From Nitrospirota bacterium (GTDB lineage: Bacteria; Nitrospirota; UBA9217): a DNA stretch of 64,000 bases. How positions within the stretch are numbered: the first letter of the stretch is position 1; each line of letters begins with the position of its first letter. The stretch spans positions 352,001 through 416,000 of the forward strand of contig CAVUCU010000004.1 in NCBI GenBank assembly GCA_963740085.1, in the 5' to 3' direction. A model generated the notes under the pieces. The model searched no databases. It was not told the DNA's origin and saw only the letters and a program-made list of their open reading frames with translations. The position numbers were made by a program, and so were the translations under genes. Positions 1 through 64,000 of the stretch are shown here, piece after piece.

Positions 1-40
1 CGGAAAACGAACCTGTTAAGGTTCTTCTCCGGGTTTTTTT
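1..40 (+). terminator. Hairpin plus U-tract directly upstream of the VPLPA-CTERM gene; possible attenuator of an upstream leader that is cut off by the window edge
   Basis: GAACC-TGTTAA-GGTTC core stem with partial outer pairing, followed by GGGTTTTTTT about 25 nt before the start codon. Confidence 0.4.
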
Positions 41-66
41 AATTTATGAATAAAAGGAGAAGTGCA

Positions 67-774
67 ATGAAAAGGGTAATGGTAACAATGATGGCAGTTA
101 TGTTCACGCTAATGCTGATGTCAGCGCCCCAGTCTGCACATGCGGATCTTGTCATCAGCCAGATCTACGGCGGAGGCGGCGCAACGAGTAGTAACCCGCT
201 GTACAGCAACGATTGGGTCCAGTTGTACAATGACGGGACTACCGCGATTGACCTGACAGGTTACAGCCTCCAGTACGCAAGCGCCACCAATACAACGACG
301 TTTGGGTCATCGAACACGCAGTACCTGTCAGGAACTATCGGAGCCAACAGTTATTTCCTTGTTCAGGAAGGGCGGGGCGCCGGCCTTGACGGCACGGCGC
401 CTGACCCTTTATATGATCAGATTGCGGGAACGGGAACTTTCGCGGGTCTCAATCTGTCCGCTTCCGCGGGCAAACTGGCCCTTTTCAATACGACGGATAC
501 GGGCGCCAGCACCGTTGCAACGTCCGCCAACCTCGTTGATCTCGTCGGCTACGGAACAACGGCAAACTTCAGCCTCTATCCCAAGATGACCGCCAATCTG
601 AGCACCACCACGGCCGCTATTCGTACCACTGATGCCGGCGGCAATACCATCTTTATCGCCGGCACACCTGATCCAAACCCCGTTGCCACCCCGATTCCAG
701 CCGCTGTCTGGTTGTTTGGTTCAGGTCTGATGGGACTGATGGGACTGATGGGACTGAGAAGAAAAGAGAGCTAA
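67..774 (+). CDS. Lamin-tail-domain surface protein with VPLPA/PEP-CTERM-type sorting signal
   Basis: Signal peptide ending AHA; LVISQIYGGGG...NDWVQLYN...IDLTGYSLQY lamin-tail motif; C-terminal TPIPAAVWLFGSGLMGL...RRK; AAGGAG RBS before ATG 67. Confidence 0.85.
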   Translation: MKRVMVTMMAVMFTLMLMSAPQSAHADLVISQIYGGGGATSSNPLYSNDWVQLYNDGTTAIDLTGYSLQYASATNTTTFGSSNTQYLSGTIGANSYFLVQEGRGAGLDGTAPDPLYDQIAGTGTFAGLNLSASAGKLALFNTTDTGASTVATSANLVDLVGYGTTANFSLYPKMTANLSTTTAAIRTTDAGGNTIFIAGTPDPNPVATPIPAAVWLFGSGLMGLMGLMGLRRKES

Positions 775-1007
775 TCAGAGTTTCAGCAAATAGTCAATGC
801 CCTCCAATAATATTAAGGCCATGTTGCCACTGGGGATCACGACTTCCGCTGAACACTGCCCGGACCGGGTTTTGACTCGGTCCGGGTCATATCGTAAGCG
901 AATTCCGGGGTTCGATTTGACGATTGATGCCGGTCGCTGTGCTGACAACTTCATGAACTTGATCGTAATGAATCAAGGCATGCATCATAGGGAGGTTTTA
1001 AAAAAAC

Positions 1008-1190
1008 ATGAATGATCATCTTAACAGAATGCACAACCCGGACAGATCGCCCGCATGCGACGGTCAGCAGACGGTCCTCCTGGTCGATAACGACGATGTA
1101 CGCTTGAAGTACATGTCAGATGTACTGCGCAGGAAGGGCTACGGCGTCGCTGTCTTTTACGATGCAGCATCAGCGCACCATGATAAATAA
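1008..1190 (+). pseudogene. Truncated response-regulator receiver fragment
   Basis: VLLVDNDDVRLKYMSDVLRRKGYGV is a receiver N-terminus; the ORF stops where GC content drops sharply; GGAGG RBS upstream. Confidence 0.6.
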
Positions 1191-1320
1191 TCAATACCAA
1201 TGCATTACTAGCTTGCAATATATGAGGAATTATATTGACTTACGATTAACTAATGTCAATAATGATTAAGTTTTTAATTGACTTAATATATATCAAATGT
1301 GATATAATAAAGGATGAAAA

Positions 1321-1683
1321 GTGAAACTTCGCTTTGAACCTTTTGCTGAGCAAGCCATTCATGACATCATGCAAAATGACCAGAAATTGGGATTCAAAAT
1401 TCTGGCTAGGTTCAAAATGTTGGAAGTTTATCCATTTATTCATTATTTTGGCGAATATACTATTGACTCTGATACTATTGAATTTTTAAAAAAAGAAAAG
1501 TACGACATTAAGAGATTGCGATGTAGTGAATTTGATTTCATTAGAACATTTTACTTCGTGGATGACATAAATGAAGTCGTTATTGTATGCGAAATCATGC
1601 GAAGAGACGAAGATACATATAACCCAGATGCGCCCCATATTGAAAGAATTAAGAAAACCTACGCTAAATATTTTAAAAGATAG
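1321..1683 (+). CDS. RelE/HigB-like toxin candidate
   Basis: 120 aa, low GC; IKRLR...FIRTFYFVD...VVIVCEIMRR matches the RelE/ParE-type pattern; lies upstream of an XRE HTH gene. Confidence 0.55.
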   Translation: MKLRFEPFAEQAIHDIMQNDQKLGFKILARFKMLEVYPFIHYFGEYTIDSDTIEFLKKEKYDIKRLRCSEFDFIRTFYFVDDINEVVIVCEIMRRDEDTYNPDAPHIERIKKTYAKYFKR

Positions 1684-1697
1684 GACACATTAATAAT

Positions 1698-2279
1698 ATG
1701 ATTCTTGCAAAACATAAAAAACGCGAAAAGTCTCCCGTGCACATTCTAGCAGGCTTGCCATTTGTAAGCACACAAACAACGCAAAATTCAGCTATGCACG
1801 AAGTCAATCTCTTGATTCCCGGTTCACCTCTACGGGGTGTTTGTGAGGTTTCATCAGGGACTACTCAGGCTATTTTTTTGAAGAGAAGATTATGGCATCG
1901 AGAGCTTGAAGGATACATTGTACTTGTTCCCGATATAAAACAAATCCAAAGAAGTCAAAGGACAGAATACAACAAATTAACAACTATAGATGATTTAATT
2001 GCGAAATATACTTCGACTCCGGAAGGAAAGACCCTTTGGAATGAAGCTAATGATGAATTAAAGCAGGAGCTATATGCTGAGGTAGTAGCCGGAAAGCTTA
2101 ATAAGGTAAAGTATTATCGTCTTATTAATAATATGGATCAAATCACGCTTGCTAAGCTTACTGGCATTAAGCAGCCTAATATATCGAGAATTGAACAAAG
2201 GGGCTATGAAGCCGATTCAAGTACATATAAAAAGATTGCCAAAGTTTTTAGAATTGATTACAGGGAGTTATTGCCATGA
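1698..2279 (+). CDS. XRE-family helix-turn-helix protein (HigA-like antitoxin candidate)
   Basis: C-terminal RLINNMDQITLAKLTGIKQPNISRIEQ HTH_3 motif with a long N-terminal extension. Confidence 0.75.
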   Translation: MILAKHKKREKSPVHILAGLPFVSTQTTQNSAMHEVNLLIPGSPLRGVCEVSSGTTQAIFLKRRLWHRELEGYIVLVPDIKQIQRSQRTEYNKLTTIDDLIAKYTSTPEGKTLWNEANDELKQELYAEVVAGKLNKVKYYRLINNMDQITLAKLTGIKQPNISRIEQRGYEADSSTYKKIAKVFRIDYRELLP

Positions 2280-2680
2280 CAAAAATTTCTGAAATTGCAT
2301 TCTGGTTAGCGTGTGATGATGTTCGTCAGGAAATTAACGGCAAAGTAACGTTTGTGGGTGTATATGGAGAAGACGTACTAGTTCCTGCTGTACCACTAAG
2401 AGTACCACAATTATGCGTTGTCGTATTTTTAAAGTTAGAAAATATTGCTTTTGATAAGCTTGGTTTTAAAATAGAAGATCCAAATGGAAAAAATATAGCT
2501 GCTCTGAACTTGGTACCCCAAAAAATTGATTTCAAACAAAATAGTGCTAGAGCAATTATTTATCTTTCGCCTTGGGAATGGAAAGAAGCAGGAAAATATA
2601 AGCTTTATGCACAAATTAATGATGCATCAGAACAAGCTTTTGGAGAGATTGAGGTTAAATTAGCTAAACAATCGAGATAA
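2276..2680 (+). CDS. DUF6941-like protein
   Basis: CDDVRQEINGKVTFVGVY motif; ATGA overlap with the XRE gene; homologous to 42914-43324. Confidence 0.6.
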   Translation: MTKISEIAFWLACDDVRQEINGKVTFVGVYGEDVLVPAVPLRVPQLCVVVFLKLENIAFDKLGFKIEDPNGKNIAALNLVPQKIDFKQNSARAIIYLSPWEWKEAGKYKLYAQINDASEQAFGEIEVKLAKQSR

Positions 2681-2936
2681 TCTAATCGTTTGAAATCTGT
2701 CCGATTAGTCGTTTTTATGATACTACTCTTTTATAAGTCAAGCCCTGCTTGCTATTACTGATTGTTTCTATTCATCATATTATTCTCTTACCGTTATTTA
2801 GCGCAGATTATCTCAGAGGTTGTGAAAAACTGAAAAATAATTGTCATTAACACTGATGCCGAGCATGTAGTATTACTTCGATAGATTACGGATACTATTT
2901 TTAGTGTAGAAAATTAAAAAGAAGGGAGGTGAACCA

Positions 2937-4226
2937 ATGGCGAAACACAGAGGCATATACAAGCGTGGTGGCGTTTGGTGGTATCGGTATGCAGACGCAA
3001 GCGGGAAGATTGTTAAATATTCCTCTCGTTCTTCAAAGCAAGCCGATGCAGTGGAGCTACGAGCAAAAGCGACGCTATCCATAAGGGAAGGGAAAAAACC
3101 CGATGCGCCAAAGAAGATTAGGAACTATTCGTTCAATGACCTTGCCGATAAGTATGTCGCATGGATAGAAGATCGGCAAGCATCGGCAGAGATGAAGAGC
3201 TATATCATAGCCCGCTTGAAAGAACGGGAAATCCAGGTATCAGGCGACAATGGCGATATGCAGTCGGTCAAAATTGGCACCTTACCCTTGCGAAGATTCA
3301 ATACATATCTGATTGAACAACTACAGACAGACCTAAAACGTAAGGAACTGAGAGCGCCGAGGAAGAACAGTAAGAAGGTGAATGAACTAACCACTATCAA
3401 CGGCCTGAAGGATTCAAGCTGCAACAGGATATTGAGCACAATAAAGCACATGTTCTCAAAGGCCGTTGAATGGGATATGATAGAGGAAACCACGTTGAAA
3501 AAAATGCGCAAGGTCAAACTTGCCAAAGAGGTGGGCCGGTTGAGGTATCTATCAGCGAAAGAGGCACAAACCCTTGTAAGTGTATGCGAACCTCATTTAC
3601 AGCCGATTGTCATTACCGCTCTGCACACTGGCATGAGGAAAGGGGAAATACTCAACCTCAAATGGGACAACGTAGACATGCAGCATGGTTTTATCTTACT
3701 AGATAAGACTAAGAACGGAGAACGGCGCGAGATACCGATAAATAACACTCTGAGAGAAACGCTAAATAGACTTCCTCGCAATTTCACAGGAGAGAAGGAA
3801 AACCGGCAGCTTGTCCCGTATGTGTTCCATGACCCGAAGACGTACAAACCCTATGGAGGTGTGAAGCACAGTTTTAATTCAGCCGTGAAGCGTGCAGTGA
3901 TAGTTGACTTTCACTTTTACGATCTGAGACACACGTTTGCGAGTCTTGCCATGATGTCCAGTCAGATAGACATAACCACGCTCTCGAAAATCTTAGGTCA
4001 TAAGAGTCTTAAGATGACGATGAAGTACGCCCACCTTGCACCGGCACACTTACAGAAGGCAGTTTTTGTAATGGATGAAGTGTACCGCGTGTCAACTGAC
4101 ACAAAACTGGCACAGTCAAATGAAAAAGGGTTAGTCAATGATGACCAACCCCTTGAAAACTTGGTGGAGCTGAGGGGGATCGAACCCCTGACCCCAAGAC
4201 TGCCAGCCTTGTGCTCTCCCAGCTGA
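2937..4226 (+). CDS. Phage-type tyrosine recombinase/integrase
   Basis: TGMRKGEI, KTKNG, YDLRHTF and LGHKSLKMTMKYAH catalytic motifs; N-terminal arm-binding-like region; abuts the tRNA 3' end. Confidence 0.92.
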   Translation: MAKHRGIYKRGGVWWYRYADASGKIVKYSSRSSKQADAVELRAKATLSIREGKKPDAPKKIRNYSFNDLADKYVAWIEDRQASAEMKSYIIARLKEREIQVSGDNGDMQSVKIGTLPLRRFNTYLIEQLQTDLKRKELRAPRKNSKKVNELTTINGLKDSSCNRILSTIKHMFSKAVEWDMIEETTLKKMRKVKLAKEVGRLRYLSAKEAQTLVSVCEPHLQPIVITALHTGMRKGEILNLKWDNVDMQHGFILLDKTKNGERREIPINNTLRETLNRLPRNFTGEKENRQLVPYVFHDPKTYKPYGGVKHSFNSAVKRAVIVDFHFYDLRHTFASLAMMSSQIDITTLSKILGHKSLKMTMKYAHLAPAHLQKAVFVMDEVYRVSTDTKLAQSNEKGLVNDDQPLENLVELRGIEPLTPRLPALCSPS

Positions 4227-4237
4227 GCTACAGCCCC
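4162..4237 (-). tRNA. tRNA-Ala(GGC)
   Basis: Reverse complement GGGGCTGTAGCTCAGCTGGGAGAGCACAAGGCTGGCAGTCTTGGGGTCAGGGGTTCGATCCCCCTCAGCTCCACCA; 76 nt; anticodon GGC; CCA encoded. Confidence 0.97.
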
Positions 4238-4485
4238 AAATACTACCGTTACGAGGTAATTAATCTAACATCACGAAGTTATGTTGTCAAGATAAAATGA
4301 CAGAATTCATCGTTCGTTGTCGCAGAGGATAACCACAGGTCACGGATTTTCGCGGAGTATTAAAGCAGAAGGCTCCTGCGTTGAGACACCTGGTTGGCGC
4401 CTTTAATCTGCGTCAAGCGTCCGCTTTGCAGATAAGAGAATTAGTGAAAAAATGAATAAAAAAAGTATATAATAGAGGCAATCGT

Positions 4486-6748
4486 ATGAGCGAACCGCAG
4501 GAGAAAAAAGATCCTCAGCCGCCATCCCCGCAGCGCGCCGAGCATGAAGTGCCGCTCGATATGCGGCTCTTGTCCGAAGCCATTATTGAGCTGAATATTT
4601 CCCGAAAGAATGTGGGCATCTACCCTCCAGGCCATATCCAGATCGCCAAAAGCATTGAACGCGCCTACCAGCTCCTCGAAAAAATGTTCGAGATACGGAA
4701 AGAAATGACCCTCGGAGTGGCCAAGGACACCCTGCTGATCGGCAAGGATTACCTTGATCAGAAGAACCCCGTATATCGGGATTTTGCTCTTTCAATGAGC
4801 CAGCAGGGGATCGCATCAGTTACCTTTATCGGCGGCCTGGAAAAGGATGAACTCGTGCGGTTTCACAGGATCCTCGTCACCAAGGCGGAAGATATCAGGG
4901 CTTCGGGTGGAATCGACAAGGTCATGTCCGGGGCGGTTATCCCCCATATCAGGATCCAGTCCATCGATTACAGCAGTTTCCACGTCACCGAGGAACAGGA
5001 GATTTTCAAGACTACCGCCAAGACCGGGGAAGACGAAGGGTCAGGCAGCCATGTGTGGCAGGATTTTGTGACGCACCTCTCAGCAGGCACCCTCGCTGCT
5101 CCGGGGCAGGGGGTGTCGCTGACGGACGCGGAGCATATAGACCCGGCCGAACTTGCACGGCTTCTCAATGAACGCAAGCTGGATACGAACGCCGCAGTAG
5201 AAAGCTATGACAAAATCATCTCAAGCTATGTGCGCGGAACAGCTGAAAAAAAACAAATATCCCAGGAGCAATCGAAGACACTTGCGAACATGAACGCTCT
5301 TTTGAAGCATCTTCACCCGGAGCTGAGAAAACAGTTCCTGTCCGTCGCGTTTAAGAACATTGCGACACGGGCAGGATCTCCGGTTGAGACCGAAGCGGTG
5401 ATCGGGGGATTCACTGACGATATGGTGATAGAGATGCTGGGAGCGGCAAGCGCCGAGGGGCGGGAAATATCTCCGACGCTCGCAGGTCTCGTGGACAAGC
5501 TTGCTCAGGCTCAGACCGAAGGACGGGAGGGACAGCCGGGAAACAGAAAGCAGCCGGCGAAGGGGTTCATTGCCCCCGCTTTTCAGATGGAACATATGCA
5601 GAAGCTGTTTGACCGTGAAAAGTACGAAGAGTATGTGTCTGACGATTATCAATTGATGCTTAAGACGTTGTCCGAGAGCTCTCCGGCAGTGGTTGAACCC
5701 TTCCCGCTGGCAGACCAGCTGCAATCGCTGGAGGACGAGCACCTCGATTTTCAGATCGGCCGGGCGCTTCTCGCTTTTTTGGAAGAGGATATCGATGAAG
5801 AGGACTATAAGGAGTTCGCTCAAAAAATCGTGGCCATTATGCCCCAATTCCTTGAGACCGGCAATTTCGAGATGCTCTGGGATATTTTAGAGACGCTTCG
5901 CAGGCATTCAACGGACAAACCGGTACAAGGCATACGGGAGATAGCATCGGAATCGAGGAAGTTCTTTTTCGATCCGGAATTTATTGCAAAGGCATTGAAC
6001 GCCTTCGACCGATGGATGCGGGAAAAAGGACAAGCGGCCTCCGGCCTGATACAGGCCCTCGGGCCGGATACGATCCCGGGCCTCATGGACATCTACTGCA
6101 ATGACGAAACAGTGGGCGGAAGGAGGATCCTTTTTAACCTGCTGTCCCTTTTCGGGGACCCGGCCGTGCACGAGGCGCAGAAGAGACTGCGTGACCCGCG
6201 GGCGCGACACTGTCCGGAATCTGCTTATTTTAATAGGTCGTGCGGGCAGCGCTGACTCGATCCCCCAGGTAAAATTGTTGCTACGGCACCGGGATCCGAT
6301 GGTGAGGCTCGAAGCGCTCAGCACGCTTCTGAAATTTAAAGACCCGGGAGCGGTAAATCTGCTTCGAAGTGCGATCAATGATAAGGATCCGGACTTTGCC
6401 TATCAAGCCGTCGTCCTGGCGGGACAATTTCGAATTGGGGACGTTACGGAGGATGTCCTGTCGAAGATCAAACGAGTCATACTCTTTGAGACGGATTATG
6501 CCGAGAATGAGGAGATCATCAGGGTACTCGGGAACATTGGAGACGCACGAGCGGTGCCTGAACTTGAAAAACTCGCAAGCGCGACATGGTCCCTCTATCC
6601 CGCCAGCCTCATGCATATGAAGGAAACGATCTATTCGTCGCTTGCGCGATATCCGGGGGAGAAGATCCGCGGTCTCCTCAGGATCGGCGAGAAGCTCAAC
6701 AGCGACACGATCCGCCGGACGTGCAGCCGGCTCGCGGAGAAGCAGTAG
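4486..6748 (+). CDS. HEAT-repeat domain protein, split by a +1 frameshift near 6200
   Basis: ORF 4486-6255 continues into ORF 6101-6748 (DPR/DTVRNLLILIG...DPMVRLEALSTL HEAT repeats); N-terminal IYPPGH motif. Confidence 0.75.
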
Positions 6749-6798
6749 CGACCCGGGGCAGTATGTACGACTCCGGCCTATTTCAGACAGGATGGGAC

Positions 6799-7968
6799 AT
6801 GGCCGACTATGACATTCATGAGGGGCTCTCTCGGGTGATCGCGCAGCTCACTGCCGCTGTCGTGAATACGAGCCTCTACTCGCAGAACCATCCCCAGGTA
6901 GCGCAGTATGTCGAAAAAGCGCATTTCGTTCTGGCGGAGATTCTCCAGAAAAAACCGGAAATAACGCTGCTCCTCATCGGCAACGACCTCATCGCCGATA
7001 ACCGGCAACTGGTGGCAACCGGGTCCGCATCGTATGTGACGAACTTCATCCGTATCCTCAAGAAACGGGCGATCGAGCGCATTACCTTTTCTGAGGGGCT
7101 TCCGAAAGAGGAGCTCCAGAGACTTATTCAGGGCCTTGCCTCTTCGGATACGCTCTCGATACGTTCCACCTCGTTCATCAAGCTCGGCAAGGTGGAACTC
7201 AGGATCAACAAACCTGGCGAACAGCAGTCATTGGCCGACGCAGTTGCCTTGTCGAATGCCGTCGATGTGCCCCAGGAGGTATTCCAGGAGTTGCTTGCAC
7301 TTACCGGGGAGGAGCTCGATCGCCTCAAGGATCTTTACCTTCGCGCCAAACTGCACAAGAAGATCGATGTCCGCAGTGTGGACGACATGGTCAAGGGTTT
7401 TATCCGGGGATTCCGACAGGAGATCAACCCCCTGAGCCTCCTCGCATCACTCAAGTCCGTGAACGAATATACGTTCACCCATGTCACGAATGTTTGTATC
7501 CTTACCATGAGCCTTGCTGAGAATCTTGGTTTTACGGGTGAACACCTGCATCAGATCGGCGTCGCATCGCTCTTGCACGACATCGGAAAGATATTCATCC
7601 CTGATGAGATCCTGAGCAAGCCGGGGATGCTCACACCGGAAGAACGGAGGACTATCGAGACCCATACAGTCAAAGGCGCGCGCTATCTCATGGGAATCGA
7701 GGGGATCCCGAAGTTGTCTGTCCTCGCGGCATTGGAGCACCATCAGAAGTTCGACGGGAACGGATATCCGTCGATCAAGGGCGGATGGACGCCGAATATT
7801 ACAAGCCAGCTGATCAGCGTTGCGGACGTCTTCGATGCCATGAGGAGCCGGCGCTCCTATCAGGAGCCAAAACCCCTGGAATTGATCGAATCCGTGCTGA
7901 CGAAAGGAAAGAGCACATCGTTTAATCCGATGGTCGTTGATCGTTTCCTTAACATGATAAAACGATGA
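6799..7968 (+). CDS. HD-GYP domain phosphodiesterase
   Basis: HDIGK, HHQKFDGNGYP and VADVFDAMRS motifs; start codon uncertain (6763 or 6799). Confidence 0.9.
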   Translation: MADYDIHEGLSRVIAQLTAAVVNTSLYSQNHPQVAQYVEKAHFVLAEILQKKPEITLLLIGNDLIADNRQLVATGSASYVTNFIRILKKRAIERITFSEGLPKEELQRLIQGLASSDTLSIRSTSFIKLGKVELRINKPGEQQSLADAVALSNAVDVPQEVFQELLALTGEELDRLKDLYLRAKLHKKIDVRSVDDMVKGFIRGFRQEINPLSLLASLKSVNEYTFTHVTNVCILTMSLAENLGFTGEHLHQIGVASLLHDIGKIFIPDEILSKPGMLTPEERRTIETHTVKGARYLMGIEGIPKLSVLAALEHHQKFDGNGYPSIKGGWTPNITSQLISVADVFDAMRSRRSYQEPKPLELIESVLTKGKSTSFNPMVVDRFLNMIKR

Positions 7969-7978
7969 GAGGTGCGAT

Positions 7979-8050
7979 AGTTCGGAGTTCGGGGTTTGGA
8001 GTTCGGAGTTAAATAATTAAGACCACCCTGAACCCTGAACCCTGAACCCC
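7979..8050. repeat. Heptamer-repeat palindromic intergenic element, (GGAGTTC)n...(GAACCCT)n
   Basis: Direct reading; lies between convergent genes and is followed by a T-run. Confidence 0.8.
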
Positions 8051-8058
8051 GTCTTTTT

Positions 8059-9454
8059 TTACCAGGAATATACAAGTTCTGCATCTACCTGGTCATTGTG
8101 TGCATACCTTCCGAAAATAGACTGCGGCGGTCCGTTCAGATCGATCGCAAAGATCCCTGCCTTCCATGAATCCGTGAACACATACCAGGCATTCGCTTTA
8201 ACCATGGTGGCCCCGTGCTCCGGGTTGTAAGCGATGCTCAGGTTCGTTTCCACCTTCTGGTTCATCCATCCGATCTTAAGATTAGCCCACAGGAGAGTTT
8301 CAGCTCTCCGCTCATAGAGCGTATCAGGCCGATGGATGATGATCGTCTGCTGGGCCTGCATGGTCAGGAGGCCGTCCTCAAAGGGCCGGTAGTCAACGCC
8401 GATCCCATAATCGAGTTCGTCGCTCTTGTGCTCGATAGGATTCAGGGGGGTTGCTCCCGGAGAGGGAATTGGCGGATATCCCCATAGTTCGCGCCTGATA
8501 TTGTAATAGCGGTTCATGATGTATGCGGCCTCTGCCCTGATGCTCCAGTCTCCCGTTACCGCTGCCGTGTCAAATCCTATTGAGGTGATCTTGTGAAAAT
8601 CAGGTGTATACCCGGGATCGATCAGTACCTCTCCCGGCCGGGGATCGATCACGAGCGCGGTGGTCCTGAATACCGGCTTCGGATCGTAGCCATGGAAAAA
8701 GTTGAGGGTCCACTCGACATTTCCCGAGCGCCGCATCGCGAAGGCCGATGCTGCTGTTCCCGATGGTTCGCGGCGGCAGATCCGGTTCAGCCGGGACGAT
8801 CTCGGCATTCGGGATCTGTGAAAGCGCGGCTGCGCTCGATATGCCCGACCATCGCTCATTCGGCAGGGGCAGGCGATAGGGAACGAAGACCGGGACCCAG
8901 ACCGTATCAAGGGTCCAGTCTCCTTTATTCATTGACGCCGAGACCGACGGCACGCCGATCTTCCGGTCTTCGAGCGGTTTTCTGAGGAACTGCGTATAGT
9001 CCCAGGGATTGAGAAGGTCGTTCGACGGGTACTCGTCGAGCCTGCCCCAGGCAAAGCGCTGGATGCCGGCTCGTACGTCAATGTCTCCCGCCGTGCGCGA
9101 GACATACAACTCCTTGAAATCGAGATAGGGCGTGTTGCTCTGGTATACTTCATCGTAGTTCTTGAAAAGTTGCCTGTCCCGTGCCGGACGAGCCACGGTC
9201 CCGTCCCATCCTCCTTCGAGCCAGGAGTGGAATCGCCACGCGGACCGAGAGGTGTCGACCTTGATCCGTCCCGTCAAACTCGGTTCTTCCTTTACGCTGT
9301 CGCTGTTCTGCGCCGCAACTCCCCGCAGGTCCAGACGGCCGGAGGTGGAGTAATATTCCTCGGCGAGAGAAGGGGAGGCGATAGAAAGAAGAAAATAGAG
9401 GATTAAAGCTGATTTATGCCAGGAAGCAAATAGCTGATTTGATTTAATCTTCAT
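8059..9454 (-). CDS. Outer-membrane beta-barrel protein (DUF1302-like), split by a +1 frameshift near 8735
   Basis: Signal peptide; KELYV...RAGIQRFAWGRLD motif; C-terminal ELVYSW; ORFs 8600-9454 and 8059-8910 join. Confidence 0.7.
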
Positions 9455-9582
9455 AATTTACTGATGATCTATTTTCCCATTGGTGGTTTCAACTGCACAT
9501 CCGCAATTTCCGTAACCGATTGAACAACGGATTAAAGCGACCTGAATCCGTCTCAACCCGTATTTGCCGGGCACCTGTATTC

Positions 9583-9990
9583 TCACAACCGCTTTTCACG
9601 TACCCACGCTATTATCCACCCTGCTACGTCCTCCCAGCCTTCTTCCAACATCATCCCATGCCCCCTGTTCGGGAAGATTATGGCCTGAGAGTTAAAGGCG
9701 CGCGCCGTGGCTTCGACCTGACCCGGTCATAAATACCTATCATTGGCTGCACCCATGACCAACATCGGTGTCGAGATGAGCTCCGGTTTCGGCAGATTCA
9801 AGAACAGCATATCAGGAAAGCCCCGAAACGATTCGTCCGACATGCGCGCCTGGTAGTCACGTACCTTCTCTTCTGACATACCGACCGAGAAGAACAGGTC
9901 GCGAGCCAGGCAGGCGTGCTGACAAGCGGATAGAGACTCAAGGTGATATTTGCCTTTCGAAATAGCAATGAATGCCGCCATAAAGTGCGT
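9583..9990 (-). pseudogene. Alpha/beta-hydrolase C-terminal remnant
   Basis: PMLVMGAANDR, then a frame change to GQVEATARAFNSQAIIFPNRGHGMMLEEGWEDVAGWIIAW-stop; N-terminal half missing. Confidence 0.65.
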
Positions 9991-10029
9991 AACGCTATTT
10001 GCAATAAACCCTGGGGTGGTACAGAGGCG

Positions 10030-10267
10030 ACAGCAAGACGGCAGTTGGCCCTGCAATCAGTGCCATATGGGGAAGCCCCATTACGAGATCAAGGGCTGCC
10101 TCACCTGTCATAAGAACCCCCATACGCCTTTGAATATATCTTTCACGGGTAAGATTACGGATGCATGTCTCACCTGCCATACGAAGGAGAACGATCAACT
10201 CAAGCAATACAAGAGCAAGCAAAACGCCGCTCAGGGGACGTGCGGCCGGGGAGTGAAAACATTTTGA
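10030..10267 (+). pseudogene. Multiheme cytochrome c internal fragment
   Basis: CNQCH, CLTCH and CLTCH heme-binding motifs; no signal peptide or credible start. Confidence 0.7.
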
Positions 10268-10285
10268 TCCTGCCTTGACCAGAAA

Positions 10286-11230
10286 TTACTTGCCTGCCCG
10301 TTCCAACGACCTCTGCGAGAAGAGAGCGTCTGGAAAATGCGTATGATATTGAATGCTCTCGATCGTGAGCTCGGTCCGGTGGCCCGTCTTCTTGTTCTCC
10401 ATATTCATCTTGAACGGTGTCGGGATCCCGTCAACGGTCCGGATATCCGTGAAAATTCCCGTGCGATAAATATCATTGTCCTGATAGTAATCTATCTTCA
10501 GATGGACCCAGAGGTCCTTCGCGACCCAGGCAATGTACTTTGTGTATTTCCGGTGGATCTTTGGCGTTACTTCGACAACGTAGCAAGGTTTGTTGTCGAT
10601 GGTTTCTTCTTTCAGAAGGCTGAATTTGTAGTCATCCAGGTTCGGCGGCCCGCCGAAGTCGTCGTATGAAAAATCAGACCCGAAGAAAGAATCATCCTGA
10701 GAGCTCGTGGCAATGCGCCGCACGCGTTTGTACTCCGGGAAGTAGGCCCAGAGGTCCCGGTCGGAGAATGTGTGCGCGTGGATCAGGAAACCCACGTTTT
10801 TCAGGTCAGGCGGAGACTTGAATACGATGAGGACCTTATATGCCTCGGGGTCAGACTTCTTGCTATACTCCGTGAGCGTTCGCGTGCGCTTGCCGCCGCC
10901 CCTGTCGAAGAGGACCATGGTCACTTCGGTCTTCCTGTCAAGCGACCGGGAGCGTTGCTCATGGACCTTTTCATACACTTCACGGCCGCTCATGGCGCTT
11001 GCGGTTGTAGTTTGCATCGTTCCATAGAGGATAATTGTTGCTAACAGAAACCGCAGTATCCAACCGGCATAGTTCGGAGTTGGGAGTTTGGAGTTCGGAG
11101 TTAAGAACGAAAAGGACATGTTCAATCTGTACTTTGTACCCTGTAGTCTGTATTGTTGATCCGTCTGACTTTCCGGTAGCCTAGTCATATTCTTCTCCCA
11201 ACTCCGAACTCCTGACTCCGAACTTATCAT
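10286..11230 (-). CDS. Outer-membrane lipoprotein-sorting (LolA-like) protein
   Basis: F..PPDLKNVGFL...DLWAYFPEYKRVRRI...FFGSDFSYDD motif; start uncertain because the 5' region contains heptamer repeats. Confidence 0.8.
   Translation of the reverse strand: MISSESGVRSWEKNMTRLPESQTDQQYRLQGTKYRLNMSFSFLTPNSKLPTPNYAGWILRFLLATIILYGTMQTTTASAMSGREVYEKVHEQRSRSLDRKTEVTMVLFDRGGGKRTRTLTEYSKKSDPEAYKVLIVFKSPPDLKNVGFLIHAHTFSDRDLWAYFPEYKRVRRIATSSQDDSFFGSDFSYDDFGGPPNLDDYKFSLLKEETIDNKPCYVVEVTPKIHRKYTKYIAWVAKDLWVHLKIDYYQDNDIYRTGIFTDIRTVDGIPTPFKMNMENKKTGHRTELTIESIQYHTHFPDALFSQRSLERAGK
11068..11224. repeat. Heptamer inverted-repeat element in the 5' region of the LolA-like gene
   Basis: (GGAGTTC)-type left arm, (TCTGTAC)-type middle array, (GAACTCC)-type right arm. 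Confidence 0.75.
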
Positions 11231-13819
11231 TCATACGAAAGCGCCTCCACGATATTGGTCTTTGCGGCGCGCCGGGCAGGATAAACTCCCGCCAAAGCGG
11301 CGAGCAGCGTTGCAAGTGCCAGTGCCCAGACAAGGGACGTAAAGTCGACGTGATACTGCATGCTCGCTCCGTAATCGCCTTTGAGAAAACCTTCAAGGCT
11401 CATCCAGCCGACGATGATGCCCGCCCCGGCGCCGAGCGTGCCGCCGATAATACCGAGGAGCATGGATTCGATGATGACCACCCGGGACACCTGGCCCCTG
11501 AGCATGCCGATGGAGCGCAGGATGCCGATCTCGCGCGTACGTTCGAGCACCGATGCGAGCAGGGTGACGATGATGCCGAAGCAGGCTATGGTCATCGTGA
11601 TGATGTTGATCGCACGGTTGACAGCGAAGCCCTGGTCAATGACCTTCCGGATCTCGTCCTTGAATTCCCTTGCCGGCAGGACGAAGAGCCGGCGGTCGTT
11701 TCCGAACCTTCGTGCGATCTCATTCCGGACGGTTTCAACTTCGCTCTTCCGCGTCACCCGGACCGAAAATGAGTCTGCCAGGAACTCCTTCCAGTACCGG
11801 TGGTAGGTGTTCATGTCCATGAGTATGGAGCCCGAATCCGAGCTGTAGTCCACGTTGACGACAGCGACCTTGAATTCGACAGGTCCTTCAGGCGTCGGAA
11901 GCACCATCACATCGCCGGGTTTGACGTGTTCCTGCGAGGCGATCGCTTCGTTCACGGCGATATAGTTCTGGTTCGGCAGCAGCCGCGCCAGGTCTTCGCG
12001 CTTCCCCTGGGCTATCTTAAAGGGGCTGTATGCGGTCCTTCGTTTGACGTCCAACGTGAGGAGCAGGACGCGTCTGCCGTGATAGTTGATATAAAGTTTG
12101 CGGAAGGGGTCAGCGGAGAGCACGCCGGGCACCCGCTCGATAGCTTTACCCATTTCGACGGGCATGGGGATGTTCTGAGATCCCGTGGTCGCGATGGGAT
12201 GTCCCGACGTTACGATGATGTCTCCCCGCACGTAGGAATCGATCCAGTCAAGTACGGACTGTTTGGTGCTGTAGATGAGACCCGCCGAGCTCACAAATAC
12301 AGAGATCCCGTAGAAGATGGCTGCAGCGGCCACGGCGTTCCGGGTGATGTTCTTCTGGAGGTTCAGTCCGGCGAGACGGCCTGCCGCTCCCGCACGCGGC
12401 GAGATGGTCTTGCGATAGATGGCAAGAAATCCCTGAAGGACCGAAGGTGTCGCGAGCGAAATACCGAGCAAAAAAAATATTGTTGCCAGGAACATGGTCG
12501 CGCTATTGTGGAAGAGCGCCGAAGCTGCAAAGACCTTGAACAGGAGCAGGAGAACAACAGCGAAAAGGACCAGGGAAATCGCCGCGATCTTCAGCCGCTT
12601 GCCGGAGAGAAAACCTTCTTCGGAATAGGGCGCCGAGCGAATTGCCGACACCGGCGTGATGCGCGTGCTCGCGAGGGCGGGAAACAGCGCCGCCGCAAGG
12701 CTCGCGGCAATGCCGGTGACGAAGCCAAGAGCGAGGTTCGGCAGGGAGATGGCGATCTCCGAGATAGAGGTCCTCTGATAGAGTTCGGAAACGGTCTGGC
12801 CAACGGCGCTGATCGCGGATTTGGCAAAGAGGATGCCGACAACGATTCCCAGCCCGGAGCCGACGATTGCCATGACAAAGGTCTCTCCCAGAAAGAGTGC
12901 AATGATCTCTCTCCGCGTGGAGCCGAGGGCGCGCAGGATGCCGATCTCTTTTCTGCGCTGGACCACCGAGATCGAGACCGCATTATAGATCAGGTACATG
13001 CCGACGAAGACGGCGATGAAACTGATGAGGTTGATGTTCTTCTGGAAGTGGGAGATGAGGACCTCGACCTGCCTGGTCCTGCCTTCAGGCGTTATGACAC
13101 TGTATCCGCCCGGGAGTGCCTTTATAATGCGTTCGCGGACAACATCCAGGTTCTCTCCCCGCAGGAGGCTCACATCGATCCGGTCGATCCTGCCTTCCTT
13201 GCCGAAGGCCATCTGCGCAGCCGGGTAATCCATGATCGCAATGCTTCCTGCCATGATCTTCGCCGGGCCTTCGGGATTCAGCAGTCCCCGCACCCGGAAG
13301 GTGCGGATGCCGCGCACGGTCTGGATCTGTATCTTCTGATCGAGCTTGATGCCTTCCCGTTCCGCGAGCTCGCGGGTGAGCAGTATGGAGTCGGGCCGGG
13401 CAAGGAACAGGAGCGGGTCGGGGATATCGGCGCTTTCATCGGAGAGGTTGTAATCGCGGATATTGCCGTCCTGGAGCACGTCCACGCCGAGGATCATGAG
13501 CGTTTGCTCCTTTGCCCCGACCAGGATGCCCTGCGCATCGATCACCGGCACGGCATATTCAACTCCGGGGACCTTCTGTACCCGGTCAATGAGGTCCTCG
13601 GGAAATCCCGACGCCGCTCCGGTGACCTGAAGCGCGGCGCGTCCCGTCACGACGGTTGATCGAGTCCTCAAAGGAGCGCATGACGCTCTTGTTCACGATA
13701 CCTATGGACACGATGGCGGCAACGCCGAGGCTGATGCCCGCCACGATCATCAACGTGTGGACCTTCTGGAGGCGGATACGTTTGATGCTGATGTGTTTGA
13801 GAAGGTTCAGGAGATTCAT
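11227..13819 (-). CDS. ABC transporter permease (MacB/FtsX family, duplicated), +1 frameshift near 13650
   Basis: Two RRKEIGILRALG/ERTREIGILRSIG motifs; the N-terminus MNLLNLLKH...GVAAIVSI lies in the adjacent frame. Confidence 0.85.
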
Positions 13820-13858
13820 TCTATACCAATCTGAATAAGTCGGAGCTGAAATTTTGGA

Positions 13859-14006
13859 ACCGCGAAGTCGCGAAGAGCGCAAAGGAAATATAAAAAAACT
13901 AATGAGAGACGAATGATTGGAAAACAAGTAAAATCAGCCGGACGATATACAGAAATTATTGTCAGCTTTATTGCAAATTACTTCGCGTCCTTCGCGTCTT
14001 CGCGGT
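13859..14006. repeat. Nonamer-repeat inverted-arm element
   Basis: ACCGCGAAGTCGCGAAGAGCGCAAAG ... CTTCGCGTCCTTCGCGTCTTCGCGGT around an AT-rich spacer. Confidence 0.8.
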
Positions 14007-14040
14007 AAAAATTATTTATATGAGTTATATCGGAAAATCG

Positions 14041-14715
14041 CTATCTCGCGTTATCTTCGGCGATGCTGCCGTCCCTGAGCGTAATGACGCGTGTGCCGTA
14101 GGCAGCGGCCTTCTGGTCATGGGTCACCATGACGATGGTCTGGCCCTCCCGGTGGAGGCCGGCGAGCAGAAGGAGGATGTCCTCGCTGGTGCGCGAATCG
14201 AGGTTTCCCGTTGGTTCGTCGGCCAGGAGCACGGCAGGGCTTGCGATGAGCGCACGCGCAATGGCCACGCGCTGCATCTCGCCGCCCGAGAGCTGCTCGG
14301 GCCGGTGTTCTGTCCGTTCACTGAGTCCGACCTTCTGCAGAAGCGCTTCCGCTTTTGGTTTGATCTTTGAGAAAGGGATGCCCTCAAGCAGGAGGGGAAG
14401 GCTCACGTTCTCCGCCGCGGTCAGAATGGGCAGAAGGTTGAAGAACTGGAAGATGAAACCCACGTGCCGCCGCCTGATGAGCGTGAGCTCGTCATCGGAG
14501 ATGCCGTGGAGCGGGGTCCCGTCAATGAATATCTCTCCGGAACTTGGCTGGTCCAGGCCGCCGATGAGGTTCAGCAGTGTGCTCTTGCCCGATCCGGAGG
14601 GACCCATGACGGAAAGGAATTCGCCTGTCCGTATGCCGAGCGTGATATTGCTCAGTGCCTGGATATCTTTTGAGCCGTGCCGGTAGCTCCGCGTCACACC
14701 TTTCAGTTCGATCAT
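14041..14715 (-). CDS. ABC transporter ATP-binding protein (LolD/MacB family)
   Basis: GPSGSGKST, LSGGEMQRVAIARAL and LADEPTGNLD motifs. Confidence 0.95.
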   Translation of the reverse strand: MIELKGVTRSYRHGSKDIQALSNITLGIRTGEFLSVMGPSGSGKSTLLNLIGGLDQPSSGEIFIDGTPLHGISDDELTLIRRRHVGFIFQFFNLLPILTAAENVSLPLLLEGIPFSKIKPKAEALLQKVGLSERTEHRPEQLSGGEMQRVAIARALIASPAVLLADEPTGNLDSRTSEDILLLLAGLHREGQTIVMVTHDQKAAAYGTRVITLRDGSIAEDNAR

Positions 14716-14889
14716 GCGTTACCTCATAGTTCCAATTTTAGCGGCTTGGTAACATGTTGTAAAGGTAATTCTGGATCGCCGAGGTCGTCCGTCCGGATAA
14801 AACTTTTTTTTACAAAACAGGCAAATTGTGTTATAAAGTGTGCGTTGACGCAGAACACGCTTAATTCATTTGAACAGAGGAGGTGCACT

Positions 14890-15465
14890 ATGAAGGTCAT
14901 TGCATTCAACGGCAGCGCGCGGAAGGATGGGAACACCGCTATTCTTATGAACCTTGTGCTCGATGAGCTCAAGGCAGAAGGCATCGAGACGGAGATCTAC
15001 TCACTTGCAGGAAAACCGATCCAGGGCTGCATTGCCTGCTTCAAGTGTTTCGAGAAAAAGAACCGGCGCTGTAATGTCGAGAAGGACGTCATGAACGAGT
15101 GCATCCGGAAGATGGATGAGGCTGACGGGATAGTGCTCGGCTCTCCCACTTATTTCGCCGATGTATCGGCCGGGATGAAGGCGCTGATAGAACGCTGCGG
15201 CATGGTGGGGCGGGCGAACCAGGACATGTACAAGCGCAAGGTGGGCGCGGCAGTTGTGGCGGTCAGACGCGCAGGAGCGATCCATGTTTTTAACTCGCTC
15301 AATTATTTTTTCACGATCAATGAGATGGTCATCCCCGGATCGAGCTACTGGAACATCGGCATTGGAAGACAGCCGGGTGAAGTCAACAATGATGCTGAGG
15401 GCGTGCAGACGATGAAGAACCTTGGCAAGAACATGGCGTGGTTGATGAAGAAGATAAAGAGCTGA
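14890..15465 (+). CDS. Iron-sulfur flavoprotein / flavodoxin family protein
   Basis: MKVIAFNGSARKDGNT; CIACFKC...C cluster motif; GSPTYF. Confidence 0.9.
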   Translation: MKVIAFNGSARKDGNTAILMNLVLDELKAEGIETEIYSLAGKPIQGCIACFKCFEKKNRRCNVEKDVMNECIRKMDEADGIVLGSPTYFADVSAGMKALIERCGMVGRANQDMYKRKVGAAVVAVRRAGAIHVFNSLNYFFTINEMVIPGSSYWNIGIGRQPGEVNNDAEGVQTMKNLGKNMAWLMKKIKS

Positions 15466-15673
15466 TATACTTAAAAAAGCGGAAAACAGGATGGCTTCTC
15501 AGCGAGGTTTAAAAAGACGATACTATTTCTGCTATACTAAAAGCGAAAACATTTCAATAAATGATCTGCATGTAAAACTAAGGTCCTAATATGCGAAATG
15601 TTTATATCTATTTAATTCATATTGAGTTAACATAGTTGACAAGGCGATACTAACAAGAGAGGAGGAACGATAT

Positions 15674-15919
15674 ATGAACATGGACAAGAATATGCGTGAT
15701 GAGATCGCGCGAGTGGCGTACGGATTGTTTGAAAAGCGCGGGTACACCCCCGGGAATGATTTCTCGGATTGGATTGAAGCGGAAAAAATCGTGAAGAAGA
15801 CATATTCTAAAGGAATGGCCAGCGACGTAAAACCCGTCAAGCCGGCTCAGCCTGTGAAGGCAACAGCATCGGCAAAATCAAAGTCGCGAGGGCTATCCCC
15901 GAGACCTTTGACGAGATAA
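15674..15919 (+). CDS. DUF2934-like small protein
   Basis: EIARVAYGLFEKRG...DWIEAE motif; strong GGAGG RBS. Confidence 0.8.
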   Translation: MNMDKNMRDEIARVAYGLFEKRGYTPGNDFSDWIEAEKIVKKTYSKGMASDVKPVKPAQPVKATASAKSKSRGLSPRPLTR

Positions 15920-15997
15920 TAGTATATTTTTGATTCAGCCAACGCTCGAATCGGATAGCGCGTCGTGAAGCACAAAAGTTTTGCGCTGATAAAAATC

Positions 15998-16026
15998 TTG
16001 ACATGCACAAGCAGTTGAGGTATTGT
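15998..16026 (+). promoter_or_regulatory. Sigma70 promoter of the pyr operon
   Basis: TTGACA-17 nt-TATTGT. Confidence 0.7.
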
Positions 16027-16044
16027 ATCTTCGTCAGCAGAAAT

Positions 16045-16080
16045 CCTCTTTAAGTCTGGTCCCGTGAGGCCAGGAAGGGT
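16045..16080 (+). promoter_or_regulatory. PyrR-binding RNA leader motif
   Basis: CTTTAAGTCTGGTCCCGTGAGGCCAGGAAGG resembles the PyrR loop consensus (CUUUAA...GUCCnGnGAGGC...AAGG); directly upstream of pyrR. Confidence 0.8.
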
Positions 16081-16129
16081 CTGAGATGAAAAAGTTCAAC
16101 TTCATAATCATCACTCTACACACGCCAGG

Positions 16130-16162
16130 CTTCTCCCTATTTCAGGGGAGAAGTTTTTTTTT
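16130..16162 (+). terminator. Attenuator terminator of the pyr leader
   Basis: CTTCTCCC-loop-GGGAGAAG followed by T9. Confidence 0.85.
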
Positions 16163-16257
16163 GCCTTTTTCCACGTTGCAAAGGCAAGCTGATAACGGCT
16201 CAGAAAAACCTCCGAACTCCGGGTCCTCGTACTTCGCAGCAAGGTGAGGTTTAATAA

Positions 16258-16800
16258 ATGAATTTAAAAGAAAAAGCACTTATCCTCGACAAGGCCGGCA
16301 TCGACCGGGCGCTCATACGGGTGGCCCATGAGATACTGGAAAAGAACAAAGGGGCCGGCGACCTTGTACTCGTCGGAATCCAGCGCGGCGGCGTGCATAT
16401 CGCCCGGCGACTGGCTGCACGGATTCACGAGATCGAGAAGGTCGAGGTCCCGGTGGGAAGTCTGGACATCACCATGTACCGCGATGACCTGTCGACGCGC
16501 AAATCCCAGCCCGTGCTCCAGGCCACTGACATTACTTTCGATATCAAGGAAAAGATCATGGTCCTTGTGGATGATGTGCTCTTTACGGGCAGGACCATCA
16601 GGGCGGCGCTCAACAGCATCATGGACTACGGCAGGCCGAGAAGCATCCAGCTCGCGGTCCTTGTGGATAGAGGGCACCGGGAACTTCCGATACGCGCCGA
16701 CTATGTGGGCAAGAACCTCCCGACCTCGGCAAAAGAAAAAGTTGAAGTGATGCTGGCAGAGGACGGGGTGGAAGAGAAGATAGTGATCATCGGTGAATAA
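16258..16800 (+). CDS. pyrR: Bifunctional pyr operon regulator / uracil phosphoribosyltransferase
   Basis: [24 protein letters not shown] and [17 protein letters not shown] motifs. Confidence 0.97.
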
Positions 16801-16910
16801 GATAAATTCTGGACCCGGATGGTGAAATTCTCAATAAGTTCGAAATTCGAATTCTAAAAATTGGTTTTTGTCCAGGATTTCGCGCTTAGAATTCAGGAAT
16901 TGAGGATAAA

Positions 16911-17843
16911 GTGATGGCTCTGGCCTCCAAAGACCTGCTTGGCATAAAAGGCATGACCGCGGATGAGATCAAGCTTATTCTTGACACGGCGGCGACCTTC
17001 AAAGACGTGTCCGAGAGGGACATCAAGAAGGTGCCCGCCCTCCGCGGCAAGACGGTGATCAACCTGTTCTACGAGGCGAGCACGAGGACGCGGACGTCTT
17101 TCGAGTTGGCAGCCAAGCGGATGTCCGCTGATGTGATCAATATCTCGATCTCGAGCAGCAGCGTGGTCAAAGGCGAGACGCTCCTCGATACGGCCCGGAA
17201 CATCGAAGCCATGAAGTGCGACATGATCATCGTCCGGCACTTCTGCTCAGGCGCTCCGGAGTATCTCTCCAAAAGGCTCAAAAGTTCGGTCATCAATGCG
17301 GGCGATGGCTTTCATGAGCACCCCACGCAGGCATTGCTCGACATGTTCACGACCCGGGAAAAACTCGGAAAGCTCGAAGGTCTCACCGTGGCCATCGTTG
17401 GGGACATCACCCATAGCCGCGTCGCCCGGTCGAATATTTACGGGTTTACCACCATGGGCGCGAGCGTCAGGGTCTGCGGTCCCCCGACCATGATACCGCC
17501 CGGCATTGAAGACCTCGGCGCGCGTGTCTATTACGACATGGACGAAGCAATCGAGGGCGCGGATGTGGTCATGATGCTCCGGCTTCAACTTGAGCGCCAG
17601 ACAGCGGGACTCTTCCCGGGCGTGCGTGAGTACACGGGATTCTATGGTTTGAACCAGTCTCGTGTTGCCCGGGCGGCGAAACAGGTGCTCGTCATGCACC
17701 CGGGACCTGTCAACCGGGGAGTCGAGATATCTTCCGAGGTGGCAGACGGCAAGTCGGTGATCCTCGACCAGGTGACGAACGGCGTGGCGGTGCGGATGGC
17801 GGTCATGTTCCTCCTGTCCGGCGGCGTAAAGACGGAGGCGTAA
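16911..17843 (+). CDS. pyrB: Aspartate carbamoyltransferase catalytic subunit
   Basis: [23 protein letters not shown] and [10 protein letters not shown] motifs. Confidence 0.97.
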
Positions 17844-17852
17844 AAGGGCGTC

Positions 17853-17960
17853 TCTCGCAGAGCACGTAGAGGCGCAGAGTTTAGTTAAAATATTTAAGTA
17901 AGGGCTTTAAACCAGATGATATATCTAGTTTTTCTCTGCGAGCACTGCGCCTCTGCGAGA
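17853..17960. repeat. Nonamer-repeat inverted-arm element
   Basis: TCTCGCAGAGCACGTAGAGGCGCAGAG ... CTCTGCGAGCACTGCGCCTCTGCGAGA. Confidence 0.8.
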
Positions 17961-18007
17961 AAATTGCCTGCTGTTTTGAAAGAGTTACTGAGAATATTTT
18001 AAATCAG

Positions 18008-19279
18008 GTGTCCCATATGAATATCTTGATAAAAAACGGCCATGTGATCGATCCTGCGAACAAGGTTGACGGGAAGCTCGATATCCTTGTGTCAGACGGC
18101 AAGATCGCGAAGCTCGGCAAGCCGGGCTCTTTGTCAGCCGATGGCTCGCAGGTGAACGATGCTGCGGGCAAACTCGTCGTCCCCGGTCTCATCGACATGC
18201 ATGTGCACCTGCGGGAGCCGGGATTCGAGTATAAGGAAACGATTGCAACGGGAACGGCCGCGGCAAAGTCCGGCGGATTTACCTCGGTTTGCTGCATGCC
18301 GAACACGAACCCGGTGAATGACAGCCGCCCGGTCACTGAATTCATTCTGTCTCAGGCCCGGGATGCCCCGGCCCGGGTTTATCCCATCGGCGCGATCACC
18401 AAGGGTTCGAAGGGCGAGGAACTGGCCGAGATGGGCGAACTGCACCGGTCGGGTTGCGTTGCGGTATCGGACGACGGCAAGCCGTTGATGAACGCGGCAA
18501 TGATGCGCCGCGCCATGGAATATTCGAAGATCTTCGATATGCTTATCATATCCCACTGCGAGGACAGTACCTTGTCAGCCAAAGGGGTGATGAACGAAGG
18601 CAGGATCTCGACCGAACTCGGACTCCGCGGTATTCCCCGCGCGGCCGAGGACGTGATGACCGCTCGGGACATCTCTCTCGCCGGGTTGACGGGGTGCAGG
18701 TTGCACATAGCCCATGTGAGCACTGCCGGCGCGGTGGATCTGGTCCGGGACGCGAAGAAGCGGGGCGTAAAGGTCACGGCGGAGACGTGTCCTCATTACT
18801 TTTCTTTGATTGACGAAGCGGTGCGGGGTTACAATACCATGGCTAAAATGAATCCACCGCTTCGCACCGCGGAAGATGTGGCCGCTCTCAAGGAAGGCCT
18901 TAAGGACGGGACCATCGAGGTGATCGCCACGGACCATGCGCCGCATTCCATGGATGAGAAGTCAGGCGAGTTCGACTATGTACCGTTCGGGATCGTGGGG
19001 CTCGAGACCGCTCTCGGGTTGACGCTCAAACTGGTGGATGAGGGCGTATTGACGCTCTCGGAAGCACTGCGCAAGCTTACTCTCAATCCGGCGGCAGTGC
19101 TGAAAATAAACAAGGGAACGCTTTCGCCGGGTGCCGATGCGGACATTACGATCATCGATCAGAATATTACCTGGACCGTTGATTCTTCCCAGTTCAGATC
19201 AAAGTCAAGGAACACGCCGTTCAATGGATGGCAGCTCAAGGGCAGGGCAGTGCAGACGATCGTGGGAGGAAGGCTTTAA
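18008..19279 (+). CDS. pyrC: Dihydroorotase
   Basis: [17 protein letters not shown] and ATDHAPH motifs. Confidence 0.97.
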
Positions 19280-20164
19280 TTGCGAACACCTTCCTGCAGA
19301 TTTCGAAATATAAGGCTTTCTGCGATAATTCTTTCGATCTTGATGCTGGCCGGAAATGCCGCTGCCGCCCAGGACCAGCAGATAGCCCAAAAGTTGGCCG
19401 CCCTTGAAAGGATTCAGGGCAGGTTCACGTTCATCGTCCTGGGTGACAACCGCTCCGGTGATGACATCTACAGGAAGATCGTTGCACTGGCAGTGGAACA
19501 GAAGCCTGATTTCGTGGTTAATACCGGGGACGTGATCGCAACACCTGGCAATAAGGGAGAATGGACCAGGTTCTGGGCAATGTCGAAGCCCATTACCGTT
19601 CCTTACTTTCTGGCCGTGGGTAATCACGATGCGAATCCCCTGTTGTGGTACAGCGAAAATACATTTAAAGAACAGGTTGACCTTCCGGGGAATGAGCTCT
19701 ATTACTCGTTCAATGCGGGAAATTCACTTTTTGTGGTGCTCGACTCATATCAGGACGACCATGAAAGGCGGATCAACGGCGAACAACTTACCTGGCTTGA
19801 GAGTATATTGCTGAATTCAGATAAGGTGCACAAATTCGTGTTCCTCCACCATCCGCTCTACACCGATCCGGGGAAGGGAAATCACGCCGGCGACTGCCTC
19901 GATGAATATCCGAAGGACAGGGACAGGCTGGAGGCGCTTTTCGTAAAGGCAAAAGTAGACGCCGTGTTCGCAGGACACGAACATATTTATCAGCGGAAAA
20001 CGATTGATGGTATCACCCATGTTATCACCGGAGGCGCCGGGGCTCCTCTCGCTTCCCAGGATGAAGAGGTTGGCTTTCATCACTTCGTGAAGGTCACCGT
20101 GGACGGGGGCAGGGTGATTGGAGAAGTGATTGATGTAAACGGAAGAATTCGAGATAAATTTTGA
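19280..20164 (+). CDS. Secreted calcineurin-like metallophosphoesterase
   Basis: Signal peptide; GDNR, TGD, GNHD, HHP and GHEH motifs. Confidence 0.88.
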   Translation: MRTPSCRFRNIRLSAIILSILMLAGNAAAAQDQQIAQKLAALERIQGRFTFIVLGDNRSGDDIYRKIVALAVEQKPDFVVNTGDVIATPGNKGEWTRFWAMSKPITVPYFLAVGNHDANPLLWYSENTFKEQVDLPGNELYYSFNAGNSLFVVLDSYQDDHERRINGEQLTWLESILLNSDKVHKFVFLHHPLYTDPGKGNHAGDCLDEYPKDRDRLEALFVKAKVDAVFAGHEHIYQRKTIDGITHVITGGAGAPLASQDEEVGFHHFVKVTVDGGRVIGEVIDVNGRIRDKF

Positions 20165-20311
20165 TTGCGGAGATAAAATTCTACAATCTAATATCTTGAT
20201 CCTGAATAATTTTAAATATCGAATGTCTAAAATGTCCGGATTTCTGTTATTTGATATTGTTTAGAGCTCAGTAATTCTGGTTTAGAATTTATCTCCCAAG
20301 GATAGTGAAGA

Positions 20312-21439
20312 ATGATAAAAGCGATCCTAGCACTGGCTGACGGCACGGTGTTCGAAGGACACTCCTTTGGCGCGGAAGGTGAGGCTTTCGGAGAGGTCGT
20401 GTTCAACACGAGCATGACCGGGTACCAGGAAATTTTGACCGATCCGTCGTACAAAGGCCAGATCGTTACCATGACCTACACGCAGATCGGCAACTACGGT
20501 GTGAACGACGAGGACGTGGAATCTGCACGGCCGTACGCCGAAGGCTTCATCGTGAAGGAGTATCTCGACTTCCCGAGCAACTGGCGGTCAAAGAAGTCCC
20601 TCCACGAGTATCTCAAGCAGAATGGCATCGTCGGCATCCAGGGCATCGATACGCGCGCGCTGACCCGCCACCTCCGCGATTTCGGCGCTCAACCGGGGAT
20701 CATCACGACGAAGGTCATGAAGCCCGAGAGGATAGTTGCCGGGGCACGGGCGCTCCCGAACATGAGCGGCCTTGATCTGGTGAAAGAGGTCACGTGTTCG
20801 ACAGCGTATACGTGGGATGAAGGTGACTGGGACCTCAAGACAGGTTATGGCGGGAAGGCATCTTCACGCTATCTCGTCGTGGCCTATGATTACGGCATTA
20901 AGAGAAATATCCTTCGGCTTCTCACGAGCGCGGGATGTGATGTGACCGTGGTTCCCGCGACCATGCCTGCGGAGGAAGTGCTTGCCATGAACCCCGATGG
21001 CGTCTTTCTGTCGAATGGGCCCGGGGATCCGGAGCCGGTCACCTATGCGATCGAAAACATAAAAAAGCTGCTCGGCAAAAAACCGGTCTTCGGCATTTGC
21101 CTGGGTCAGCAGCTTTTCGGCCTTGCCCTCGGCGGCAGGACATACAAGCTCAAGTTCGGTCATCATGGCGGCAACCAGCCGATCATGGACCTTGCCACCC
21201 GCAAGGTCGAGATAGCGGCGGAAAATCATGGTTTCGCGGTGGACATGGAAACGGTGAAGGACCAGGTTGTCATGACGCATGTGAATCTGAATGACAATAC
21301 CTGCGAGGGGTTTCATCACAAGACCCTGCCCGCGTTCTCGGTTCAGTACCATCCGGAGGCGTCGCCGGGCCCGCACGACAGCAGGTATCTGTTCAAACGG
21401 TTTATTGATATGATGGAGAAACATAAAGGAAAGGCTTAA
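20312..21439 (+). CDS. carA: Carbamoyl-phosphate synthase small subunit
   Basis: [26 protein letters not shown] and [10 protein letters not shown] motifs. Confidence 0.97.
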
Positions 21440-21536
21440 CACCAAAGATGCCACGAAGACACGAAGGCGCGAAGTTGTCAAGAAGTCTCTTAGAGTCTGC
21501 GTGCCTTAGCGGCTGGACAGGTTCACTGCGGTTTCA

Positions 21537-22433
21537 ATGATTTCAGAAACAGAATTGCAAAAACGTATCGACGCGGCGTTCGACCTCCTCGAATCCTGCC
21601 GCGCCTGCCCCCGCGAATGCGGGGTGAACCGCCTGAAGGATGAAAAAGTCGGATTTTGCCGGTCGGGACTGAATCCGATCATCTCAAGCGTGAGCCCGCA
21701 TCACGGCGAGGAGCCGCCGCTCTCGGGCGCAAGGGGCTCGGGAACGATCTTTTTCGCCAACTGCAACCTGAAGTGCGTGTACTGTCAGAACTATCCGATC
21801 AGCCAGATGGGGAACGGCACAGAGCGGACGATCGGAGAGCTTGCCTGCCAGATGCTCTCTCTGCAGGAGCAAGGTTGTCACAACCTGAACCTGGTGACGC
21901 CGACGCATTTCATGCCGCAGATCCTGAAGGCGCTCGGGATTGCAAGGGAACGCGGCTTCAGACTGCCGATCGTCTATAATACGAGCGGATACGAATCCCT
22001 TGAAGCGCTCCGGTTGCTCGACGGCATTGTCGATATCTATCTTCCGGACATGCGGTACGCCGGCGATGCCGTTGCACTGAAGTATTCCAGCGCCCCGCGC
22101 TATCCGGAGATCAACCGGGCGGCGATCAGGGAAATGTTCAGGCAGGCCGGCAACCTTGTGATCGATGAGAACGGCGTTGCACAGCGGGGCCTGATCGTCC
22201 GTCATCTTGTCCTGCCGGGCGGAACCTCCGGGACCGAGGGCGTCATGAAGTTCCTTGCCGGGGAAGTATCAAAGGACGTTTGCCTCAGTCTCATGTCGCA
22301 ATACTTCCCCGCATACCGCGCCCGGGAGTTCAAGGAGATCGATCGCAGGATCACGCCCGGGGAGTATGAGGCCGCCTGGAAGATCATGCTGAAATACGGT
22401 TTGGAGAACGGTTGGATTCAAAACCTGGAGTAA
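21537..22433 (+). CDS. Radical SAM protein (PflX-like)
   Basis: CRACPRECGVNR, HHGEEP, GSGTIFF.NCNLKCVYCQN and RHLVLPG motifs. Confidence 0.88.
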   Translation: MISETELQKRIDAAFDLLESCRACPRECGVNRLKDEKVGFCRSGLNPIISSVSPHHGEEPPLSGARGSGTIFFANCNLKCVYCQNYPISQMGNGTERTIGELACQMLSLQEQGCHNLNLVTPTHFMPQILKALGIARERGFRLPIVYNTSGYESLEALRLLDGIVDIYLPDMRYAGDAVALKYSSAPRYPEINRAAIREMFRQAGNLVIDENGVAQRGLIVRHLVLPGGTSGTEGVMKFLAGEVSKDVCLSLMSQYFPAYRAREFKEIDRRITPGEYEAAWKIMLKYGLENGWIQNLE

Positions 22434-22522
22434 CAATGCAAAAGTCAAAATGCAAACTGTAAAATGCAAAAGTATTTGAAGTTAAAAATTTTAAATTTGC
22501 ATTTTGCAATTTGCATTATGCA
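22434..22522. repeat. AT-rich heptamer inverted-repeat element
   Basis: (AAAATGC)-type left arm and (TTTGCAT)-type right arm. Confidence 0.75.
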
Positions 22523-22545
22523 ATAAATTGATTTGAGAGGTTTTA

Positions 22546-25835
<3,290 letters not shown>

Positions 25836-25839
<4 letters not shown>

Positions 25840-26318
25840 CGCAAAAGATCCCCATGACCAAAGAGGGCTACGAAAAGCTCAAGCAGGAGCTCGATCATAT
25901 TATCAAGGTAGAGCGCCCCAAGAACATCAGGGACATCGAAGAAGCGCGATCGCACGGGGACATTTCGGAGAACGCCGAGTTCCACGCTGCCAAGGACCGG
26001 CAGGGCATGCTTGACGCGAAGAAGCGCGAACTGGAGCATAAGCTCGTGCATTCCCAGATCATCGATGTCTCGAAGCTTTCGAACGAGAAGGTGGTGTTCG
26101 GCGCGACGGTCACGCTCGCGGACACCGATTCCGGCGACACCAAAAAATACATGCTGGTGGGGCAGGAAGAGGCCGATTTTAAAAAAGGAAAGATATCGAT
26201 CCAGTCCCCTGTCGGCAAGGCGCTGATCGGGCATAAAGTGGGCGATGTGGTGACGATCAAGACCCCGGTCAAGACCGTTGAGTACGAGATACAGGAGATC
26301 GAGATCACCCTTGACTAA
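25836..26318 (+). CDS. greA: Transcription elongation factor GreA
   Basis: [13 protein letters not shown] and [13 protein letters not shown] motifs. Confidence 0.96.
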
Positions 26319-27159
26319 GCTGCACAAGGCATTGATACGCTCGCACGCATCGGTCGGCAGGGGATATTACCGCATCGTGCTCAAGGCGCCGGAGGCAGCA
26401 GCGGCGGCTGTCCCCGGCCAATTTGTGATGCTCAGAGTAACAGAGAACCTGGACCCACTTCTTGCCCGTCCCTTCGGCATATCTTCCGTACTTTCAAAAA
26501 CGTCCATCGAGATACTGTACCGCGTCGCAGGCCGGGGGACAGCACTCCTTACCCGCGCCGAGGCCGGGCAGACGCTCTCACTGCTCGGGCCGTTGGGAAA
26601 AGGGTTCCCGATCCCGGACAGGTCCCTTACGCCCATTTTGATCACCGGAGGGAGCGGCTTTCCTCCACTGCATTATTTGTCCCTTCGCACTAACGGCCGG
26701 GCGCAGGTGTTTATCGGAGCACGGAACAAAGAGTGCCTGCCGCCGGTCTGCGTTCTGAAAAGCCTGCGGGAACATACACACAAGGTGACCATTGCGACCG
26801 AGGATGGGAGCGCGGGGCGACAGGGGATGTCCACGGACATCCTGAATGCGTTCCTGACGAAGGAGGAGCGGAAGACCCATTTTGTGCTCTATGCCTGCGG
26901 CCCTCATGCAATGCTGGCCGCAGTGAGCAGGATCGCCGCGGAACACTCGGTCACCTGTTATGTCTCGACGGAGGAGCGCATGGCCTGCGGATTCGGCGCG
27001 TGCATGGGCTGCTCGGTCCCGATGAAGGCGGGCGGTTACAAACGCGCCTGCAAAGAGGGGCCGGTGTTCGACTCGCGGGAGGTTGATTGGGGAGAGCAGG
27101 TCAGACTGATCAGTCCGATTAGGCCGATTAGGCCGATCAGTCGGATGAATGGTGAATAG
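26311..27159 (+). CDS. pyrK: Dihydroorotate dehydrogenase electron-transfer subunit
   Basis: PGQFVML...RPF, GPLGKGF, ACGP and [14 protein letters not shown]...CKEGPVF motifs; TTG start inferred. Confidence 0.93.
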
Positions 27160-27160
27160 T

Positions 27161-28093
27161 ATGCCAGTCAAAAGCAAAACAAAGCTGGATCTCAGCGTCA
27201 ATTTTGCCGGGATCGAGCTCAAGAACCCGGTGCTCACCGCTTCGGGCACCTTCGGATACGGCGAGGAGTATGCGGAGTTCGTTGACCTGAACAGGCTCGG
27301 CGGCGTGATCGTCAAGGGCGTCTCGCTCAAGCCGATCAGCGGCAACCCATTGCCACGGATCTGGGAGACGCCATCGGGTATGTTGAACGCCATCGGGCTC
27401 GAGAACCCCGGCGTTGACGTGTTCATCGACCGGAAACTCCCGTATCTCAGGCAGTTCGACACCGCGGTGATCGTGAACATCTTCGGCTACAGTCTTGAAG
27501 AGTATGTCGGTGTCACGGAGCGGCTTGACGACGTTCCCGGCGTGTCCGGTCTGGAAGTGAACATCTCATGCCCGAACGTGAAGGCGGGCGGCATCATGTT
27601 CGGCACGAACGCCAAGGCGGCCTTCGAACTTCTTTCGGCGGTCCGGAGGGCCACGAGACTGCCGGTCATCGCAAAGCTTTCACCGAACGTGACCGATATA
27701 ACCGAATTCGCCCGGGTTGCCCGCGACGCGGGATGCGACGGTCTGTCGCTCATCAACACGCTTCTCGGCATGGCCATCGATGTGCGCTGCCGGAAGCCGC
27801 GTCTGGCGAACTGCACCGGCGGCCTGTCCGGTCCGGCCATCCGGCCGGTGGCCGTGCGCATGGTATGGCAAACGGCGAACGCGGTGCCGCTCCCGATCAT
27901 CGGCATGGGCGGCATCGTTACGGGAGAGGACGCGCTCGAATTCATCCTCGCCGGCGCCTCGGCGGTGGCCGTGGGAACGGCGAATTTCATCGATCCCCGG
28001 GCGACGGTCAACGTGATCGAAGGGATCGAGACGTTCATGCGCGAGCAGGGGATACATGATATCAAGGACCTTATCGGCGCGGCGAAAGTCTGA
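27161..28093 (+). CDS. pyrD: Dihydroorotate dehydrogenase (class 1B)
   Basis: [30 protein letters not shown] and [10 protein letters not shown] motifs. Confidence 0.96.
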
Positions 28094-28382
28094 CCTGGAA
28101 AGACCGTTTAGAAACGGAAACGTCGGATTTGAAATATGATAAAAGCGGTGAGTTTTGATAAACTTGCAACAAATCGTTTTTTAACCGCTGAGACGCTGAG
28201 GCGCAGAGAAAAGTTTTTTAATTTATTTTCAATATGCACTTCTCCGTGTCTCTGCGGTAGATTATGACTTTTTTAAGCGATCATTAATATTCGCTAAAAT
28301 CCGGGTTTATCCGACTCTTATCCGCATGTATCCGTGGCAAAGGTTGTTTCTGCGATCAAACATTTAATGGTGACTGTTTGCC

Positions 28383-29264
28383 ATGGAAGAAACACTTCTC
28401 GCGAACTTTCTCAATTACCTGGCTGTGGAAAAGGGGCTTGCGCGGAACACGCTGGAGTCCTATGAGCGGGACCTGCGCAAGTATCTCTTCTTTATGAGAG
28501 CCAAAGACCCCGACAATATCACCCGGCCCGATGTGGTTTCGTTCATGGCCCATCTTTCATCGGAGGGCATCTCCACCCCATCCGCCGCCCGGTGCCTTGC
28601 CGCGGTCAGAGGCTTCCACAAGTATCTCATGACCGACGAACACGCGCGCGTCGATCCTACCGAGAACATCGAGACGCCGCGGGGTTGGAAACGCCTGCCC
28701 AAGACCCTCTCCACTGACGATGTTGACGCGCTTCTCGGACAACCCGATCCCGTCACACTTCTCGGGCTTCGCGACAAGGCCATGCTTGAATTGCTCTATG
28801 CCACCGGCCTTCGCGTGAGCGAGCTGGTGGGGCTCAAGCTGCGCGATATAAATCTAGAACGGGGCTATCTGGTCGTGATGGGGAAGGGATCGAAGGAGCG
28901 CGCCGTGCCCATGGGCGAGGTCGCCATGGCCGCGATCTCCCGGTATCTCACGGGCGGGCGCGCTGCACTGTTGAAAGGCAGGGATGCCGACCATTTATTC
29001 ATCAGTTCGAGGCGCAGGGGAATGTCCCGTCAGATGTTCTGGATCCGGATCAAACACTACGCGGTAAAGGCGGGCATCAGCGGAACGATCTCTCCACATA
29101 CGCTGCGCCACTCCTTTGCGACGCATATGCTTGATAACGGCGCAGACCTGCGGGCGGTGCAGGCCATGCTCGGCCATTCCGATATTTCCACGACGCAGAT
29201 CTATACGCACGTTTCCCGGGAACGGCTCAAGAAGGTGCACGAGAAGTATCATCCGAGAGGATGA
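28383..29264 (+). CDS. xerD: Site-specific tyrosine recombinase XerD
   Basis: EKGLARNTLESYERDL, LYATGLRVSEL, SPHTLRHSFATH and LGHSDISTTQIYTHV motifs. Confidence 0.93.
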   Translation: MEETLLANFLNYLAVEKGLARNTLESYERDLRKYLFFMRAKDPDNITRPDVVSFMAHLSSEGISTPSAARCLAAVRGFHKYLMTDEHARVDPTENIETPRGWKRLPKTLSTDDVDALLGQPDPVTLLGLRDKAMLELLYATGLRVSELVGLKLRDINLERGYLVVMGKGSKERAVPMGEVAMAAISRYLTGGRAALLKGRDADHLFISSRRRGMSRQMFWIRIKHYAVKAGISGTISPHTLRHSFATHMLDNGADLRAVQAMLGHSDISTTQIYTHVSRERLKKVHEKYHPRG

Positions 29265-29326
29265 ACGAGTCTATAGAGTCTAAAGAGTTCATAGAGTCTA
29301 AAGAGTCTGACGAGTTGCCGAAATCT

Positions 29327-31948
29327 ATGGAAATCATAACCAGTCATACGAACGCTGATTTCGACGCCCTGGCCTCCATGGTCGCGGCAAAGAAGCTCTA
29401 TCCCGGGGCCCGGCTTGTCTTTCCCGGGTCCCAGGAAAAGAGCATGCGGGATTTTTTTCTCCAGTCGGCGTTGTACGCGCTCGAGGTCGACCGTCTCAGG
29501 AACATCGATGTGGACGGCATAACCGGGCTTATCATTGTTGATAACCGGAATCCCTCGCGTCTCGGAAAGCTCGCGGACGCACTGAAGCGCCCCGGTGTGA
29601 AGGTGTCAATTTACGATCATCACCCGCCGACGGCCGGCGATATCAGGGGAGAACTCGAGGTCGTGGACGAGATCGGGGCGACGACCACCATCATGGTGGA
29701 ACTGCTGAAACAGAAGAACATCCCGATCACGCCTCTCGAAGCGACCATCTTCGCCCTCGGCATTTATGAAGAGACCGGCTCGCTCACCTTCGTGTCCACC
29801 ACGGAGAGGGACGCGCTGGCAGTCGCTTACCTCATCTCGCAGGGGGCCCAGCTCAACATCGTCGCCGATTTCATCTCCCGCGAGCTGACCGTTGAACAGG
29901 TCGCGATCCTGAACAACCTGATCGAATACGCAAAAAGCTACGACATAAACGGCGTACAGGTGGTGATCACGACGCTGGCGGTCCCGCATTATATTCCCGA
30001 CCTCGCGGTACTCGCGCATAAGATCAGGGACATGGAGGGCCTCGATGTGCTCTTTCTCGTGGTCCAGATGGCCGACAAGACGCATGTGATCGCACGCAGC
30101 AGGGTCCCCCAGGTGAATGTCGGCGTGGTGGTCGGGGAACTGGGCGGCGGCGGACACGCCACCGCGGCATCGGCGGTGGTCAGGAACATGACGCTCGTCC
30201 AGACCACGGAGCGCCTGATCGAATTCCTCAAACAGCATATCAAGCCCGGACAGGTGGCGAGAGAGGTCATGTCCACTCCGGTCAAGACCGTCCCGTCAGG
30301 CAGTACGATCGCCGAGGCGGGCGAGGCCATGACGAGGTTCGGTGTGAACGTGCTGCCGATCATGGCCGATGGCAAGTTCCTCGGCATCATCACCCGCGAG
30401 GTCGTGCAGAAGGCGCTCTTCCACAACCTGGGGAAAAAGAAGGTCAAGGAATTCATGACCACCGGCGGTCCGATCGCGTCTCCCGACATGCCCATGGGAC
30501 TGCTGGAGAAGATCATGATCGAGGAGCACCAACGCTTTCTCCCGGTCCTCGACGAGAACAGCACGCTCGTCGGAGCGATCACGCGCACCGACCTCCTGCG
30601 GTCCCTCCACGAAGAGCGTCTGGACGAGGTGACCGGGAACGAAGCGATCATGCTCCGTTCCACCAGGAATGTTCAGGGTTTGATCGAGGAGCGCGTCCCT
30701 CCTGACGTACGAGAAGCGTTCAGACTGGTCGGCGAAGTAGCCGACGAGGCGGGCTTCCCGGTGTACCTCGTGGGCGGCATCGTGCGCGACCTGTTCCTGC
30801 GGGTCGCGAACCTGGATATCGATATTGTGGTCGAGGGCGACGGCATCGTCTTCGCGGGCATGCTCGTGAAGCGCGCCGGCGGGCACATGAAGACCCATCT
30901 CAAATTCGGAACCGCCGTCGTCGTGCTGCCGAACGGGCTGAAGCTTGACATTGCCACAGCCCGGCTCGAGTACTACGAATCACCCGCGGCCCTGCCCACC
31001 GTGGAGTTGTCCTCCATCAAAAAGGACCTCTACCGGCGCGACTTTACGATCAATACGCTCGCGGTGCGGCTGAACCGGAAACGAATGGGAGAGCTGATCG
31101 ACTTCTTCGGCGGCCTGCGCGACATCAAGGCGAAGACGATCCGCGTGCTGCACAGTCTCTCGTTCGTCGAAGATCCCACACGCGTGCTGCGTGCCCTCCG
31201 TTTCGAACAGCGGTTCGATCTCAAACTCGGCAAACATACCGAGAACCTGATCAAGAGCGCCGTGAACATGAAGCTCTTCGACCGGCTGACCGGCAAGCGG
31301 ATGCATGCGGAACTCGTCCTCCTGTTCTCCGAGGCCGAACCGCTGAAGCTCCTCAAACGCATGAAGCACTTCGATCTGTTGAAGTTCCTCCATCCCGAGC
31401 TGAAGGCCACGACTGAAACGGACCGTCTCTTTACCGGGATCGGCGAGACGTTCACCTGGTTCAGGCTTTTGTACCTGGACCTCGCGGTCGAGACATGGTT
31501 TGTGTACTTTCTGGGGCTGCTCGACCGGATGAAGGACAAGGCTGTGGATGAGATGCTCGAACGCTTATCGGTCCCGCTCAGGACACGGGAACGGGTGCGG
31601 CATTCACGGAAGCGGTACCGCGAGGTGCTCGCCGCGTTTTACAAGGAACCAAAGCTCGCACCCAGCCGCATCTATGACCTTCTCGCAGCCCTTGATATTG
31701 AGTCGCTTTTGTTGATGATGGCAAAGGCAAAACAGGAAAAGGCCAAGAAGTATATTTCTCTGTATCTTACGCGCCTTCGTACGATCAAGGTTGAGCTGAG
31801 CGGAGACGATCTTAAAAAGATGGGGATCCCGCCCGGACCGCGGTATAAAAAGATCCTCGCGGAGCTTCTGGACGCAAAGCTGGACGGACTGGTGCATAAC
31901 CGCGATGAGGAGATGGAGTTCGTGAGGAAGGGGAGCGGGGGGAAGTAA
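29327..31948 (+). CDS. DHH-CBS-fused tRNA nucleotidyltransferase (probably A-adding type)
   Basis: HTNADFD/DHH/GGGGH DHH-DHHA1 region; CBS pair; VGGIVRD..DIDI, RRDFTIN and EDPTRVLR motifs; alternative start 29261 includes a repeat. Confidence 0.88.
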   Translation: MEIITSHTNADFDALASMVAAKKLYPGARLVFPGSQEKSMRDFFLQSALYALEVDRLRNIDVDGITGLIIVDNRNPSRLGKLADALKRPGVKVSIYDHHPPTAGDIRGELEVVDEIGATTTIMVELLKQKNIPITPLEATIFALGIYEETGSLTFVSTTERDALAVAYLISQGAQLNIVADFISRELTVEQVAILNNLIEYAKSYDINGVQVVITTLAVPHYIPDLAVLAHKIRDMEGLDVLFLVVQMADKTHVIARSRVPQVNVGVVVGELGGGGHATAASAVVRNMTLVQTTERLIEFLKQHIKPGQVAREVMSTPVKTVPSGSTIAEAGEAMTRFGVNVLPIMADGKFLGIITREVVQKALFHNLGKKKVKEFMTTGGPIASPDMPMGLLEKIMIEEHQRFLPVLDENSTLVGAITRTDLLRSLHEERLDEVTGNEAIMLRSTRNVQGLIEERVPPDVREAFRLVGEVADEAGFPVYLVGGIVRDLFLRVANLDIDIVVEGDGIVFAGMLVKRAGGHMKTHLKFGTAVVVLPNGLKLDIATARLEYYESPAALPTVELSSIKKDLYRRDFTINTLAVRLNRKRMGELIDFFGGLRDIKAKTIRVLHSLSFVEDPTRVLRALRFEQRFDLKLGKHTENLIKSAVNMKLFDRLTGKRMHAELVLLFSEAEPLKLLKRMKHFDLLKFLHPELKATTETDRLFTGIGETFTWFRLLYLDLAVETWFVYFLGLLDRMKDKAVDEMLERLSVPLRTRERVRHSRKRYREVLAAFYKEPKLAPSRIYDLLAALDIESLLLMMAKAKQEKAKKYISLYLTRLRTIKVELSGDDLKKMGIPPGPRYKKILAELLDAKLDGLVHNRDEEMEFVRKGSGGK

Positions 31949-32004
31949 AGGAACGCGGAGTTAAGGCGGCGCCGAAGGCGTCCGCTTTAAACGAATTGTT
32001 ATGT
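31948..32004 (-). mobile_element. Integron attC site (57 bp)
   Basis: Minus strand ACATAAC (R'') AATTCG TTTAAAGCGG ACGCCTTCGGCG CCGCCTTAA CTCCGC GTT (R'); imperfect palindrome just after the stop of the cassette gene. Confidence 0.8.
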
Positions 32005-32016
32005 GCCCGACGCATG

Positions 32017-32466
32017 TTATCCGCGGCGTACGGCCAAAAACACGCCGACCGACATCAGAATGAGACCGATAGACCTCTGAAAAGTGATGGCATGCGTTGG
32101 GGCACCCATCAGCCCGAATTGATCTATGGCCGCCATGGATATGACCTGGCCTAGAAGTACAAAAGCCACAGCATTTCCGACACCGAATTGTGGGGCTACC
32201 CAGGTGACGCTGAGGACGTAAAAGGCTACGAACACACCACCTAAGTAGAAATAGAACGGCAGCGCTGTTTTCGGGAATGGCCTCAGGCCACCCTCTACAG
32301 CGAAAAGGAAAGCAACCGAAATAGACAGCGCTACCAGAAACAAGACAGAGGCAGCGAACGCTGGGCTTCCGTACTTAGTGCCCAAAGTTGCGCTCAGCGC
32401 TGCCATAACAGGGATACCAATGCCTGCAGCAAGCATGAGACATGAGAAAAAAAGATGGTTTGCCAT
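32017..32466 (-). CDS. DMT-superfamily (YdcZ-like) membrane protein carried as a gene cassette
   Basis: Five hydrophobic segments; YLGGVFVAFYV, GQVISMAAIDQFGLMG motifs; GAGGAG RBS; bounded by GTTATGC upstream and attC downstream. Confidence 0.85.
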   Translation of the reverse strand: MANHLFFSCLMLAAGIGIPVMAALSATLGTKYGSPAFAASVLFLVALSISVAFLFAVEGGLRPFPKTALPFYFYLGGVFVAFYVLSVTWVAPQFGVGNAVAFVLLGQVISMAAIDQFGLMGAPTHAITFQRSIGLILMSVGVFLAVRRG

Positions 32467-32522
32467 AAGCTAAGTCTCCTCGGGTTAAGAAGGCGCATAA
32501 CAATATATTGAGCAGATACCGG

Positions 32523-32551
32523 AGTTTATCACGATTATTTCACCTGGTCAA
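32523..32551 (-). promoter_or_regulatory. Pc-like promoter facing the cassette
   Basis: TTGACC-17 nt-TAAACT, 21 nt upstream of the GTTATGC crossover site. Confidence 0.6.
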
Positions 32552-32711
32552 TAAACTTGAAATAAAATCCTGACGCGAATACAAATTTATCAAATAGTTG
32601 CGTGGTTGGAATATATTCGGTTTTGCATGTTGAACAGTTTCCTCTCAATACCCCATTCTCCCTATCCCCAAAGACATTTCCGCTAGATATCAAGCCGTCC
32701 TCGAACAGTTT

Positions 32712-32785
32712 GCAGGTCGGGTCGCGTTTTATGACCCGACAGTTCTCTAACCATGTCGGGCTTCGCTTCGCTCTACCTGATCTGC
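32712..32785. repeat. REP-like palindromic doublet
   Basis: GCAGGTCGGGT..ACCCGAC..GTCGGGCTTCGCTTCGCTCTACCTGATCTGC. Confidence 0.65.
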
Positions 32786-32860
32786 TAACTGGATGCGAAG
32801 CTGGGCCGCTGAAATAAAATAATGCTATACTCTATAGAAAAAGTCTCCAGGAGGTGCTCG

Positions 32861-33346
32861 ATGAAAAAATTCATGTTTGTCGTCTTATGTGTGTTGCTGG
32901 CAGCCGCCAACGCATTTGCGGCGCCGGCCGCGACGGTGAAGTCGCTGAGCGGTCTTAAGCAGGTGAAGATCGTGGTTGATGTCAATGTCGGCAGTCCCAA
33001 AATGCTTCTGTCGCGGATGGATCTTCTTGATAAGACGTACCGGCAGTTGGCGGCGGCAGGGATGAAACCGGTCGTTGTCGTGGCTTTTCGCGGCAGGGCC
33101 AGTCTCTTCATAACCAAAGGCGACGGTTATGTTGCCGAGGATGAGAAGGGGGCCAAGCTCGAAATGAAGTCATGGATCGAACGATTCAAACAGGAAGGGT
33201 TTACCATTGAACAGTGCTCCCTAGCAGCAGGGTTTCTCAAAATTAATCTGAAGGATTTCCTCCCGCAGGTTGAGGTCGTGGAAAACGGCTATGTCTCATT
33301 GATCGGGTATCAGCAGCAGGGATATGCGTATCTCCCAATGGACTGA
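32861..33346 (+). CDS. Secreted DsrE-like protein
   Basis: Signal peptide; VVAFRGRA, EQC and NGYVSLIGYQQQGYAYLP motifs. Confidence 0.7.
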   Translation: MKKFMFVVLCVLLAAANAFAAPAATVKSLSGLKQVKIVVDVNVGSPKMLLSRMDLLDKTYRQLAAAGMKPVVVVAFRGRASLFITKGDGYVAEDEKGAKLEMKSWIERFKQEGFTIEQCSLAAGFLKINLKDFLPQVEVVENGYVSLIGYQQQGYAYLPMD

Positions 33347-33394
33347 TCCGACTTTCTCAATCCTGACCCACAAATTGACGAGCGGGGGTATCAC

Positions 33395-34423
33395 ATGAAG
33401 GCCATGGTTCTCACACAGATTACCTCCCTAGCTGAATACCGGGCTCCTCTCGATCTTGTCGACATGCCCATCCCTGTTCCAAAAGAGCATGAAATACTGC
33501 TGAAGGTTTCGGTCTGCGGCGTGTGCCACACGGAGCTGGACGAAATAGAAGGACGGACGCCGCCGTCTCAATTCCCGATCATACTTGGGCATCAGGTCGT
33601 CGGGCGTGTTGTGAAACAGGGGCCCGGAGCAAGCAGATGGAAAACAGGTGATCGTGCGGGGATCGCCTGGATCCATTCTGCCTGCGGCGTGTGCGATTTC
33701 TGCAAGTCAGGCAGGGAGAACCTTTGTGACGACTTCAAGGCCACCGGCAGGGATGCTCATGGAGGGTACGCGGAATATACTGCGGTTCACGAGAATTTTG
33801 CTTACCCCATACCTGAATCGCTGTCCGATGCAGAGGCGGCACCGCTCCTGTGCGCGGGAGCCATCGGCTATCGGTCTCTTCGTCTCGCCACGATGTACGA
33901 TGGGAACAACCTGGGACTCACAGGCTTCGGGGCCTCGGCGCACCTTGTGCTGAAGATGGCCAAACACCTCTACCCGAATTCAAAGGTGTTCGTCTTCTCC
34001 CGCACCGAGGGGGAAAGGGCCTTCGCACGGGAACTGGGCGCTGTCTGGGCCGGCGGTACTGAAGAACCCTCACCGGAAAAGCTGCACGCCGTAATCGACA
34101 CGACCCCTGCCTGGAGGCCCGTGGTCGGGGCGATGCGGAACCTCGAGAAGGGCGGGCGTCTCGTGATCAATGCTATCCGGAAAGAGGAAGGGGACAAGGA
34201 GGCGTTGCTTGAGCTTGATTATTCACGCGATCTCTGGATGGAGAAAGAGATCAAGAGCGTTGCGAACATCACGAGAAAAGATGTCGAAGATTTTCTGAAT
34301 CTGGCCGCGGAGATCCCGATCAGACCGGAGATCCAGGAGTATACCCTTGAAGATGCAAATACGGCCCTCATGGAACTGAAGGAGCGCAAGGTCAGGGGCG
34401 CGAAGGTACTGCGTATTTTCTGA
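33395..34423 (+). CDS. Zinc-dependent alcohol dehydrogenase family protein
   Basis: CGVCHTELD, LGHQVVG, CGVCDFC...C, APLLCAG and GFGASA motifs. Confidence 0.93.
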   Translation: MKAMVLTQITSLAEYRAPLDLVDMPIPVPKEHEILLKVSVCGVCHTELDEIEGRTPPSQFPIILGHQVVGRVVKQGPGASRWKTGDRAGIAWIHSACGVCDFCKSGRENLCDDFKATGRDAHGGYAEYTAVHENFAYPIPESLSDAEAAPLLCAGAIGYRSLRLATMYDGNNLGLTGFGASAHLVLKMAKHLYPNSKVFVFSRTEGERAFARELGAVWAGGTEEPSPEKLHAVIDTTPAWRPVVGAMRNLEKGGRLVINAIRKEEGDKEALLELDYSRDLWMEKEIKSVANITRKDVEDFLNLAAEIPIRPEIQEYTLEDANTALMELKERKVRGAKVLRIF

Positions 34424-34715
34424 AACATCGATCTATCAACGAATGTATGTATGTAAATCTCTCCCCATCAAAGTCGGCTCTTTGCCGATAGCGCACGATT
34501 TTTTCTTTTTTCTGCACCCCGGTTCACAATCCGCGCAGGCATGCCTTGCTGGTTCTGTTGACAAGCTTTTTCGAGTATCGCAGCGCTTCCCCTCGCCATG
34601 CAAACGGGCTCGGCCGCGTCTGCCTGGTTTTGTGATGGAATCGTTGATGACTGCATCCGCATGCTTGTGCGCGGGCTGTTCACGGGATGCAGGGGCCTCT
34701 GAACAGCGGGAATCC

Positions 34716-34751
34716 GAACCCTGGAACCCTGAACCCTGAACCCTGAACCCC
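34716..34751. repeat. (GAACCCT)n heptamer tandem repeat
   Basis: About five copies immediately downstream of the sbtM stop. Confidence 0.85.
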
Positions 34752-34758
34752 GACGGCA

Positions 34759-36367
34759 TTATCGAGGGGATTGATCGTGCAGAAAGCAGAAGGGGTCCTT
34801 GTCCTCAAAGATATTGAGTCCATGGCTGTTTGTACTGGCGAGGCATCCGCCGCAGACGGGGCGAATGGCGCATGTCCGGCACGCCGCGGTCCCCGTGCGA
34901 TAGCGTTTCGCCAATTCCGAATCATAGATCTCCGAGATGCTCTGCTCGTGGACATCGCCGATGGGCGAGGGAAATTTTCGGCAGGCATGAACTTCGCCAT
35001 CCGCGAGGAGCGTCACGAAATTGAATGCTGCGCCGCATCCGTAGCCGGTACAACCGCCGAAGAGTGCGACTATCATGTTCGTGGCGGATGATGTTGATGA
35101 GGTTGTCCTTGATCCCCATGACGGGGTTGGTTTTAGCAGCCTCGAGATATGATTGGAGAAAAGAACGGTAGTGCCGGGCTTCCGGTAAGAGAAGATTAGC
35201 ACCTTCGCCGACCATGGAGAGCCGGTTGAAATGGAAGGTATCCGTCTTCCCGCGGAGCACCTCGGCGAGCGGCAGTACCTGGTCGATGTTCCCGCTCGTC
35301 AGGGTGAGCATGACCATGGATGATACACCGAGCTCTCTGAGGACATCGAGGAAGGCCATGATCCGGTCAAAATGACCAGTGCCGCGGATACTGTCGTTAT
35401 GCTTCCGCAGACCCTCCAGGCTCACCTGGAAAAAAGCGGGCATTTGGACGGCGATCAATTCCTCGATCTGCTCCCGCGAAGCGGGATTGCCGAGGATCGC
35501 CGTGGTGAAGCCGCGCTCTGCGGCAGCGCGGTAGATCTCCGGGAACGCCGGGTGAAGGAGGGGATTGCCGCCCGTAAAGGAGACCGCGCCGGTGACGTTC
35601 TTATTCCTGCAGAACATGCGCAGATCATCCAGCACGCTCACTGCCTGGTCGAACGTCACGGGAGGCCGGTCGCTGCGGTCATAGCAATGCTTGCAGTGAA
35701 GATCGCAGGCCTGTGTGATGTGCCACTGAAGGGTGAAAGACGGCGATGAAAAAAACTGATCGGGGATCCCATTGCCGCGGTGAAAGACCTCGGGGTCCCG
35801 CCTGATAAGCGACGGCGGTGTGAGTACGAGACCGCGCGCCCATGCGCGGACGAGCGCACGATCAATAGCACCGACGGGCAGTTTCCCCTGCGTCGCGACG
35901 GTCTCCGGAGCTACGCGCTCAACGACCATTTTGAGGACAAGGAGGTCTTCGTCCGTCGCCGGCCGCGCAATTACGCGGCCGGTAAGGTGGTTGAAATAAA
36001 CGAGTAGGCGCTCCCTCGTTTGAACGGGAGGGTTGGAACCGCGCTGGTCATGACCAAGGAAAACGGCCAGGTTCTTCCACGAAACCTCGATGATCTGCAG
36101 CGTGGGGTTGATGCAGGATCGAGCGACCTCAGCAGGGATTGATCCCGCGTTTTTTTTGACGGAGAAGGTTGTTTCCTCTAAAAGGGCGAGGTCGGACAAA
36201 AATATCGGTATCGAGCGGTCATGCTGATGGGACAGCATTTTCGACAATGACTGTGCAGCGATCGCGCCGGCCCATTGCGTGGAGAAGCGGGCCCATGCTT
36301 TTTCGCCCAGGACATTTCGACATGCTCGATACCGGGTGTCAACGTTTTTGTCTGGAAAAGGGTCCAT
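34759..36367 (-). CDS. sbtM: SbtM-type thio(seleno)oxazole RiPP radical SAM/SPASM maturase, +1 frameshift near 35065
   Basis: FTLQWHITQACDLHCKHC; SFTGGNP; SPASM FGGCTGYGCGAAFNF..HACRK..CRTCAIRPVCGGC..DPFC in the next frame; long N-terminal precursor-recognition-like region. Confidence 0.85.
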
Positions 36368-36465
36368 GGCATCAGAAAAACGGGATCCCGGCAGTGTATG
36401 GACCTAAACGGTCATCATCGCCGGACCACAACTTGTCAATGCGTGTTCTTGATGTACTCGTGTTT

Positions 36466-36488
36466 GCCGGCAGGTCTATCCTGCCGGC
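36466..36488. other. Perfect GC-rich hairpin between precursor and maturase genes
   Basis: GCCGGCAGG-TCTAT-CCTGCCGGC. Confidence 0.7.
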
Positions 36489-36521
36489 TGTTTCCCGGAA
36501 CATTTGATAGTGCAAACTGCA

Positions 36522-36758
36522 CTATTTGCTGCCGCTTCAGCCGCCTGTCGGGGTAGGGTCAGAAGCCGGTTCAGCTTTTGTTCCGCTTCAGCTGCCGTGC
36601 GTTGAGGTCTGCTCAGTGGTAACGCCTGTACCACCTGTTGAACCAGCTCAACTGCTCTCTGCGGCGCCTGTCGTCGCACCGAGAGTGAGTCCGGCGCCGG
36701 CAACCAATCCGGCAATTCCGAAGCCTGCCAGTAACTTTTTAAGCTCTTGAATATCCAT
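36522..36758 (-). CDS. sbtA: SbtA-type RiPP precursor with three predicted selenocysteines (absent from the ORF track)
   Basis: AGGAGGTG RBS; translation MDIQELKKLLAGFGIAGLVAGAGLTLGATTGAAESSUAGSTGGTGVTTEQTSTHGSUSGTKAEPASDPTPTGGUSGSK-TAG; UGA codons at 36650, 36590 and 36539. Confidence 0.85.
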
Positions 36759-37001
36759 GTTTCACCTCCTTTTCGCCACGTGTCTGCGTAAATGACGCGT
36801 TATCGGATGGGGTAAATCGATCATTGTTATTCTTGCCGGCTTACTGTATATCCCAAGCATGAGTAGTTTGAAAAGGGATGATCGGCATATATAGATAAAG
36901 TCTATTGGTTCCTGGTATCATTGTCAAGAACTGATTCGAGCAGATGAGGTCAGGGTGAAAGGGCCGTTCCGGGGACATGCGGGGTTGGGTATGGCTTCCC
37001 G

Positions 37002-37210
37002 ATGATCAAGGTCATCGAAAGAAAATCGCAGGAGCTGGAGGTTACTGTTCCCCTGGTGCCGAGAGAACGAATTACCTGTTCGACCTGTCATAATCCCCAC
37101 CAAAAGGGGCGTCATAACATATAAGCCTTCCACGAAGGGGGTCGATGAACCGGGCAGGCTCCGCCTGCCCGGTTCATCGGAGAGCTGCTCTGTCTGTCAT
37201 GACCTCTCAT
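37002..37210 (+). pseudogene. Multiheme cytochrome c C-terminal remnant
   Basis: ERITCSTCHNPHQKG, then a frameshift to ...RLRLPG..ESCSVCHDL; no intact 5' part. Confidence 0.65.
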
Positions 37211-37279
37211 CATCAACGTTGCGCGGTTTTCTAACAGTTTCCCGTTGACGAATGGGCAAAAAATAGGCATAGTAGCGCC

Positions 37280-38917
37280 ATGATATTCATCAGCCTCTTC
37301 GGCGGTATGCTCCTCCTGCTCTACGGCATCAAGCTCCTGAATGACGGGCTCCAGAATGCCGCCGGTTCCAAGATCCGTTCGCTCCTCAGGTCCCTCACGA
37401 GCAACCGGCTCGCTGCCGTGGGCGGCGGGGCGTTCATCACCGGCCTCATCCAGTCGAGCAGCGCCACGTCGGTCATGCTCGTCGGGTTCGTGAGCGCCGG
37501 GCTCATGAGTTTCCGCCAGACCCTTGCGGTCATCCTCGGTGCGGACATCGGCGCCACACTTACCGTGCAACTCATCGCCTTTCACGTCTATGACTATGCC
37601 GTGCTTCTTGTCGGGATCGGTTTGTCCTTCACCCTTTTTGCCAAAAGAATGCTCTTCAGGAACTTCGGCCAGGGTGTGCTCGGCTTCGGTTTTGTCTTCC
37701 TCTCCATCAAGATCATGATCGAGGCCATGACGCCGCTCCAGAGCGACGAGCTGTTCCGCCAGGTCTTTATCGCCCTCACGGATACGCCGATCATCGGGAT
37801 CGTGCTCTCGGCCGGTGTGACGGCCCTTATCCACAGCAGTGCGGCGACCATGGGCGTTGCACTTGTCCTTGCCTCGAGCGGTCTGATACCGCTTCCCGCC
37901 GCCATCTATATTGTCCTCGGCGCCAACATCGGCACCTGCGCCACAGCGTTCATGGCAAGCCTGCGTTCACCCGCCGAGGCGAGACGTGTTGCCTGGGCGC
38001 ACCTGCTCTTTAAAGTATTCGGCGTTCTGCTCTTCCTGCCGTTCCTCTCGCCCTTCTCGCATCTGGTCACCGCCACGTCCCCGGACCTCACCCGGCAGAT
38101 CGCAAATGCCAATACGCTGTTCAATGTTATCATGGCGGTAGTCTTCCTGCCCCTTATCGGTCCCTTCTCCAAGCTGGTCATGAAACTGGTTCCTGAAGAG
38201 GAGAAGGGAAAAAGGGTCGGGCCCCAGTACCTGGACGAGCACGTGCTTGGTACGCCCGCGCTGGCGTTGGGACAGGCAAGCCGGGAGGCGCTCCGGGTGT
38301 CGGACATCGTGAGGGAAATGCTGAACGACGCGGTCAAGGTTTTTCAGAGCGATGATACAGAGACCATAACCACCATCAAGAACAAGGACAACCTGATCGA
38401 CCTTTTGGACAGGCATATCCGTCTTTACATCACCCGGCTTTCATCGTCGCATCTGACCGAAGCCCAGTCCCGACGCTCGATGGCCGTGCTCGAGATCTCA
38501 CGCAACCTGGAGAACATCGGAGATATCATCGACCGGAACATCATGCCTTTGGCGCTGAAGCGGATCAGCAAAGGGATCACCTTCTCTCCGGAAGGGTTGG
38601 AAGAGATCGTCCGCTTTCATAGAAAAGTGATCGACAACTTTGATATCGCCATCTCGGCATTCGGGAGCAACGACCTGGTCCTTGCGGAGCAGGTGCTTCG
38701 GAACAAGGAAGAAATCGGCATGCTTGAACGAGAGCTGGTCCAGGCGCACCTTGACCGGCTCCGCAAGGGGTTCCGGGAATCCATTGAGACGAGTCATATT
38801 CATCTTGATGTGATCGGGAACCTCGCGCGCATTAATTCGCTCATTACCCACATCATCTATCCGATCGTTGACGAAAAACGAGTGAAGGGACGTGAGGATG
38901 TGGGGATTGAGGCGTAG
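37280..38917 (+). CDS. Na+/Pi cotransporter family protein with PhoU-like domains
   Basis: IQSSSATSV, GADIGAT, IHSSAAT and GANIGT motifs; C-terminal SIETSHIHLD. Confidence 0.93.
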   Translation: MIFISLFGGMLLLLYGIKLLNDGLQNAAGSKIRSLLRSLTSNRLAAVGGGAFITGLIQSSSATSVMLVGFVSAGLMSFRQTLAVILGADIGATLTVQLIAFHVYDYAVLLVGIGLSFTLFAKRMLFRNFGQGVLGFGFVFLSIKIMIEAMTPLQSDELFRQVFIALTDTPIIGIVLSAGVTALIHSSAATMGVALVLASSGLIPLPAAIYIVLGANIGTCATAFMASLRSPAEARRVAWAHLLFKVFGVLLFLPFLSPFSHLVTATSPDLTRQIANANTLFNVIMAVVFLPLIGPFSKLVMKLVPEEEKGKRVGPQYLDEHVLGTPALALGQASREALRVSDIVREMLNDAVKVFQSDDTETITTIKNKDNLIDLLDRHIRLYITRLSSSHLTEAQSRRSMAVLEISRNLENIGDIIDRNIMPLALKRISKGITFSPEGLEEIVRFHRKVIDNFDIAISAFGSNDLVLAEQVLRNKEEIGMLERELVQAHLDRLRKGFRESIETSHIHLDVIGNLARINSLITHIIYPIVDEKRVKGREDVGIEA

Positions 38918-38924
38918 AGAGGCA

Positions 38925-39036
38925 GAGTTAGGAGTTAGGAGTTCGGAGTGTGGAGTCGGAGTAAGGCAATCTTACAACCCGAACCCTGAACCCTGAACCC
39001 TGAACCCTGAACCCTGAACCCTGAACCCTGAACCCG
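38925..39036. repeat. Heptamer-repeat element with seven perfect GAACCCT copies
   Basis: (GGAGTT[A/C])n left arm; GAACCCT x7 at 38981-39029. Confidence 0.9.
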
Positions 39037-39062
39037 ATACCCTCTAGTTTGGAGGTTTTAAA

Positions 39063-39461
39063 ATGATAAGGCAACTCAGAGTGAAAACGAATTCAAGGAC
39101 AGAGCTTGTGGACATCACGCAGGGAGTGCAGATGCTCGTGGCGGAGAGCGGGGTTCGCTCCGGCGTATGTTACGTCTACGTGCCCCACACGACCTCGGCG
39201 GTCACGATCAACGAGAACTCCGATCCGAACGTAGGGCGGGACATCCTGAAGGAACTGAACAAGGTCATTCCCTTTGACGACAATTACGGCCATCATGAAG
39301 GAAATTCCGCGGCTCACATCAAGTCGAGCATCATCGGTGTATCCAAGGCGATCATGGTAGAGGAGGGGAGACTGGCGCTCGGCACGTGGCAGGCCGTATT
39401 TTACTGCGAGTTCGACGGCCCGCGCGACCGCAGGGTGTTGGTGAAGGTGATGAAGGATTAG
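39063..39461 (+). CDS. yjbQ: YjbQ/UPF0047 family protein
   Basis: PHTTSAVTINEN, HHEGNSAAHIKS and LGTWQAVFYCEFDGPR motifs. Confidence 0.93.
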   Translation: MIRQLRVKTNSRTELVDITQGVQMLVAESGVRSGVCYVYVPHTTSAVTINENSDPNVGRDILKELNKVIPFDDNYGHHEGNSAAHIKSSIIGVSKAIMVEEGRLALGTWQAVFYCEFDGPRDRRVLVKVMKD

Positions 39462-39473
39462 GGGAAAAGGGAT

Positions 39474-40598
39474 ATGATACTCAGGGGAAGATTGTTGATT
39501 TCCGTAATTAGCATTCTGCTGTTCACCCTCTCCGTGGCTTCAGCCCAAACCGCTGAACAGAATGCCTATGCCCGCTTTCTGAGAACAGGCTCCGGGCAGA
39601 TGAAGGCTGGCGATTATCAGGCCGCGCGCGATTCATTTAAGCAGGCGCTCGAGTACAACGATTCCGCACCTGAAGGCCACCTTGGCCTCGGCATTGCATA
39701 TTTTTACCTGCGGGATGATACAGAAGCTGAAAGGGAATTGTCGAAGACGCTTGAACTTAATCCAAAGTCATCAATAGCAAATCAATTTCTCGGCGAGCTT
39801 TATTACCGCAAAGATGACCTGAAAACGGCGGTATCGTACTGGGAAAAAGCGGTTGAATTAGATCCCAATGCGGCCAATATTCGCTCGCGGCTCGACCGCA
39901 TCCGCAAAGAGCACAAGGCGGAGAAGGATTTCAATCACGAGATTACAAGTCACTTTCTGATAAAGTATGAGGGCAGGGAAAAGATCGAGGCCGGGAGGAT
40001 CGTTCTCAGGATACTCGAAGACGCGTACGGTGAGGTGGGCCGCTCCCTGTCTTTTTATCCCGATCAGGAGATCCAGGTGATCTTGTATTCGGGACAGCAG
40101 TTTCAGGCAGTGACCAGCGCACCTGACTGGAGCAGCGGTCTCTTCGACGGGAAGATCCGCCTTCCCGTCGGCGGCATCGAACGGGAAACGCCGGCGCTCA
40201 GGATGAATCTCTTTCATGAATACACGCACGCGGCCGTGCGCGCCATAACACCCCGCTGCCCTACCTGGTTGAACGAGGGGCTGGCGCAATACTTCGAGGG
40301 CAGGCAGATCGACCCACGGCAGCTGGAGAATCTTAAGCAGCTCGCGCAGGCTGGAACGCTCCCACCGCTCACGAACCTGGAAGGCTCATTCATGGGACTC
40401 AACGGCAGCCGGGCACAGCTGGCCTATTTAATCAGCCTCTCCTCGGTCCGTTACATGATCGATACCTTCGGCCTGTATCGCGTTAAAGGTGTGCTGGACG
40501 AACTTGCCAGGGGCGCGGACACCAATGGGGCCCTCAGCAGGGGGATCATGTTGTCGTATGAAGAATTCGAGCGCGGGTGGAAGCGGTCGCTCGAATAG
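39474..40598 (+). CDS. TPR-repeat protein with peptidase MA-like domain
   Basis: Signal peptide; three TPR-like repeats; HEYTH...PTWLNEGLAQY gluzincin motif. Confidence 0.85.
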   Translation: MILRGRLLISVISILLFTLSVASAQTAEQNAYARFLRTGSGQMKAGDYQAARDSFKQALEYNDSAPEGHLGLGIAYFYLRDDTEAERELSKTLELNPKSSIANQFLGELYYRKDDLKTAVSYWEKAVELDPNAANIRSRLDRIRKEHKAEKDFNHEITSHFLIKYEGREKIEAGRIVLRILEDAYGEVGRSLSFYPDQEIQVILYSGQQFQAVTSAPDWSSGLFDGKIRLPVGGIERETPALRMNLFHEYTHAAVRAITPRCPTWLNEGLAQYFEGRQIDPRQLENLKQLAQAGTLPPLTNLEGSFMGLNGSRAQLAYLISLSSVRYMIDTFGLYRVKGVLDELARGADTNGALSRGIMLSYEEFERGWKRSLE

Positions 40599-40621
40599 AG
40601 ACAAGTACCAAATATCAGGCA

Positions 40622-40790
40622 CCAAGGTATCTACACAGGTCAAAAGCTGTTTAGCCGCGAATGGCCTGAAAAATGAACCGGCCACTTAGAGAGGCACGCA
40701 AGGATCGCAGAGAGAATTAAAACTGAAATACATGGTTTCAGATTATTTCTTTGAGTTCTTTGCGTTCTTTTGCGGCCAATCTGAGCAGTT
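40622..40790 (-). repeat. Dispersed ~150-bp repeat, copy A
   Basis: Reverse complement matches 52424-52575 and 44996-45140 (CTCAGATTGGCCGCAAAAGA...CGCGGCTAA..CAG..TTTTGACC). Confidence 0.85.
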
Positions 40791-40847
40791 TGTACCAAGA
40801 TGCAAATAATCACCAAAGGGAGAGGCAAGCACCAATTGCAGACTTGT

Positions 40848-40921
40848 TGTCACCCTGAGCGAAGCGAAGGGTCTCGCAACGGGCTGGAAATAAGAGATTC
40901 TTCACTACGTTCAGAATGACA
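40848..40921. repeat. REP-like palindrome
   Basis: TGTCACCCTGAGCGAAGCGAAGGGTCTC ... GAGATTCTTCACTACGTTCAGAATGACA. Confidence 0.75.
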
Positions 40922-40973
40922 TACTGTGCCGATTTGAGATTTGGGATTTGATATTTGGAATTTGTCCGATCAT

Positions 40974-42068
40974 ATGGTACTATCCCGTCATGACCTCACC
41001 GGTTGCAGAGAACCTACACTTTCCGATTTTGACTTCGATCTTCCCGAATCGCTCATTGCGCAGGAACCATCACTGCGAAGGGATTGTTCGCGCCTTCTGG
41101 CAGTCGATCGCGAGAGCGGAAGTATCGCGCATCGCATTTTTACTGATCTTGAACAGTATCTTGTTCCCGGCGATCTGCTGGTCTTAAACGACACGAAAGT
41201 TTTCCCGTGCAGGCTTTTGGCAAAAAAAACCGGAGGCGGCAGGGCAGAGATATTCCTCTTGTCTGAACAGGGGGTGAACCTCTGGGAAGCACTCGTGAAG
41301 GGTGGTGTCGGCACCGGGAAACGATTGAGCGTCACGGCGGAAATAGATGCCGAGATCATGGGTCAGGGCGCAGACAACGTCAGGATGGTCCGCTTTTACG
41401 GCATCAACGATATACGGACGGTCCTTCCTGAGATCGGGAAAACACCGCTTCCTCCTTATATAAAGCGAGAAGCCGATAAGGCTGACGGGGAACGCTACCA
41501 GACGGTATACGCGGCGCATGAAGGTGCGGTTGCGGCGCCTACAGCCGGTCTGCACTTCACGGATGAAATGCTTGTCCGGTTGAAGCACAGGGGTGTACAG
41601 TTCGCCTTGGTCACGCTCCACGTGGGGCCGGGAACGTTCCAGCCTGTCCGGGTGGAAACGATCGCGGATCATCGCATGCTTCCCGAGCGCTACTCGATCA
41701 CCGAGGACGCCGCTGCGCGGATCAACCTCGCGAAGTCAGAAGGCAGAAGGGTGATCGCGGTGGGGACCACGAGCGTGCGAACGATCGAGACCTCGGCGGC
41801 CGGCGGCAACAGGGTCGCGCCCGGCGAAGGCCGTTCGGAGCTGTTCATTTATCCCGGCTATCAATTTACGGTGACAGACGGCATCGTCACCAATTTTCAT
41901 CTGCCGAAGTCAACTCTTCTCATGCTCGTATCGGCTTTTGCCGGCAGGGAACGGACGCTGTCGGCGTATCGTACGGCGGTCGCGGAGAAGTACCGTTTTT
42001 ACAGTTATGGAGACGCGATGTTCATCGCTCAGGCAGGTCCCAAACAACAAGCATCGAATAACAAATAA
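40974..42068 (+). CDS. queA: S-adenosylmethionine:tRNA ribosyltransferase-isomerase
   Basis: SDFDFDLPESLIAQ, PLPPYIKR, AAPTAGLHF, TNFHLPKSTL and YRFYSYGDAM motifs; start uncertain. Confidence 0.96.
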   Translation: MVLSRHDLTGCREPTLSDFDFDLPESLIAQEPSLRRDCSRLLAVDRESGSIAHRIFTDLEQYLVPGDLLVLNDTKVFPCRLLAKKTGGGRAEIFLLSEQGVNLWEALVKGGVGTGKRLSVTAEIDAEIMGQGADNVRMVRFYGINDIRTVLPEIGKTPLPPYIKREADKADGERYQTVYAAHEGAVAAPTAGLHFTDEMLVRLKHRGVQFALVTLHVGPGTFQPVRVETIADHRMLPERYSITEDAAARINLAKSEGRRVIAVGTTSVRTIETSAAGGNRVAPGEGRSELFIYPGYQFTVTDGIVTNFHLPKSTLLMLVSAFAGRERTLSAYRTAVAEKYRFYSYGDAMFIAQAGPKQQASNNK

Positions 42069-42169
42069 ATATCAAGCATAATTTTCAAACGTTTCGAATT
42101 TGTACTTTTGAGTCTGGAATTTATTTGGGATTTGTCATTTGAAATTCGGATCTTATGCAGGAGTGCCCT

Positions 42170-42827
42170 ATGATCAATCAAAGAGGCGGCATCATTTCCA
42201 AGCTCTTCATCATCCCGATGGGAGTGGCCCTCATGGTGGGCTTCTTTTTTTTAGGATATTATGTGGGGAAATATCAGAGCAAGACAGCGGCATCGGGAGA
42301 GATAGCGCCGCCGCTTCCCGCGATAGCTTCCAACAATGGCCAGAAGCTGGAAGAGTTTACGTTCTACAAGACACTGGCCGACAAAAACGACAAGACCGTA
42401 TCAATCGACCTCAAAACAAAGCCTGTGAAAGAGGCCACAAAACCAATGCCTATTTCCGAGGCGCCGAAGGAAAAGCGGCTAGAGGTCAATCTTGGGAAAG
42501 AGTCGTCCTCGACGGCGAGGCCAAAACAGCTGGCGTCGAAGCACGCAGCAGCCAGCGAAGAGAGAGCCTGCCGAGGCATCCTCGAACACAAAAATCCGCT
42601 ATACCGTTCAGACGGCATCATACCAGGAACGGGCAATGGCCGAGGATGAAGTGAAGCGGCTGAAAAAGAGGGGATTTGCCGCGTTCATTGTCTCCTCGGA
42701 ACTGCCGGGCAAAGGCGTGTGGCACCGTGTGAGGCTCGGCAGCTTCTCGAACAAGGCGGCGGCTGAAAGGCTCCAAAAGACGGTTCGTGAGAAGGAGGGG
42801 ATTTCAACCATCGTGGTATTGGAATAG
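42170..42827 (+). CDS. SPOR-domain membrane-anchored protein, +1 frameshift near 42545
   Basis: N-terminal TM (FFFLGYYVGK) and FTFYKTL; C-terminal YTVQTASY...WHRVRLGSF in the next frame. Confidence 0.8.
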
Positions 42828-42913
42828 AGACAGGCGGCCTGGGGAAAATTGAGGGTCCAGGGGGACCGGGTCTTTCTCAATTGCTGAACGACCGATTCCC
42901 TCATGTTCCCGTA

Positions 42914-43324
42914 TCAGTGCACATTCTTATTGGAAATGATCTGGAGGGTGAGAGGAATGATGCCTGCCCGTTCCTGATCGAGGAGGGTCTCTATCCAGTA
43001 CGTGCCGGGGACATTGAACGTCGAATTGAACCGGATCGATATGTCCCGGTGATGCTGGCTTTCGTTGAAAAGGGTTATCGTTGCATCAGACTCGGAGAGG
43101 ACCTGCTTCTGGTCCGGGGCAAGGAGCCTGATACGGGAAAGGAACTCGCCCTTTCCGCCGGTCCATTCGTTCACAATAGCAAAACGGGGGTGCAGCGCCG
43201 GGAACGTGTTCGAGTAGATGCTTTCGAACAGTCCCATGAGACTGAACTTGCCGCCCATCTCCTGTCGCACGTCGTCGCAGAGGATGGTGTAATTCAACCT
43301 TGGTTTGATCTTTGTCATTGCCAT
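42914..43324 (-). CDS. DUF6941-like protein
   Basis: ILCDDVRQEMGGKFSLMGLFE motif; homologous to 2276-2680. Confidence 0.65.
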   Translation of the reverse strand: MAMTKIKPRLNYTILCDDVRQEMGGKFSLMGLFESIYSNTFPALHPRFAIVNEWTGGKGEFLSRIRLLAPDQKQVLSESDATITLFNESQHHRDISIRFNSTFNVPGTYWIETLLDQERAGIIPLTLQIISNKNVH

Positions 43325-43330
43325 GCCGGT

Positions 43331-43400
43331 AACGTAACATACAGTTCTGCTGTGTGTCAAACTGTTTTTTCTTGACAAATATTTTCAATCAACGTAATCT
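43331..43400. promoter_or_regulatory. Back-to-back sigma70 promoters
   Basis: Minus: TTGACA(43360)-18-TACGTT; plus: TTGACA(43372)-17-TAATCT. Confidence 0.55.
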
Positions 43401-43412
43401 TATCCGCATCTT

Positions 43413-44978
43413 ATGGCAACACCAGCCCTCATAAAACTGCTCGAAAGCCTCCACCCGCTTGAAAACAAGGTGCTCCTCTCGTTTCAGCAGGGAGAGGCCC
43501 TGTCCGCATTTGAACTCCTGAAAGCATCGGGTCTCGATGAGTCCCGCCTTGACATGGCATCAGGCTGGCTCCAGTCCAAGGGGTTGCTCGATGTGAAGGA
43601 CGAGTCCGTCACCTCGCTTGTTTCTCTTACCGAAACAGGAAGGGAGTATCTGGAAAAAGGCACTCCCGAAATGAGGATCATCAATGCCCTCCGTGACGGA
43701 AAACAGTTTACGGTCAAAGACATCATCCAGACCTGGGGCATGGAGCCTTCCGAGGTCAGCTCTGCTGTGGGAGCGCTGAAAGAGGCAAACGTGGCGCAGA
43801 TCGCGCAAGGCGGCATTCTGGCGCTGGCGCCGGGCGCCGACATTTCCGTCTATGAGTTCCTGTCGACCCTGATCAAGATGGCGGCTGATAAAGACCAGGC
43901 CGATCTCTCTTCTTATTCAGAAGCACAGCAGTCTGCGATCAACGCAAACTTCCACAAACGCGGGAAAGGCAAAGGTCTCTTCCGCATCAGTGACAAGAAA
44001 AACCGCGTTTACACGCTTACGAATGACGGACTGGAAATGCTCGGCCTCATCAAGGAACGCGGCGTTGTTGCCGAAGAGGCTTCAATGCTCACTCCCGAGA
44101 TGCTGAAGCAGGGCACCTGGAAGAACAAAAAGTTTCGCGCCTACAACATCGCCCTCAATCCCCCGCGCCAGAGCATCGGCAGGAAGCACCCCTACAAAGA
44201 ATTCCTCGACTTCGTGAAATATAAATTCGTCGGCATGGGGTTCGAGGAGATGCGCGGACCGCTCGTGGAGAACGAGTTCTGGGACATGGATGCACTGTAC
44301 ATGCCCCAGTTCCATCCCGCCCGGAACATTCATGATGTGTATTTCGTAAAAGAGCCCGCGGCGTGCAGGGAGATCGAGTCACCATTCGGCAAGAACGTGG
44401 CGGCAGCGCACAAGGACGGCGGCAAGACCGGGTCCACCGGCTGGCGCTATCCTTTTGACATCGAGCGCGCAAAGCGACTGATCCTCAGGAGCCAGGGCAC
44501 TGCGGTATCGGCGCGCACACTGGCATCGGGACCGAAGGTCCCGGGCAAATATTTTTCCATCGCGCGCTGCTTCCGTTATGACGCGGTCGACGCAACCCAT
44601 GCGCCCGACTTCTATCAGGTCGAGGGTATTGTGCTCGGCGAGGACATCAATTTCAAGGCGCTGCTCGGGCTCTTGAAGCTCTTTGGGCAGGAGATCGCCA
44701 GGGCAGGGGAGTTTCAGTTCAGGCCGGCCTATTTTCCGTTCACAGAACCGTCGGTCGAACTGCACGTGAAGCACCCCGAACTCGGCTGGATGGAACTCGG
44801 CGGGGCCGGCATCTTCCGTCCCGAGGTCACCAGGCCGCTCGGTGTGGATGTGCCGGTGATCGCCTGGGGCCTCGGACTCGACCGCATGGCCATGGTGGCG
44901 CTCGGGATCAAGGATATCCGGGACCTGTTCTCCAAGGACCTGGATTTCATACGAACAAAAAAAATACAATTGGGATAA
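43413..44978 (+). CDS. pheS: Phenylalanine-tRNA ligase alpha subunit, archaeal/eukaryotic type
   Basis: GRKHPY, FWDMDALYMPQFHPAR, FRYDAVDATH, YFPFTEPS and AWGLGLDR motifs; 521 aa with long N-terminal extension. Confidence 0.95.
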   Translation: MATPALIKLLESLHPLENKVLLSFQQGEALSAFELLKASGLDESRLDMASGWLQSKGLLDVKDESVTSLVSLTETGREYLEKGTPEMRIINALRDGKQFTVKDIIQTWGMEPSEVSSAVGALKEANVAQIAQGGILALAPGADISVYEFLSTLIKMAADKDQADLSSYSEAQQSAINANFHKRGKGKGLFRISDKKNRVYTLTNDGLEMLGLIKERGVVAEEASMLTPEMLKQGTWKNKKFRAYNIALNPPRQSIGRKHPYKEFLDFVKYKFVGMGFEEMRGPLVENEFWDMDALYMPQFHPARNIHDVYFVKEPAACREIESPFGKNVAAAHKDGGKTGSTGWRYPFDIERAKRLILRSQGTAVSARTLASGPKVPGKYFSIARCFRYDAVDATHAPDFYQVEGIVLGEDINFKALLGLLKLFGQEIARAGEFQFRPAYFPFTEPSVELHVKHPELGWMELGGAGIFRPEVTRPLGVDVPVIAWGLGLDRMAMVALGIKDIRDLFSKDLDFIRTKKIQLG

Positions 44979-44995
44979 TAAAAACAAATAGTAAA

Positions 44996-45140
44996 AACTC
45001 AGATTGGCCGCAAAAGATCGCAAAGAACTCAAAGAAAAAACCGGAAACCATATATCATTTTAATTTTCTCTGTGGTCTTTGCGTTCTTTCGCGTCGCGGC
45101 TAACAGATTTTGACCTGATTTGACCTGAGTGGATACTTGG
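44996..45140 (+). repeat. Dispersed ~150-bp repeat, copy B (lacks an internal segment)
   Basis: Matches copies A and C at both ends. Confidence 0.8.
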
Positions 45141-45153
45141 AATTTAAAGTGCT

Positions 45154-46851
45154 ATGCCTACTATCGACATAAAAAAACACGACCTCGACACCCTCATCGG
45201 CAAGAAGCTCTCCGTTGCGGTTCTCGAAAAGAAGCTTATGCTCGCCAAGGCCGAGCTGAAGGAGTACAACGCAGAGACCGATGAGCTCAAGGTCGAGTTG
45301 TCCGACAGCAACAGGCCGGACCTCTGGTCGTCTGAAGGCATTGCTCGCCAGGTTCGCATCGCGTTATCCGGAAAGCCCGAGACCTATCCCTTCTACAAAC
45401 ATGGCGGGAAAGCTACGCGGGAGATCAGGGTCTCAAAGGGAATGAAATCCGTGAGGCCGTACATCGCGGCCTGCACCGCGATCGGCATTCATATGAACGA
45501 CGACGTGCTGGCGCAGATGATCCAGAGCCAGGACAAGCTCTCGGAGATCTTCGGCCGGAAGCGGTCAACGGTGTCGATCGGCATCTACGAGCTCGACCGC
45601 ATCATGTTCCCGGTGGACTACCGGCTTGCCGAGCCGTCCTCCGTGTCATTCATTCCGCTCGGCATGGAAGAGAAACTTACGCTTACCGAGATCCTCGAAC
45701 GACATCCCAAGGGTATCGCCTACGGCACTATCGTGAAACCCTTCCCTCAGTACCCGGTGCTGACAGACAGCCTGGGCCGCGCCCTGTCCTTCCCTCCGGT
45801 CATCAACAGCAGGGAGATCGGTGAGGTGAAGCCGAATACCAAAAATGTGCTGATCGAGGTGACCGGCACGGACCTGCGCATGACGGTGCTCACGCTGAAT
45901 ATCCTTGCGACGAACTTTTATGACCGGGGCGCGGACATCGAACCGGTGCAGGTGACCTATCCGTATGAAACCGGACTCGGGAAGCGCGTGACATTCCCCG
46001 CTGATACATCGGGAACGTTCACGGTGCCCCTTGCAAGATTCTCTACCGGGCTCGGAGAGGATGTTTCATCCGCTGAGGTGAAGAAACGGCTCAGTTCCTA
46101 CGGACACATCATAAGCTCCGCGCGCGGAACAGTTTCCGTGACCGTGCCTCCGTATCGCGACGATATCATGCACCCCATGGACCTGGTGGAAGACTATGCC
46201 ATCAGCAGGGGATACGAATCCTTCGAACCGATCATGCCGCGACAATCGACGGTCGGGGCCATATCCCGGATCGAATTATTGTCCGATATTGTGCGCGGCC
46301 ATATGGTCGGGTCCGGTTTTCAGGAGATCATGTCGAATATTCTCTGCTCGCGGGAAGAGCTTGATTATGCCATGACCGCGGGGGAGAAGCTCGTCGAGGT
46401 GGACAACGTGATGTCGCTTGCCTACTCGGTGCTCAGGAACCGGGTCATTCCGTCACTGTTGAACGTGGAAGCGGCAAGTTCAAAGGCCTTCTATCCGCAT
46501 CGGACGTTCGAGGTAGGCGAGGTCGCCGTGCGCGACGCGAGCGAGAACATGGGCTCACGCACTGACCTGAATCTCGGCGCGATCATTTCCCACCCGGGCG
46601 CCAATTTCTCGGAGATGCATTCAACGCTCGATATCCTCCTTTACTACCTCGGTCAGGATTATAAACTGGATCCGGCGGAACATGCTCTCTTCATCCAGGG
46701 CCGCTGCGGCCGGGTGGTCGCGGGCGGCATTGAACTGGGTTTCGTCGGCGAGGTACGGCCCGAGGTACTTGAACGCACGCAGATCACCATGCCCTGCGCC
46801 GCCTTCGAGATCAATCTGGACCGGATGCTTCGTCCGTCACTCATCGAGTAA
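45154..46851 (+). CDS. pheT: Phenylalanine-tRNA ligase beta subunit, archaeal/eukaryotic type
   Basis: MPTI start; NRPDLWSSEGIAR, LSFPPVINS and VPPYRDDIMHPMDLVED motifs; 565 aa, apparently without B2 and B8 domains. Confidence 0.95.
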   Translation: MPTIDIKKHDLDTLIGKKLSVAVLEKKLMLAKAELKEYNAETDELKVELSDSNRPDLWSSEGIARQVRIALSGKPETYPFYKHGGKATREIRVSKGMKSVRPYIAACTAIGIHMNDDVLAQMIQSQDKLSEIFGRKRSTVSIGIYELDRIMFPVDYRLAEPSSVSFIPLGMEEKLTLTEILERHPKGIAYGTIVKPFPQYPVLTDSLGRALSFPPVINSREIGEVKPNTKNVLIEVTGTDLRMTVLTLNILATNFYDRGADIEPVQVTYPYETGLGKRVTFPADTSGTFTVPLARFSTGLGEDVSSAEVKKRLSSYGHIISSARGTVSVTVPPYRDDIMHPMDLVEDYAISRGYESFEPIMPRQSTVGAISRIELLSDIVRGHMVGSGFQEIMSNILCSREELDYAMTAGEKLVEVDNVMSLAYSVLRNRVIPSLLNVEAASSKAFYPHRTFEVGEVAVRDASENMGSRTDLNLGAIISHPGANFSEMHSTLDILLYYLGQDYKLDPAEHALFIQGRCGRVVAGGIELGFVGEVRPEVLERTQITMPCAAFEINLDRMLRPSLIE

Positions 46852-46916
46852 AACACCTCATCAATGCTGCATGAGGAGCTCTTTAAACACGGATGCATAA
46901 AAAAGGAGGATTCGTC

Positions 46917-47354
46917 ATGATCAATAAAACGGTCATTGGTTTGCTCGCGCTCGTTCTTGTATCGCTTTTTCGGCTGCCGTCTGTTTTTGCCGAACCGAAC
47001 ATGAAGGAGGGGATGTGGGAGATCAAAGGAGAAATGAAGATCGAAGGCATGCCATTCCCAATGCCGCCCGTTCCGATGAATTATACGCAATGTCTTACGA
47101 AAAAGGACATGATCCCGCAGAAGAAGGAAAAGAACCAGGATTGCAAAATGATCAGCAATAAGATGGCCGGAGATACGGTTTCCTGGGTAATGCAGTGCAC
47201 GGATAAGAATGGAGTCATGGAGAGTACGGGAAAGTTGACGTATAAAGGCAATAGCTTTACCGGCACCGTACACATCGTAACAACGGAAACAAATGGGGAA
47301 AAATCGGAATCTACCCTGCAGATGTCCGGAAAACGCACCGGCGACTGCAAATAG
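46917..47354 (+). CDS. DUF3617-like secreted protein
   Basis: Signal peptide; MKEGMWEI, TQCLT and GKRTGDC motifs. Confidence 0.8.
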   Translation: MINKTVIGLLALVLVSLFRLPSVFAEPNMKEGMWEIKGEMKIEGMPFPMPPVPMNYTQCLTKKDMIPQKKEKNQDCKMISNKMAGDTVSWVMQCTDKNGVMESTGKLTYKGNSFTGTVHIVTTETNGEKSESTLQMSGKRTGDCK

Positions 47355-47393
47355 AATATCTTCTGCTGATCACCCTCACCGGAAATGAGCCCG

Positions 47394-47423
47394 CTGCCCC
47401 CTGAATAAGGGGGCAGTTTTTTT
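47394..47423 (+). terminator. Intrinsic terminator
   Basis: CTGCCCCCT-GAATA-AGGGGGCAG followed by T7. Confidence 0.85.
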
Positions 47424-47468
47424 GCGGTGAAGACGGTCTATCGATAGCTGAGGTAACCAGGAAAAGTC

Positions 47469-47497
47469 TTGACAGTGCAGGAATGTTAGTGTAATAT
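47469..47497 (+). promoter_or_regulatory. Sigma70 promoter of the lipid cluster
   Basis: TTGACA-17 nt-TAATAT. Confidence 0.6.
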
Positions 47498-47650
47498 TCA
47501 GAACTTTGCAAGTTTAACTGAAAACGCCTGAAATATTCCATGGTTAGAGGGATTATTTTCAGCGGGAAAGTGATGCTTTAGACGGCTTTTTTCATGGCGT
47601 TTGATGATCAATCGTCAAGGACCATGAGGCCCGGGACCCCATTCATTTTC

Positions 47651-48385
47651 ATGCAAAATAAAACGCAAAAAATAGCGCTGGTCATCGGCGGAAGCCGGGG
47701 GATAGGGCGTGCCATAGCGATCAAACTGGCAAAGTCCGGGTTCACCCTCTGGTTGACATATAAAGGTAATCATGAGGCAGCGAAAAAAACGAAGGCAGAG
47801 ATAGAATCAGCGGGAAGCGTCTGCGAACTTATCCCGTTCGATGTCTCGAGTTTTGAAGAGACCGAATCAGCCCTAGGTGAGCGCCTCGAAAACCGGTCGC
47901 CTGATGTTCTCGTGTTCAACTCGGGGATCTCCCGGGACAATCTCCTGATGTGGATGACCAAGGACGAGTGGGGCTCGGTCCTCGCCACAAATCTGAACGG
48001 GTTCTTCAATGTGACCCGTGCGGTGGTCTTCGCGATGCTGAAGGCGAAACGCGGCCGTATCGTCGTTGTTTCGTCCGTATCGGGCCAGATCGGCCAGGCA
48101 GGACAGGTAAACTATTCAGCGTCAAAGGCCGGCTTGATCGGTGCGGCAAAGGCGCTCGCGCGCGAGGTCGGGAGAAAGAACATAGTGGTGAATGTAGTGG
48201 CGCCCGGATTCATTGAAACGGAAATGACCGAAAAGATCCCGAAGGAACAGATCCTGCCTTTGATCCCGTTGAATCGCCTGGGCAGCATCGACGATGTGGC
48301 TTCGGTCGTAAATTTTCTCTGCACGGAAGAGCATATGTATATTCACGGCCAGGTGATCGGCATCAACGGCGGACTCGCGATGTAG
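47651..48385 (+). CDS. fabG: 3-oxoacyl-ACP reductase (cluster-associated FabG)
   Basis: GGSRGIG, NYSASKAG and VAPGFIETEM motifs. Confidence 0.9.
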   Translation: MQNKTQKIALVIGGSRGIGRAIAIKLAKSGFTLWLTYKGNHEAAKKTKAEIESAGSVCELIPFDVSSFEETESALGERLENRSPDVLVFNSGISRDNLLMWMTKDEWGSVLATNLNGFFNVTRAVVFAMLKAKRGRIVVVSSVSGQIGQAGQVNYSASKAGLIGAAKALAREVGRKNIVVNVVAPGFIETEMTEKIPKEQILPLIPLNRLGSIDDVASVVNFLCTEEHMYIHGQVIGINGGLAM

Positions 48386-48640
48386 GGTTCCATCTTGATC
48401 TTTGATGGACTCGTACTAAGTCAAGATTTGCCACAAAATGCGCAGAAAACACAAAGGTAAGACCGTAAGACCCAAAGCATGTCTCTGAGCATTTGTGACT
48501 TCTGTGGTTAAGAGATACTCTTTTACGAATTTGTTATTTTTTATTGATGTGAACCTCAGGTCAGTCACTCGCTTCGCCCGTAACGGACCCGAGCAGCTGC
48601 GCAGTAATAACGTATTTATTTCTCGAAGTGATTGACGATA

Positions 48641-50137
48641 ATGAAAAAATATGACGATATTGTGGTCGGAAGCGGTATCAGCGGGTTGACCATGACCCTT
48701 CTGCTCGCGATGAGCGGCCATCGCGTGTTATTGCTCGAAAAGAGCCCGCATATCGGCGGCTCACTTGCGCGATTTTCCAAGAGAGGGATCCCGTTCGACA
48801 CAGGGTTCCATTTCACGGGCGGGCTTCACGAGGGCGGCATACTCTCGGATATCCTGCGGTTCCTCGGGATCCGCGATTCCATCGAGCCGATCTATTACAA
48901 CGATACCTTCAAAAACCAGTTCGTTTTCGAAGCAGCCGGCCGGACGTTCGAACACCCCAGCGGGATCGAGAACATCAAGAGGCAATTCAAAGGCTACTTT
49001 CCGGGCGAGGCGAACGCCATAGACCGGTATTTTGAAAAGATACTCTCTGTCTGTCAACGAAGCCCGTCTCTCAACATCCATGAAAACAATATCACGTTCC
49101 CCAACCTGGACGAGGATTATATCTCGCTTGACGCGGTCCTGAAGGACCTGACCCCGAATGGGCTTCTGCGCGGACTGCTGTCCGCGTTCGCCATGTGCTA
49201 CGGTGTGCGGCCGGATGAGATGTCCTTTGCCAATCACAGCAGGATGATGCTCAGCTTTTATGAATCCTTTGCCTGTGTAAAGGACGGCGGAGATGCATTT
49301 GTCAATGCCTTTCAGAAAAGGTTCAAGGATTTTGACGTGGAGGTCCGCTGCGGGACGTACATCGCGGAACTTGCAGACCTCTCCGACAGCAAGGTGGGAC
49401 GATTTATCCTGAACACCGGAGAGGAGATTACTTCGGATACGTGCGTATTCACGATCCACCCGAAAGAGATATTGAATATCCTGCCCGCAAAGCACTTCAG
49501 CAGGGCCTTTGCGGATCGCATCGGGAGATTCGAATCGTCGGTGGGTTTCTTTTCTGTTTTCGCAACGATCAAGCCGGGGACCCGTGACCCGTATCCGGAC
49601 GCCGCAGTAACATCGCTCTTTCCGATCGAGGATGTGAACCGGCTGCTTGATCCTGCTTACCAAGGTGGTCCCGCCGTGGTCGTCATCAAGTCCACGGGAC
49701 TTGACGGCGCGGGGAAATCGGTTTGCATCCTTGAACCCTCACACTCGGAACAGGTAATGGCCTGGAGCGAGTCCCGAAGGGGGAAAAGGCCCGGGGAATA
49801 TCTTGATTATAAAAAGCATCGCATTGAAGCGATCATGGACCATGTATGCGCCGTCTATCCCGCATACCGGGAGAGTCTTGATATCGTCGATGCGGCATCC
49901 ATGTTGACATTCAAAGAATACCTGAACAGTCCTGACGGCAGTGCCTACGGCATCAAGCAGAAGATGGGACAGTTCAATCTTATCGGGAAACTCCCGCTGC
50001 ACAACCTGTATGCGGCGGGACAAAGCGCTCTCCTGCCGGGGATCACCGGCGCCATGATGTCATCGCTCATCGTGGGCCGCGCGGTGGTGGGCAAAGAGCA
50101 GTACGGCAGGCTGCTGAACCGGGCATTATGTCATTAA
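48641..50137 (+). CDS. Phytoene desaturase/retinol saturase-like FAD oxidoreductase
   Basis: VVGSGISG, FDTGFHFTG, GSAYG and NLYAAGQS..PGITGA motifs. Confidence 0.85.
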   Translation: MKKYDDIVVGSGISGLTMTLLLAMSGHRVLLLEKSPHIGGSLARFSKRGIPFDTGFHFTGGLHEGGILSDILRFLGIRDSIEPIYYNDTFKNQFVFEAAGRTFEHPSGIENIKRQFKGYFPGEANAIDRYFEKILSVCQRSPSLNIHENNITFPNLDEDYISLDAVLKDLTPNGLLRGLLSAFAMCYGVRPDEMSFANHSRMMLSFYESFACVKDGGDAFVNAFQKRFKDFDVEVRCGTYIAELADLSDSKVGRFILNTGEEITSDTCVFTIHPKEILNILPAKHFSRAFADRIGRFESSVGFFSVFATIKPGTRDPYPDAAVTSLFPIEDVNRLLDPAYQGGPAVVVIKSTGLDGAGKSVCILEPSHSEQVMAWSESRRGKRPGEYLDYKKHRIEAIMDHVCAVYPAYRESLDIVDAASMLTFKEYLNSPDGSAYGIKQKMGQFNLIGKLPLHNLYAAGQSALLPGITGAMMSSLIVGRAVVGKEQYGRLLNRALCH

Positions 50138-51354
50138 AGCGTGTCGTGATAACAGGGATCGGCGTGGTTTCGCCTTTCGGCAACGGCCTGCCCGCCCTGA
50201 TGAAGGGTATCGAGGAAGGTCGGAGCGCCGTGCGGCGCATGGAGGGATGGGACCAGTACATCGGCCTGCATAGTCTCGTCGGGGCAACGGTAGATATCCA
50301 GGACGAAAAACGAATTCCGAGACAGAAGCGGCGTTCCATGGGACGCATGAGCATCTTCGCGGCACAGGCAGCTGATGAGGCCATCGCTGATGCCGGTATC
50401 TCCCTCGCCGGAGAAGACCTGTGGCGGATCGGCTGCGTCATCGGTTCGACCATGGGGAGCGCCAAAAGCATCAACGATGCCTTTGAGACCATGCTGCCCA
50501 ACAAGGACCTGAGCCGGCTGAACTCGACCATGTTCTTTCAGTGCATGTCGCATACGGCAGCGGTGAACGTCGCCCAGTACCTGGGACTGAACGGCACGAT
50601 CATGGCGCCGGCCGCTGCATGCGCGTCGGCACTTCATGCCATCGGCACGGGTTACGATCTGATCAGGCTCGGGAGGCAGGACGTCCTGCTCTGCGGCGGG
50701 GCCGAGGAACTCCACCCGACGGTAACCGGGTCTTTCGACATTCTTTTCGCGACATCGACGAAGTACAACGAGACACCGCAGAAAACGCCGCGGCCGTTTG
50801 ACAGGGACCGGGACGGTCTGGTCTGCGGGGAGGGGAGCGGCCTCGTGGTCATCGAGGACTACGAGCGGGCGATCAAGAGGAACGCAAAGATCTACGCCGA
50901 GATCACGGGTTACAGCACGACGGCGAACGGTCTTCACGTAAGCCAGTCGAACAGGGAATCCATGATCGTCTGCATGCAGCAGGCGCTCCGTGATGCCCGT
51001 GTTCAGTCGGAGGAGATCGATTATGTCAACGCCCATGCCACGGCCACTCTTCAGGGGGACCAGGAGGAAGCAGAGGCCATCGCGAAAGTCTTCGGGTCGG
51101 TGGTTCCTGTAAGCAGCCTGAAGGGATATATCGGTCATACACTCGGCGCTTCAGGCGCCATCGAGCTGGCCGCATCGCTCTCGATGATGGAGCGGGGTGT
51201 GGTCTACCCCACGCTGAACCTGGACACCGTCAGTTCGGACTGCGAAGGGATCCATCACGTGACGAAGCCGCTCAAGAAGCAGCTCAAGACCATCCTGAAG
51301 AACGGGTTCGCCTTCGGCGGCATCAATGCGGCGCTGGTGTGCAGGAAAATATAA
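50128..51354 (+). CDS. Beta-ketoacyl-ACP synthase
   Basis: AACAS, NAHATAT, KGYIGHTLGA and FAFGG motifs. Confidence 0.93.
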   Translation: MSLKRVVITGIGVVSPFGNGLPALMKGIEEGRSAVRRMEGWDQYIGLHSLVGATVDIQDEKRIPRQKRRSMGRMSIFAAQAADEAIADAGISLAGEDLWRIGCVIGSTMGSAKSINDAFETMLPNKDLSRLNSTMFFQCMSHTAAVNVAQYLGLNGTIMAPAAACASALHAIGTGYDLIRLGRQDVLLCGGAEELHPTVTGSFDILFATSTKYNETPQKTPRPFDRDRDGLVCGEGSGLVVIEDYERAIKRNAKIYAEITGYSTTANGLHVSQSNRESMIVCMQQALRDARVQSEEIDYVNAHATATLQGDQEEAEAIAKVFGSVVPVSSLKGYIGHTLGASGAIELAASLSMMERGVVYPTLNLDTVSSDCEGIHHVTKPLKKQLKTILKNGFAFGGINAALVCRKI

Positions 51355-51403
51355 AGTTATCATAGGACCGATACGACCTATCAGACAGATACCGGAGGCG
51401 TGC

Positions 51404-51670
51404 ATGATCGAGCAGGAAATCATCAACAAGATCAACAAGGTGTTCGAGGAATCCTTTGAGATCGAGAAGGAGCGTCTTGTCCCGCAGGCGCATATCTTCA
51501 CGGACCTGGGACTCGACAGCCTTGATATCGTCGACCTGGTGGTCGCGCTCCAGAACACCTTTGGCGTCAAGATCAGGAACGAGGAAAAGGTCAGGGACAT
51601 CCGGACGCTTCAGGATATCTACCAGTTCATTTCCTCGCTGAAGAACGAGGAACACAAGAAGAGCGCCTAG
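51404..51670 (+). CDS. Acyl carrier protein
   Basis: DLGLDSLDIVDL motif; GGAGG RBS. Confidence 0.93.
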   Translation: MIEQEIINKINKVFEESFEIEKERLVPQAHIFTDLGLDSLDIVDLVVALQNTFGVKIRNEEKVRDIRTLQDIYQFISSLKNEEHKKSA

Positions 51671-51672
51671 CG

Positions 51673-52425
51673 ATGCTGTCCCGGGTGAAACTGCTTCTTC
51701 TGAACCTGTATTTTTATACGTTCTTTTTCCTGTTTTCCGCGATCTCGATCCCGGTGCTGACGATCATTGTCGCGATTTCGAGGATATTCCTGTCTCACCG
51801 CCGGACCATGAAACGGTTTCGCCGCGCCATCAGCTGGTATGGGATAATCATCACGTCCATCCCGTATCCATTTATCAGGCTCCGTTACGAGGACCGGGGA
51901 AAGGACAGCGCGGAAGGGGCATACATCTTTGTTTGCAACCATCGTGCTGCATCAGACGCGTTCCTGATGTGCGTGCTTCCGCATGAGGTGGTCCAGATCG
52001 TGAACATCTGGCCCTTCAGGATACCCGTGCTCGGACTGTATGCCAGATATTCCGGCTACTTGAACATCAGGATGATGTCGCAGGAACAATTCCTGGAACA
52101 AGCGACAAAATTGCTTAACGATGGCGTCTCGATCATCTTCTTTCCCGAGGGCACGCGTTCGGCCAGCAGGACCATGGGGAGTTTTCACGGCGCTGCATTT
52201 CGTCTGGCGCTCGCTTCAAAGGCCGCCGTTGTCCCGCTTTGCATCACGGGGAACGAGAACATCCCGCCCAAAGGATCGCCGCTTCTTCGACCGGGTACGA
52301 TACGAGTGCGCAGATTGCCGGCAATCACCTGGGATGAGTACAAGGACCTGAATGCCTTCGCCTTCAAGAACAGGGTGTGGCATATTATCGATAAAGAGCT
52401 GTCCGTCATGGAGAAAGATTCATAA
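51673..52425 (+). CDS. Lysophospholipid acyltransferase (PlsC family)
   Basis: NHRAASD and FPEGTRS motifs. Confidence 0.9.
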   Translation: MLSRVKLLLLNLYFYTFFFLFSAISIPVLTIIVAISRIFLSHRRTMKRFRRAISWYGIIITSIPYPFIRLRYEDRGKDSAEGAYIFVCNHRAASDAFLMCVLPHEVVQIVNIWPFRIPVLGLYARYSGYLNIRMMSQEQFLEQATKLLNDGVSIIFFPEGTRSASRTMGSFHGAAFRLALASKAAVVPLCITGNENIPPKGSPLLRPGTIRVRRLPAITWDEYKDLNAFAFKNRVWHIIDKELSVMEKDS

Positions 52426-52575
52426 CTACTCAGATTGGCCGCAAAAGAACTCAAAGAACTCAAAGAAAAAACCTGAAACCATGTATGTCAGTTTTAAATC
52501 TCTCTGCGATCCTTGCGTGCTTTTCTCAGTGGCCGGTTCATTTTTCAGACCATTCGCGGCTAACAGATTTTGACC
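52424..52575 (+). repeat. Dispersed ~150-bp repeat, copy C
   Basis: High similarity to the reverse complement of copy A. Confidence 0.85.
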
Positions 52576-52621
52576 CGAGGCGTTAGGGAATGTATTTATA
52601 ATTTGGCGCTTAGCAAACAGT

Positions 52622-53926
52622 ATGATCGAATTCGACCGAAATAATAAACTGGAATTCTCCGATCCGGGGAAGATCAGGGAGGTACAGGAAGGGCTGCTGA
52701 AAAAGCATGTCCTTTATTGCGCAGACCATTCTCCCTATTACCGGGAGCTGTTCCGCCAGCAGGGTGTCGATGCACGAGCCATTACCCTCGACAGGCTGCG
52801 CGATCTTCCTCTTACGGACAAAACCGCGCTCAGCCTTGCAAATGACGATTTTCTTGCCGTTCCGCCGTCGCAGATAGTGGATATCGTGCTGTCCTCGGGG
52901 ACCACAGGCAAGCCGACGAAGATGATGTATACCGAAAACGATCTCAGGCGGCTTGCTTACAACGAAGAAATTTCCTTCAAAAGCTGCGGATTGACGCGGG
53001 ACGATATTGTGCTGCTGACCTGCACCATGGACCGCTGCTTCATCGCCGGCCTGGCTTACTTTTCGGGTGTCCGGAGCCTGGGCGCGGCGGCCATCAGGAA
53101 CGGCCTGAGCAGCTTTGACAGCCATCTCGAGATCATTCTGCGGTTGAAACCGACGGCCGTCGTGGGTGTGCCTACGTTCCTGCTCAAGCTCGGACAGTTC
53201 ATAAAATCGCAGGACATCGATCCGCGCGGGGTCGGCATCGGGAAACTGATCTGTATCGGCGAACCGATCAGGGACCGTTCTCTCGCATTCCTTCGGATCG
53301 GCGAAAGCCTGGAATCGGTCTGGGGAGCGAAGATCTATTCTACCTACGCCTCCTCGGAGACCATCACCTCGTTCTGCGAGTGCACTGCCCAGCAAGGCGG
53401 ACACCTGCATCCAGACCTGGCTGTGGCGGAGATCGTGAGCGACCAGGGCGAAGTGCTCCCTGCCGGCGAACCGGGCGAGGTGGTGATAACTCCCCTGGCG
53501 ATCGAAGGCATGCCCGTGCTCAGGTTTAGAACCGGTGATATCGGTTTTATCATTGATGAACCCTGCGCCTGCGGACGGCATTCGCATCGCCTGGGCCCCA
53601 TCCTCGGGAGAAAGAAGCAGATGATCAAGTTCCGCGGAACGACGCTGTATCCCAATTCTCTGTACACGGTCCTCGACTCGTTCCCCGGGATCAGCGAATA
53701 CTTCGTGACCGCAACGAGCGACTACGACCTTTCCGATGTGGTCAGGGTCACCATTGCCGTGAAAGATCCATCCTGCTCCGCCGACGTGATCATGGATAAG
53801 CTTCAGGCGCACCTGCGGGTGAGGCCTGAAGTGATCATCGCGAGCGAGGAGAGCGTGAAACGTCAGGTCTATGCCGGGAATTCCCGGAAGTTAATTCGTT
53901 TTGTGGATAAGAGAAAGAAAATATGA
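52622..53926 (+). CDS. Phenylacetate-CoA ligase-like adenylating enzyme
   Basis: SSGTTGKP, STYASSE, RFRTGD and GRKKQMIK motifs. Confidence 0.88.
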   Translation: MIEFDRNNKLEFSDPGKIREVQEGLLKKHVLYCADHSPYYRELFRQQGVDARAITLDRLRDLPLTDKTALSLANDDFLAVPPSQIVDIVLSSGTTGKPTKMMYTENDLRRLAYNEEISFKSCGLTRDDIVLLTCTMDRCFIAGLAYFSGVRSLGAAAIRNGLSSFDSHLEIILRLKPTAVVGVPTFLLKLGQFIKSQDIDPRGVGIGKLICIGEPIRDRSLAFLRIGESLESVWGAKIYSTYASSETITSFCECTAQQGGHLHPDLAVAEIVSDQGEVLPAGEPGEVVITPLAIEGMPVLRFRTGDIGFIIDEPCACGRHSHRLGPILGRKKQMIKFRGTTLYPNSLYTVLDSFPGISEYFVTATSDYDLSDVVRVTIAVKDPSCSADVIMDKLQAHLRVRPEVIIASEESVKRQVYAGNSRKLIRFVDKRKKI

Positions 53927-55410
53927 AAACATGTCAAAGCCGTATTTACGGCGCGGAATTCTCCCAGCAGGAGATCGCCGAGGCCGTCCGTGGGGGCCGG
54001 CTGCTTTCCATGGAGATGGAGTTCAACAAGAGCTGCAATTTCCGGTGCCTCTACTGCTATGCGTCCGACCATACCGTTCATCGGAACGAACTGAGCAAAC
54101 ATGAGTTCCTTGACCTCATCAACCAGGCCAGGGAACTGGGCGCGAGGAAGATCATCGTCCTCGGCGGCGAACCCATGCTCTATCCGTCCATCATAGAGAT
54201 GATCCAATACATCAGGGACCTCGGAATGGATGTCGAGCTCTTCACGAACGGGACGAACGTCACCCGTGAGATGGCTCAGACGCTGTATGGTCTCGGAGTG
54301 CGCGTGGTCCTCAAGATGAACACGTTCGAGGAAAAGATCCAGGACATGCTTTCGGGAAGGAAGGGCGCGCACGTCCAGATCCATGAAGCGTTCAATAACC
54401 TGAAACTGGCCGGCTATCCGTCTGCGGACCATTTCATGGGGATCAGCACGGTTATTTGTCAGCAGAACATCGATGAGCTCCCGAAGATGTGGGAGTGGCT
54501 GCGGGACCAGAACATCGCTCCCTATTTCGAGATGATCACCCCGCAGGGTGGCGCCAAAGAACACAATATGCTTGAAGTCGATTCCCGGCAGGTCGAAGAG
54601 CTTTTTCACCGGATCTCCAGGATCGACCGGAAGAAATACGGGCACACCTGGGACCCAAAGCCTCCGCTCGTCGGCGGCGAGTGTCTTCGTCACCAGTTCT
54701 CCTGCGCGGTCAACTCCGAAGGCTTTGTGCAGCCGTGCGTAGGGGTCACGATCCCGATCGGCAATGTGCGCAAACAACGGCTCAAGGACATTCTGCGTGA
54801 GAGTGAGGTGGTCCAGGACCTCAAGAACTATACCGAGACCATCAAGGGTCCCTGCAGCGAATGCGAACGCTTGAGCGAATGTTACGGCTGCCGGGGAGCG
54901 GCATACCAGATGACCGGCGACTACCTTGCTTCCGACCCCCTGTGCTGGAAGAACCTGGACAGGCGGGACGATATCATGTTCCTGCCGGTGGATGCCGGCC
55001 AGCTCGTTCCGCACAAACAGCCCATGCTTCTCATCGACCGGCTCCTCGAGGTCCAGGAGCGGGCATCGCTTTCCGAGATGATCGTGCGTGCGGACATGCT
55101 CTTCGTGGGAAAGGACGGGAAGCTCGATGATGTCTCGTATCCCGAGATCATATCCCAGGCGATCGCCGCACAGGAGGGCTTTCGAAAGCTCGGGAGCCGT
55201 AATCCTCAGCAGGAAGGTTTTCTGCTCGGCATCAAGAACATCGAGATCGTCGGCAGCGCGCGCGTCGGAGACACCCTTCGCGTATCAGTGTTCAAGGTCG
55301 CTAAGTACGGGGACTTCGGAATTATCCGGGGAGAGGTCAGGAATGGCGACACCCTGATCGCCAGCGGAGAGGTAAAGGTCTGGCAGGGCAATGGCAAGGC
55401 GGCGGCATGA
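53923..55410 (+). CDS. Radical SAM/SPASM protein fused to a C-terminal hotdog (dehydratase-like) domain
   Basis: CNFRCLYC; SPASM CLRH..C..QPC..CSEC...CYGCRG..DPLC; then LVPHKQPMLLIDRL...EIISQAIAA...GFLLGI. Confidence 0.85.
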   Translation: MKTCQSRIYGAEFSQQEIAEAVRGGRLLSMEMEFNKSCNFRCLYCYASDHTVHRNELSKHEFLDLINQARELGARKIIVLGGEPMLYPSIIEMIQYIRDLGMDVELFTNGTNVTREMAQTLYGLGVRVVLKMNTFEEKIQDMLSGRKGAHVQIHEAFNNLKLAGYPSADHFMGISTVICQQNIDELPKMWEWLRDQNIAPYFEMITPQGGAKEHNMLEVDSRQVEELFHRISRIDRKKYGHTWDPKPPLVGGECLRHQFSCAVNSEGFVQPCVGVTIPIGNVRKQRLKDILRESEVVQDLKNYTETIKGPCSECERLSECYGCRGAAYQMTGDYLASDPLCWKNLDRRDDIMFLPVDAGQLVPHKQPMLLIDRLLEVQERASLSEMIVRADMLFVGKDGKLDDVSYPEIISQAIAAQEGFRKLGSRNPQQEGFLLGIKNIEIVGSARVGDTLRVSVFKVAKYGDFGIIRGEVRNGDTLIASGEVKVWQGNGKAAA

Positions 55411-56219
55411 TGATGAACAACACTATAGCGAAGAGCGCCGTTCTCTTCCTGGTCCTGTGCATACTGGCGCACGCCGGACAGGCTTTCGCGAAGGACGGGA
55501 AAAAGGACGGCGCGCCGGAACCAACCGACCTTTCCGTATTGCTGAATCGCATCGGGAAAAAGGTCTCGAACTTCAAGACCCTCAAAACGGACTTCACGGA
55601 GGAAAAAGAAATGGCCATGTTCAAGGAGAAGCTCGTGCTCAAGGGCAGGATCTATCTCCAGAAGCCGAACATGGTCGCCTGGCATGTGGATAAACCTCTC
55701 CGGTATTCCGTCCTGATCACTGATAAATTCATCCGTCAGTGGGACGAGGACACGAACCAGGTCCAGGAACTTTCCTTAACGAAAAACCCGATGTTTCAGA
55801 ACGTCATCAGGCAGCTGACCGTATGGTTCTCAGGAGAGTACGGCTCGCTCCTTGAGACCAATGACGTGCGGCTGGTGAAACGCACCCCCCTGACGCTCGA
55901 GTTCTCGCCCCGCGCGAATAATGACTCCCGGAAAGTGATCAAGAACATCACCATTACGTTCCGGGAGGACGAGACCTATCTCCAGCAGATCCGCATGGTG
56001 GAACTGAGCGGTGATGTCACCACGATCACGTTCACGAACACTCTTTTGAATGCCCCTCTTGACAGCGGGAGTTTTAAGGTTCCCCCCGTCAGAGAAAAGA
56101 GTTCTCTCCTTTCCCCCGATCGCGACGGTGCGCGGGTATCGCGCGCATCGCTCCGGGACGCGGTGGACCTCCCTCGTGAGCCGGCTACTTTTTTCAACGG
56201 GGTAACAGGGCATGTTTGA
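55407..56219 (+). CDS. LolA-like carrier protein
   Basis: Signal peptide; DFTEEK..GRIYLQKPNMVAWHV and GDVTTITF motifs. Confidence 0.8.
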   Translation: MMMNNTIAKSAVLFLVLCILAHAGQAFAKDGKKDGAPEPTDLSVLLNRIGKKVSNFKTLKTDFTEEKEMAMFKEKLVLKGRIYLQKPNMVAWHVDKPLRYSVLITDKFIRQWDEDTNQVQELSLTKNPMFQNVIRQLTVWFSGEYGSLLETNDVRLVKRTPLTLEFSPRANNDSRKVIKNITITFREDETYLQQIRMVELSGDVTTITFTNTLLNAPLDSGSFKVPPVREKSSLLSPDRDGARVSRASLRDAVDLPREPATFFNGVTGHV

Positions 56220-58602
56220 GAAGTATTTCTCGCTCCTGTACCAGTTCGTATTCCGGCACAAACGAGGCGTGCTCGGGGCCGTCCTCCTGATTACCATTGC
56301 GGCCTGCGTCGGGCTCTTCTTTATTCCCTATGAAGGCAATATCGATATCATGCTCCCGCCGGACCCGGAGATCACCCGCAGCATGGATTTTCTCCGTGAC
56401 TCGAGCCTTTCCGACAAGGTCATTATCTCCCTCGCCCTGACCGACCGGTCAAAAGGGAAGCATGACCTCTTCCGGGCCGTCGATGAACTGGCGGCCTCGC
56501 TTCAACCGCCGCTCTTCACGAGCGTGATCACGGGAATCTCCATGGCCGACGCAATGGAGGAATTCTCGATGCTGCAGTACGCGCCGCAGATTCTCGGCGA
56601 GAAAGACCTCGTCACCATTGAACGCCAGCTGACGCCGAAATCCGTTTCCGCGAGGATGCAGGCGATCTACCGTCAGTCGCTCAGACCCGAAAGCGTCTTC
56701 ATGACCTCCCTGTCGCGCACGGACCCCCTGAGCATCCACACGCTGCTGCTCGGAAAGCTGCGGGCTCTCCCGGCTTCGATGGGTTTTGATGTCGCCATCG
56801 AGGAGGGCCATTTCGTCAGCCGCGACGGTCGCCATGCCATGCTCATCATCCAGACGCCGGTCAAGATGATGGACAGCCAGAAGAGCAAAGAGCTGGTGCG
56901 GGCGTTGGATGAACATATCAAAAAACTGCCTGCGTACGTGTCCGCGGACGTCATCGGCGGTCATCTCCACACGGTCAGCAACGAACGGGTGATCCAGCGG
57001 GACATCGCGGTCGCTTCGGTCATCGCCACGATCGCCTTTTTCCTTCTCTTTTTTATCGTGTTCCGCGATGCCCGGGCGATGTTCGTGTTCATCTTCCCGC
57101 TGATCGCGGTCATCTGGGGCGTCGTTCTGCTGGCCGGTATCGAACACACGCTTTCGTACCTCGTCATCGGGTTCGGTACGGCCATCGTGGGGATCTCCGA
57201 TTACGGACTGATCGTCTATATCGCCATGAAACGGGGCACCGGCGCTTCGCAGCCCGTGCAGCTCGCCAAGCTCGTGTTCATCGATGCGATCACGACCATT
57301 TTCAGTTTCGTCGTGCTGTTTTTCTCCCAGATCCGCGGATACCATCAGCTGGCCTTGTTCTCGGTCCTCTGCCTGCTCATCTGCCTTCTGTTCTCGCTGT
57401 TCGTGCTGCCGCTGACCCTTTCCTGGAAGCGGTACTCCATGGTGGAAGATCCGACGGTCGGCGACCGGCTGAAGAACATCCAATGGCCCGCAAAGCTCAC
57501 GGTCGGGATATGGGCGATCATCACGGTCGTCTTCTTCGTTCTTTCCCTGTCGATCAAACTTGACAGCGACGTGCGAAAACTGGACGGGAGCGGACCGGAG
57601 GTGCTTCAGGCGGAACGATCGTTCCATAGTATATGGGGCGGAAAGTCCAATCAAGCGATCCTGGTTGTCACGGGGGCAAGCCTCGAGGAAGCAATGGAAA
57701 AGAACGACCGGGTCTTCCACAAGGCGATGAAGACGGTCAACAGTGAGGATTTTACGAGCCTGGCGCTGTTCTGGCCATCTGAGAAGACCCGGATCGAGAA
57801 TCAGGAGCGCTGGGACCGTTTTTGGAAGCAGGGGCGGGAACGCAGGCTGAAGGAGTTGATCAGGCAAACGTCTGCCGAGCACGGCTTCTCGGAGCGTGCG
57901 TTCATGCCTTTTTTCGACGGGCTCTATGACCATCAGCGCGATGCCGGGCGCGCCGGCGGCATGATCACCCGGCTGCAGGAACGGTTCGTGGTGAAGAAGA
58001 AAGAAGAATACCGGATCATGTCGTTCTTCCCGGACGAACCGAAGACCTACGAATCGCTGTCCGCGGTGGCGAAGCAATTCCCGGGCACGTTCATCGTATC
58101 CGGCAAGGCGTTGTCCTCGTCGATCTCCACGTATACGGCGAGGGAAGCGATGATCCTCGCCCCGCTCGCGGTCCTCTTTAACGTCGTGCTGGCCTGGCTT
58201 TTTTTCAGGAACTGGAAAGAGACCCTGATCTCGCTCGTCCCGCTCCTGACCGGCGCTGTCTGGCTGCTCGGCTTCATGGCGATATTCAAAATGCCGCTGA
58301 ACGTCATCAGCATAGTTGCCGGCATCATCGCGAGCGGCGTCATCGTGGACTACGGCATCGGGATCACCTACGAATACAGCCACAATCTGCACTTCGGCAC
58401 GATGATGGCGATGACCCTGTCCGCGGCGTCGAACGTGATAGGAGCGGGGGCACTGCTGTTCGCGCTGCATCCGGCCTTTTTTTCAACCGGGGTGGCCATG
58501 GTTATCTCCATGGTCACCGGATACCTCTCGTCCGTGATCGTGATACCGTCCCTCTGCAAACTGCTGGGGACAACGGGCCGCCAGGAGGTCGGGCAGCAAT
58601 GA
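56212..58602 (+). CDS. MMPL/RND-family exporter
   Basis: Two repeats of a periplasmic loop plus TM bundle; GISDYG and VIVDYG motifs. Confidence 0.85.
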   Translation: MFEKYFSLLYQFVFRHKRGVLGAVLLITIAACVGLFFIPYEGNIDIMLPPDPEITRSMDFLRDSSLSDKVIISLALTDRSKGKHDLFRAVDELAASLQPPLFTSVITGISMADAMEEFSMLQYAPQILGEKDLVTIERQLTPKSVSARMQAIYRQSLRPESVFMTSLSRTDPLSIHTLLLGKLRALPASMGFDVAIEEGHFVSRDGRHAMLIIQTPVKMMDSQKSKELVRALDEHIKKLPAYVSADVIGGHLHTVSNERVIQRDIAVASVIATIAFFLLFFIVFRDARAMFVFIFPLIAVIWGVVLLAGIEHTLSYLVIGFGTAIVGISDYGLIVYIAMKRGTGASQPVQLAKLVFIDAITTIFSFVVLFFSQIRGYHQLALFSVLCLLICLLFSLFVLPLTLSWKRYSMVEDPTVGDRLKNIQWPAKLTVGIWAIITVVFFVLSLSIKLDSDVRKLDGSGPEVLQAERSFHSIWGGKSNQAILVVTGASLEEAMEKNDRVFHKAMKTVNSEDFTSLALFWPSEKTRIENQERWDRFWKQGRERRLKELIRQTSAEHGFSERAFMPFFDGLYDHQRDAGRAGGMITRLQERFVVKKKEEYRIMSFFPDEPKTYESLSAVAKQFPGTFIVSGKALSSSISTYTAREAMILAPLAVLFNVVLAWLFFRNWKETLISLVPLLTGAVWLLGFMAIFKMPLNVISIVAGIIASGVIVDYGIGITYEYSHNLHFGTMMAMTLSAASNVIGAGALLFALHPAFFSTGVAMVISMVTGYLSSVIVIPSLCKLLGTTGRQEVGQQ

Positions 58603-59279
58603 TCCGAAGAACGGTCATTCTTGTGTTCCTGTTGCTCGTGTTCGCTGCCGGATGCAGTACGGTGCCGTTCCAGAAGACCGCCCTGGTAAGTCTTGAGACC
58701 GTGGACGCGAGAAACATCCTGGAGCAGTTCAAATCGCGTATGCCGGACAGTTTTCAATTGCTGAATACCGTTGTTTTTGAGTATAATGGGCGCAAGTTTT
58801 CCGCTATCGGTTCGGTGTATATCAGCGAGGCTGACCGTGTTTTCAGGGTGGCCGGCATGAATCCCATGGGGGTGAAGCTGTTCGAGCTCTCAGGTGACCG
58901 AAGCGGCGTGAAGACCCATTACGCGATCGCGGATTTCTCCAAGCGCGGCGATATCGCCACTGCAGTTGGCAACGACATCAGACTCATCTACTTTGATCTT
59001 GTCCCCGGACCCGAAGCGAGTATATGGAAGAGAAAATATAAACTGATCTTTCGACAATCTTCCGGTCCCGGTCATCTGGAGTATGTTTTCGGCGGGGCGA
59101 ACGGAGACCTGATCGAGAAGAACTATTATGATGAGGGCGGGATCGTCTGGAGAATATCGTATTATGAGTACCGGGACCAGGACGGATACCGCTGGCCGCA
59201 GGGCATTGTCTTCATTCACTACCAATATCGGTACCGGTTGACCATAAGACAGAAGGAGTTGCTTGTTGAGCGCAATTAA
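58599..59279 (+). CDS. Lipoprotein (DUF3261-like)
   Basis: Lipobox AAGC; GVKLFEL and GNDIRLIY motifs. Confidence 0.65.
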   Translation: MIRRTVILVFLLLVFAAGCSTVPFQKTALVSLETVDARNILEQFKSRMPDSFQLLNTVVFEYNGRKFSAIGSVYISEADRVFRVAGMNPMGVKLFELSGDRSGVKTHYAIADFSKRGDIATAVGNDIRLIYFDLVPGPEASIWKRKYKLIFRQSSGPGHLEYVFGGANGDLIEKNYYDEGGIVWRISYYEYRDQDGYRWPQGIVFIHYQYRYRLTIRQKELLVERN

Positions 59280-59655
59280 ATCAGAGATCGAAGGCTGCAT
59301 GAGCGGTCTGGAAAAGGTAGGCAAAAGGGTGACGTCCCGCTTTGCCTTCCCGCCCGGGTTCATTGGTTTTCAAGGACACTTTCCCCAGAAAAAGGTCCTG
59401 CCGGGAGTGTGCCAGATCCAGTGCGCCCTTTCCCTCCTCGAACAGGGGAGTGGAAAGTCCGTGGTCCTGAAAGAGATTGTGCTGGCCAAGTATTTTTCAC
59501 CCGTGTTCCCGGACGACGAAGTGACCTGCGTCATAAGCGAGATGGGGGACACCTGCGGCGAGGTCGTTGTGAAAGCGGTCATCTCACGGAAGACCGACAA
59601 AATCTCGGAAATGAAATTGCGCGTCTCCTATGGCGACGGGGAAAACAAGAGGTAG
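59263..59655 (+). CDS. Hotdog-fold dehydratase (FabZ/ApeI-like)
   Basis: FQGHFP...LPGVCQI and KYFSPVFP motifs. Confidence 0.85.
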   Translation: MLSAIKSEIEGCMSGLEKVGKRVTSRFAFPPGFIGFQGHFPQKKVLPGVCQIQCALSLLEQGSGKSVVLKEIVLAKYFSPVFPDDEVTCVISEMGDTCGEVVVKAVISRKTDKISEMKLRVSYGDGENKR

Positions 59656-59656
59656 T

Positions 59657-60142
59657 ATGAGGTCAAGGAACAGGGAAACCTATTTTGAGCGGGTCCCGGG
59701 AGTACCCGAGCCGATCGTCGTCCAGGTCAAGAGGCGGGTCCGGTTCAATGAGGCCGACCCCATGGCGATCGCATGGCATGGGCGGTATCCTCTCTATTTC
59801 GAAGAAGCATCCGAGGAGCTTGGCAGAAAGTGCGGTTTGTCGTATGCGGACTATTTCGAAGCCGGTCTGCGCGCGCCTGTTGTCGAATTTCATATCGATT
59901 ACTATAAACCTCTGTTCCTCGACGAGGAATTTACGATCAAGGCATCGCTGATCTGGCATGAAGGGTCGCGGCTCAATATCGAGTATCTCCTGATCAAGCA
60001 GGACCGGAGCACCGCCTCGAGCGCTTACATGGTGCATTTGTTCACCGACCATCAGACCGGAGATCCCTTTATGGTCTCTCCGGAATTACTTGAACGCTGC
60101 CGAAGGAGATGGAAGGCAGGGGAGTTCCATCGCAGACCATGA
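59657..60142 (+). CDS. Acyl-CoA/ACP thioesterase (4HBT family)
   Basis: VRFNEADPMAIAWHGRYPLYFE motif. Confidence 0.88.
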   Translation: MRSRNRETYFERVPGVPEPIVVQVKRRVRFNEADPMAIAWHGRYPLYFEEASEELGRKCGLSYADYFEAGLRAPVVEFHIDYYKPLFLDEEFTIKASLIWHEGSRLNIEYLLIKQDRSTASSAYMVHLFTDHQTGDPFMVSPELLERCRRRWKAGEFHRRP

Positions 60143-61254
60143 AACCTGTCGTCGTATCGGCGGATATGCTGACGCCTTATGGCAAGGGAATTGACGCATG
60201 CTGGCAGGGTTTGTCTGCCGGGCAAAGCGCCATATCCCGGGTCAGCCGTTTCAAGACAGCGGCGTTCCACTCGGACTATGCGGGTATCATCGGCGGCCTG
60301 AGGTATCACGAACAAACCTCCCTGGTCGTGCAGATGTTGGAGTCCCTGTTCACGGGAACGGTTTTCCCCGAAGACGCGAAACTTCTGCTGGCAACGACCA
60401 AAGGGGAGATCGACCTGCTCGAGCAGAGCATGCTCGAGAACAAGGGCGATGTTAGGGATGCCGTCGTGAGCAGGCTCATCGGCAAGGTGGCCGGCATGAC
60501 CTCAGCGAGGGGCGGGGGGCTGGTGCTTTCGGCAGCCTGCACCTCATCGGCGGCGGCAGCAGCGCAGGCGGCTGCCATGATCAGGAACGGTCACGCGGAC
60601 TGCGTGCTCGTGGTTGCCTGCGACAGCGTGACCGAATTCATCTTTTCCGGATTTTCCTCGCTCATGGCGCTGGACAAACAGCCCGCACGGCCCTTTGACA
60701 GGAACAGGGCAGGCCTGAACGTGGGCGAGGCCGCTGCCTATGCGCTTATTATGAGCGAAGAACGCGCCCTTCGCGAGAACCGTCCCGTGCTCGGGACGAT
60801 AGCAGGCTGGGGCCTGAGCGATGACGCGAACCACATGACCGGCCCGTCGCGGGAGAGCGAGGGTCTTGTCCTGGCCATCAAGAAAGCGCTTGAATCCGCC
60901 GGCATTGCGCCCGGTGAGGTGGGACTTATCGCAGCGCACGGCACCGGGACCGTGTACAACGACCAGATGGAGATGCGCGCTTTCCGCGCCGTGTTCGCGG
61001 ATGCTCCTCGTCCGGTCTATTCCATCAAGGGCGGAATCGGACATACGATGGGCGCGGCGGGGCTCGTGGAGATGCTCATTGCGCAACGCGCGCTCCGGGA
61101 AGGGCGCATCCCGCCAACAGTAAACCTGAAAGAGGTTGATGACGATGCGCGAGGATGGGCGTCGGACCGGCAGCAGCCGGTGCGCGGACAGTCGCCGGCC
61201 CTGATGACGAATGCCGGCTTCAGCGGGATAAACACGGCACTGGTGCTGGGATGA
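60139..61254 (+). CDS. Beta-ketoacyl-ACP synthase (second copy)
   Basis: SAACTSS, AHGTGT, KGGIGHTMGA and GFSG motifs. Confidence 0.9.
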   Translation: MKPVVVSADMLTPYGKGIDACWQGLSAGQSAISRVSRFKTAAFHSDYAGIIGGLRYHEQTSLVVQMLESLFTGTVFPEDAKLLLATTKGEIDLLEQSMLENKGDVRDAVVSRLIGKVAGMTSARGGGLVLSAACTSSAAAAAQAAAMIRNGHADCVLVVACDSVTEFIFSGFSSLMALDKQPARPFDRNRAGLNVGEAAAYALIMSEERALRENRPVLGTIAGWGLSDDANHMTGPSRESEGLVLAIKKALESAGIAPGEVGLIAAHGTGTVYNDQMEMRAFRAVFADAPRPVYSIKGGIGHTMGAAGLVEMLIAQRALREGRIPPTVNLKEVDDDARGWASDRQQPVRGQSPALMTNAGFSGINTALVLG

Positions 61255-61426
61255 TAACGAAAGAATACAGGTCTTCTCAAAATGTAGAGAGCAAATTACC
61301 GCGAAGAAGCGAAGGAGGGCATGAGATCATTCCCGGTTTAAAACGGCAGAAGCACAGATTTTCTTCGCGACTTTGCGATTTGGCAGTTTAAATTTATCAA
61401 TTCCGGTCAGTCCAGGTTAGGATGTA

Positions 61427-62101
61427 ATGTCAATTTCCGTTCACGGCATAGGATGGCTCACCAAAAGTGGATATGGCTGTATCAGGAGCGAGCTCGAGCA
61501 GGCGTATGAGTCCGGTGAGGGCGCCAGCACCCTGCCGAAGAGGGACATTTTTTCACATCCCTTTAAAAATTTCGGAAGGCTCGACACCATATCAAAGATG
61601 ACCGCTTTCGGCGTGAGTCTCGCCCTGCAGGATGCGGGCATCGAATACTCGCCGGCAGGGAAACAGGACATCGGGATCATCGGAACGAACGCAGAGGGTT
61701 CGCTCCGGTCCGATATCGAGTACTTCCGGGATTATCTTGAGAGCGGGCGTACACTGTCGAGGGGAAACCTTTTCATTTACACGCTGCCGTCAAGCCCTCT
61801 CGGCGAAGCAGCCATTCATTTCGGATTCCTGGGGCCCGTTCTGTATGCAGCCGGTGACGGCAACGCTTTGTCCTCCGTGCTCGACATGGCGAATGAGATG
61901 GTCCTTGCCGGGGAAGCTCCGGTCATGCTTGCGGGGATGGCGGAAGCGGATGAGGCGATGTTCTTCGTCTTGCGGCGGGAACGCGGTCAGGACGGGTCGG
62001 TCCTCTGTGATGTAGCAGAGGCCCGGGCTCTTGTGGAAACGGACTCCGCTGTAGCGGAGTTGGTGCGTAAATTCATACGAATGACGGCAAGAAAGGGATA
62101 A
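61427..62101 (+). CDS. Ketosynthase N-terminal-like / chain-length-factor-like protein
   Basis: FGRLD..SK and NLFIYTLPS motifs; no catalytic Cys seen. Confidence 0.75.
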   Translation: MSISVHGIGWLTKSGYGCIRSELEQAYESGEGASTLPKRDIFSHPFKNFGRLDTISKMTAFGVSLALQDAGIEYSPAGKQDIGIIGTNAEGSLRSDIEYFRDYLESGRTLSRGNLFIYTLPSSPLGEAAIHFGFLGPVLYAAGDGNALSSVLDMANEMVLAGEAPVMLAGMAEADEAMFFVLRRERGQDGSVLCDVAEARALVETDSAVAELVRKFIRMTARKG

Positions 62102-62102
62102 T

Positions 62103-63374
62103 GTGAAGATCAGACTCATTTATCCAAAATGGCCAAAGCTTGAACGGCAGACGGAGTTCCATCTGCCGCCGCACGGCCCGATCTGTTTTGCGGCCACCGT
62201 GCCCGGCGACGACGAGCTTGCTTTCACTGATGAACATGTTGAGGAGATCAATTTTGACGAGAAGGTGGACCTTGTCGCCATCTCGTGCATGCTCACGTGC
62301 CAGATCAAACGGGGATGGGAGATCGCCGACCGCTTCCGCGCGAGGGGGGTCCCGGTCATCTTCGGCGGCATCGGCACCATGCTGCATGCCGAGGAAACCG
62401 GGGAGCACGCCGATTCCGTGTTCCTCGGCGAGGCCGAGGGACGCTTTGGACAGGTACTTCAGGACCTGAAGAACAACAGCCTCAAAAAGGTGTATGACTA
62501 TCAGTGGAACTTTCCCGACATGAGCGTGATCGGTCCGGCAAGGCGGAGCATACTCAACCGGGAACGGTACAATTATCGCGGGGTACAGATGGTGGATCTT
62601 ATCCACGCCTCGCGCGGCTGCCGGTTCAACTGTTTCTGCTGCTGTACACCGTTCCTGGGTGGAAGGAAGTTCCGGCCCCGTCCCATCGATGATGTTGTAC
62701 GCGAGGTCGCGGCCATTGACAACAACCGCCTGTTCTTCGTGGACAACTCCCTGGCCCAGAACGACCAGTGGGAGAAGGACCTGTTCAAGGCGTTGATCCC
62801 ACTGAAGAAGAAATGGGTCTCTCATCCCATCAAGGACGACGACGAGATCCTGGACCTCGCGGCCGAGGCCGGCTGCTGGTACGTGTACCAGGCAATCTTC
62901 GACACGTCCGACTATATCCGGAAACGCGTGAAGCGGCTGCAGGAGCGCGGCATCGGCGTCGAGGGTACGATCATCCTCGGGATGGATGAGCAGGATGAGG
63001 ATTATGTCAAGCGGCTTGTCGATTTCCTGCTCGAGATCAAGCTGGACCTGGCTGAGTTCACGATCCTGACGCCGTTCCCGAATACGCCGGTCCGTGATGC
63101 GCTCGTGAAAGAGGGGAGGGTCCTGACGAACGACTGGAACCGTTACACGGGCGGGCAGGTGGTCTATCAGCCGGCACAGATGACCCCGACAAGGCTGCAG
63201 GACCTCTACCATTACGCGTGGGACACGTTTTACCGGGAAAGCAGCCAGAACCTCAAGATGGCCAAGCTCTTTCTCAAGGTCATTGAAAAGGAGAAGGCGG
63301 ACGGAACGTACCGGGGAGCAAGTCTCCGGCGCAGGAAATGGCAGAAGGAAGAAATCGAGGAGAAGGTCCGATGA
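62103..63374 (+). CDS. B12-binding radical SAM protein
   Basis: VIFGGI..GEAE cobalamin-binding-like region; SRGCRFNCFCC; GTG start. Confidence 0.88.
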   Translation: MKIRLIYPKWPKLERQTEFHLPPHGPICFAATVPGDDELAFTDEHVEEINFDEKVDLVAISCMLTCQIKRGWEIADRFRARGVPVIFGGIGTMLHAEETGEHADSVFLGEAEGRFGQVLQDLKNNSLKKVYDYQWNFPDMSVIGPARRSILNRERYNYRGVQMVDLIHASRGCRFNCFCCCTPFLGGRKFRPRPIDDVVREVAAIDNNRLFFVDNSLAQNDQWEKDLFKALIPLKKKWVSHPIKDDDEILDLAAEAGCWYVYQAIFDTSDYIRKRVKRLQERGIGVEGTIILGMDEQDEDYVKRLVDFLLEIKLDLAEFTILTPFPNTPVRDALVKEGRVLTNDWNRYTGGQVVYQPAQMTPTRLQDLYHYAWDTFYRESSQNLKMAKLFLKVIEKEKADGTYRGASLRRRKWQKEEIEEKVR

Positions 63375-64000
63375 AGGTACTGCTGATCTCAGCCAATGTG
63401 ACACTGTCGCCATACCCGCTCTACCCCCTGGGTGTGAGCATCATTGCTGCCGTGCTCACGAAGGCCGGTCATACGGTGCAGCAGGCGGACTTCCTGCAGC
63501 AGAACAATTCGCTTGAGGCGATCGGCCGGGAGGTGCGCGAGTTCGGACCCGACCTGGTCGGGATATCGGTGCGCAATATCGACAACGTGAACCTCATTCA
63601 CGAGCAGTATTACATCCAGAACGTAAAGAACATCGTGAGCACGGTCCGGGAGGCCTCGAAGGCAAAGGTGCTCCTGGGAGGAGCGGGGTTTTCTCTTGTC
63701 CCGGATCTGATCCTCAAGGAGACCGGCGCCGATTACGGCATTATCGGTGAGGGTGAGGTCCTGGCGGTCGAGTTCGCGAACAACGCAGCCAAAGGGATAT
63801 ATCCGAAGGAGACCCTCATCGACTCAACGACCAGGCTTCCGGGTTCGCAGATCAGCTCGGCTCTCTATGATGAGCGGCTGCTCGAATTTTATCTCCACAG
63901 CGGCAACATCGCCTCGATCCAGACAAAGCGGGGCTGTACCCATAAATGCGTGTACTGCACCTATCCCCTGCTTGAAGGCGCGGAGCTTCGCAGGAGGGAA
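63371..64000 (+). CDS. Lipid-biosynthesis B12-binding/radical SAM protein (3' partial)
   Basis: MKVLLISAN..SPYPLYPLG, ISVRNIDN, GEGE and QTKRGCTHKCVYCTYP; runs off the window. Confidence 0.85.
   Translation, partial: MKVLLISANVTLSPYPLYPLGVSIIAAVLTKAGHTVQQADFLQQNNSLEAIGREVREFGPDLVGISVRNIDNVNLIHEQYYIQNVKNIVSTVREASKAKVLLGGAGFSLVPDLILKETGADYGIIGEGEVLAVEFANNAAKGIYPKETLIDSTTRLPGSQISSALYDERLLEFYLHSGNIASIQTKRGCTHKCVYCTYPLLEGAELRRRE

Follow-up and report, generated by a model that had tools for sequence, protein, structure and literature searches.

We find that the second of three in-frame UGA codons in an sbtA gene of a Nitrospirota bacterium has no SECIS element of its own, and we propose with moderate confidence, from models of mRNA folding, that it borrows the SECIS of the third UGA by a fold-back of the mRNA. 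The gene lies in the 64,000-nt stretch of DNA analyzed here (the window). The gene itself and the placement of a SECIS behind each UGA were already known; what is new is a predicted arrangement in which a whole lineage would share the terminal SECIS, docked by a helix within the coding sequence.

The sbtA locus

The region under study is the 3′ half of sbtA, which ends with a TAG at 36524 on the minus strand (Table 1). Its leader scored 44.4 bits against TIGR04081 in a profile search (cut-off 30.5), and three TGA codons are in frame, as the initial annotation had reported, beginning at 36650, 36590 and 36539 on the minus strand (codons 37, 57 and 74) and spaced by 20 and 17 codons. The corresponding cores, SSUA, GSUS and GGUS, fall inside the variation of the 81 precursors described below, and none is exactly GGUG or SGUG. 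With the thio(seleno)oxazole RiPP system SbtA/SbtM ("selenobacteriocin", TIGR04081/TIGR04082) the window shares the leader, the maturase and predicted Sec in small-residue cores, but it differs in having three Sec, one UGA without a SECIS and a frameshifted sbtM, and in belonging to Nitrospirota rather than to Geobacter or Desulfobacteria. A passage of the discoverer's perspective on this system places the SECIS right after the Sec codon, gives probably at least two Sec and has SbtM make the thio(seleno)oxazole (PMC9204691), and an entry in a 2026 review lists the SbtA system with two Sec (PMC13188914). By analogy with the chemistry of another family member, SbtM would form a selenooxazole on each core. 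No selA, selB, selC, selD or tRNA-Sec was seen within the 64-kb window, and we therefore infer the use of Sec in this organism from the family. Rfam gave no match in the region and no SECIS match in the window.

Table 1. Features of the sbtA-sbtM locus, in window coordinates
Feature	Position	Strand	Basis
sigma-70-like promoter candidate, TTGACA-17-TAGACT	36899..36927	-	consensus match alone; 2 found vs 0.8 expected
AGGAGG, Shine-Dalgarno-like, ahead of the sbtA ATG	36765..36770	-	read directly
sbtA, 78-residue thio(seleno)oxazole RiPP precursor with three predicted Sec (U37, U57, U74)	36522..36758	-	translation with TGA as U; TIGR04081
SbtA leader, residues 1-26	36681..36758	-	stretch matched by TIGR04081
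UGA1, core SSU, codon 37	36648..36650	-	in-frame TGA
SECIS 1, family hairpin in a bulged form, encoding GTGVT, likely own SECIS of UGA1	36615..36635	-	-8.5 kcal/mol, loop AGGC at +20; 15.9 bits, held-out model
UGA2, core GSU, codon 57, without its own SECIS	36588..36590	-	in-frame TGA
5′ strand of the predicted helix, UGA2 +13 to +26, overlapping hairpin 2	36562..36575	-	pair probabilities 0.93-0.99, outer and inner 4-bp stems
UGA3, core GGU, codon 74	36537..36539	-	in-frame TGA
3′ strand of the predicted helix, core 3 codons U-S-G-S, 2 nt before SECIS 3	36528..36538	-	fold
SECIS 3, perfect 8-bp stem, GUU loop, across the TAG; would serve UGA3 directly and, in the model, UGA2	36507..36525	-	35.8 bits, held-out model
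sbtM radical SAM maturase, N-terminal part	35069..36367	-	TIGR04082, 499 bits (cut-off 350), profile 2-399; frame continues to a stop at 34922
sbtM SPASM part, other frame	34759..35067	-	TIGR04082 profile 422-516; two-frame tblastn match

The adjacent sbtM begins 154 nt 3′ of sbtA and does not encode an intact maturase, as a frameshift near 35068 separates the SPASM part, whose frame has an ATG at 35076. Such a two-frame split was seen in none of the 80 related loci. A protein 98% identical to the window SbtM (P0003) also reaches its end in that shifted frame; the two differences visible beyond the break would, judging from the protein, be silent in the SPASM frame. P0021 shows no break at the window's frameshift position. 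The split and the shared shifted-frame end could mean that the window locus is decaying and that its RNA features are relics. However, sbtA, its leader, the three UGAs and both SECIS are intact, and the arrangement described below is common to 14 other loci with single-frame sbtM matches and is thus independent of the window copy, which leaves decay highly improbable as an explanation.

Elsewhere in the window, a fatty-acid-synthase-like cluster at 47594-61251 (plus strand) includes below-cut-off matches to the flexirubin models FlxB, FlxY and LolA2 and a radical SAM gene. A tyrosine recombinase-like gene at 2937-4237 lies beside tRNA-Ala(GGC), a possible island boundary.

SECIS hairpins of the family and of the window

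GTDB genomes were scanned with an SbtM alignment, and 80 of at least 576 confirmed loci were kept. A leader HMM gave 84 matches which, without one partial sequence (L040) and two exact duplicates (L060, L061), left 81 precursors including that of the window; the ends of three (L022, L039, L064) were corrected by hand. Forty of the 81 carry three Sec, 26 carry two and seven are all-Cys, and relatives carry up to five Sec. Searching proteins with the precursor read as Cys gave no match (2 candidates, none scored), so the Cys-type comparison was made with the seven all-Cys precursors in these loci.

A hairpin of the form RGYRC-N-G[G/U]N-N-GYRCY, a rule written after the folds were seen, follows 160 of 190 UGAs, 0/34 cores in all-Cys precursors and 5/12 Cys cores in mixed ones, against a background of 12%. 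RNAalifold returned this stem from the family alignment, made of the 126 rule-positive segments (126/147) outside the window's lineage, and the stem covaries strongly across these homologues, with 186 double-sided changes, a count that 0/500 shuffles reached. This covarying hairpin is the family SECIS. A covariance model (R1) was trained on the non-lineage rows, so that it was held out from the window's clade.

In six loci (L018, L027, L051, L052, L058 and L079), two UGAs at a spacing of three codons (e.g. SGUSGU) share one hairpin; relative to the first of them its loop lies at +27 to +31, making this a short-range sharing of a SECIS inside the published range. Two sbtA paralogues per sbtM locus were found in L010, L013, L019, L021, L053 and L041. 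A lipobox-like [GSAN]C follows a hydrophobic leader in 54 of the 81 precursors, suggesting exported lipopeptides; the window SbtA has no lipobox and appears to resemble a plain signal peptide.

The initial annotation had drawn a hairpin behind each UGA of the window gene and taken all three for SECIS elements. The stems do begin where it placed them, 13, 10 and 11 nt after UGA1, UGA2 and UGA3, and the third, a perfect 8-bp stem with a GUU loop, spans the TAG stop; the SECIS assignment held for UGA1, in a variant form, and for UGA3, but not for UGA2, whose hairpin the held-out model skipped. The hairpins proved barely more stable than shuffled controls. Over five windows per UGA, z-scores ran from -0.2 to -0.6 for UGA1, -0.2 to -2.2 for UGA2 and -1.6 to -2.3 for UGA3, each weak alone, and of 3000 36-mers drawn at random from the window, 26%, 56% and 26% folded as well as hairpins 1, 2 and 3, respectively; a second computation agreed. 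Shuffle z-scores of single hairpins were set aside as non-discriminating, and the homologues were used to decide instead.

Published bSECIS constraints are a loop of 3-9 nt with a G in its first two positions, a stem of 4-16 bp, a spacing of 16-37 nt and an MFE of -7.5 or lower (PMC13188914). Hairpin 1 (loop AGGC, 8 bp with a bulge, +20, -8.5) and hairpin 3 (loop GUU, 8 bp, +19, -8.6) agree with all four and conform to the bacterial SECIS of the E. coli fdhF type, with 16-37 nt to a G-containing loop. Hairpin 3 is the best match of the held-out model in 64 kb and a canonical family SECIS. Hairpin 1 is the second-best match (E 0.077 over the window), with two non-standard pairs in the family register; its bulged type also follows the first core of L001, L003 and L004, and it is likely a working SECIS variant. 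Hairpin 2 (36563-36577) has a loop of AAC at +16 without a G, or of GAACC at +15, and only -5.6 kcal/mol, outside the constraints. The held-out model gave UGA2 13.0 bits, drawn from the core codons, a result resembling that for a decoy at 15775. The central C-G pair of hairpin 2 is C.A in 4/4 orthologous spacers, and in longer context the hairpin has a probability of 0.001-0.06, because both of its arms pair with core 3 (0.93-0.99). We conclude that UGA2 has no SECIS of its own.

Hairpin 2 might still be an atypical local SECIS, which would preserve the rule of one SECIS per UGA seen in the rest of the family and in a passage of PMC3541580. It can be drawn as a 6-bp stem that is the MFE structure of a short local segment, where z falls to its lowest value; opening its top pair gives the loop that starts with G, and a comparable hairpin of 5 bp, with the loop AGC, forms at L002:73. 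We consider this very unlikely, since hairpin 2 fails the published model on energy and on either loop G or spacing, is passed over by the held-out model, is mismatched in all four orthologous spacers and rarely forms in context, and since G-loop hairpins are scarce behind the internal UGAs of the clade even with a relaxed model (see below).

A Nitrospirota clade without local hairpins

Hairpin-less UGAs number 30 in all, and 24 of them are in the window and 14 further Nitrospirota loci. The SbtM proteins of these loci form one branch (15 rows, SH-aLRT 99 in a quick tree), and the other Nitrospirota loci retain one SECIS per UGA. A rule hairpin follows 4/28 internal UGAs in the clade versus 91/96 outside it, and 15/15 terminal UGAs in the clade; the clade, the hairpin rule and the tests were all framed after the data were seen. 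The stop-spanning hairpin is present in 19/19 clade precursors (in L001 at its frameshifted end). With a relaxed model, we found no clade-specific local G-loop hairpin that could substitute: at -3 kcal/mol or better, a G-loop hairpin followed 4/28 clade internal UGAs, 31% of random windows and 89/96 internal UGAs outside. A local SECIS is absent at UGA2 and at most internal UGAs of the clade. From the hairpin-less clade UGAs it is 54-119 nt to the nearest SECIS loop, with one borderline exception, and the 70 nt separating UGA2 from its nearest family loop are beyond the published bacterial range.

The core codons of the clade comprise 43 TGA, 3 TGT and 1 TGC. The hairpin-less UGAs look like sense codons, because they are swapped with TGY at aligned sites and because the last core and the SECIS beyond them are conserved. 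We infer that Sec rather than Cys would be inserted at them. The terminal, stop-overlapping SECIS is retained in L002:5834-5869, L004:5807-5843, L014:5841-5876 and the L041 precursor (5666), where the neighbouring UGA has become GGA, TCA or TGC.

Five clade loci (L006, e.g. L006:4866-5579, and L010, L011, L013 and L021) have a Cys-type MsrA divergently upstream of sbtA and an AcsV-like gene downstream of sbtM. No conserved third gene was found near sbtA-sbtM, the largest non-SbtM neighbour cluster being a histidine kinase in 12 loci. The precursor at L001:1061-1357 has a four-core layout over three frames (two indels), reflecting assembly error or decay.

A predicted long-range helix

Folds were run from each hairpin-less UGA to the end, with +1 to +10 masked for the ribosome. 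In the window, the stretch behind UGA2 paired with the codons of core 3 (Table 1), with 12.1 expected pairs versus 7.3 in a synonymous-codon null (p 0.02). Across the clade, the predicted helix begins between +12 and +16, has its 3′ strand in the codons of the last core, mostly ends 1-6 nt before the SECIS and loops out 35-100 nt. Six or more expected pairs were found for 23/25 clade UGAs (mean 9.8), a set that includes L006:48, reassigned as being without its own SECIS, compared with 0/3 clade UGAs that have their own SECIS and 1/69 outside (mean 0.4); the helix is missing at L002:73 and L006:48. Scrambling the outsiders' own hairpins raised their mean from 0.4 to 2.7 pairs, versus 9.8 in the clade.

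Against the synonymous-codon null, p was 0.05 or lower for 14/24 clade UGAs. Pairing with the strand's own 3′ partner averaged -17.2 kcal/mol versus -14.0 with swapped partners (permutation p < 1e-4; 0.022 within subgroups), whereas outside the clade p was 0.56. Within the clade, mean complementarity has its maximum at UGA+12; outside it is flat. The outer stem is GCUG/CAGC, GGUG/CACC or GGAA/UUCC according to subgroup, so that both strands change their encoded residues in concert; these between-subgroup changes represent about three independent evolutionary events. Single-stranded spacer plus linker total 12-20 nt in 23/25 cases, compared with 11-28 nt for direct hairpins.

In L010, L013, L019 and L021, the two sbtA types differ in outer stem, with GGUG/CACC in one and GGAA/UUCC in the other. 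The 5′ helix strand of the window (36564-36576, minus) reads S-U-T-G in a shifted frame, by chance or as a hint of its origin.

Several tests were less favorable. In blind consensus folding, RNAalifold recovered the helix unaided in 1 of 4 alignments (A4), within which covariation was marginal (4 pairs, 22/500 shuffles; score, 56/500). The far helix was not returned from A3, A5 or A6 (all 25 clade segments, mixed subgroups and subgroup A, respectively), two of which had rows out of register. A graph-distance test put 21/23 cases below the null mean, nearly all of them individually unremarkable; graph distance from UGA to SECIS is too blunt a measure because compact RNAs score short anyway. In a sliding-window test the window strand ranked 0.27, and 10/23 clade cases reached 0.05. 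Hairpins or helices also persist behind TGY codons (L041, L003:36, L002:56 and L021:50), so retention is not proof of use. We regard both the existence of the far helix and selection for it as probable.

Because the cores repeat, the strand can pair with any of them, and in A6, the window's subgroup A, RNAalifold paired it with the core of its own UGA. When the mRNA is folded free of the ribosome, 11/25 cases, the window included, form the far helix, and in 16/25 the far helix is stronger than the own-core duplex. The +13 strand might accordingly be selected for pairing with its own core, in ribosome pausing or codon shielding, while SelB on the terminal SECIS reaches the upstream UGAs loosely or the UGAs mostly terminate and yield nested shorter peptides. 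Own-core pairing does prevail in about half of the ribosome-free folds, and engineered 3′-UTR SECIS function in E. coli, judging from the title of a 2005 paper by Su, Li and Gladyshev. Yet an own-core stem must melt when its UGA is decoded, about 11 nt being within the tunnel according to a passage of PMC4513850, and the outer-stem partner sits just before the terminal SECIS, being found in the UGA's own +1 to +12 in 1/19 cases with standard stems. Own-core selection therefore seems unlikely to us. Because the own-core stem cannot survive decoding, we read the two pairings as a possible switch, in which the far helix would replace the own-core stem.

The hairpin-less UGAs might also be decoded with no SECIS at all, either as Cys, through a selC* tRNA-Cys with a UCA anticodon (with SelB*), or by leaky suppression, and the complementarity might be a by-product of Ala and Pro codons facing Gly and Ser codons or might serve mRNA stability. 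A passage of PMC5389517 describes selC* genes with GCA or UCA anticodons from Nitrospirae/Thermodesulfovibrio, one of which suppressed an opal codon in E. coli; TGA/TGY swaps occur at the hairpin-less sites, and the synonymous null retains a mean of 7.3 of the 12.1 pairs in the window. However, reading without a SECIS would leave unexplained the fixed start of the helix, its end close to the SECIS, the partner specificity and the subgroup-matched outer stems, and no UCA tRNA or tRNA-Sec was found in the window or the 80 related loci, which cover little of each genome. We judge this explanation improbable.

Spacer length and peptide sequence

The initial annotation had suggested that the 17-20 codons between cores are set by the need to fit one SECIS per Sec, so that RNA structure shapes the spacers. 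Spacers with their own SECIS span 14-54 codons (median 22, n=81), compared with 5-16 codons (median 7, n=28) in all-Cys precursors, the latter figures coming from seven precursors and fewer lineages; after hairpin-less clade UGAs the spacer is 11-17 codons. A GAGST-type pentapeptide, [GSD][AT][GV]x[TAIV], follows 91/94 internal UGAs outside the clade and 0/46 Cys cores; the class was chosen on the protein alone and excludes the GTGVT variant, which L003 keeps behind TGC. Silent bases follow the opposite strand of the hairpin. An A at codon 1 goes with a T in the third position of codon 5 in 12/12 cases, a codon 5 starting with G goes with a codon 1 ending in C in 16/17, and a codon 2 starting with A goes with a codon 4 ending in T in 11/12. 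Together with the Sec versus Cys spacing, this indicates that the RNA sets five residues and a 14-codon floor, and that 17-20 codons is not a set length. The SbtA family is a clear-cut example in which peptide sequence is dictated by RNA structure, and this matters for judging which SbtA residues are functional.

Discussion

Our model would have all three sbtA UGAs read as selenocysteine. UGA1, through its own hairpin, and UGA3, through the hairpin over the stop, would follow the standard bacterial route, with SelB bound to a G[G/U] loop some 20 nt 3′ of the codon. When the ribosome stands at UGA2, bases +13 to +26, as they leave the mRNA tunnel, would pair with the last-core codons and loop out the spacer. 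This would park SECIS 3 just behind the helix, with 12 nt plus 2 nt of single strand, compared with 11-15 nt for a direct SECIS, and SelB on SECIS 3 would decode UGA2. The ribosome would next melt the helix, and the same SECIS 3 could be reused for UGA3. In the wider clade, each hairpin-less UGA would have such a strand, and one terminal SECIS would be relayed to two or three UGAs. We somewhat favor the delivery of SECIS 3 to UGA2 by the helix as a step in its own right. We also lean, a little less firmly, toward the view that this Nitrospirota lineage replaced one SECIS per UGA with a relay, in which antisense strands would re-dock the stop-overlapping SECIS to UGAs up to 120 nt apart. Recoding in E. 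coli is reported at 30-40% per codon in the abstract of PMC4513850; at 30-40% per UGA, if independent, three UGAs would give 3-6% full-length product, and nested products of shorter length should therefore appear whichever model holds.

Sec insertion in bacteria is taught to be a purely local process. For this reason gene finders based on SECIS demand a hairpin 16-37 nt after the UGA, and recombinant multi-Sec proteins are hard to make. Passages of four papers give each bacterial Sec codon its own SECIS right after it and confine shared SECIS to archaea and eukaryotes (PMC3541580, PMC4989117, PMC1802603, PMC10778597). One 3′ element is proposed to serve several UGAs in VhuD, Lokiarchaeota HdrA-VhuD, SelP and SelL (PMC4989117, PMC3541580). 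The likeness to these shared 3′-UTR SECIS is that one element would serve several UGAs, but the element here is a small hairpin of the bacterial type, and the distance would be bridged by a predicted coding-sequence helix that restores bacterial geometry. SECIS 3, as a single stem, lacks the GAA_A bulge, the AUGA quartet/kink-turn and the two-helix fold. By its title, the 2005 paper of Su, Li and Gladyshev describes a 3′-UTR bacterial SECIS working in E. coli, which likewise acts from beyond the stop codon but is engineered rather than natural. In the full-text literature, mostly non-subscription, we found neither a report of a natural bacterial SECIS that is shared or looped in nor one of constraints on SbtA spacers. 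The primary SbtA/SbtM papers, reportedly Lewis 2021 and Haft and Basu 2011, are outside that scope and may discuss SECIS placement. Passages of PMC10177961, PMC13056109 and bioRxiv 2022.07.06.499078 add nothing on these points.

If the model is true, the arrangement predicted in this one bacterial lineage would break the bacterial rule of one hairpin per codon. A natural helix would bring a distant SECIS to several UGAs, making the constraint on Sec insertion geometric rather than linear, and missed selenoproteins would be predicted among UGAs now taken to be SECIS-less. It would mirror in bacteria the SECIS sharing of archaea and eukaryotes, and it would supply a natural long-range shared bacterial SECIS with ordinary SelB geometry, so that Sec could be placed without a SECIS beside each codon.

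Follow-up and report, generated by a model that had tools for sequence, protein, structure and literature searches.

A probable SbtA-type precursor gene with three in-frame UGA codons and no cysteine, next to an sbtM gene that is frameshifted in the assembly

The sbtA-sbtM locus

The locus lies within a stretch of 64,000 nucleotides (the window) from a genome assembly of 3.46 Mb, which consists of 7 contigs and is 98.5% complete. On the minus strand a short precursor gene, sbtA, is followed by the gene of its putative maturase, sbtM, which is split over two frames in the assembly. From upstream to downstream the features are as follows.

36899..36927, minus strand: candidate promoter-like site TTGACA-17 nt-TAGACT, 10/12 matches, about 140 nt upstream of the ATG
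36763..36770, minus strand: ribosome-binding site AGGAGGTG of sbtA, with a 4-nt spacer to the ATG
36522..36758, minus strand: sbtA, precursor gene of 78 codons with ATG start, UGA at codons 37, 57 and 74, and TAG stop
35066..36367, minus strand: first part of sbtM, N-terminal peptide-binding region and radical SAM core with the motif CxxxCxxC
35066..35072, minus strand: frameshift site of sbtM, one extra base in comparison to the closest relative (G006), not in a homopolymer run
34759..35067, minus strand: second part of sbtM, SPASM domain, in another frame

The start codon of sbtA occupies positions 36758-36756, the in-frame TGA codons are found at 36650-36648 (codon 37), 36590-36588 (codon 57) and 36539-36537 (codon 74), and the TAG stop at 36524-36522. 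An earlier note on this DNA had given the same ribosome-binding site, start, TGA codons and stop, and each of these elements is exact on the minus strand. The encoded peptide of 78 residues contains three selenocysteine (Sec) residues and not a single Cys; its Sec contexts SS-U-AG, GS-U-SG and GG-U-SG, which had been claimed together with the absence of Cys, were confirmed by translation.

Residues 1-26 of the peptide match positions 1-26 of 27 of TIGR04081, the NCBIfam model for SbtA family thio(seleno)oxazole RiPP precursors, with 44.4 bits compared to a curated cut-off of 30.5, which is the outcome of a profile search that the earlier note had suggested as a check. A search of the whole genome with the same model returned a single SbtA leader match (46 bits), and no second sbtA was identified in the 3.46 Mb or in the upstream spacer. 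The Pfam-A search of the SbtA peptide gave no match. The leader comprises a charged KK, then a hydrophobic stretch and then small residues, and resembles a signal peptide.

The stop of sbtA (36522) and the start of sbtM (36367) are separated by 154 nt on the same strand with sbtA upstream, and the first part of sbtM reaches 530.8 bits against TIGR04082 (cut-off 350, profile positions 2-422 of 516), which bears out the assertion that the precursor gene lies directly upstream of an SbtM-type gene. The spacer contains a perfect GC-rich hairpin of 9 bp with a 5-nt loop (36466-36488, minus strand) that is not followed by a U-run and may be an attenuator or a processing site setting the ratio of precursor to enzyme. 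The promoter-like site is listed as a candidate only, since the region upstream of sbtA holds three such sites compared to 1.4 +/- 1.2 in shuffled sequences.

In the public protein collection the gene is represented by a product of 36 residues, accompanied by 10 similar 36-residue products; all are tagged PF27804, and one source gives three of them the name 'selenobiotic family peptide'. With the read-through peptide as query no homologues of 42-137 residues were found in that collection. The gene callers do call sbtA, but they end it at the first UGA, ahead of all cores, so that only the 36-residue leader is left. The statement that callers miss this gene is hence correct for the core region, which is left out of the call, but not for the leader ORF, which is called and carries its Pfam tag. 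Automatic annotation stops SbtA precursors at the first UGA, and as a consequence protein databases do not show any of the core region of this family of selenium natural products.

SbtA peptides in related genomes

We searched 40 related genomes (the close set) for SbtM. A full-length unbroken SbtM is encoded in 8/40, and upstream of each of these 8 genes either one SbtA gene or two in tandem were found, with 2-3 in-frame UGA codons. A motif of the type AGGAGGTG precedes 10/11 SbtA genes of the close set, the present one included; the exception is G006, the closest genome and a member of the same genus, which has GGGGGTG.

The peptide was aligned with its 10 nearest relatives (n = 11) in order to follow the interchange of UGA and Cys codons. 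The column of U37 contains U in seven, C in two and S in two sequences (Sec or Cys in 9), that of U57 contains U in six, C in four and G in one (Sec or Cys in 10), and that of U74 contains U in six and C in three, with a gap in two (Sec or Cys in 9). The interchange, proposed earlier as a check, is thus seen at all three positions among the 11 aligned sequences. The frame behind UGA-37 is conserved at the protein level in the 10 relatives. The cores of G006 read U, C, U, U, and its Cys aligns with U57 of the present peptide; the second SbtA gene of locus L060 is all-Cys at four cores. In locus L026 (genome G010, 3240-3260) the last core reads TCA (Ser) in place of the TGA of the others, while the terminal hairpin is kept; this is either a recent change from Sec to Ser or a sequencing error.

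Because the leader scores above the TIGR04081 cut-off and is the sole match of the genome, and because the UGA/Cys columns are conserved in the relatives, the frame at 36758-36522 goes beyond chance. We consider it a genuine sbtA, which would encode a thio(seleno)oxazole peptide precursor with three Sec and no Cys, at a probability of roughly 0.9 as judged from sequence comparison.

Most of the nearest relatives have a fourth core, whereas the present gene ends after the third. Since its last core and the hairpin behind it resemble the end unit of the relatives with four cores, this sbtA has apparently lost one repeat unit.

For a wider view one genome per species was taken, which gave 249 SbtM relatives, of which the best 80 loci were kept; some of these loci belong to genomes that are also among the 40 related ones. 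With a leader HMM built from 11 first genes, an SbtA leader was detected at 72/80 SbtM loci (the best 80 of 249). Sec cores were counted in 71 distinct peptides from these loci, with five peptides dropped (four run-on frames of more than 130 residues and a fifth truncated by the end of its contig); the counts, which rely on a custom motif pattern and are approximate, are as follows.

0 Sec cores: 7/71 peptides (best 80 of 249 SbtM loci)
1 Sec core: 5/71 peptides
2 Sec cores: 27/71 peptides
3 Sec cores: 26/71 peptides
4 Sec cores: 5/71 peptides
5 Sec cores: 1/71 peptides

At least two Sec cores are therefore present in 59/71 and at least three in 32/71 of the SbtA-like peptides from the best 80 of 249 loci, so that several Sec are the rule in this family and not a rarity. 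The combination found in the present peptide, at least three Sec and no Cys after the leader, occurs in 11/71 (best 80 of 249 loci). Across the family the UGA always stands in the same Gly/Ser context (best 80 of 249 SbtM loci). The closest named relatives among these loci are labelled Nitrospirota or Nitrospiraceae, the others carry labels of classes of the Desulfobacterota, with single MAGs of other phyla.

A lipobox-like motif, with a Cys right after the leader, was found in 42/75 leaders, a number that includes one false match and misses a few near matches. The present SbtA does not have the lipobox Cys and carries the small residues G-A-A in its place.

Genomes G038 (locus L029) and G029 (locus L031), in another family, encode shorter SbtM-like radical SAM proteins, which match profile positions 195-516 only. 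The genes adjoin one for a membrane protein with a C-terminal tail rich in Cys, Gly and Ser, which is not an SbtA, and these matches were left out of the SbtA counts.

Reading of the UGA codons and state of sbtM

The genome search for Sec machinery, another check put forward earlier, gave a complete set. The genes selA (607.8 bits) and selB (376.5 bits) are adjacent on contig C3, in the region 190079-198514 which also contains the tRNA-Sec, and both are over their cut-offs. The tRNA-Sec (66.7 bits) is located about 5 kb downstream of selA/selB and has the anticodon tca (ARAGORN). On contig C1 selD was identified with 351.1 bits, likewise over its cut-off; it has one in-frame TGA, and SelD is thus a selenoprotein itself. 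The organism is a selenocysteine user with one sbtA/sbtM pair, the enzyme gene of which may or may not be intact.

Behind the three UGA codons the following hairpins could be drawn.

36615..36635, minus strand: candidate SECIS for UGA-37, 7-bp stem that starts 16 nt after the U of the UGA, with GG in the apical loop
36562..36590, minus strand: weak candidate SECIS for UGA-57, with the UGA within the lower stem and two A-A mismatches in the upper stem
36507..36525, minus strand: putative SECIS hairpin for UGA-74, stem of 8 bp that begins 15 nt after the U of the UGA, with loop GUU

Judged from folding and alignment, the candidate for UGA-74 is a clear one, that for UGA-37 is plausible and that for UGA-57 is weak. 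The hairpin of UGA-74, the stem of which includes the TAG stop, lies in a stretch with a modest z of -1.44 against shuffled sequences. The same hairpin follows the last UGA in 10/10 aligned genes; its stem is paired in 98.6% of 70 cells and shows a single compensatory change, from A-U to C-G. As 40/500 shuffles reach the same values for pairing and compensation, its support comes from conservation more than from covariation. The hairpin of UGA-37 is kept in the relatives, with one compensatory change from U-A to A-U in L062, but the 61 nt after this UGA do not fold better than dinucleotide shuffles (z +0.56). The fold at UGA-57 was read by eye and is not the one chosen by RNAfold (z +0.83 against dinucleotide shuffles); its orthologue in L062 has 12 bp, begins at the UGA and is free of both A-A mismatches. 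The hairpins at the first site and at the terminus persist behind Cys codons in L057 and L060 and are therefore not exclusive to UGA. An Rfam scan of 36300-36900 with E up to 10 gave chance-level matches only, none of them above the threshold of its family, and no SECIS family.

Over all sites the 50 nt after UGA cores have a mean z against shuffles of -1.56 (111 internal sites) and -1.55 (51 terminal sites), compared to -0.59 after Cys cores (51 sites). The Mann-Whitney p values for this difference are about 1e-6 (internal) and 1e-5 (terminal); they overstate it, since the sites stem from related genomes and cannot be counted as independent.

The two parts of sbtM do not form one continuous frame in the assembly. 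Their TIGR04082 matches abut at 35066/35067, the second part with the SPASM domain scoring 174.1 bits (profile positions 422-516), and the first open frame runs past 35066 as unrelated sequence to 34922. The motif CDLHCKHC aligns with the relatives. In comparison to G006 the gene shows 78% nucleotide identity and a single 1-nt gap, which is located before the SPASM domain; the protein halves are 74% and 79% identical to the G006 protein, every conserved Cys is present, and there is no further stop or shift. A second SbtM above the cut-off is not encoded in the genome. Four runs of one study contain parts of the stretch as public contigs of low depth, which end at 35068 or begin at 35072, and none of them bridges the site; the contig on the SPASM side represents a variant strain of 92% identity (24 differences in 322). 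Among the sequencing runs that match parts of the stretch no RNA data are listed. A programmed frameshift was considered and rejected, as the 8 full-length SbtM from the 40 related genomes show no shift. Just 3' of the sbtM stop a tandem array of the heptamer GAACCCT (plus strand, 4.9 copies, 96% matches) is located at 34716-34750.

The break is either a fresh mutation or an error of the assembly at a position that varies between strains, and that it is real we regard as the doubtful option. Since sbtM is frameshifted before the SPASM domain in the assembly, maturation of the peptide in this organism is uncertain. The earlier proposal of a precursor of a selenoxazole-modified peptide therefore stands as far as a three-Sec, Cys-free SbtA is concerned, but maturation in the own organism is not assured.

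A decaying locus, with an enzyme that lacks its SPASM clusters and a three-Sec peptide that, if made at all, stays unmodified, appears rather unlikely to us. It would explain an extra base outside any homopolymer in a window whose other long genes are intact, which indicates that indels are not a general problem of this assembly. The absence of a second sbtM, the weaker hairpin at UGA-57 in comparison to L062 and the loss of the fourth core, which is present in most close relatives, also fit such a decay. On the other hand both sbtM halves are otherwise perfectly conserved, so that the change would have to be very recent or an artefact; moreover the public contigs break exactly at this site, and the variant piece points to strain variation that could mislead an assembler.

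That the UGA codons are true stops and the 36-residue leader is the only product is very improbable, although the databases contain this form only and the hairpins behind UGA-37 and UGA-57 are not statistically distinctive. A leader without cores offers SbtM no substrate residue, and the conserved frame behind the UGA, the Cys in place of UGA at each of the three columns, the complete Sec machinery and the constant Gly/Ser context of the UGA across the family all argue against termination. Practically negligible is a genome-wide alternative code with another amino acid at UGA, for which nothing specific speaks except that the frame is open under TGA reassignment, as the genome has a dedicated tRNA-Sec with selA, selB and selD, the in-frame UGAs are confined to Cys-equivalent columns, and other genes of the window are complete under table 11 and match their Pfam domains.

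Proposed pathway and comparison with known systems

For a genuine three-Sec sbtA the following pathway may be proposed. Translation would begin at 36758, and SelB with Sec-tRNA would insert Sec at up to three UGA codons, each guided by a downstream hairpin; termination at any of them would shorten the product from 78 to 36, 56 or 73 residues. The radical SAM/SPASM enzyme SbtM would bind the leader and oxidise each X-Sec unit, which becomes a 5-selenooxazole and is 4 Da lighter per site. The 'selenobiotic' family (TIGR04081/TIGR04082) was reportedly described by Haft and Basu in 2011, and Lewis et al. are said to have characterised the SbtM of Geobacter lovleyi in 2021. For a peptide of that species PMC9204691 describes the conversion of Gly-Cys/Sec to the thio(seleno)oxazole by SbtM in vitro, with a loss of 4 Da, and the same SbtA/SbtM chemistry is also treated in PMC11002830.

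The SbtA/SbtM family is thus already curated and, according to PMC9204691, biochemically characterised. The present pair resembles it in the leader match and in the position of the precursor directly upstream of a radical SAM/SPASM maturase, as well as in the UGA within a Gly/Ser motif, the candidate hairpin downstream and the interchange of Cys and Sec. It differs in three respects. The peptide has three Sec and no Cys, whereas PMC9204691 speaks of 'at least two SeCys' and a table of a 2026 review lists TIGR04081 with 2 Sec (PMC13188914). The host is, going by the labels of the relatives, probably a member of the Nitrospirota, whereas in PMC9204691 the pair 'appears to be limited' to Geobacter and Desulfobacteria. 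Finally, sbtM is frameshifted in the assembly. Compared to these sources (PMC9204691 and PMC13188914), three Sec in a probable Nitrospirota host are a modest extension of a known kind.

With other prokaryotic multi-Sec selenoproteins SbtA would share several SelB-dependent UGA recodings in one short mRNA. According to the 2026 review a single Sec is found in most of its 119 prokaryotic selenoprotein families and 2-3 Sec in a small subset (PMC13188914), while the SbtA relatives from the best 80 of 249 loci reach four Sec in 5/71 and five in 1/71 peptides. Three to five Sec per peptide are common in the SbtA family, and this lies above the figures of that catalogue (PMC13188914).

The product is probably exported, because the leader is signal-shaped and is followed by a lipobox-like Cys in more than half of the relatives. 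It may also bind metal, by analogy to the copper-binding peptides with 5-thiooxazoles that are made by MNIO enzymes, namely bufferins, fontiphorin and 'captophorins'. The heterocycle is of the same type, formed there from Cys, and an absorbance at about 305 nm is common to these peptides and the modified SbtM substrate, as stated in a preprint (bioRxiv 10.1101/2025.11.18.689057). As read from their motifs, the SbtA leaders have the shape of signal peptides. The two systems are not homologous: SbtM is an oxygen-independent radical SAM enzyme, whereas MNIO is an O2-dependent multinuclear iron enzyme. Further differences are the heteroatom, which is selenium in SbtA, and the metal, which is copper for the MNIO peptides and a matter of analogy for the SbtA products.

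Taken together, these likenesses suggest a picture that we regard as speculative and unlikely to hold as a whole. SbtA peptides would be exported, often lipid-anchored, periplasmic metal-binding selenooxazole peptides, not cytoplasmic 'bacteriocin-like' products, and would form the anaerobic, radical-SAM selenium counterpart of the MNIO copper-binding thiooxazole peptides. The number of binding units per peptide would track the supply of selenium, since the product becomes shorter whenever translation ends at one of the UGA codons, and a secreted DsrE-like protein could be a partner in the handling of selenium or sulfur. The gene of such a protein is located nearby in the window:

32822..33346, plus strand: secreted DsrE-like protein (PF02635)

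The protein is 76% identical to that of a DsrE-like gene which lies divergently beside sbtA in G006. A DsrE-like gene is the only recurrent neighbour of sbtAM, and this within the genus only; among five relatives the neighbours vary and include an FGGY kinase, CysRS, RACo-like proteins (in two) and MurJ. A link of the protein at 32822-33346 to the sbt system is possible, and the case is a weak one, as it is drawn from two close relatives only. In G008 another, different DsrE-like gene stands beside sbtA.

In loci L053 (5461-6975) and L054 (5609-7084) sbtM is followed directly by a gene for a RACo-like protein (reductive activator, ASKHA domain), and the product of this gene may be an electron-donor partner. 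No RACo-like gene was found in the window analysed here.

Two other regions of the window should be mentioned. At 4486-7968 three overlapping ORFs of the same strand but in different frames (589, 215 and 460 aa) encode HEAT repeats and an HD domain; either the genes overlap or the region may be frameshifted as well. At 53923-55410 another radical SAM/SPASM gene is located within a cluster of the lipid type, together with genes for ketoacyl synthases, an ACP, an acyltransferase and a LolA-like protein, and is unrelated to sbt.
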